From Candidatus Iainarchaeum sp. (GTDB taxonomy: Archaea; Iainarchaeota; Iainarchaeia; Iainarchaeales; DTGL01), in the NCBI GenBank assembly GCA_038736825.1, contig JAVYME010000043.1:1-7949 (forward strand): DNA of 7,949 nt, in the 5' to 3' direction. The position numbers were made by a program, and so were the translations under genes. Below, piece by piece: positions 1 through 7,949 of the stretch (positions within the stretch are counted from its first letter, which is position 1; every line of letters starts with the position of its first letter). The notes under the pieces were generated by a model that made no database searches, had not been told where the DNA came from, and was given only the letters and a program-made list of their open reading frames with translations.

Positions 1-1832
1 AAAAAATATTGCTTGCTCATGCTCCAACCGGTCTTGGAAAAACCGCTGCAGTGTTATGCCCTTCCCTGACTTTTGCCTTGGAGGAAGGCAAAACCGTTTT
101 TTTCCTCACTCCAAAGATTTCCCAGCACGAAATTGCAGTGCAACTAGTGAAAGACTTGAACAAAAAGTTTGGCTTGCAAATTAAGGGCACTGACTTGGTT
201 GGAAGGAAATTCATGTGCTCTGATCCATATCTCTCTGAAGCAGACTCTGGTTCTTTTTATGAATTGTGCAAAAAGCGCAGGGAAAAAGAGGAATGCGAGT
301 TTTTTGCAAACATTGTCGGTTTTGATTCAAGGCAAAGGGAGATTGCAAGGCTTTACCAGGGCGAACTCAAAAGCAAGCATTCTGGAATATGGTCGCATTT
401 GGAGTTAAAGGAATGGTGTGAAAAGGCCTGCAATGGAAAAGGGTTTTGCGCTTACGAGTCAGCAATGTTGTTGGCAAGGGATTCAAGCATTATAATTGCA
501 GACTATTATCACTTGTTCAATCCCAGCATTCAATCAGTTATCCTTCAAAAAGCGAAGAAAAAACTGGAAAATTCCATTGTGGTTGTCGATGAAGCGCACA
601 ATCTTCCAGAAAGGGTGAGGGCTCTCTTGAGCAGCACTGTTTCGGTTTTTTCAATTGAAAAGGCAATGGAGGAATTAGAACGGCTTGGGCGAGAAGAGCA
701 CATTGAATCCCTTAAAGAGATAAGAAAGGCAGTAAAGGGCATTGCAAGGGAAAAACTTTCACAGAAAAACGAAGCAATTGTTTCAGAGGAAGCCCTTTCA
801 AAAAAAATAGAATCCGTTGGCGAAATCGAGGATATTGCAATCGAGTTCAGGGAACTGGGAGCAGAGTTTGTACAGTCTTTTCCCCAAGGGCGCTCCCACT
901 TAATATTGATTGCAAATTTTTTGGAAAAATGGCGCGAGCGAGAGCCTTCCTTTGTCCGCATTGTGCGAAAAAAGGAGAAAGGGGTTTCGCTTCAAGTGAA
1001 AGCACTGGATCCAGCAATTGTTTCAAGAAAGGTTTTTGAGGAAGCGCATTCCGCTGTTTTGATGAGTGGCACTCTATTGCCTGCAAAAATGTATGCAGAC
1101 CTTTTAGGAATTCCAAGTGAAAGGGCGGTAATGAAGGAATATTCTTCGCCTTTTCCCAAGGAAAACAAGCTTTCACTTGTTGTTCCTTCAGTGACTACAA
1201 AGTTTTCAGAGCGCAATCCAAGAGAGTTTGAAAAAATTGCTGAAATTGTTTCCAGCATTTCAAACAATATTCCGGGAAACAGTGCAGTGTTTTTTCCTTC
1301 CTTTGCAGTGCTTGAAGCAATTGCGCCCCTATTAGAGGGACGCCTTTCAAGGCCTGTGTTGAAGCAGAATGCTGAAATGGGTTCTTTTGAAAAGGCAGAG
1401 CTTTTGAAGAGGTTCAGGCAGCAAGGAAAGGGTTTTGGGGCAGTGCTTTTGGCAGTGGCTGCTGGTTCTTTTGCTGAAGGAATTGATTATTTGGGCGAGC
1501 AATTGCTGGGAGCAATAATTGTCGGCATTCCCTTGAATGAAATGGATTTGGAAACCCAGTGCCTTATAGATTATTATCAGGAAAAGTTTGGCTCTGGATG
1601 GCATTATGGTTATCTCTATCCAGCGGTTGCTCGTGCAATTCAGGCTTCAGGAAGGGTTATAAGGGATCGCTCTGACAGGGGAGTGGTGGTTTTTTTGGAC
1701 AAAAGGTATACTTGGAATAATTACAAAAAGTGTTTTCCAAGGGATTTTGAGGGAATTGTGACAGAGAATCCTGCAAAAACAGTGGCAAGGTTTTGGCAGG
1801 AGCGCTTTGAATTCAAGCCGGTTGTCGCTTGA
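1..1832 (+). CDS. xpd: XPD/Rad3-family (DinG-like) superfamily-2 DNA helicase with Fe-S cluster domain; 5' end cut by the window edge
   Basis: The reading frame is open back to nt 3 (..KI-LLAHAPTGLGKTAA), so the TTG at 9 is probably not the real start. Walker A is APTGLGKT (nt ~21-44) and the DEAH box is VVVDEAHNL (DEAH = 588-599). Clustered cysteines lie between motifs I and II (FMCSD, ELCKK, EECEF, WCEKACNGKGFCAYE), as expected for the 4Fe-4S domain. Also present: ADYYHLF, SGTL, GSFAEGIDY (motif V) and QASGRVIRD (motif VI). Stop TGA at 1830-1832. Confidence 0.9.
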   Translation, partial: KILLAHAPTGLGKTAAVLCPSLTFALEEGKTVFFLTPKISQHEIAVQLVKDLNKKFGLQIKGTDLVGRKFMCSDPYLSEADSGSFYELCKKRREKEECEFFANIVGFDSRQREIARLYQGELKSKHSGIWSHLELKEWCEKACNGKGFCAYESAMLLARDSSIIIADYYHLFNPSIQSVILQKAKKKLENSIVVVDEAHNLPERVRALLSSTVSVFSIEKAMEELERLGREEHIESLKEIRKAVKGIAREKLSQKNEAIVSEEALSKKIESVGEIEDIAIEFRELGAEFVQSFPQGRSHLILIANFLEKWREREPSFVRIVRKKEKGVSLQVKALDPAIVSRKVFEEAHSAVLMSGTLLPAKMYADLLGIPSERAVMKEYSSPFPKENKLSLVVPSVTTKFSERNPREFEKIAEIVSSISNNIPGNSAVFFPSFAVLEAIAPLLEGRLSRPVLKQNAEMGSFEKAELLKRFRQQGKGFGAVLLAVAAGSFAEGIDYLGEQLLGAIIVGIPLNEMDLETQCLIDYYQEKFGSGWHYGYLYPAVARAIQASGRVIRDRSDRGVVVFLDKRYTWNNYKKCFPRDFEGIVTENPAKTVARFWQERFEFKPVVA

Positions 1833-1841
1833 ACAATTGTT

Positions 1842-2105
1842 TCAGGTTTGTGATTGTTTTAGGCTTCTAATCATGTATATTGCGAATGCTATTGCAATCA
1901 AGGCTAGTGCAATTATTGCTCCAAAGTTTCCAGCATCCCCCAATCCAAAAAAGCCCGTGGGTTGTTCAAGGCAGTCCATGGGACAGTTTTGTGCGCTTTC
2001 ATTTTCACTGCAATAATTGTCTCCACAGGTTTCAATTGTTTGCGCGAATGCTCCCAGTGCAAGCAATAGAGTGAGGGAAAGCATTGTTGTTTTCCAAAAA
2101 ACCAT
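1842..2105 (-). CDS. small (87 aa) surface protein: signal peptide, 4-Cys mini-domain and C-terminal transmembrane anchor
   Basis: N-terminal MVFWKTTMLSLTLLLALGAFA|QT looks like a cleavable signal peptide (AFA). CGDNYCSENESAQNCPMDC (nt 1971-2027) follows. Then come PTGFFGLGDAGNF, a hydrophobic helix GAIIALALIAIAFAIYMI and a basic tail RSLKQSQT. A GAGGG SD-like element lies ~8 nt upstream of the ATG on the minus strand. The competing ORFs in other frames (1807..2016, 1880..2074, 1913..2140) lack such features. Confidence 0.65.
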   Translation of the reverse strand: MVFWKTTMLSLTLLLALGAFAQTIETCGDNYCSENESAQNCPMDCLEQPTGFFGLGDAGNFGAIIALALIAIAFAIYMIRSLKQSQT

Positions 2106-2192
2106 TTTTTAATCCCTCTCAAAAGTGAATTGTTGTACATTATAGGGTTGAACTAGTATTTAAGGATTGCCTGTTGCAATATTGTTTATTTT

Positions 2193-3116
2193 TTAAACTT
2201 TTTTTTTGTTTGCCAGAAACCAGTAAGCGCTTTCAGCGGCAATTGCGCCCTGTCCTGCTGCAACTATTGCTTGCGCAAATGTTCCAGTAATGTCGCCTGC
2301 TGCAAAAACGCCTTCAATGCTTGTGTTCATTTGCATGCCTGTTTCAATATAGCCTTTTTCTGAAAGCCTGCAACCAAGCATTTTTGCAATCCCGTTTTCA
2401 GGCAGCAATCCAATGTATACAAAAACGCCGTCAACTGCAATCTCTTTTTCTTTTCCGCTAACCCTGTCCCTGTATTTCAAGCCATTGGCTTTTTCGCTTC
2501 CAGTTATTTCAAAAACCTCAGCGTTTAATATTGTTTGCACTTTTTTTTCCTTTAATTTTTCTTCATAAATTTTATCACATTTCAGTTTGTCTCCGAATTC
2601 CAGCAAGAAAACCTTTTTGCAAATGCCTGCAAGGAACAATGCGTTCATTGCCCCAGAATTGCCTCCACCGATTACTGCAACTGTTTTTTCCCTGTAAAGC
2701 GGGCCATCACAAGTGGCACAATAATGGATTCCTTTTCCTTCAAGTTTTTCTGCGTTTTTTGCTTTTAGTTTTTTGTGGGTTGCACCTGAAGCAATGATTA
2801 TTGCTTTTGCCAGAATTTTTTCTCCATTGCCTGTTTCAAGCTCAAAGCCGTTCAATGTTTTTTTTGCTTTTTTTATTTCAATTCCTTCCAGTATTTTTCC
2901 CCCGATTCCTTCAAAGTGTTCTTGCATTTTTTGCGCCAATTCAAACCCTTTTATGGATTTAATGCCGGGATAGTTTTCAACCAGCACTGAATCAACAATG
3001 TTGCCGCCTGCAATTTTTTTTTCAAAAACCAGCACTTTCAATCCTTTTCTCAAAGCATAAATGCCTGCAGTTATTCCAGCAGGGCCTGCTCCTATTATTG
3101 CAATGTCTGTTTCCAT
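2193..3116 (-). CDS. trxB: thioredoxin-disulfide reductase, low-molecular-weight TrxR family (atypical pyridine-nucleotide site)
   Basis: FAD-binding DIAIIGAGPAG at the N-terminus. Redox-active CATC in HYCATCDG (codons at nt 2709-2720, minus strand). Second dinucleotide fold VAVIGGGNSG, and C-terminal GVFAAGD FAD motif. The 307-aa length fits the family. AGGTG SD sits 5 nt upstream of the ATG (AAAGGTGCAAAAATG on the minus strand). Confidence 0.93.
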   Translation of the reverse strand: METDIAIIGAGPAGITAGIYALRKGLKVLVFEKKIAGGNIVDSVLVENYPGIKSIKGFELAQKMQEHFEGIGGKILEGIEIKKAKKTLNGFELETGNGEKILAKAIIIASGATHKKLKAKNAEKLEGKGIHYCATCDGPLYREKTVAVIGGGNSGAMNALFLAGICKKVFLLEFGDKLKCDKIYEEKLKEKKVQTILNAEVFEITGSEKANGLKYRDRVSGKEKEIAVDGVFVYIGLLPENGIAKMLGCRLSEKGYIETGMQMNTSIEGVFAAGDITGTFAQAIVAAGQGAIAAESAYWFLANKKKV

Positions 3117-3313
3117 TTTTGCACCTTTTAATAATATTAAAGAAAACTTTAATAATGGCTAATTTTATTACAAAAGGCAGTGTGAAAGGTTTATATATTG
3201 GGAAACCATTAATATATGCTGAAATTTTGCCTTTTGGCTTCAAAAACAGCTTAAAGGAATGAATAAAAGGAGTTAGTGTATAAATTAATTCGCTCTTATG
3301 AAGGGGTGATTTT
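3117..3313. promoter_or_regulatory. divergent AT-rich intergenic region with candidate archaeal-type promoters for trxB (-) and the four-gene cluster (+)
   Basis: On the + strand, purine-rich GAAAGG (BRE-like) sits directly upstream of TTTATATA (3190-3197), a near-consensus archaeal TATA box. A second TATAAATTAA lies at ~3280-3289. On the minus strand, TAATAAAATTA (complement of ~3160-3170) lies ~45-55 nt upstream of the trxB ATG. No transcription start data, so assignment is tentative. Confidence 0.4.
3303..3310 (+). promoter_or_regulatory. Shine-Dalgarno-like site (GGGGTGAT) for the TTG-initiated gene at 3314
   Basis: AAGGGGTGAT, then a 3-nt spacer, then TTG at 3314. It is complementary to the conserved 16S 3' tail (anti-SD ...GGAUCACCUCC). 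Confidence 0.55.
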
Positions 3314-3889
3314 TTGGATAAGCGCTGGTTTAACCTTATAATTTTGACTGCAATAGTTTTGGCAGGAATTATTGCTTATTTTTTCTTTTTTCAAGCGCCA
3401 TCTTTCTCGCAAAGGCTTGAAGCAATGAAAGCCTCTTGGGTGAAAGCTGGCTTGGAAGCAAAACCCCTTCACTTGTCCTATGACAGGCTAAACCGCCTTT
3501 CACAAAAAGAATTATCCGATTTAAAGGCAGGCTTGGTTCAATTCACTGAATCTGAAAAAAATTCTGCTGCAAGAGAATTAGGCGAAGCATATGTTTCCCT
3601 TATAGACATCAGCATTTACAGGCAAAAAATGCTTGAAGTGCAGGAAGAGATTTCAAAAGCCGAAAACCCTTGCACTGTACTGCCAAAATACGATTTGTTG
3701 ACAGAATACAAGGAATCGCTTTTGGCTTCAACAGAAGAATATTTATCCAAAGTGGATTCCTTTGTTTCAAGCAATCCAGAGGCTGCAAGAGAAGCGCAAA
3801 TACAAGCAGGAAGCGGTGCTGAAGAACTAGCCTCCTCGGTTGCCAGGCATAAAACCCTTGTAGCACAATTAAAGGAGGCATGCAAATGA
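3314..3889 (+). CDS. N-terminally membrane-anchored, predominantly helical protein of unknown function (module 1, small subunit; paralog of 6113..6682)
   Basis: TTG start with SD. Single N-terminal hydrophobic helix WFNLIILTAIVLAGIIAYFFFF followed by QAPSF. The rest is charged and Ala/Leu/Glu/Lys-rich. It is collinear with the 6113..6682 product: FFQAPSF at residues 25-31 in both, C120 vs C119 in a C..LP.Y..L block, and C190 vs C188 near the C-terminus. Confidence 0.8.
   Translation: MDKRWFNLIILTAIVLAGIIAYFFFFQAPSFSQRLEAMKASWVKAGLEAKPLHLSYDRLNRLSQKELSDLKAGLVQFTESEKNSAARELGEAYVSLIDISIYRQKMLEVQEEISKAENPCTVLPKYDLLTEYKESLLASTEEYLSKVDSFVSSNPEAAREAQIQAGSGAEELASSVARHKTLVAQLKEACK
3874..3878 (+). promoter_or_regulatory. 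Shine-Dalgarno GGAGG embedded in the last codons of the upstream gene, serving the ATG at 3886
   Basis: AAG GAG GCA TGC AAA TGA. GGAGG ends 7 nt before ATG 3886-3888, which overlaps the stop TGA 3887-3889 (ATGA). Confidence 0.7.
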
Positions 3890-6087
3890 ACACCAAAAGC
3901 CTTCTCGCAATCCTTTTCCTTTCCCTGCTTTTCTCTTCAACAAACGCTTTTGTTTTGAGAACCACAGCCGGCTATCAAATCTTGGACAGAGATGCTCTTT
4001 ACAATGATTCAGTGCAACGTGATGATACAAGACTGGCGCAAGGAACGCTTTTCGCAAAAGCAGGCACAAAACTTTACACTTTGAATCCAAGGCATAAAGC
4101 AGACGGAAAAGCCTTACTGGAAACAACCCCAAAAGTTTTAGTGAATAAAAGCCTTTTGGGAATAAGCGGCACAGGACAGTATTCCTTTGAATTGGATGCA
4201 ATAGAACCAACAACCTATTTGCGCGGTCCAGCTGACCAAATAAGAGGCAGGTGCTCTGACCGCTGTGACGGGCCAAAAGTAAGCCTTACAGTAAAAGATG
4301 ACGGGGGTTACACTCAAGTGGCAGCAAGCAATTTCATCGAGGAAGGCAGAGAAATGATTGCCGGCGATTACAAGTACAAAATCACCAAAATTATTGTTCC
4401 AGAATACAAGGAAACCTGGCTTAAGGTTGGAGGCGACAACCAAACATGGTATTTGGTTTTAGGGCAAACCGGCGTAATGTCTGGACTAACAGAGGCTACA
4501 CCAAAAGACATTATAGTGGAGTTTTGCGTTGCCAAAAGGAATGGCGCTGGCTGGAGCAATTGCTATTATGACAATTCTGGTTCACTAACAGGAGAACTGA
4601 CAATAGGGGAAAGCACTCCAGGCACTGGAATGCAACCGCCTGGCTCGCCAACAGAAATCGGGCAACAAATAGAAGAAGCAACACAAACCGCAGCAGAACA
4701 AGCTGAAGCAGCACAAGGCTCAACACAAGTCACAAGTGGAAAAATTCCCAGCGAAGATGAAGAGCTTGCCAAGTGCACTGCAGACCTTCAAAAGAGTGAA
4801 ACCCTGCTTGTTGCAAAAACAAGGTTCAAGTACGATAGGGCAATAGGTTATCCGCCAGGTGAAACAGGATGGAATGAATTTGTAGCTGATGAAATCCAAG
4901 AAAAAAAGAGTTTCAAGATTGACATGACGGGAGTTGGTTATAGAGATGCTGGCAAAGGGCTTTACGAGTTCTATCTTCAAGGCTTCCATCCAGAACTAAA
5001 AAAATTTGATGGAACTATATCCAAAAAACCAGCATTTGCAACATATGGAACAAGGGATGGCGCGCAAATTTTATGCGGGCATTTCATTGGATTGAACGAA
5101 GAAATGAGTTGCAGTCCAAGAGACGAAATAAAGCCACAGGATGTTATTTACAAGATTTACAAATTCGAAGGGCCTTTTTTCGAACAACCAAGTGAAGGAA
5201 AAAGAGAAATTTTAATGAAAGGGCCACACTGTTATGATGTATGGGCTTATTATATGGTTAAATTCAGGATGGATACAACGCCAAGTGGAGGCCACGAGTG
5301 GTGGATGAAAACAGTTGAAGAAGTGCAAAACTATGCTGAAAGCAAGAAAAGAGGCTATAATCTCATTGTAAATGTTGTTGAAGAGATTGAATACAATTCT
5401 CAACCGATTTCAGGCGCAAAAGTGGTTGCAACAACCACTATTGAAGGAGAAAGTGTTAGGATTGAAGCCAATACAGGTGAGGACGGAAAAGCCAAGCTTG
5501 TGGTTCCAATAAATGCAACAATAACGGTTGTTGCAAGCAAAACAAATTATGTGGATTCAAGCATTATTGTACCACCATTTTCCAGTACAAAAGAGGTAAC
5601 AATTGCCCTAAAAAGGAATCTTTACAATTTAAAGGTTGCCTTTGCAAGGGATGACTTTTGGACTTTGTACTACAGGTATGCACCACAACACCATGGTGAT
5701 CCAACAACACCGGGCGTTAACACTGCAGACAAAGCGTTCCTTGACTCGCATGTTCCAACAAAGGAACACTCAGACTATGTTTACAGTGTTGCAGACAAGT
5801 TTTTGGCTTTAAAAACAAAGCCTTGCGATGATCCTTCTGGAGAAACAATTCCAAGCAAGGTTAGAACCGATTTTCAGCACCTAACAATCAAGGACACCCG
5901 CCAAGGCCATGAAAATCACGATGTAAGGCTTTACAATGTCCTTGAATTTGAAAACTTGAAACTGGACAGCTATTATTATGCTTGTTATTCTCGCACAATT
6001 GACGGAGTGAAAAAAACAAGAGAGATAAAATGGCATATCAAAATTAATGGAGTGCTTGAAGAGCCAGATCCGCCTAGAGATATTTGA
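3886..6087 (+). CDS. large secreted protein of unknown function (module 1, large subunit) with an internal carboxypeptidase-regulatory-like beta-sandwich segment
   Basis: The longest ORF begins at ATG 3880, but that start is only 1 nt from the GGAGG. ATG 3886 has a 7-nt spacer and an ATGA overlap, so it is preferred. Signal peptide MNTKSLLAILFLSLLFSSTNA|FV. Ten cysteines in the mature part (an even number, compatible with disulfides). A Pro/Gly/Thr/Gln/Glu/Ala-rich linker (GESTPGTGMQPPGSPTEIGQQIEEATQTAAEQAEAAQGSTQ, nt ~4609-4730) separates the N- and C-terminal regions. Residues NLIVNVVEE..QPISGAKVVA..TGEDGKAKLVVP..ATITVVASKTNYVD..VTIALKR (nt ~5359-5616) fit the CarboxypepD_reg / Ig-like pattern. 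No TM anchor at the C-terminus. Confidence 0.85.
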   Translation: MNTKSLLAILFLSLLFSSTNAFVLRTTAGYQILDRDALYNDSVQRDDTRLAQGTLFAKAGTKLYTLNPRHKADGKALLETTPKVLVNKSLLGISGTGQYSFELDAIEPTTYLRGPADQIRGRCSDRCDGPKVSLTVKDDGGYTQVAASNFIEEGREMIAGDYKYKITKIIVPEYKETWLKVGGDNQTWYLVLGQTGVMSGLTEATPKDIIVEFCVAKRNGAGWSNCYYDNSGSLTGELTIGESTPGTGMQPPGSPTEIGQQIEEATQTAAEQAEAAQGSTQVTSGKIPSEDEELAKCTADLQKSETLLVAKTRFKYDRAIGYPPGETGWNEFVADEIQEKKSFKIDMTGVGYRDAGKGLYEFYLQGFHPELKKFDGTISKKPAFATYGTRDGAQILCGHFIGLNEEMSCSPRDEIKPQDVIYKIYKFEGPFFEQPSEGKREILMKGPHCYDVWAYYMVKFRMDTTPSGGHEWWMKTVEEVQNYAESKKRGYNLIVNVVEEIEYNSQPISGAKVVATTTIEGESVRIEANTGEDGKAKLVVPINATITVVASKTNYVDSSIIVPPFSSTKEVTIALKRNLYNLKVAFARDDFWTLYYRYAPQHHGDPTTPGVNTADKAFLDSHVPTKEHSDYVYSVADKFLALKTKPCDDPSGETIPSKVRTDFQHLTIKDTRQGHENHDVRLYNVLEFENLKLDSYYYACYSRTIDGVKKTREIKWHIKINGVLEEPDPPRDI

Positions 6088-6112
6088 TTTTGGTTGAATG
6101 GAGCGTGATTGA

Positions 6113-6682
6113 ATGAAAAAAAACCAAAAAATCGCTTTAATCGCAATAATCCTTTTGGTTGTTATAATCGCGGTTTACCTGCTTTTCTTTCAAGCGCCAT
6201 CCTTTGAAAAAGAATACGAGCGCATGAGCCTTGCATGGAAAAACAATGGGTTGAAAGAGGAAAGATTGCACGCTTCAGAGACTGTTTTTTCCCTTGATTC
6301 AGAGAAAATCGAGGACATTCGCTCCGAAATATCCTCCTTTTCTTCTTCTCCGAATCCCGCAATCAAGGACCTTTCAACAACCTATCTTTTGTTCCTTGAA
6401 AGCGCAAAAATAGCCTCCGAGATTTCCAGTATGAGCGAAACCCTTGCTGGTTCTCAGCAAGGCCTATGCGAAAGCCTTCCAGCTTACGAACGCCTTGGCA
6501 AAAAATTTTCAGAACTTGAAGAAAAAAAGGAAGCCTACCTTAAAGCCACAAACGCTTTTGTTTCAAAATATCCAAAGGAAGCTGAATCCATTTCCCTGAA
6601 AGCAAACACTGCCGGTTTGCAGGGAGCTTCTTCAAGCAAATTCGTTGAACTGCTTGAAGTCGCCAAGGAGGTGTGCTCATGA
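6113..6682 (+). CDS. N-terminally membrane-anchored helical protein of unknown function (module 2, small subunit; paralog of 3314..3889)
   Basis: ATG start preceded by GGAGCGTGAT (6100-6109). TM helix IALIAIILLVVIIAVYLLFF followed by QAPSF. Shares the W..(x)GL....LH.S, C.(x)LP.Y..L, YL......FVS..P..A and KE.C-terminus blocks with the 3314..3889 product. Confidence 0.85.
   Translation: MKKNQKIALIAIILLVVIIAVYLLFFQAPSFEKEYERMSLAWKNNGLKEERLHASETVFSLDSEKIEDIRSEISSFSSSPNPAIKDLSTTYLLFLESAKIASEISSMSETLAGSQQGLCESLPAYERLGKKFSELEEKKEAYLKATNAFVSKYPKEAESISLKANTAGLQGASSSKFVELLEVAKEVCS
6667..6671 (+). promoter_or_regulatory. Shine-Dalgarno GGAGG(TG) embedded in the last codons of the upstream gene, serving the ATG at 6679
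   Basis: AAG GAG GTG TGC TCA TGA. GGAGG ends 7 nt before ATG 6679-6681, which overlaps the stop TGA 6680-6682. The geometry is the same as at 3874-3889. Confidence 0.7.
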
Positions 6683-7949
6683 AAAAAGCCTTTTTTGCAA
6701 TAATCGCAATCATGTTGCTGGCATTCACAGGACAGGCATTTGCGTACGACAAGCTGGATGCACTTGTAGACCAAGGAAGGATAAAAATAAACATACTAAT
6801 TGATCCAACCCCTTGGGATCAAAAGGTTTCATATCAGTGGAACAATGTTGTGCTTCAAACACCAGCGCAAATAAACGTGAACGATCCTGCTGTTTCAGCC
6901 ACGGGTTCTTTTTCATTTTACAGGGCATCACATTCTGTTGCACGTAAAACCACGCCAGACCGCTCTGAACTTAACCCAAGGCACAATATTGGCTTAGAAT
7001 ATTATTCGCTCAAATATGAAATACAGCCAAATTTTGTTAGAGTTGAGCCAGTGCCAGGCAGAAGCCAAGACACCCAATTCATTTACAAATTCACTATATT
7101 AAAAGGGGTTGGCGCAAACCTTACCCAATGCCATTCAACTGGCGAATTCAAGCTTTTACTTCCAGACACTCCAACTGAAGAGGACGCTCCTGCTAGAGGA
7201 ACAGAAGACGAAATGTTGCCAGGCTCAAGGGGATATAAGTATGTGACAGTTGATGCCTTAAGCCAGTGCGGCATAAGATTCCAAGTTTACAGAACCCATT
7301 CTTGGTTTGGTGACCATGTTTGGTTTCTAAGGTTTGATTTTTCAAGAAATGAAATAATAAACTATTTTTTGCCACAACTCTTGCAAAACACCGCTGATGC
7401 CTCGCTAAAACAATCCATTACTGAAATAATCGGAGCACAATTACCACCAACTAAGACTTGCACTCCAAAAACTTGTGCTGAAATGGGTTGGGAGTGCGGT
7501 TCTGGTGTTGAGGACAGGTGCAATACAACAATTCAATGCCAAGCTTGCCCGAGTGGCAAGACTTGCAACAATTCAATCCATAAATGTGAGACATTCAGCC
7601 CACCCTGTGTTCCAAAAACCTGTTCAGAGCTTGGTTGGCAGTGTGGCACTGGTGATGATGGTTGCGGTGGAACCTTGAATTGCGGAGATTGCCCGACAGG
7701 CCAAAAATGCAATATTGGAACCCACAAATGTTGCACTCCAAAAACTTGTGCTGAAATGGGTTGGGAGTGCGGTTCCGGCATTGAGTCTGGATGCAATAAT
7801 ACAATTAATTGCGGTAATTGCACTGGTGGCAAAACATGTAATACTGAAACTCACAAATGCGTAAGCACTTGTGTTCCAAAAACCTGTTCAGAGCTTGGTT
7901 GGCAGTGTGGCACTGGTGATGATGGTTGCGGTGGAACCTTGAATTGCGG
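6679..7949 (+). CDS. secreted protein (module 2, large subunit) with a unique N-terminal domain and a C-terminal array of 8-Cys repeats; 3' end runs off the window
   Basis: Not in the supplied ORF track because it has no stop in the window. I translated frame 1 from 6679 by hand and found no stop through 7949 (423 full codons). Signal peptide MKKAFFAIIAIMLLAFTGQAFA|YDK. A ~235-aa N-terminal region is followed from residue ~261 by repeated modules CxPKTCxExGWxCGxG....C...(I/L)xCxxCxxGxxCxxxxHKC. Confidence 0.85.
   Translation, partial: MKKAFFAIIAIMLLAFTGQAFAYDKLDALVDQGRIKINILIDPTPWDQKVSYQWNNVVLQTPAQINVNDPAVSATGSFSFYRASHSVARKTTPDRSELNPRHNIGLEYYSLKYEIQPNFVRVEPVPGRSQDTQFIYKFTILKGVGANLTQCHSTGEFKLLLPDTPTEEDAPARGTEDEMLPGSRGYKYVTVDALSQCGIRFQVYRTHSWFGDHVWFLRFDFSRNEIINYFLPQLLQNTADASLKQSITEIIGAQLPPTKTCTPKTCAEMGWECGSGVEDRCNTTIQCQACPSGKTCNNSIHKCETFSPPCVPKTCSELGWQCGTGDDGCGGTLNCGDCPTGQKCNIGTHKCCTPKTCAEMGWECGSGIESGCNNTINCGNCTGGKTCNTETHKCVSTCVPKTCSELGWQCGTGDDGCGGTLNC
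7459..7949 (+). repeat. in-frame tandem coding repeat: alternating A/B types of an 8-cysteine ~42-49-aa module (A1 7459-7605, B1 7606-7731, A2 7732-7869, B2 7870->7949)
   Basis: 7606-7685 and 7870-7949 are identical over all 80 nt (offset 264 nt). 7458-7502 and 7731-7775 are identical over 45 nt (offset 273 nt) and then diverge. Each module has eight Cys at conserved spacing. Confidence 0.92.

Follow-up and report, generated by a model that had tools for sequence, protein, structure and literature searches.

A conserved four-gene operon in a Diapherotrites archaeon and its two putative pairs of membrane-anchored and secreted proteins

DPANN archaea are ultrasmall and mostly uncultivated organisms, whose biology is thought to depend on surface contact and whose envelope proteins are largely orphan. 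The locus presented here raises the question of what, if anything, ties a large secreted orphan protein to the small membrane-anchored protein encoded directly ahead of it. The window (the whole stretch of DNA that was analysed, 7,949 bp) is an entire contig of a metagenome-assembled genome of Candidatus Diapherotrites/Iainarchaeum (DPANN). Between positions 3314 and 7949 it carries four genes on the same strand, namely A1 (191 aa), B1 (733 aa), A2 (189 aa) and B2, which is cut by the contig end. An earlier note had described them as a tightly packed, tandemly duplicated two-gene module, and the ORF coordinates agree with the junctions that it gave, of -4, +25 and -4 nt for A1/B1, B1/A2 and A2/B2, respectively. 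The features are collected in Table 1. In what follows, labels beginning with L (L001, L002 and so on) denote the lineages or loci compared with the window, and those beginning with P (P0054, P0092) denote members of the A family.

Table 1. Features of the locus, with positions in the window and the basis of each assignment.
Feature	Position	Strand	Basis or remark
trxB, thioredoxin-reductase-like flavoprotein, 307 aa	2193..3116	-	Pfam Pyr_redox_2, E 1.6e-49; divergent from the A1 operon
AT-rich divergent intergenic region, trxB to A1	3117..3313	.	Sequence read; GC 0.356 over 3001-3500
SD-like GGGGTGA	3303..3309		4 nt ahead of the TTG start of A1
A1, 191 aa, TTG start	3314..3889	+	ORF; 100% match to NCBI protein QXK06_05725 (Ca. 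Diapherotrites archaeon)
A1 hydrophobic signal anchor, residues 6-26	3329..3391		Uncleaved
A1 invariant cysteine C120	3671..3673
A1/B1 coupling site	3874..3889	+	SD GGAGG 3874-3878 within the A1 K-E-A-C codons; ATG 3886-3888 overlaps TGA 3887-3889
A1 invariant cysteine C190	3881..3883
B1, 733-aa secreted orphan	3886..6087	+	ORF, ATG 3886
B1 signal peptide, aa 1-21	3886..3948		Small residues at -3/-1, SSTNA-F
B1 transthyretin/CarboxypepD_reg-like beta-sandwich, aa 493-577	5362..5616
SD-like GGAGCGTGAT	6100..6109		Upstream of A2
A2, 189 aa, A1 paralog	6113..6682	+	ORF, BLASTP
A2 signal anchor, aa 7-26	6131..6190
A2 invariant cysteine C119	6467..6469
A2/B2 coupling site	6667..6682	+	SD GGAGGTG 6667-6673 within the A2 K-E-V-C codons; ATG 6679-6681 overlaps TGA 6680-6682
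A2 invariant cysteine C188	6674..6676
B2, partial, 423 codons, no stop	6679..7949 and beyond	+	ORF cut by contig end
B2 conserved N-terminal domain, to about aa 257	6745..7449
B2 Cys-rich repeats, from aa 261	7459..7949		At least 3.5 copies of about 44-48 aa
Terminal 80 nt, 100% identical to 7606-7685	7870..7949	+	Repeat search

The operon is transcribed away from a thioredoxin-reductase-like gene, and this divergent arrangement is also present in L001, L005, L007/L008 and L017. The gene is a conserved neighbour, which does not imply membership of the A/B system. The AT-rich region between both probably contains the operon promoter. No Rfam families or tRNAs were found in the window.

The small proteins belong to an undescribed protein family, called A here. 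An exhaustive profile search retrieved 205 clusters (50% identity) at E<=1e-3, 107 of them at E<=1e-10, nearly all with lengths of 186-210 aa; A1 and A2 match the family HMM at 1.4e-53 and 1.2e-53. The established taxonomic range of the family is Diapherotrites/Iainarchaeum. Its signature is a length of about 190-205 aa, an N-terminal signal anchor ahead of a helical ectodomain, a pair of invariant cysteines and an F..(Y/F/H)P.EA motif, and both proteins of the window conform to it. The expectation that they would match no characterised family was borne out in Pfam, where 80 members were tested, in NCBIfam, PADLOC and PHROGs, in a search of PDB sequences by profile and in Foldseek searches of PDB and BFVD. 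The single PHROGs match of A1 is weak (E 0.0035) and is to an entry of unknown function. The PDB profile search gave nothing significant, the best match being a diterpene synthase (E 0.011), and neither did Foldseek searches of PDB and BFVD started from the A1 model (best PDB match E 0.36, TM<=0.35). NCBIfam matches of A2 to FliF, TraP and IcmG (E 3e-4 to 0.04) fall far short of the cut-offs and lie over the TM region; they were judged compositional. No description of the family was found in the literature; a narrower genome scan for related loci returned only the L001 contig again, and two metagenome scans returned nothing.

A proteins are bitopic: a short, positively charged N-terminus lies in the cytoplasm, one signal-anchor helix stays uncleaved, and the ectodomain is compact, helical and about 160 aa long. 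Their single hydrophobic segment lies at the N-terminus, with a family-wide mean net charge of +2.5 on the N-terminal side of the TM and -1.05 on its C-terminal side, and the sequences point to an ectodomain lying outside the cell. A proline at +1 after 'FQA', read from the sequence, argues against signal-peptide cleavage. Furthermore, a lipobox-like N-terminus takes the place of the TM in two members, so that tethering itself is conserved. A class III signal peptide, as in archaeal type IV pilin-like proteins with a [KR][GA] cleavage site just ahead of the hydrophobic stretch, was not found in A1 (MDKRWFNL...) or A2 (MKKNQKIAL...), which have no G/A at -1, and even the loose class III pattern fits just 9 of 150 members. 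The AF2 model of A1 (pLDDT 91.4, pTM 0.79) contains eight helices and an all-helical, compact ectodomain. The only residues invariant throughout the family are the two cysteines (C120 in 150/150 and C190 in 144/144 of the sequences covering them), one where the longest helix begins, the other at the very C-terminus. Exactly two cysteines are present in 115 of the 128 normal-length members, the last one 0-5 residues from the C-terminus. On the assumption that they pair, a disulfide between them probably holds the ectodomain together as a staple.

A1 and A2 are paralogs, as had been read by eye, with 27% identity over 170 aa (BLASTP, E=6e-15). The recount of the FFQAPSF...LH.S block gave the same 15 identical positions out of 31, and the cysteines stand where they had been placed, at 120/190 in A1 and 119/188 in A2. 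Their split is ancient, since the A1 orthologs are 49-66% identical among themselves but only 24-29% identical to A2; identities among A2-type orthologs are 41-48%. The idea of a tandemly duplicated module thus stands for the A gene, as an ancient event, and falls for the B genes, which are non-homologous. Given the age of this split, A1-B1-A2-B2 is a conserved operon of four genes in an Iainarchaeia/Diapherotrites archaeon and not a recent tandem duplication.

The large proteins had been described as secreted, without a membrane anchor and unrelated to each other. Signal peptides, called by an n-h-c heuristic plus the -3/-1 residues, are present in both (in B2, aa 1-22, with small residues at -3/-1, GQAFA-Y). 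B1 has no later TM segment or hydrophobic 19-mer; for B2 the same can be said of the 423 available codons, the contig ending inside a repeat. The lack of relationship was confirmed by BLASTP (best E 0.52) and by profile-profile comparison, which aligns the signal peptides only (probability 6.6%). A hidden A-binding domain common to B1 and B2 was also sought, and hhalign and HMM searches found the signal peptide alone.

An alternative B1 start, ATG 3880, exists in the same ORF; ATG 3886 was chosen because GGAGG lies 7 nt before it and because the orthologs begin at ATGA/GTGA. B1 consists of an N-terminal domain (to about aa 230), a Q/A/E-rich linker, a conserved middle domain (about aa 340-490), which recurs in L007_B1 and L001_410, and a C-terminal domain to aa 728. 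The protein has 10 cysteines and a pI of about 5.5, and only five homologs were found among 5.8 billion proteins. The AF2 model built from five sequences is poor (pLDDT 56.5) and confident only for aa 490-728. The beta-sandwich assigned there has a weak Pfam match to PF13620 (CarboxypepD_reg, E 1e-3) and transthyretin-like Foldseek matches (TMt 0.5-0.76).

B2 has no Pfam match, and searches of Pfam, NCBIfam, PADLOC and PHROGs with both B proteins gave nothing beyond the weak CarboxypepD_reg match of B1. The B2 N-domain is related to those of the B2 proteins of L001 (29% identity, E 4e-28) and L002 (E 5e-23) and also matches L017 B2, while a word search with it returned the query itself only. 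The repeats that follow have the consensus C.PKTC.E.GW.CG.G...C...L.CG.C..G..C....HKC, and the partial protein contains 31 cysteines. The identity between the terminal 80 nt and an upstream segment indicates that the assembly broke inside the repeat array, at a repeat of 264-273 nt. In sister clusters a Cys motif is seen at the C-terminus. Cysteine counts are even in 16 of 19 mature B-type proteins, a pattern to be expected of exported proteins with disulfide bonds.

B proteins are Sec-type secreted and, as far as their sequences extend, anchorless, and they evolve faster than A: identities are 37-48% for B1 against 52-66% for A1, and 31-35% for the B2 N-domain against 43-48% for A2, with the C-terminal parts of B2 varying between genomes.

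The two A/B junctions share one design, AAGGAGGTGTGCAA(A/G)TGA, with the SD GGAGG(TG) placed in the K-E-V-C codons of A, which recurs at orthologous and at distant A/B junctions. A signal-peptide orphan gene directly follows A, mostly with an ATGA/GTGA overlap, in 17 of the 18 unfused A genes from 10 lineages (the window, L001, L002, L003, L005, L007, L013, L014, L015 and L017), and the synteny anticipated by the earlier note is thus upheld. The overlap is -4 at 10 of the 17 junctions and -1 at two, four have a gap of 0-1 nt and one is uncertain. This pairing is kept at only 15-30% A identity and with mutually unrelated B partners, and genomes carry two or three different A-B pairs. The one solo A homolog (L009/L010) adjoins DUF116, DUF2666 and PAP2 genes and a gene for a CxxCxxCC protein. 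Secreted proteins outnumber A genes in the clusters of L001, L013 and L015, and sister clusters encode SLT-bearing giant cargos.

Natural fusions have also been found. P0054 (1,753 aa) consists of a TM, an A domain, a second TM, a K/R-rich loop, a hydrophobic segment and a large ectodomain, in this order, and its ectodomain has a homolog in the giant secreted protein encoded after A2-B2 in L007 (E 4e-20). A B2-like N-domain in P0054, an impression gained by eye, is unsupported (E 0.47). The second fusion, P0092, is an A domain with attached extra domains. The cargo part of P0054 apparently has its own TM and the A domain is still retained, which suggests that A does more than tether.

The best explanation, which we hold tentatively and at somewhat short of even confidence, is that the operon encodes two cognate pairs of extracytoplasmic partners, in which A would be a membrane-tethered dock that keeps the secreted B on the cell and is made 1:1 with it. 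We infer docking only from gene order, coupling and fusions. A ribosome ending A would re-initiate on B, so that A and B would be made 1:1 and could use the same or a neighbouring translocon. The cysteines of A would pair, the disulfide stapling the ectodomain, which would then capture the emerging B, probably through its better-conserved N-terminal domain. B would be held docked at the outer face of the membrane, with its variable parts (Cys-rich repeats and extra domains) directed outward, and A1-B1 and A2-B2 would be old, non-interchangeable pairs. Against docking it counts that different members of the A family have B partners without homology to one another, so that the interface would have to be re-invented for each pair or would have to recognise a generic feature. 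The solo A, the TM of P0054's own and the extra secreted proteins in L001, L013 and L015 were counted on the same side.

A broader version of the docking proposal, possible but rather doubtful, is that A forms a DPANN-specific modular family of docks, each copy of which would hold one anchorless, fast-evolving surface protein, and that a single chromosomal hot spot is where new dock-cargo cassettes would be gained, fused or exchanged. Among the cargos would be Cys-rich repeat proteins as well as giant proteins that carry a lytic transglycosylase.

The observations on A and B agree with a transient chaperone about as well as with an anchor. A could be a private membrane-tethered steric chaperone or foldase, which would receive B as it leaves the translocon, help it to fold or assemble and release it, B then being free or attached elsewhere. 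We consider this unlikely as a whole, and yet it suits the N-terminal anchor and all-helical ectodomain of A, the tight 1:1 translational coupling to an exported partner across the family, the unrelated cargos that A accompanies and its retention in P0054, whose cargo seems to have its own TM. Helical-repeat scaffolds, BamD and 14-3-3 among them, are the top Foldseek neighbours of the A1 model, though none is significant. However, the motif of the foldase Lif, Rx2FDY(F/C)L(S/T)A, is found in 0 of 150 A members, and A resembles none of Lif, YfgM and PpiD in sequence or fold. Moreover, the stop/start overlap suggests equal amounts of both proteins, whereas catalytic helpers are usually scarcer than their substrates, and B1 has no other means of attachment.

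The earlier note had proposed an anchor-plus-canopy system analogous in logic to SlaB/SlaA. Read as a two-component S-layer, it would make A the stalk in the membrane and B the lattice subunit. Part of the proposal survives: the idea that an N-anchored helical protein has a functional link to a variable secreted partner stands up to two of that note's three refuting conditions, those on known families and on synteny, and the fusions and the higher conservation of A agree with it. The S-layer itself is improbable. B1 is indeed anchorless and acidic (pI about 5.5) with beta-sandwich domains, and the best Foldseek E-value of its model was for the SlaB chain 8qox_B (E 1.1e-4). This match is nevertheless meaningless, its TM-scores being 0.12/0.19 and its rmsd 21.7 A, for a model of pLDDT 56.5. 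A stalk has been invoked elsewhere: for one DPANN lineage, the Micrarchaeota, a preprint on the S-layer proposes that a second TM protein might serve as stalk (doi 10.1101/2021.04.28.441871). In contrast, the roughly 160 aa of the A ectodomain pack into a compact bundle and not into an extended coiled-coil stalk. No feature of B1 or B2 marks a lattice-forming canopy protein, and N-glycosylation sequons are not enriched in B-type proteins. The several pairs per genome, the extremely narrow B families, the repeat expansions and the SLT-bearing giant cargos would fit variable surface proteins of the adhesin or enzyme type better than a single abundant lattice protein.

Even less probable is that A acts as an extracytoplasmic thiol-disulfide relay or oxidase, making or editing disulfides in a Cys-rich partner. 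The two cysteines being the sole family-wide invariant residues would suit such a role, as would the Cys-rich partners with mostly even cysteine counts and the redox- or Cys-related neighbours (TrxR in five lineages, and the CxxCxxCC protein and DUF116 beside the solo A). However, CxxC occurs in 0 of 150 A members, with no Pfam matches to thioredoxin, DsbB, VKOR or Erv, and the spacing of the two cysteines, about 70 residues, with one where a helix begins and the other at the C-terminus, is typical of a structural staple. Furthermore, the partners L005_B and L015_245 have only two cysteines, TrxR is cytoplasmic, and a membrane electron carrier of the DsbD, CcdA or VKOR type is present in none of the clusters.

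Finally, it is very improbable that the adjacency is mere compact operon packing in a small genome, with A and B independent. The gene density of DPANN genomes and the one solo A gene speak for it, but the order of A and exported protein, with stop/start overlap, is kept in 17 of 18 unfused A genes despite 15-30% A identity and unrelated B proteins, and two natural fusions exist.

The new family of about 200 clusters has a simple signature (signal anchor, helical ectodomain, two invariant cysteines and an ATGA-coupled downstream signal-peptide gene), which flags candidate surface cargos in metagenomes, even those without homologs. Should A prove to be a dock or a private chaperone, it would provide a handle for expressing and purifying orphan surface proteins, would predict which orphans are surface-exposed and would be an example of dual-coding translational coupling kept over deep divergence. 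If the broader version of the docking proposal is true, it would reveal an unrecognised route by which ultrasmall archaea build and diversify their surface and host-interaction machinery, and could explain how anchorless DPANN envelope proteins are attached.

Several known systems resemble the A/B pair in design. LemA (PF04011) is similar to A in size, with an N-terminal TM and a helical extracytoplasmic domain, and is often paired with a downstream gene; unlike A, it has no conserved Cys pair, and PF04011 matched neither the window proteins at E<=1 nor 80 A members at E<=0.01. YfgM, which works with PpiD at the bacterial SecYEG translocon and meets nascent exported proteins, likewise has about 200 aa, an N-terminal anchor and an all-helical periplasmic part. 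However, it is general and not client-specific, is not coupled to a client gene, has a TPR-like fold and shows no sequence or structure match to A.

Lif of Pseudomonas and Burkholderia (PDB 2ES4), the lipase-specific foldase that partners the lipase LipA, sits in the periplasm on an N-terminal anchor, is all-alpha and shares an operon with its lipase. It has in common with A the N-terminal TM anchor, the all-alpha extracytoplasmic domain and the co-operonic, dedicated secreted partner, a resemblance of design only. Lif has about 340 aa and an open helical scaffold that wraps its client, whereas the domain of A is compact, with about 160 aa; the lif gene follows the gene of its client while the A gene precedes that of its partner, and Lif has no conserved Cys pair.

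The remaining comparison is with the SlaB/SlaA two-component S-layer of Sulfolobales (PDB 8QOX), which Veith and colleagues reportedly described in 2009. SlaB combines a cleaved signal peptide and a C-terminal TM with beta-sandwich domains and a long coiled coil, in contrast to the N-terminal signal anchor and compact helical bundle of A, and the gene order, slaA then slaB, is reversed in A/B. The A model did not retrieve SlaB from a Foldseek PDB library containing 8qox_B (best E 0.36, TM<=0.35). What both systems would have in common is a logic and not a homology: a large anchorless exported protein held by a small, co-transcribed, membrane-anchored partner.

A1 and A2, the small membrane-tethered proteins of the window, belong to a new family (the A family) whose members are tethered to the membrane and carry a helical ectodomain. 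A word-indexed search with A1 returned only 7 close relatives; when 1.84 billion representatives were searched exhaustively with an HMMER profile, 205 clusters passed E ≤ 1e-3, of which 107 also reached E ≤ 1e-10, nearly all members being 186–210 aa long. The earlier note had recognised no enzyme motif in either small protein, and comparison with Pfam, NCBIfam, PADLOC, PHROGs, PDB and Foldseek matched no characterised family. Pfam yielded scattered single chance matches only among 80 scanned members, NCBIfam, PADLOC and PHROGs gave no meaningful match, and the A-family profile had no match among PDB sequences. In the confident AlphaFold2 model of A1 (8-sequence alignment; pLDDT 91.4, pTM 0.79), a transmembrane (TM) helix leads into a compact domain made up entirely of helices. 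Foldseek searches with this model gave no significant match, either in PDB (best E 0.36, TM ≤ 0.35) or in BFVD.

A1 is 100% identical to the NCBI protein QXK06_05725, which comes from a Candidatus Diapherotrites archaeon. The window spans an entire 7,949-bp contig, in which no tRNA or Rfam family was found.

Protein-coding genes of the window
Feature	Position	Strand	Remark
XPD/Rad3-type helicase	9-1832	+	probably 5'-truncated
87-aa exported Cys-containing protein, C-terminal TM	1842-2105	-	
Thioredoxin-reductase-like flavoprotein (TrxR)	2193-3116	-	
A1, 191 aa	3314-3889	+	TTG start
B1, 733 aa	3886-6087	+	
A2, 189 aa	6113-6682	+	
B2	6679 to past 7949	+	cut by contig end

ORF calls and reading of the junctions bore out the proposed packing of four genes, with spacings of -4, +25 and -4 nt. 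An alternative B1 start is possible at ATG 3880; ATG 3886 was chosen because a GGAGG (3874–3878) lies at ideal spacing and the orthologs begin at ATGA/GTGA. The paralogy of A1 and A2 was confirmed (27% identity across 170 aa, E = 6e-15), as were the block with 15 of 31 identical positions and the matching cysteines (120/190 in A1, 119/188 in A2). The tandem duplication of the whole module postulated in the earlier note holds for A alone and not for the large secreted partners B1 and B2, which had themselves been described as unrelated: they show no BLASTP relation, and profile–profile comparison finds the signal peptide alone in common. By inspection, each of the two carries a Sec-type signal peptide, and the claim that they are anchorless stands for B1 and for the sequenced part of B2, where no further hydrophobic segment occurs, the C-terminus of B2 lying beyond the contig. 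The A1/A2 paralogy is old and lies inside a conserved operon. A1 orthologs share 49–66% identity among themselves and 24–29% with A2, and the A1-type proteins fall into one clade and the A2-type proteins into another, those of the distant genome L007 included.

The last 80 nt of the contig (7870–7949) are an exact copy of 7606–7685, with a period of about 264–273 nt; such an exact terminal repeat within the Cys-rich array of B2 indicates that the assembly broke inside the array. A short 15-nt tandem repeat (2.9 copies, 4675–4717) falls within the Q/A/E-rich linker that joins the N-terminal and middle domains of B1. In the 87-aa protein, a 4-Cys motif (CGDNYC...CPMDC) and the segment QPTGFFGLGDAGN accompany a signal peptide and a C-terminal TM with a basic tail; the tail looks like a sorting signal of PGF-CTERM type, but Pfam gives no such match. 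It is 56% identical (E 3e-33) to the 83-aa product at the equivalent position of the related contig L001.

Contigs carrying A homologs (L001–L017) were retrieved across the family range. The order A1-B1-A2-B2 is kept in the close relatives L001, L002, L003 and L017, together with the TrxR neighbour in L001 and L017 and, additionally, the helicase and the 87-aa gene in L001; L017 has, ahead of these genes, a third pair made up of A0 (194 aa) and a 325-aa signal-peptide protein. L007/L008 carry TrxR and A-B(720)-A-B(495), after which comes an SLT-domain (lytic-transglycosylase) protein of 1,903 aa, and L005 carries TrxR and A-B(498). The A proteins of L013 (A-475-335-521), L014 (A-407-A'-1297, the last with SLT) and L015 (A-626-245-278) are only 15–26% identical to those of the window. 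As the earlier note had anticipated, a signal-peptide protein gene directly follows A (17 A-to-B junctions). All proteins downstream of A have signal-peptide-like N-termini, with no known domain except weak Ig/fn3-like or MopE-type Cys motifs. The first protein after A in L013 (8028–9455) starts MPSSFMGQRG|IAPAIIAAIVGAVIVVG, which has the appearance of a class III (type IV pilin-like) signal peptide, not of a Sec one. Two exceptions to the pairing were found, a natural fusion and a solo A gene (L009/L010) adjoining DUF116, DUF2666 and PAP2 genes. About 2 kb upstream of the latter are an integrase gene and a series of some 15 small orphan genes, encoded on the opposite strand (L009:233–7748); this region may be an integrated element. 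Five lineages (window, L001, L005, L007/L008, L017), whose A proteins are only about 25–66% identical, have TrxR divergently adjacent to their first A gene; TrxR is absent from L013, L014 and L015. Shared synteny of the lineage could explain this adjacency, as could a functional (redox) link.

A is translationally coupled, with deep conservation, to otherwise unrelated exported proteins. The 17 A-to-B junctions comprise 10 with a 4-nt ATGA/GTGA overlap, 2 with a 1-nt overlap, 4 with a 0–1 nt gap and 1 ambiguous case. The Shine–Dalgarno sequence of B (GGAGG or GGAGGTG) sits within the codons of the A C-terminal K-E-V/A-C, so that the end of A is dual-coding. The coding sequence of this K-E-V/A-C-(K), AAGGAGGTGTGCAA(A/G)TGA, also includes the start codon at which the next gene overlaps A (window 3870–3889 and 6665–6682; L001–L017 junctions), and protein-level conservation there may thus partly stem from the translation signal.

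Among 150 A representatives, both cysteines are invariant (150/150 and 144/144 sequences), the second being 0–5 residues from the C-terminus, and 115 of the 128 normal-length members have exactly two. F31, W42, G46, Y93 and an F...(Y/F/H)P.EA motif are also well conserved; the Lif foldase motif occurs in 0/150. The mean net charge of +2.5 ahead of the TM and -1.05 past it predicts an N-in/C-out topology. A lipobox-like N-terminus replaces the TM helix in two members, so tethering to the outer membrane face appears to be the conserved property.

The partner is always less conserved than A (B1 37–48% versus A1 52–66% identity; B2 N-domain 31–35% versus A2 43–48%). In B2 an N-domain of some 250 aa is conserved and the central and C-terminal regions vary, with at least 3.5 Cys-rich repeats in the window and, in L017, one MopE-type motif plus a C-terminal domain common to L001. 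Only 5 B1 homologs were found among 5.8 billion proteins. In the L001 ortholog (8429–11293, 954 aa) the N-terminal domain (~230 aa) is internally duplicated, the B1 HMM matching aa 1–251 and a second time from aa 321. The predicted structure of B1 is poor as a whole (pLDDT 56.5), with only aa 490–728 confident, a region that includes a transthyretin/CarboxypepD_reg-like beta-sandwich; SlaB (8qox_B), its top Foldseek match by E-value, was rejected at TM-scores of 0.12–0.19. Cysteine numbers are even in 16 of 19 mature B-type proteins (one-sided binomial P ~0.002, our calculation), which fits disulfide-bonded exported proteins, and N-glycosylation sequons are not enriched.

Many secreted cluster proteins end in a common ~25-aa Cys motif with no TM after it (...GCDPCQSVVGCLACLDKALAEQTLK, ...CDDCSSIMECLACMDHRLVVGISK, ...GECTSIVECLARIDKKLVEGVFE; L001:13336–15817, L014:10465–14358, L015:8736–9473, L013:9455–10462, L007:10582–12069, L006:2123–2614). 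The motif, which may serve as a signal for sorting or attachment, is missing from the B1 of the window. Giant secreted SLT-domain proteins (1,297–1,903 aa) are part of the same clusters, at L007:12080–17791, L014:10465–14358, directly coupled to an A gene, and L011:10001–15262. Their presence is odd because archaea lack peptidoglycan, and they may bear on interactions with bacteria.

Two natural A-cargo fusions exist. P0054 (1,753 aa), whose 83-kb archaeal contig also carries ribosomal-protein genes, is arranged as TM, A domain (aa 43–207), acidic linker, TM, a presumably cytoplasmic K/R-rich segment (64 K+R versus 32 D+E), hydrophobic segment and a ~1,100-aa ectodomain, whose C-terminal 675 aa are homologous to the N-terminal part of the giant protein after A2-B2 in L007 (E 4e-20). 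In P0092 (561 aa), the A domain precedes a hydrophobic segment and extra domains. An A domain and a cluster cargo can therefore share one polypeptide, with a topology placing both outside.

For the function of the pair, we infer that A and B would be produced 1:1 at one membrane site and would work together on the outer face of the membrane. Tentatively, at somewhat short of an even chance, A is proposed to dock its anchorless partner on the cell, which would best explain the anchorless B, the conserved tethering of A and the maintained stoichiometric coupling. Nearly the same facts fit a private chaperone of Lif or YfgM type, which better explains why A persists when the cargo part of a fusion brings a TM of its own; we regard this reading as rather unlikely. 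The S-layer stalk and canopy suggested by the earlier note is improbable, as the cargos resemble variable, lineage-specific surface proteins and A itself is no stalk. A redox role of the Cys pair, to which the invariant cysteines and the TrxR, CxxCxxCC and DUF116 neighbours point, is very improbable given that CxxC occurs in 0/150 members and that no membrane electron carrier is present in the clusters. Pure coincidence of the A–B adjacency is highly unlikely, the arrangement being conserved.

Docking of a secreted partner by A is the preferred reading. No description of the A family, its fold without structural neighbour, its Cys pair, the dual-coding coupling site or its modular pairing with unrelated cargos is present in the libraries and literature searched. 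The general design is already known: SlaB/SlaA and Lif/LipA likewise combine a small membrane-anchored partner with a large secreted protein.

Follow-up and report, generated by a model that had tools for sequence, protein, structure and literature searches.

Organization of the locus

We analysed a 7,949-nt stretch of archaeal DNA (the window) and found two successive gene pairs on its forward strand, A1-B1 and A2-B2, in which each A gene encodes a membrane protein and each B gene a protein with a signal peptide. The features are as follows:

3314..3889, forward strand: A1, 191 aa, type-II (signal-anchor) membrane protein with a TTG start, putative anchor (alignment, HMM)
3872..3889, forward strand: putative translational-coupling junction of A1 and B1, with AAGGAGG at 3872-3878 and ATGA at 3886-3889 (junction sequence)
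3886..3948, forward strand: B1 signal peptide, aa 1-21, with cleavage predicted to follow A21, which is invariant (homolog alignment, hydropathy)
3949..4569, forward strand: B1 N domain, aa 22-228 (~207 aa), beta-rich, pLDDT about 80
4570..4803, forward strand: B1 acidic low-complexity linker, aa 229-306, pI 4.05, pLDDT <50 over aa 229-289
4804..5355, forward strand: B1 middle (M) domain, aa 307-490, beta-rich (predicted structure, HMMs)
5356..5613, forward strand: B1 transthyretin-like / CarboxypepD_reg-like beta-sandwich, aa 491-576 (Pfam, PDB profile search, Foldseek)
5614..6087, forward strand: B1 C-terminal alpha/beta domain (CTD), aa 577-733 plus stop, pLDDT about 85-93
6113..6682, forward strand: A2, 189 aa, A1 paralog (27% identity, E 6e-15), second putative anchor
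6679..7949, forward strand: B2, second putative secreted cargo, truncated at the end of the contig (signal peptide, novel N region, Cys-rich repeats)

In 10/10 distinct loci examined, including those of relatives at 18-25% identity, B1 is immediately preceded by an A-family gene, and every B1 homolog has an A-family HMM match in the gene before it. The gene order A1-B1-A2-B2, preceded by a TrxR gene in the opposite orientation, is kept in most of the 10 loci. The locus is chromosomal and syntenic with TrxR, XPD helicase, and pentose-phosphate genes across deeply diverged genomes. As these 10 loci are orthologs of one another, they represent no more than 2-3 independent events of A-B association.

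Secretion of B1

Read from its first ATG, the B1 open reading frame (3880..6087, forward strand) would encode 735 aa. The 733-aa form, from the ATG at 3886 to 6087, shows 100% identity and coverage against the NCBI annotation (P0001), and its N-terminus lines up with those of the homologs. This ATG overlaps the A1 stop and lies 7 nt past the AAGGAGG, from which the ATG at 3880 is only 1 nt away. The signal peptide, MNTK-SLLAILFLSLLF-SSTNA/F, consists of an n-region with Lys4, an h-region of residues 5-16, and the c-region SSTNA; Ala21 and Phe22 are invariant in the homologs. The basic n-region, the hydrophobic h-region, the small residues at -3/-1, and the lack of a further transmembrane (TM) segment are those of a type I signal peptide. 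The Kyte-Doolittle hydropathy of B1 peaks at 2.14 over aa 6-24 and stays at or below 1.1 everywhere else; the best 19-residue window beyond the signal peptide reaches 1.09 (aa 538, inside the beta-sandwich), which leaves no cryptic TM segment or C-terminal anchor. The C-terminus, ...EEPDPPRDI, lacks the hydrophobic tail of PGF-CTERM-type anchoring. A preliminary description of this DNA had proposed a secreted 733-aa product at 3886-6087 that carries no C-terminal anchor, and the NCBI identity, the signal peptide, and the hydropathy profile confirm both points.

A motif scan of B1 found no HExxH, GxSxG, or GDSL motif, and no enzyme homolog was recovered via Pfam, NCBIfam, PDB sequence search, or Foldseek, in line with the earlier remark that B1 bears no HExxH and no Ser-protease or glycosidase signature. 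We also considered His448-Cys449-Asp451 (HC-x-D) as a catalytic triad and rejected it; the motif is missing in subfamily III and is thus structural rather than catalytic. B1 is a secreted non-enzymatic protein from an archaeon of the Iainarchaeota (Diapherotrites, DPANN).

Domain architecture of B1

Two structure models were computed on B1 alone, a first one with a pLDDT of 59 and an improved one with a pLDDT of 78. The N domain carries the motifs C123-x3-C127-x-GPK, VPEYKETWLKV, and QTWYL, together with Cys214 and Cys226. This module occurs without the rest of B1 in other secreted proteins, P0016, P0017, and P0020, which match profile positions 2-240 only, and the bipartite architecture suggested earlier is upheld. 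The linker includes ESTPGTGMQPPGSPTEIGQQIEEATQTAAEQAEAAQGSTQ and has two predicted helices (residues 255-276 and 290-302); its pattern I-x-Q-x-I-x-x-N-T-Q...T-D...Q is conserved in part, and Cys297 is conserved. The low-complexity linker first placed at nt ~4609-4730 falls entirely within it. An imperfect 15-nt repeat is present in the linker DNA at 4675-4717.

The M domain contains the motifs YKIYKFEGPFF and KGPHCYDVWAYY, as well as Cys397, Cys409, and Cys449. The N-domain HMM matches the M domain with domain E-values of 7.9e-5 (locus L003) and 9e-3 (window), and the M-domain HMM matches the N domain at E 1.1e-4 (locus L008); judged by these reciprocal matches, the N and M domains are distant internal repeats.

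The one beta-sandwich that had been recognized, at nt ~5359-5616, was recovered by Pfam and Foldseek at nt 5356-5613. Pfam CarboxypepD_reg (PF13620) matches B1 aa 504-575 with E=1e-3 and 19.8 bits, below its gathering cut-off of 32.3 bits, and the same model matches 6/16 family members at E<=0.01, with a best E of 1.9e-7. The predicted domain is a transthyretin-like seven-stranded beta-sandwich (pLDDT ~90 in the second model), which superposes on the transthyretin-like domains 5aq0_B and 3e8v with TM-scores of 0.67-0.77 and rmsd values of 2.9-4.4 Å. Compared with the PF13620 domain (PDB 5AQ0, 3E8V), B1 aa 493-575 shows the same fold, but the sandwich makes up only 12% of B1 and carries no specific functional information; the B1-family profile hits the beta-sandwich domain in >100 multidomain surface proteins. 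The CTD (~150 aa) has the motifs DDFW and YYAC and the Cys647/Cys700 pair.

When B1, A1, A2, and B2 were scanned against Pfam, NCBIfam, and PHROGs, the sub-threshold CarboxypepD_reg match was the only one. Foldseek searches of the whole B1 models against the PDB (both models) and BFVD (the improved model) gave only local transthyretin- or Ig-like matches with a global TM of at most 0.20, and no enzyme or S-layer family was detected for B1 in these searches. Most of B1 consists of domains without a match to any described family.

The BFVD search bears on a viral or mobile-element origin of the B1 gene, for example as a receptor-binding or fusion protein. Tail-fibre and baseplate proteins were matched with E-values down to 5e-6, but the TM-scores were <=0.16 except for short matches to a single beta-sandwich, as expected of generic beta-sandwich repeats. 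Moreover, B1 has no PHROG match and no relative in viral contigs (IMG/VR), and the same housekeeping neighbours accompany the gene across deeply diverged genomes. On this synteny we reject such an origin, which is extremely improbable and effectively refuted.

Conserved cysteines and the B1 family

All ten cysteines of B1 are invariant in the eight close members. Distant subfamilies lose them in sets, namely Cys397 with Cys409, Cys647 with Cys700, and the group Cys123, Cys127, Cys214, Cys226, Cys297, and Cys449. Such set-wise loss implies that B1 is probably braced by disulfides.

The protein had been labelled an orphan, a term that has to be dropped: among 1.84 billion representatives, B1 has about 8 relatives that are close and ~10 that are distant, and the named ones come from Iainarchaeota MAGs. 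On sequence grounds B1 belongs to a small lineage-specific family, and the homolog and neighbourhood searches show that its A-B synteny is conserved. The distant relatives were recovered by exhaustive HMM search; a word-indexed profile search added no members. A scan of genome contigs gave matches in two genomes only, the A2 alignment being too divergent for use, and two scans of metagenome contigs gave no matches.

The A proteins and their junctions

A1 starts with the basic stretch MDKRW, followed by a TM segment at ~aa 8-29, a conserved Pro immediately after it, and a mainly helical ectodomain of ~160 aa. A Pro at the +1 position blocks signal peptidase I. The ectodomain has a helical periodicity ratio of 1.74, compared with 0.42-0.56 in beta controls, and the residues Trp42, Leu52, Phe77, Cys120, Tyr143, Phe150, Pro155, and Cys190 are invariant in the A-family alignment. 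The A-family profile found no PDB match below E 0.08. A class III signal like that of type IV pilins was considered for the A proteins and rejected, as no (K/R)-G/A cleavage motif precedes the hydrophobic stretch.

At the A1-B1 junction, the Shine-Dalgarno sequence AAGGAGG sits within the A1 codons for LKEACK, and the B1 start overlaps the A1 stop (ATGA). The same AAGG(A/G)GG-N7-(A/G)TGA design was found in all of the eight junctions read (the window, L001-L005, L007, and L008). Judging from this overlap and the internal Shine-Dalgarno sequence, A1 and B1 would be made in a coupled fashion. The idea that the upstream gene supplies the partner of B1 thus gains strong contextual support from the ten loci and the eight junctions. 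In the same genome pairs, A1 shows 52-66% identity versus 32-48% for B1.

The second pair and the shared C-terminal domain

The A2-B2 junction repeats the design of A1-B1, with AAGGAGG at 6665-6671 in the last codons of A2 and an ATGA overlap at 6679-6682. B2 contains at least four Cys-rich repeats of ~46 aa from nt 7459, some of its orthologs match PF11617 (MopE-like metal-binding motif), and the complete orthologs end in the same CTD as B1. BLASTP of B1 against the truncated B2 of the window was not significant, and the relationship between the two is visible only via profiles and complete orthologs.

The CTD is common to B1 and other proteins of the cluster (hhalign 77%; the B2 of L008 at E 1.3e-14). 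It occurs in 18 ORFs across the 10 loci, always at the C-terminus. An A gene immediately precedes 15 of these ORFs but not the other three (L002 u1, L005 gene 6, and L012 gene 3), and no CTD was detected in two genes located just after an A gene (L013 B2 and L002 u3). The mean pairwise identity of the CTD is 0.34, compared with 0.33-0.39 for the other B1 domains, so that per-domain conservation does not mark out any one of them as the docking domain. Both observations, the ordinary conservation of the CTD and the exceptions in either direction to its pairing with A genes, speak against a tether between A and B. The duplicated A2-B2 pair, the N/M repeats, the ten conserved cysteines, and the CTD shared with B2 go beyond the preliminary description.

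Possible tethering of B1 and comparison with known systems

We put the probability that B1 has a structural or adhesive role on the cell surface, tethered to the membrane by the anchor A1, at roughly one half. In this mechanism, the Sec pathway would export B1, and the signal peptide would be cut after Ala21. The protein would then fold extracellularly into the N domain, the N-like middle domain, the transthyretin-like beta-sandwich, and the alpha/beta CTD, with about five disulfides bracing the modules. The overlap of the A1 stop with the B1 start would allow B1 to be made in fixed proportion with A1, the type-II membrane protein, which would hold B1 non-covalently on the cell surface. The docking element would most plausibly be the shared CTD, or alternatively the conserved helical linker, and the fast-evolving beta domains of B1 would stay exposed as a structural or adhesive surface. 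The paralogous pair A2-B2 would follow next in the same operon.

DPANN archaea either have not been cultivated or are difficult to grow, and their envelope construction and cell contacts are little understood. The locus offers a conserved, testable candidate: it comprises two putative anchor-cargo pairs for which domain borders are defined, likely disulfide pairs can be named, and one domain is a candidate for docking. Binding of B by A via the CTD would be a new archaeal surface-tethering principle, and the N/M domain, the CTD, and the A stalk would then constitute three new domain families; without such binding, B1 would be an ordinary lineage-specific hypothetical exoprotein.

B1 could also be a lattice-forming S-layer protein with A1 as its membrane stalk, as in the two-component S-layer SlaA/SlaB of Sulfolobales. 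In that system, too, the outer protein is secreted and rich in beta structure, and it is paired with a helical stalk that is anchored in the membrane, encoded by its own gene, and co-expressed (8QOX; PMC10903991). The anchor SlaB is more conserved than SlaA, the trend seen for A1 versus B1 (PMC10903991), and anchor and outer protein are encoded together, as are the adjacent A and B genes of our 10 loci, with a 4-nt overlap in all eight junctions read. The B1 locus is also core and syntenic, and mature B1 has a pI of 5.5 and a mass of 79.5 kDa. SlaB (8qox_B) was the sole match in PDB sequence searches with 5- and 16-sequence B1 profiles (E 2.5e-4, B1 aa 493-575 aligned with SlaB residues 132-221) and the top Foldseek match (E 1e-4). 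However, the match covers one generic beta-sandwich with a global TM of 0.14-0.20, and it is to the anchor SlaB rather than the canopy SlaA, of which no chain appeared among the PDB sequence matches at E<=10 or the top 50 Foldseek matches. SlaB has beta-sandwich domains at its N-terminus, and a long coiled coil and a TM segment make up its C-terminal part (PMC10903991), whereas A1 has the opposite topology with an N-terminal TM segment, has no beta-sandwich domain, and measures 191 aa versus 475. Compared with SlaA, B1 is half the size, Cys-rich, and sequon-poor, and lattice formation by B1 is putative; ten conserved cysteines and only four sequons are atypical of S-layer proteins (criteria: 10.1101/2021.04.28.441871). 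B1 matched no S-layer family in Pfam and nothing in NCBIfam at E<=1; the curated S-layer and sorting-signal models considered include TIGR01564/TIGR01567 of NCBIfam and the Pfam S-layer domains. In addition, Table S1 of a preprint (10.1101/2024.05.28.596244) names A0A2G9N319, a different protein of 1039 aa from a Diapherotrites archaeon, as the predicted lattice-forming S-layer protein. Because the preprint assigns the S-layer of this phylum to that other protein, B1 is probably not the main S-layer, and we regard a lattice-forming role as unlikely.

The A proteins could instead act as assembly or chaperone factors, with B released from the cell. A related and rather doubtful reading takes B1 as a freely released exoprotein (a binding protein, a toxin-like factor, or an undetected hydrolase) and A1 as a co-expressed export, folding, or immunity factor without any tether. 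B1 has no anchor of its own, its three domains without a matched fold could hide an activity, and the MopE-like motifs in B2 orthologs hint at ligand or metal capture. Nevertheless, neither a catalytic motif nor enzyme homology was detected at any level, the candidate His-Cys-Asp residues are not kept in distant members, and the strict 1:1 coupling of B1 to a membrane protein with a large ectodomain seems to fit a stoichiometric complex better.

In cohesin-dockerin-type display, a recurrent C-terminal module is carried on secreted proteins beside dedicated membrane or scaffold partners. The A-B clusters likewise have a recurrent C-terminal module, the CTD, beside membrane partners, but there is no sequence similarity to B1, and the resemblance in fold is unconvincing, as the type II cohesin 2b59_B gave a TM of 0.42 with an rmsd of 13.6 Å in Foldseek. 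The CTD, with ~150 aa and an alpha/beta fold, is not a Ca-binding dockerin, and A-B binding is putative. As a tentative extension of the tethered reading, possible though far from secure, the cluster may be a new Iainarchaeota-specific modular anchor-cargo display, in which A-family type-II stalks would each capture a co-translated cargo via the shared CTD, and this one module would accept interchangeable cargos, namely B1 with its two novel 'PEYKET' beta domains and B2 with its Cys-rich, metal-binding repeats. In the boldest version, the A-B pairs would form the outer protein coat of the cell.

B1 can also be compared with Ig-like adhesins (Big_1 / invasin and Gram-positive pilins such as GBS52), from which it differs in its archaeal host and in lacking a sortase/LPXTG signal or an autotransporter anchor. 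As in these adhesins, a string of beta-sandwiches is carried on a secreted protein. The matches are weak and partial (TM 0.12-0.31): Big_1 was matched in 3/16 and Invasin_D3 in 1/16 members of the B1 family, and Foldseek matched 3phs at E 1.5e-3.

Gene organization of the window

The window, which is the entire 7949-nt contig of a Candidatus Diapherotrites MAG (Iainarchaeota, DPANN), contains four closely packed forward-strand genes that encode two putative membrane anchors (A1 and A2) and two secreted cargo proteins (B1 and B2).

Genes in the window
9-1832 (+), XPD/Rad3 helicase, cut at the 5' end
1842-2105 (-), secreted/TM mini-protein, 87 aa
2193-3116 (-), thioredoxin reductase (TrxR)
3314-3889 (+), A1, 191 aa
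3886-6087 (+), B1, 733 aa
6113-6682 (+), A2, 189 aa
6679-7949 (+), B2, truncated by the contig end

The B1 gene is real, and its preliminary description was accurate: the 733-aa frame from the ATG at 3886 agrees with the database annotation and with the N-termini of homologs. B1 is identical to P0001 (NCBI name "hypothetical protein QXK06_05730"). Its signal peptide is the sole hydrophobic segment, with an invariant A21/F22 junction; the hydrophobicity of the full protein reveals neither a C-terminal nor an internal (cryptic) anchor, and a motif scan detected no HExxH or serine-hydrolase motif.

The divergent TrxR-A1 intergenic region (3117-3313) is AT-rich, with TATA-like TTTATATATT at ~3190 and TATAAATT at ~3281. 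The start codon of A1 is TTG, with GGGGTGA before it, and TTG is also the start in two loci from other genomes, L001 and L004. The 87-aa protein carries a signal peptide and the four-cysteine motif CGDxxCx8-9NCxxDC, followed by QPTGFFGLGDAGN, a TM helix, and a tail of basic residues; no NCBIfam model matched it, although its PTGFF-TM-basic end is reminiscent of sorting signals of the archaeosortase (PGF-CTERM-like) type. A counterpart of 83 aa is kept in L001 (local alignment score 239).

Family and domain architecture of B1

B1 had been called an orphan, but it belongs to a family that is small and specific to its lineage. Among 5.8 billion proteins, a word-indexed search returned 4 homologs with 28-45% identity; an HMM was then run exhaustively against 1.84 billion representatives and yielded 8 close full-length members and ~10 distant relatives of ~700 aa with the same layout (P0018, P0019, P0021-24, P0026, and P0062). 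P0016, P0017, and P0020 have only the N module in common with B1, and >100 unrelated proteins only the sandwich domain. Among GTDB species representatives, the family occurs in two genomes only, one of them named Candidatus Iainarchaeum.

The first structural model, from a 5-sequence alignment, was poor (pLDDT 59); the improved model, from a 16-sequence alignment (alignment A2), reached a pLDDT of 77.9, with the linker alone disordered.

Domains of B1
aa 22-228, N domain, beta
aa 229-306, linker, two helices
aa 307-490, M (middle) domain, beta plus one helix
aa 491-576, transthyretin-like sandwich
aa 577-727, C-terminal domain (CTD), four short helices, then a beta-sheet

The low-complexity P/G/T/Q/E/A linker described earlier is acidic (pI 4.05), lies inside aa 229-306, and has a pLDDT <50 over 229-289. 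Its coding region contains an imperfect 15-nt tandem repeat, GAAGCAGCACAAGCC (4675-4717, 2.9 copies), coding for the EQAEAAQ low-complexity stretch. The single familiar segment proved to be a transthyretin/CarboxypepD_reg-like sandwich (aa 493-575), as indicated by Pfam, relatives, and fold comparison. In B1 itself, it scores 19.8 bits against Pfam CarboxypepD_reg, below the 32.3-bit threshold; 6 of the 16 family members match (best E 1.9e-7), and the fold has a TM of 0.67-0.77 to 5aq0_B and 3e8v. Outside the sandwich, Foldseek with the improved model found no convincing neighbour in PDB and BFVD, and N, M, and the CTD match no family in Pfam, NCBIfam, or PHROG.

Reciprocal profile matches identify M as a distant internal repeat of N: the N profile matches M with a domain E of 7.9e-5 in locus L003 and 9e-3 in the window, the M profile matches N at 1.1e-4 in L008, and YKITKIIVPEYKET of N resembles YKIYKFEGPFFEQ of M. 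The L001 ortholog (P0003, 8429-11293) reaches 954 aa because its N domain is tandemly duplicated, with N-profile matches at aa 31-243 and 277-469, which shows that this module is subject to gain and loss.

All ten cysteines of B1 are invariant in the 8 close members and are lost in sets in the distant subfamilies (397 and 409; 647 and 700; 123, 127, 214, 226, 297, and 449 jointly), which suggests disulfide partners and hence an extracellular, oxidised protein. A catalytic role of H448-C449-x-D451 was rejected: despite its invariant look, the motif is absent from subfamily III and is therefore structural.

The putative anchor family and its coupling to the cargo genes

Each of the ten distinct loci analysed (the window, L001-L005, L007, L008, L012, and L013), including those with B1 relatives at 18-25% identity, has an A-family gene immediately in front of B1. 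The proposal that the upstream anchor protein is the partner of B1 thus appears well supported by comparative context. Where flanks permit, a divergent TrxR gene comes first, followed by A1-B1-A2-B2; A2 is absent from L007 and L012. A viral or mobile origin of B1 is effectively excluded by this deep synteny with housekeeping genes together with its absence from viral collections, no relative being present in IMG/VR.

The A1 stop and B1 start overlap as (A/G)TGA in 8 of the 8 junctions read, and an embedded Shine-Dalgarno, AAGG(A/G)GG, lies 7 nt upstream within the codons with which A1 specifies its conserved C-terminal LKE(A/V)CK. The A2-B2 junction in the window, AAGGAGGTGTGCTCATGA, has the identical design, and AAGGAGG occurs in the anchor K-E-(A/V)-C codons at 3872-3878 (for B1) and 6665-6671 (for B2), so the anchor C-terminal motif and the ribosome-binding site constrain one another. 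An overlapping stop/start with an internal Shine-Dalgarno is the arrangement of translational coupling, which favours the production of both proteins in stoichiometric amounts.

The A family (alignment A3) has a basic N-terminus, one TM, and, immediately after it, a conserved Pro, a residue that would block signal peptidase I at this position. The ectodomain shows helical hydrophobic periodicity, with a ratio of 1.74 compared with 0.42-0.56 in beta controls and ~2.5 in helical controls, and two cysteines, C120 and the penultimate C190, are invariant. No match to the family was found in Pfam, NCBIfam, or PDB. A1 is far more conserved than B1: across the same genome pairs, identity is 52-66% for A1 versus 32-48% for B1, and 54-72% for TrxR.

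The shared C-terminal domain and the second cargo

With hhalign, the B1 CTD matches the C-terminal part of B2 at 77% probability (E 2e-5); the B1-derived CTD profile detects B2 of L008 (1.3e-14) and, in L002, a protein made up of a signal peptide and a stand-alone CTD (2.9e-18). After iteration, the CTD was found in 18 ORFs of the 10 loci, C-terminal every time and directly after an A gene in 15; the exceptions are L002 u1, L005 gene 6, and L012 gene 3. Conversely, an A gene precedes an ORF without a detectable CTD at L013 B2 and L002 u3. Since the 10 loci are orthologous, the association represents two or three independent events only.

Third module upstream of A1 in L002 (985-3208)
u1, stand-alone signal-peptide+CTD protein, 227 aa
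u2, third A-family paralog, 194 aa
u3, secreted protein, 325 aa

B2 of the window (6679-7949, +) contains 31 Cys in 423 aa and, from 7459, at least 4 Cys-rich repeats of ~46 aa, in which two types alternate (pattern C[TV]PKTC[AS]E[ML]GW[EQ]CG[ST]G...HKC). Its orthologs in L002, L004, and L005 match PF11617, a MopE-like metal-binding motif (best E 5.9e-18).

A proposed tethered surface protein

The most economical mechanism, to which we assign a probability of about 0.5, is that B1 is a tethered surface protein held by A1. B1 would be secreted, fold with about five disulfides, and be caught by A1, a membrane stalk translated along with it; its fast-evolving beta domains would then face outward from the cell in a structural or adhesive role. 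A2-B2 would be a second pair of like principle, with B2 carrying the Cys-rich repeats. The docking element is most plausibly the CTD, the sole module common to the cargos; alternatively, docking may involve the conserved, low-confidence helical linker, a segment type that orders upon binding. In a less likely alternative, B1 would be released from the cell as a binding protein or a cryptic enzyme, and A would have an accessory role.

A two-component S-layer like that of Sulfolobus (SlaA/SlaB) is a less probable analogy still. The anchor is co-expressed with B1, the canopy varies more than the anchor, and SlaB (8qox_B) is the best PDB match of B1 (E 1e-4), but the global TM is 0.14-0.20, the likeness is confined to one generic sandwich and falls on the wrong partner, and the topology of A1 is the reverse of that of SlaB. 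Moreover, B1 matches no S-layer family, and its many cysteines and few sequons are atypical. A preprint with symmetric AlphaFold predictions lists another protein, of 1039 aa, as the Iainarchaeota S-layer protein (Table S1; 10.1101/2024.05.28.596244). For the tethered pair, the general idea, in which a surface protein is secreted and kept in place by a membrane anchor from another gene, is already known; the N/M domain, CTD, and A stalk families are undescribed.

Neighbouring genes in related loci

The region around the A/B cluster looks like a conserved cell-envelope island. On the opposite strand after the cluster lie large secreted proteins with faint Ig-like matches (FixG_C, Cep192_D3/D4, HYDIN-like, and NPCBM_assoc). 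Most of the five loci have two such proteins, ~700-930 aa long, and L008 has a single one of 459 aa.

Large secreted proteins
L001, 15913-20912 (-)
L005, 19068-22370 (-)
L007, 10389-15334 (-)
L008, 18038-19417 (-)
L012, 4893-8901 (-)

Between TrxR and pentose-phosphate genes, L005 carries a pair with a 4-nt overlap (5123-8271, -), one small (163 aa; no match to the A-family profile) and one large (886 aa, faint DUF7743). L001 encodes two more secreted proteins of 408 and 410 aa (13336-15817), both of which finish with the Cys motif AGC(D/S)PCQS(V/I)(V/I)GCLAC(L/I)D, and one of the two has an N/M-type domain (M-profile E 2.7e-10).

What the first reader, a model, noticed from the sequence alone, without database searches (positions are those of the whole stretch)
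6679..7949. Long open-ended ORF absent from the ORF track encodes a signal-peptide protein ending in an 8-Cys repeat array
Hand translation of frame 1 from ATG 6679 gives more than 423 codons without a stop. The ORF track omits it only because it is unterminated in the window, and lists instead four spurious ORFs across 7475-7854. From residue ~261 the protein is built of modules such as CVPKTCSELGWQCGTGDDGCGGTLNCGDCPTGQKCNIGTHKC. From memory, the TC..LG..CG...DGCGG.L.CG.C pattern resembles cysteine-rich repeats in poorly annotated secreted proteins of myxobacteria and other environmental taxa, but I cannot verify that here. The A-type modules carry N-x-S/T sequons (NTT, NNS, NNT, NCT) and the B-type modules carry none. 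That hints at alternating glycosylated and unglycosylated units on a stalk-like, disulfide-knotted extracellular region.
Basis: partly seen in the sequence, partly recalled or inferred. Interest (0 to 1): 0.7.

Follow-up and report, generated by a model that had tools for sequence, protein, structure and literature searches.

The report
Truncated DPANN surface protein with Cys-repeat spacer
This is a real but cut-off gene for a secreted surface protein of a tiny DPANN archaeon, whose cysteine-rich repeats are a common but unnamed extracellular building block; the less ordinary part is its rare N-terminal domain and the conserved gene cluster around it.

Summary
Frame 1 from ATG 6679 is open for 423 codons to the window end. 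It starts with a Sec-type signal peptide and ends in four 8-Cys modules (A1-B1-A2-B2).

The window is a whole 7,949-bp contig of a 'Candidatus Diapherotrites archaeon' MAG. It stops inside an 80-nt exact repeat (B1 = B2), so the gene is cut short and the module count is unknown.

The module is not new as a sequence class. A module HMM finds 743 copies in 120 homologs, many from Myxococcota, fused to many different domains. It has no passing Pfam, NCBIfam or PDB match, so it is common but unnamed.

The glycosylation-alternation idea is not supported (4 sequons against about 2 expected, P≈0.11, and only one independent A/B comparison).

- The N-terminal domain has only four true relatives among 1.84 billion representative proteins.
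- The three relatives whose contigs were fetched (L008 only partly) lie in the same cluster, with a small TM protein before each secreted protein. All four carry a different Cys/Asp-rich or non-repeat spacer, mostly MopE or TSP3 repeats, and then a conserved C-terminal domain.
- The array is therefore most likely a swappable spacer between two conserved domains.

Function is inferred, not shown. Interest is moderate.

The parts
6665..6673 (+). Shine-Dalgarno-like AAGGAGGTG, 7 nt (from GGAGG) upstream of the start codon
   Evidence: Read directly from the sequence.
6679..6744 (+). Start codon (ATGA overlap with the stop of ORF 6113-6682) and Sec-type signal peptide, residues 1-22, predicted cleavage AFA|YD
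   Evidence: Equivalent signal peptides in P0122, P0123, P0125 and P0126 end just before the conserved N-domain.
6745..7458 (+). Rare N-terminal domain (residues 23-260): β-rich with a C-terminal helical pair and two family-invariant Cys (residues 151 and 197)
   Evidence: The word-indexed search found only the protein itself. Exhaustive phmmer found four true relatives at E 2e-13 to 1.4e-5. Alignment A2. AF2 model pLDDT 77.5, pTM 0.79. No significant match in PDB or BFVD.
7459..7605 (+). Module A1 (residues 261-309): 8 Cys, sequons NTT and NNS, plus a short ETFSPP linker
7606..7731 (+). Module B1 (residues 310-351): 8 Cys, canonical CxPKTC...DGCGGTLNCGxC form
7732..7869 (+). Module A2 (residues 352-397): 8 Cys, sequons NNT and NCT; 77% nt identity to A1
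7870..7949 (+). Module B2, truncated (residues 398-423 plus 2 nt): 100% identical to 7606-7685 up to the last base of the contig, which points to an assembly break inside a repeat
   Evidence: The contig length equals the window length, 7,949 bp.
6113..6682 (+). Upstream partner gene 'small-B': 189 aa, N-terminal TM anchor, helical ectodomain with two invariant Cys; its stop overlaps the target's start
   Evidence: Orthologs sit directly upstream of the target ortholog in L006, L007 and L008.
3314..3889 (+). Paralogous 'small-A' TM protein (191 aa), first gene of the conserved cluster
   Evidence: 27% identity to small-B, E 6e-15. Orthologs 50-57% identical in L006 and L007.
3880..6087 (+). 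735-aa secreted protein with a CarboxypepD_reg-like β-sandwich, partner of small-A, second gene of the cluster
   Evidence: Orthologs 33-45% identical.

Best explanation
The ORF is the 5' part of a gene for a secreted, cell-surface-associated modular protein of a DPANN (Diapherotrites) archaeon.

Proposed architecture:
- Sec signal peptide.
- A rare, fast-evolving β-rich N-terminal domain.
- A variable-length spacer of disulfide-rich repeats.
- Beyond the contig end (inferred), a conserved C-terminal domain of about 130 aa.

In this genome the spacer is built from a widespread, uncurated 8-Cys extracellular module (CxPxTC-x3-G-x2-CG-x3-DGCG-x2-L-x-CGxC-x2-G-x2-C-xn-C). The same module is used in many bacterial secreted proteins, many of them from Myxococcota. 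In the four known relatives the same position holds MopE-type or TSP3 repeats, or a non-repeat insert.

The array most likely acts as a compact, semi-rigid spacer that holds the N-domain away from the C-domain or the cell.

The gene is the fourth in a conserved cluster: small TM protein, then a ~750-aa secreted protein, then a small TM protein, then this protein, then a further Cys-rich secreted protein. Each secreted protein's start overlaps or abuts the stop of the preceding small TM gene.

I infer that each small protein (N-in, C-out, helical, with one conserved Cys pair) is made together with its secreted partner and anchors or assembles it at the membrane. The assembly would serve envelope or attachment functions.

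Shown: the ORF, the modules, the homologies, the synteny and the truncation by the contig end.

Inferred: secretion, disulfides, the spacer role, the missing C-domain, the pairing and the surface or adhesion role.
For: ORF, start site and signal peptide:
- Open frame, ribosome-binding site, ATGA overlap and signal peptide.
- Contig identity and 'partial' annotation.
- The contig ends within an 80-nt exact repeat.

Module:
- 310 homologs match only the repeat part.
- The module HMM recovers 743 modules in 120 proteins, with Cys columns 90-99% conserved.
- Arrays lie N-terminal, central or C-terminal to many unrelated domains such as Hint, M10 peptidase, PG-binding, CBM2 and PKD. That is how a generic spacer or scaffold module behaves.
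- AF2 gives pLDDT 92.5 per module but pTM 0.54 overall: well-defined beads with uncertain mutual orientation.

Family and architecture:
- Four true relatives were found by exhaustive phmmer.
- Their spacers are PF11617 and TSP_3 repeats.
- Their C-domain is conserved.

Synteny:
- L006 and L007 show the same gene order next to the same TrxR gene.
- L008, a short contig, shows only the 3' part of the ~750-aa gene, then small-B, the target ortholog and the downstream gene.
- Identities: TrxR 65-78%, small-A 50-57%, the large protein 29-45%, small-B 35-46%, target N-domain 25-27%. The target is the fastest-diverging gene in the cluster, as expected for an exposed surface protein.
- In 8 of 8 small-TM/secreted pairs the start and stop overlap or abut.
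- The small TM family has two invariant Cys in its ectodomain.
- The full-length relatives have no TM or sorting signal of their own. This is consistent with needing a partner for anchoring.
Against: - No function is demonstrated for any domain. Neither the N-domain nor the module has a significant fold match, so 'adhesion/envelope' rests on context alone.
- The C-domain of this particular protein is unseen.
- The pairing of small TM and secreted proteins is inferred only from gene order and overlap.
- Disulfide formation could not be checked, because no model coordinates were available. DPANN are often anaerobes with no recognised extracytoplasmic oxidase.
- Only four relatives exist and their taxonomy is unknown. 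Calling the family 'DPANN' rests on one MAG label, shared synteny and similar GC (0.41-0.47).
- Relatives use metal- or Ca-binding motif repeats in the spacer, so the region may bind ions rather than act purely as a structure.
Confidence: 0.6

Rival explanations
1. One reading: a novel stalk in which N-glycosylated A modules alternate with unglycosylated B modules.
For: All four repeat-region sequons lie in A modules and none in B. Archaea do N-glycosylate surface proteins at N-x-S/T (established knowledge).
Against: - 4 sequons against 1.96 expected by composition, P = 0.107.
- A1/A2 and B1/B2 are duplicates, so there is only one independent comparison.
- Sequons are not conserved in the A-like modules of P0065 (SAT, NTA, STT, NTT).
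- The module is common, not novel.
- No AglB or glycosylation genes are on the contig.
Confidence: 0.1
2. Chimeric or mis-assembled contig: the Cys-repeat array is bacterial (for example myxobacterial) DNA wrongly joined to an archaeal contig, or the A-B-A-B order is a graph artefact.
For: The contig ends in an 80-nt exact repeat. Nearly all named module carriers are bacteria. The only named genome loci recovered were a Myxococcota MAG and a Planctomycetaceae MAG.
Against: - The repeat region has GC 0.47 against 0.41-0.42 for the rest. Three fetched bacterial-type module contigs are 0.58-0.66.
- The N-domain-to-module junction is in frame within one ORF.
- All four relatives have a spacer at exactly this position, Cys/Asp-rich repeats in three and a non-repeat insert in P0126.
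- A1 and A2 differ (77%), so they are distinct copies.
- Other low-GC contigs carry the module too (L003, GC 0.42).
- Copy number beyond A1-B-A2-B does remain uncertain.
Confidence: 0.07
3. Polymorphic-toxin or effector delivery protein: the repeat array is the stalk of a secreted toxin whose variable C-terminal toxin domain lies beyond the contig end. Many myxobacterial proteins have this layout, with the module fused to Hint or pretoxin domains.
For: Many module carriers have PF07591 (pretoxin Hint) or PF01079 domains.
Against: - The four N-domain relatives end in one conserved C-domain with no Hint or toxin hit.
- No immunity-like gene pattern is seen.
- No PADLOC or PHROG hits.
- The downstream genes in relatives are further secreted Cys-rich proteins.
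Confidence: 0.05
4. The spacer is primarily an ion-binding (Ca2+/Cu/Zn) region rather than a structural stalk, with the Cys or Asp residues coordinating metal.
For: - Relatives use PF11617 'putative metal-binding motif' and TSP type-3 (Ca-binding) repeats at the same position.
- The module keeps a conserved Asp (81%) before the DGCG core.
Against: - The window's modules do not match PF11617 or any metal-binding model, even at E up to 10.
- Eight conserved Cys in about 42 aa of a secreted protein is the usual signature of four disulfides (established knowledge).
- The AF2 model is compact and confident without ligands.
Confidence: 0.12

Closest known systems
Unnamed 8-Cys 'CxPxTC...DGCGG...CGxC' tandem module of bacterial (largely Myxococcota) secreted proteins
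   Same: Same Cys spacing and conserved residues. B modules are near-consensus. Four-module stretches are 45-58% identical to hits such as P0008 and P0002. The modules form tandem arrays behind a signal peptide.
   Different: The host here is a DPANN archaeon with about 42% GC. The A-type variant replaces DGCGG with E-x-x-C-N-x-T. The array sits between two lineage-specific domains rather than next to known enzymes or Hint domains.
TIGR04201 Myxo_Cys_RPT (the Cys-rich repeats of Myxococcus TraA; PMC3325183)
   Same: An extracellular Cys-rich tandem repeat acting as a stalk between a recognition domain and the cell anchor. There is a weak hit to the second hairpin of the B module (15.7 bits, E 0.012).
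   Different: The hit is below the curated cut-off of 25 bits. TIGR04201 is a 22-position unit, not a 42-aa 8-Cys module. There is no PA14 domain and no MYXO-CTERM.
TIGR02232 / DUF4215 'Myxococcus cysteine-rich repeat'
   Same: It is a Cys-rich repeat in myxobacterial and other secreted proteins.
   Different: No hit at all in Pfam or NCBIfam, even at E up to 10.
EGF-like / laminin-type EGF (8-Cys) / TNFR cysteine-rich domains
   Same: Small two-hairpin disulfide-rich beads strung into rod-like spacers. They are the top, non-significant, Foldseek neighbours.
   Different: Best E is 0.17 and TM is below 0.45. There are no Pfam EGF or laminin hits. This is analogy, not membership.
MopE-type putative metal-binding motif repeats (PF11617) and TSP type-3 repeats
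   Same: They occupy the same position, between the N-domain and the C-domain, in the protein's own relatives P0122, P0123 and P0125.
   Different: They are unrelated in sequence to the window's modules, and there is no PF11617 hit in the window protein.
Two-component archaeal envelope proteins (for example Sulfolobales SlaA/SlaB: a large secreted subunit plus a membrane-anchored helical stalk subunit)
   Same: The idea of a secreted protein co-encoded with a small membrane-anchored helical partner. This comparison rests on my own knowledge and is an analogy only.
   Different: There is no sequence or fold similarity. The anchor here is N-terminal, not C-terminal. There are several different pairs in tandem. 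No abundance or lattice data exist.

Membership tests
Unnamed 8-Cys CxPxTC/DGCGG module family | Conserved Cys framework and motif C-x-P-x-T-C-x3-G-x2-C-G-x3-D-G-C-G-x2-L-x-C-G-x-C-x2-G-x2-C | tested here: met
   Alignment A1 has 27 invariant columns (23 Cys, 4 Gly). The HMM consensus from 743 modules fits B1/B2 fully and A1/A2 in the Cys framework.
Unnamed 8-Cys CxPxTC/DGCGG module family | Significant sequence homology to other members | tested here: met
   E 4e-72 to 1e-18 for 120 listed hits, restricted to the repeat part.
Unnamed 8-Cys CxPxTC/DGCGG module family | Tandem arrays in exported proteins | tested here: met
   Four tandem modules behind a signal peptide. The median hit has 4 copies by regex and about 6 by HMM.
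Unnamed 8-Cys CxPxTC/DGCGG module family | Four intramodule disulfides | not testable with these tools
   The AF2 model is confident but no coordinates are returned. Cys loss is too rare for covariation analysis.
TIGR04201 Myxo_Cys_RPT (TraA-type) | Score at or above the curated cut-off (25 bits) | tested here: not met
   15.7 bits on the B module and 13.7 bits on the whole array.
TIGR02232 / PF13948 DUF4215 Myxococcus Cys-rich repeat | HMM match | tested here: not met
   No hit at E up to 10.
EGF-like / laminin EGF | HMM match or significant fold match | tested here: not met
   No Pfam hit. Foldseek best E is 0.17-2 with TM below 0.45.
Rare N-domain/C-domain surface-protein family (P0122, P0123, P0125, P0126) | Homologous N-terminal domain directly after the signal peptide | tested here: met
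   phmmer E 2e-13, 2.5e-12, 6.6e-8 and 1.4e-5 over nearly the whole domain. There are 18 invariant columns, including two Cys.
Rare N-domain/C-domain surface-protein family (P0122, P0123, P0125, P0126) | Conserved gene neighbourhood (small-A, ~750-aa protein, small-B, target) | tested here: met
   L006 and L007 show the full order; L008 shows only its 3' part.
Rare N-domain/C-domain surface-protein family (P0122, P0123, P0125, P0126) | Variable spacer between the N-domain and the C-domain | tested here: met
   8-Cys modules here. MopE or TSP3 repeats in P0122, P0123 and P0125, and a non-repeat insert in P0126.
Rare N-domain/C-domain surface-protein family (P0122, P0123, P0125, P0126) | Conserved C-terminal domain of about 130 aa | not testable with these tools
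   The contig ends inside the repeats. The C-domain is present in all four relatives.
Rusticalin-type cysteine-rich repeats (PMC7379824) | Eukaryote-dominated repeat with its own Gly/Pro pattern | not tested
   Judged from the paper's description only: 374 of 382 proteins are eukaryotic, and the Gly/Pro positions differ. No sequence was available for comparison.

The most novel reading that the evidence does not exclude
The window shows part of a lineage-specific DPANN cell-surface apparatus. It would be built from tandem gene pairs, each encoding a small N-anchored helical membrane protein and a translationally coupled secreted partner. In this fastest-evolving member, the stalk between two novel-fold domains is exchanged as a cassette between genomes (8-Cys module, MopE, TSP3). 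Such a system could be the attachment or recognition device these episymbionts use on their hosts, with the 8-Cys cassette acquired from bacteria.
Probability: 0.2. Interest if true: 0.6.

Novelty: new variant of a known kind. Interest (0 to 1): 0.38.

Why it matters
DPANN archaea depend on contact with host cells, yet few of their surface proteins are understood.

- The locus provides a defined, syntenic set of candidate envelope or attachment genes for one DPANN lineage.
- It gives a clear example of spacer-cassette swapping between otherwise orthologous surface proteins.
- It shows that a very abundant 8-Cys extracellular module still lacks a passing Pfam or NCBIfam model and a solved structure. 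There are hundreds of proteins in this search alone, and a confident AF2 model. A curated model would annotate many 'hypothetical' secreted proteins.

In itself, another Cys-repeat surface protein is not surprising.

Tried and rejected
Sequence and structure libraries:
- Pfam, NCBIfam, PHROGs and PADLOC on the target gave no family hit; the only weak hit was TIGR04201 on the repeat part at a lax E-value.
- PDB by sequence gave nothing.
- The small-TM family profile against PDB gave only noise.
- Foldseek of both models against PDB, and of the N-domain against BFVD, gave nothing significant.

Homology searches:
- Word-indexed searches with the N-domain and with small-B returned only the query itself.

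Locus scans:
- The N-domain alignment A2 and module alignment A1 were too divergent for the tool.
- P0122+P0126 found nothing in genome contigs or metagenome contigs.
- The ~750-aa neighbour alignment found nothing in metagenome contigs or viral contigs.
- The module query in genome contigs gave only one Myxococcota and one Planctomycetaceae MAG.

Literature:
- Searches for cysteine-rich repeat plus myxobacteria, DPANN plus cysteine-rich, Diapherotrites plus surface, and the motif string DGCGG found no description of this module.
- The rusticalin CRR lead was followed and dropped as a different, eukaryotic repeat.

Other:
- Inferring disulfide pairs from pairwise Cys loss failed. 555 of 624 spanning modules keep all seven scored Cys.
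- P0124 from the exhaustive search was rejected as a repeat-inflated false positive.
- DNA for the P0038 context was unavailable.
Full report
**1. The observation**

Translating 6679-7949 in frame 1 gives 423 sense codons and no stop. The six-frame ORF list omits it only because it runs off the window. It lists instead 7475-7678 (+, another frame) and 7533-7832, 7595-7804 and 7624-7854 (all on the - strand) inside it.

At about 42% GC, an open frame of this length has a chance probability near 5e-12 by my own arithmetic.

The ATG at 6679 overlaps the TGA (6680-6682) of the preceding ORF 6113-6682. It lies 7 nt downstream of GGAGG within AAGGAGGTG (6665-6673).

The product begins MKKAFFAIIAIMLLAFTGQAFA|YDK, a textbook Sec signal peptide. 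No dedicated predictor was available, so I judged this by its features.

The window is the whole of a 7,949-bp contig of an NCBI MAG labelled 'Candidatus Diapherotrites archaeon'. There the same product is annotated as a partial hypothetical protein (P0001).

**2. The repeats**

From residue 261 the protein consists of four modules:

| Module | Residues | Nucleotides |
|---|---|---|
| A1 | 261-309 | 7459-7605 |
| B1 | 310-351 | 7606-7731 |
| A2 | 352-397 | 7732-7869 |
| B2 (truncated) | 398-423 | 7870-7947 |

A1, B1 and A2 each have eight Cys; the truncated B2 has five.

At the DNA level A1 and A2 are 77% identical. B1 and B2 are 100% identical over 80 nt, and that identity runs to the very last base of the contig. 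This is the signature of an assembler stopping at an unresolved repeat. So the protein does not 'end in' the array. The contig does, and the true module count is unknown.

**3. The module is common but unnamed**

The full protein has 310 significant relatives in the 5.8-billion-protein collection. Nearly all cover only about 39% of the query, which is the repeat part.

Most of the hits that carry a source name are Myxococcales, Polyangiaceae, Labilithrix, Corallococcus or 'Deltaproteobacteria'. The hits carry unrelated partner domains, including pretoxin Hint, M10 peptidase, PG-binding, CBM2, PKD and DUF5648. None has a precomputed Pfam domain over the repeats themselves.

A module HMM iterated on the 120 listed proteins recovers 743 modules. 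The consensus is CxPxTC-x3-G-x2-CG-x3-DGCG-x2-L-x-CGxC-x2-G-x2-C, and seven Cys columns are 90-99% conserved. The eighth Cys lies in a loop of variable length.

Arrays occur N-terminally, centrally or C-terminally in the carriers.

Pfam, NCBIfam, PHROGs, PADLOC and PDB sequences give no passing hit. The only named-model signal is a sub-threshold match of TIGR04201, the TraA-type myxobacterial Cys repeat (PMC3325183). It matches the second hairpin of module B at 15.7 bits against a cut-off of 25. TIGR02232/DUF4215 does not match at all.

Literature searches found no description of the module. The rusticalin 'CRR' (PMC7379824) is a eukaryote-dominated repeat with a different Gly/Pro pattern.

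The module is a member of a large, uncurated family, not a novelty.

**4. Structure of the array**

I predicted the structure of residues 259-423 with AF2, using a 36-sequence alignment of four-module stretches (A1). The model has mean pLDDT 92.5 but pTM 0.54. Each module is a short helix followed by two β-hairpins.

High local confidence with low global confidence fits compact beads whose mutual orientation is not fixed by the data. Linkers are 0-5 residues long (in B1 to A2 the sequence is ...HKC-CTPK...), so I infer a fairly stiff rod.

Foldseek against PDB finds nothing significant. The best E is 0.17, and the neighbours are EGF-like domains of factors IX and X, LRP2 repeats and TNFR cysteine-rich domains, with TM below 0.45. 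This is resemblance by type, not membership.

Disulfide pairing could not be read, because no coordinates are returned. It could not be inferred from pairwise Cys loss either, because loss is too rare.

**5. Glycosylation alternation**

The four repeat-region sequons (N282 NTT, N297 NNS, N373 NNT, N380 NCT) are indeed all in A modules. There are three problems with reading this as a functional pattern:
- Shuffling the region's residues gives 1.96 ± 1.22 sequons, with P(≥4) = 0.107.
- A1/A2 and B1/B2 are duplicates, so this is a single independent contrast.
- In the A-like modules of P0065 the corresponding position reads SAT, NTA, STT and NTT.

The idea is not excluded, but nothing here supports it.

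**6. The N-terminal domain is the rare part**

Residues 1-260 find only themselves in the word-indexed search, even at E ≤ 10. An exhaustive phmmer of residues 23-260 against 1.84 billion representatives finds five proteins besides the query itself:
- P0122, E 2e-13
- P0123, E 2.5e-12
- P0125, E 6.6e-8, with two copies of the domain
- P0126, E 1.4e-5
- P0124, a repeat-inflated artefact

The alignment (A2) has 18 invariant columns, including two Cys (residues 151 and 197 of the window protein).

AF2 with this shallow alignment gives pLDDT 77.5 and pTM 0.79. The fold is β-rich with long antiparallel strands and two C-terminal helices. It has no significant match in PDB (best E 0.09, TM below 0.3) or in BFVD.

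**7. Architecture of the family**

All four relatives have the same layout:
- a signal peptide, with cleavage directly before the conserved domain start;
- the N-domain;
- a variable spacer;
- a conserved C-terminal domain of about 130 aa (A6).

They have no TM segment or sorting signal of their own.

The spacers differ between members:
- P0122: MopE-type 'putative metal-binding motif' repeats (PF11617, 4.7e-10)
- P0123: the same motif (8.2e-22) plus TSP type-3
- P0125: a weak PF11617 signal
- P0126: a non-repeat insert

The window protein has the 8-Cys array at exactly this position. The simplest reading is that the array is an exchangeable spacer between two lineage-specific domains. The C-domain of this protein would then lie beyond the contig end.

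**8. Conserved gene cluster**

The contigs of P0122, P0123 and P0125 are L006, L007 and L008, with GC 0.41, 0.47 and 0.43. L006 and L007 show the same order as the window: TrxR (- strand) ... small-A (182-191 aa) → ~750-aa secreted protein with one CarboxypepD_reg-like β-sandwich → small-B (165-189 aa) → target ortholog → a further secreted Cys-rich protein. L008 is short. It begins inside the ~750-aa gene and shows only small-B, the target ortholog and the downstream gene.

| Gene | Identity to the window's protein |
|---|---|
| TrxR | 65-78% |
| small-A | 50-57% |
| large (~750-aa) protein | 29-45% |
| small-B | 35-46% |
| target N-domain | 25-27% |

The target is therefore the fastest-diverging gene of the cluster.

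Small-A and small-B are paralogs (27% identity, E 6e-15). L006 has a third small gene followed by a 325-aa secreted protein.

The eight small proteins align with an N-terminal basic stretch plus a TM helix (cut off in L008) and a helical domain. Invariant residues are W, G, Y, F, P and two Cys (A4). I infer N-in/C-out topology with one ectodomain disulfide.

In all eight small/secreted gene pairs, the downstream start overlaps or abuts the small gene's stop. This suggests translational coupling and hence a stoichiometric partnership.

Scans for more instances found none in 185,579 species-representative genomes, the JGI metagenomes or IMG/VR, within the limits of the pattern-based tool. By that measure the cluster is rare.

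**9. Is the contig chimeric?**

The repeat region has GC 0.47 against 0.41 for the N-domain region and 0.42 for the contig. Module-bearing contigs L001 and L002 are 0.66 and 0.58, while L003, another carrier, is 0.42.

The N-domain-to-array junction is in frame, and the relatives have a spacer at the same point. I regard chimerism as unlikely. It is not formally excluded without reads.

**10. Mechanism, with shown and inferred steps separated**

Shown:
- an intact coding frame, a ribosome-binding site and overlap with the upstream gene;
- an N-terminal signal-peptide-like sequence;
- four tandem modules that belong to a large homologous family;
- a rare N-domain family with a conserved cluster;
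- spacer heterogeneity among orthologs;
- truncation by the contig end.

Inferred:
- export through Sec and cleavage at A22|Y23;
- four disulfides per module;
- the array acting as a semi-rigid spacer;
- a C-domain downstream;
- the small TM protein acting as membrane anchor or assembly partner;
- a role at the cell surface (envelope or attachment to a host), suggested by fast divergence, modular stalk swapping and the episymbiotic lifestyle known for cultivated DPANN.

**11. Verdict**

The repeat array itself is an ordinary member of a widespread, unnamed module family, and the glycosylation idea lacks support.

Moderate interest comes from three things:
- the rare, novel-fold N-domain family;
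- its conserved 'small TM protein + secreted protein' operon in DPANN-like genomes;
- the cassette-like exchange of the spacer.

Novelty: a new variant of a known kind (a modular secreted surface protein with a disulfide-rich spacer). Interest 0.38.

Noticed in passing
window 3314-3889 / 3880-6087 and 6113-6682 / 6679-7949; L006 1647-2231 / 2231-3208: There are tandem 'small N-anchored helical TM protein → secreted protein' gene pairs. In 8 of 8 pairs across the four contigs the start overlaps or abuts the preceding stop. The small proteins form one family with two invariant Cys and no database match.
   Followed up: partly
window 3880-6087: This ORF encodes a 735-aa signal-peptide protein. 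Its only recognisable element is one CarboxypepD_reg-like β-sandwich (residues 506-577). That hit is sub-threshold here and scores higher, though still just under the Pfam cut-off, in the L006 and L007 orthologs. It is 33-45% identical to those orthologs and otherwise uncharacterised.
   Followed up: partly
window 4675-4717: A 15-nt tandem repeat (2.9 copies) encodes an acidic Ala/Glu/Gln-rich linker (…AAEQAEAAQ…) inside the 735-aa protein.
   Followed up: no
L006 8049-8555; L007 5682-6626; L008 3502-4518: The gene after the target ortholog is yet another secreted Cys-rich repeat protein, with sub-threshold Dicty_CTDC and ADAMTS_CR_2-like hits in L007 and L008. An equivalent gene is probably just beyond the window end.
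   Followed up: partly
window 9-1832 (+) and 2193-3116 (-): An XPD/Rad3-type helicase ORF is open to the contig's 5' end, and there is a thioredoxin reductase gene. The TrxR gene is syntenic with the cluster in L006 and L007 (65-78% identity).
   Followed up: partly
P0065 (L001 905-2098): A protein on a high-GC (0.66) contig carries four A-type-like modules (…GWECGSGTESGCNTAIDCG…). The A variant is therefore not unique to the archaeal contig.
   Followed up: partly
P0124: This 415-aa protein, made of tandem ~62-aa repeats, scored E 8.8e-12 against residues 73-133 of the N-domain through four stretches. It looks like a repeat-inflated false positive.
   Followed up: partly
P0125 (L008 1175-3493): This family member has two tandem copies of the N-domain before its spacer and C-domain.
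   Followed up: no

Follow-up and report, generated by a model that had tools for sequence, protein, structure and literature searches.

The window, that is, the whole 7949-nt stretch of DNA that was analysed, ends inside an exact 80-nt repeat, which is the 5' part of two copies of a cysteine-rich module (B) in a gene that was probably truncated by the assembler. In this reading, a pair of modules, A and B, would have been duplicated long ago, certain tracts of the two copies would have been kept identical by conversion, and the resulting array would serve as a stalk-like part of a secreted protein.

An exact repeat at the end of a truncated gene

The 80-nt repeat is real. Positions 7606–7685 match 7870–7949 at 80 of 80 nucleotides, their starts lying 264 nt apart, which agrees with the perfect repeat at a 264-nt period, running up to the window edge, that was described in the first-pass annotation. 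The identity cannot be extended leftward, and rightward it reaches the last base of the window. When the window was searched with the 80-nt sequence and up to three mismatches were tolerated, these two sites were the sole matches; at the same tolerance, none of 200 dinucleotide-preserving shuffles gave even two 80-nt matches. The two copies belong to an array, A1-B1-A2-B2, that lies C-terminally in the encoded protein (Table 1), where the B-to-B spacing corresponds to 88 codons, in frame. The A-to-A spacing is 273 nt, and the 9-nt difference sits in the linker, which reads ETFSPP after A1 and VST after A2. The 45-nt core that A1 and A2 had been said to share, the 9-nt length difference, and the two-module unit of 88 aa are thus all upheld, the last by the in-frame spacing and by the pairing of A1 with A2 and of B1 with B2. 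At the DNA level, A1 and A2 are 76–77% identical across 126–129 nt. The A/B array is absent from the Tandem Repeats Finder output for the window; it comprises fewer than two units (1.8 are visible), and its middle block is strongly diverged and contains indels.

Table 1. Features of the module protein and of the gene upstream of it (window coordinates)
Feature	Position	Strand	Basis
189-aa protein with N-terminal membrane helix; stop shares 4 nt with the module-protein start	6113..6682	+	paralogue of 3314-3889
Module-protein CDS, 3'-truncated (423 codons + 2 nt)	6679..7949	+	open frame from ATG to last base
Predicted Sec signal peptide, MKKAFFAIIAIMLLAFTGQAFA, AxA cleavage motif before Y23	6679..6744	+	read from translation
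N-terminal domain, aa 23-260 (~235 aa), rare family, mostly beta, two invariant Cys	6745..7458	+	relatives, alignment, AF2
Module A1 (43 aa, 8 Cys) and linker ETFSPP	7459..7605	+	module HMM, E 1.7e-16
45-nt perfect tract, 5' part of A modules	7458..7502 (= 7731-7775)	+	longest exact A1/A2 match
Diverged block, unit 1 (counterpart 7776-7869)	7503..7605	+	all 42 differing columns, indels included
Module B1 (42 aa, 8 Cys); first 80 nt are repeat copy 1	7606..7731	+	module HMM, E 7e-20
Module A2 (43 aa, 8 Cys) and linker VST	7732..7869	+	module HMM, E 2e-16
Module B2, first 26 codons + 2 nt; repeat copy 2, ended by contig	7870..7949	+	module HMM, E 3e-13 (partial)

An in-frame unit present in near-identical DNA copies is characteristic of repeat surface proteins, and it is found here in the 264-nt (88-codon) unit with its 80/80 and 45/45 nt tracts. 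In-frame repeats of a few hundred nucleotides, with up to 100% DNA identity, occur in the alpha C and Rib proteins of group B streptococci and in SasG and Aap of staphylococci; these repeats undergo concerted evolution, their number varies between strains, and short-read assemblies break or collapse there. Those repeats, from Gram-positive bacteria, are cysteine-free Ig-like or G5-E folds, whereas the modules here are rich in cysteine, and only 1.8 units of them can be seen.

The first-pass annotation had raised the possibility that the end of the sequence was also the end of a contig. Indeed, the window is an entire contig: the module protein is 100% identical to MEM0360806.1 (P0001; 424 aa) from a Candidatus Diapherotrites archaeon MAG, which NCBI labels as 'hypothetical protein QXK06_05740, partial' and which is encoded on one contig only, of 7949 nt, as is the product of the upstream gene (QXK06_05735). 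Since the contig ends inside the repeat, it does not fix the number of modules in the gene, and variation in the copy number of the array is plausible. The situation is an ordinary one, in which a short-read assembly broke at the near-identical, in-frame modules of a secreted repeat protein. Being incomplete in its module number and its C-terminal part, QXK06_05740 is unsuitable as a model of the full-length protein; more generally, short-read MAGs are likely to cut off disulfide-rich repeat proteins of DPANN archaea in a systematic way.

Another explanation, which we consider rather unlikely, is that the repeat owes its identity, its length, or the adjacency of A2 and B2 to the assembly graph, the terminal 80 nt being either a k-mer overlap or loop closure that re-enters the node at 7606 or the product of merging two B copies that differed slightly. 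The window is a whole, short MAG contig that ends in the repeat, and its last position, 7949, lies exactly 80 nt beyond 7869, which is the last base to differ between the two entries into B (the corresponding base being 7605). A de Bruijn walk that re-enters a visited node covers k-1 (or k) bases of the shared sequence before it stops, and the figure of 80 may therefore reflect k = 81, with a k-1 overlap, or k = 80; moreover, the popping of bubbles in de Bruijn assemblers could turn an identity of ~98% into one of 100%. Nor was a continuation found on any other contig: exact degenerate-pattern scans for the module core in genome, metagenome, and viral contig collections gave no match, and neither did a tblastn-confirmed scan of metagenome contigs with the N-terminal domain (in a scan of genome contigs with the relative P0121, the matches were dominated by the MopE-like motif). 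If the 80 nt were an effect of k, the identity would be at least one base longer and would possibly extend to the whole unit, in a loop of any multiplicity. Against an origin in the graph, the k-mers of a contig must exist in the reads, so the junctions between the A2 tail and the 5' end of B and between the 3' end of B and the 5' end of A2 are real in some genome; furthermore, independently assembled relatives have near-identical tandem modules inside their contigs rather than at the ends.

The eight-cysteine module and its relatives

With the module protein as query, 310 proteins were found at E ≤ 0.001, each covering ~39% of the query, which corresponds to the repeat region. Those with a named source come from Myxococcota (Myxococcales, Polyangiaceae, Labilithrix, and Corallococcus) or other Proteobacteria, mostly from the former, and the only entry with an archaeal name among the matches is the query itself. 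In the best 120 of the 310 proteins, a module HMM detected 725 modules, at 2–13 per protein, with the consensus CTPKTCADLGAECGTVSDGCGGTLDCGTCPAGQTCNAETHKC, a length of ~42 aa, and 8 cysteines. Across 58 segments of two modules each, 15 of the 16 cysteine positions never vary, and the remaining one is at least 90% conserved. In the archaeal protein, the cysteines of each complete module are spaced as C-x4-C-x6-C-x6/7-C-x5-C-x2-C-x5-C-x6-C, so that both the cysteine spacing and the profile based on relatives place these modules within the 8-Cys, ~42-aa type. The 3' part of the B module reads AGATTGCCCGACAGG.... The setting is likewise that of a tandem array in secreted multidomain proteins, given the 2–13 modules in the 120 relatives and the predicted signal peptide of the module protein; elsewhere, the partner domains of the module include CBM2, PKD, M10 peptidase, VWA, beta-helix, and Hint.

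Neither Pfam nor NCBIfam contains a family that matches the module protein at E ≤ 1 or, above cut-off, the repeat region of seven bacterial relatives; PHROGs yielded no known family for the module, and neither the sequence nor a profile found a relative in the PDB, the best E of the profile being 1.7. AlphaFold2 modelled A1+B1 from the 58-sequence alignment with a pLDDT of 93.6; in this model, each module has one short helix and two small hairpins. A Foldseek comparison of this model with the PDB returned nothing significant, the best matches (E 0.48) being EGF domains of coagulation factors at a TM of 0.26–0.29, and no significant fold neighbour was found among viral models. A mostly myxobacterial, still unnamed 8-Cys module is present in a DPANN archaeon. 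The module is widespread, occurring in secreted proteins by the hundred, and its model is confident; as it lacks both a Pfam or NCBIfam model and a relative of known structure, a family could be defined on it.

Several known types of repeat resemble the module. The Cys-rich tandem repeats of TraA from Myxococcus xanthus, which separate a receptor domain from a sorting tag, have been proposed to form a rigid stalk (PMC3325183). Like TraA, the module protein has a signal peptide and an N-terminal globular domain followed by tandem Cys-rich repeats, and Myxococcota account for most of the module's relatives. The TraA repeat, however, has 22 positions, whereas the module has 42 residues and 8 cysteines, and the module protein differs further in that it contains no PA14 domain, in that the region of a C-terminal sorting tag is cut off, and in that its host is an archaeon. 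Although TIGR04201 (Myxo_Cys_RPT) aligned with the C-terminal half of B1 (GDCPTGQKCNIGT), it did so over 13 residues at 13.7 bits (E 0.054), below the cut-off of 25, and the whole protein gave no match, which speaks against membership in that family. The Myxococcus cysteine-rich repeat (DUF4215 / IPR011936) is likewise a tandem, extracellular, Cys-rich repeat, which is widely found among Myxococcota and has spread to further lineages; assignment to DUF4215 / TIGR02232 was rejected, as neither the module protein nor the repeat region of its relatives gave a Pfam or NCBIfam match.

EGF-like and hevein modules (the latter in wheat germ agglutinin, WGA) also have ~40 residues and 6–8 cysteines and occur in tandem outside the cell, but the cysteine spacing of the module is different and lacks a CC pair. 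An EGF-like domain was discarded in view of the missing Pfam match and of Foldseek values of E ≥ 0.48 and TM < 0.3, and a hevein or type 1 chitin-binding domain in view of profile E values of 5.3–8.8 against WGA chains. CysRRep (Daugavet et al., bioRxiv 10.64898/2026.06.07.730663) was rejected as the same repeat on account of its spacing, Cx6-9Cx5-7Cx8-11Cx7-8CC.

The G+C content of the module region (7459–7949) is 47%, compared to 41% for the part encoding the N-terminal domain (6679–7458) and ~36–45% for the rest of the contig. The higher value is probably due to Cys and Gly codons and not to a foreign origin.

Perfect and diverged tracts within the two units

At the protein level, A1 and A2 are 72% identical, A and B modules 53–58%, and B1 and B2 completely so over the visible part. 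A1 and A2 are closer to each other than either is to any module elsewhere. The best foreign match of B1 (71%) exceeds its identity to the A modules. A and B are accordingly old subtypes, and a pair of them was duplicated. A separate observation concerns P0065 (ENA; on a 2183-nt contig), which contains four nearly identical A-type modules (CTTKTCGQMGWECGSGTESGC...) that are the closest relatives of the A subtype.

When the two units were aligned (7458–7685 with 7731–7949), all 42 differing columns, indels included, fell in alignment columns 45–150, between flanks of 45 and 80 perfect columns. Were the 27 mismatches placed at random over 216 columns, a clean run of at least 80 would have P ~3e-5. 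Nei–Gojobori counting of synonymous and non-synonymous changes gave a pS of 0.71 (a dS of ~2.3, saturated) and a pN of 0.27 for A codons 16–43. The first 15 A codons contain a single synonymous difference (and none if 14 of the 15 are counted) and no non-synonymous one, and the 26 visible B codons contain neither; at a pS of 0.71, zero synonymous differences in 26 codons has P ~4e-10. Within the diverged block, dN/dS is ~0.15, and the 8 cysteines and the module length have been kept.

A simple explanation would be one recent tandem duplication of the whole A-B unit of 88–91 aa, after which the copies would have diverged in the ordinary way or the 3' part of A would have come under positive selection. 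Such an event would account for the in-frame unit and for the pairing of A1 with A2 and of B1 with B2, and a duplication of this kind does exist in a relative: at locus L001 (the gene of P0039), an A-B-like two-module unit of 261 nt occurs twice at 2062–2583, with a fairly uniform identity of 94%. The mismatches in the archaeal gene, by contrast, are far from uniform (the P of ~3e-5 above), and the diverged block is old and has been under purifying selection, as its pS and dN/dS indicate, while the flanks are essentially without synonymous change. With a saturated block between perfect tracts, it is untenable that the 88-aa unit was duplicated just once and recently, and the dN/dS of ~0.15 leads us to reject positive selection on that block; the recent whole-unit duplication is accordingly very improbable. 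The first-pass annotation had offered recent duplication or ongoing gene conversion, of which the former has to be abandoned as a recent event affecting the whole unit, in view of the pS of 0.71 between perfect tracts, while the latter fits the mosaic.

The reading that we prefer is therefore one in which the A-B pair would have been duplicated long ago and in which gene conversion of short tracts, or unequal recombination between neighbouring modules, would keep the perfect tracts identical, as in concerted evolution; the conversion is deduced here from one single sequence. The assembler, unable to leave the repeat, would then have truncated the gene. Instead of representing the old state, the diverged block of A1/A2 might have come in from another module. 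Relatives show similar behaviour: apart from the duplicated unit at L001, 132-nt modules at loci L002 (the P0002 gene) and L003 (the P0027 gene) are 86–92% identical, and at L003 the mismatches cluster beside an 87-nt perfect run.

Contact with host cells is essential to DPANN archaea, and the alternation of perfect and highly diverged blocks might be taken as a sign of programmed variation, in which constant segments (B and the first 15 A codons) would alternate with variable cassettes of ~100 nt that are shuffled or rewritten by recombination or by a diversity-generating retroelement, thereby varying a protein of host contact. We give this little credence: just two variable blocks are visible, no ORF of the contig encodes a reverse transcriptase or recombinase domain, the differences are not confined to adenines but include T/C and G/A changes as well as indels, and the variable block preserves the 8 cysteines and the length of the module. 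The absence of a reverse transcriptase from the contig ORFs and the lack of adenine specificity led to the rejection of the block as the target of a diversity-generating retroelement. Scarcely more probable is a bolder proposal, that the array is much longer, with collapsed constant segments of 170 nt alternating with divergent cassettes of ~100 nt, that recombination varies the length or cassette order of a DPANN host-contact protein, and that the module, whose other occurrences are almost all in Myxococcota, was acquired by transfer between domains of life.

The N-terminal domain, the putative stalk, and the neighbouring genes

The N-terminal domain has four genuine relatives (P0121, P0122, P0124, and P0125) among 1.84 billion representative proteins, and 18 invariant positions, two of them cysteines, are common to the family. 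A further candidate, P0123, was rejected: it is an Arg-rich protein of 415 aa with repeats of ~67 aa, its E of 9e-12 comes from four short stretches, and it looks like a translated DNA repeat. A word-indexed search with the profile of the domain returned only the query itself. The AF2 model of the domain (pLDDT 77.6, pTM 0.79) is mostly beta, and a fold search of the PDB with it gave no neighbour, only noise with a TM below 0.2.

In P0121, P0122, and P0124, the N-terminal domain is followed by Asp/Cys repeats of the MopE-like or TSP3 type, and a C-terminal domain of ~130 aa is common to all four relatives; in P0124, the N-terminal domain is present twice. The Cu-binding_MopE-like (PF11617) and TSP type 3 repeats of these three proteins thus occupy the same position as the modules, between the shared N-terminal domain and the C-terminal one. 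The likeness is one of position: those repeats are Asp-rich and likely to bind metal, whereas the sequence of the module is unrelated to them and no such motif occurs in the module protein. This arrangement, with other Cys/Asp repeats at the same place and the ~130-aa domain after them, is the ground for the idea that the module array may act as a disulfide-stabilised stalk or spacer, by which the N-terminal domain would be held away from the missing C-terminal part. The stalk proposed for TraA follows the same logic. By analogy with these relatives, the module protein probably continues, beyond further modules, into a C-terminal domain.

The 189-aa protein encoded immediately upstream is a likely co-expressed partner of the module protein. 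The contig contains two pairs of overlapping genes, 3314–3889 / 3880–6087 (overlap of 10 nt) and 6113–6682 / 6679–7949 (overlap of 4 nt), and both pairs are probably translationally coupled. Each consists of a gene for a protein of ~190 aa, with one N-terminal membrane helix and a cysteine 1–2 residues before the C-terminus, and, after it, one for a large secreted protein. The two proteins of ~190 aa are paralogous (27% identity, E 6e-15), and their genes have a 20-nt stretch of DNA in common (3386–3405 / 6185–6204); no relationship could be detected between the two large secreted proteins. A word-indexed search with the small membrane protein recovered nothing but the query, and no homologue was found outside the contig.

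No RNA family or tRNA was found in the window. A gene at 9–1832, which reaches the start of the contig, encodes an XPD/Rad3-type helicase with Helicase_C_2, HBB, and DEAD_2 domains but without its N-terminus, its matches to the YoaA and DEAD-domain profiles starting at profile positions 41 and 17. On the opposite strand, 2193–3116 encodes a thioredoxin-disulfide reductase, for which TIGR01292 gave 313 bits, just below the cut-off of 343. The first of the large secreted proteins (3880–6087; 735 aa) has a CarboxypepD_reg-like stretch at aa 506–577, which is sub-threshold (19.8 bits, cut-off 32.3), and otherwise no family match. Within its gene, at 4675–4717, 2.9 copies of a 15-nt repeat encode a linker rich in Ala, Glu, and Gln.
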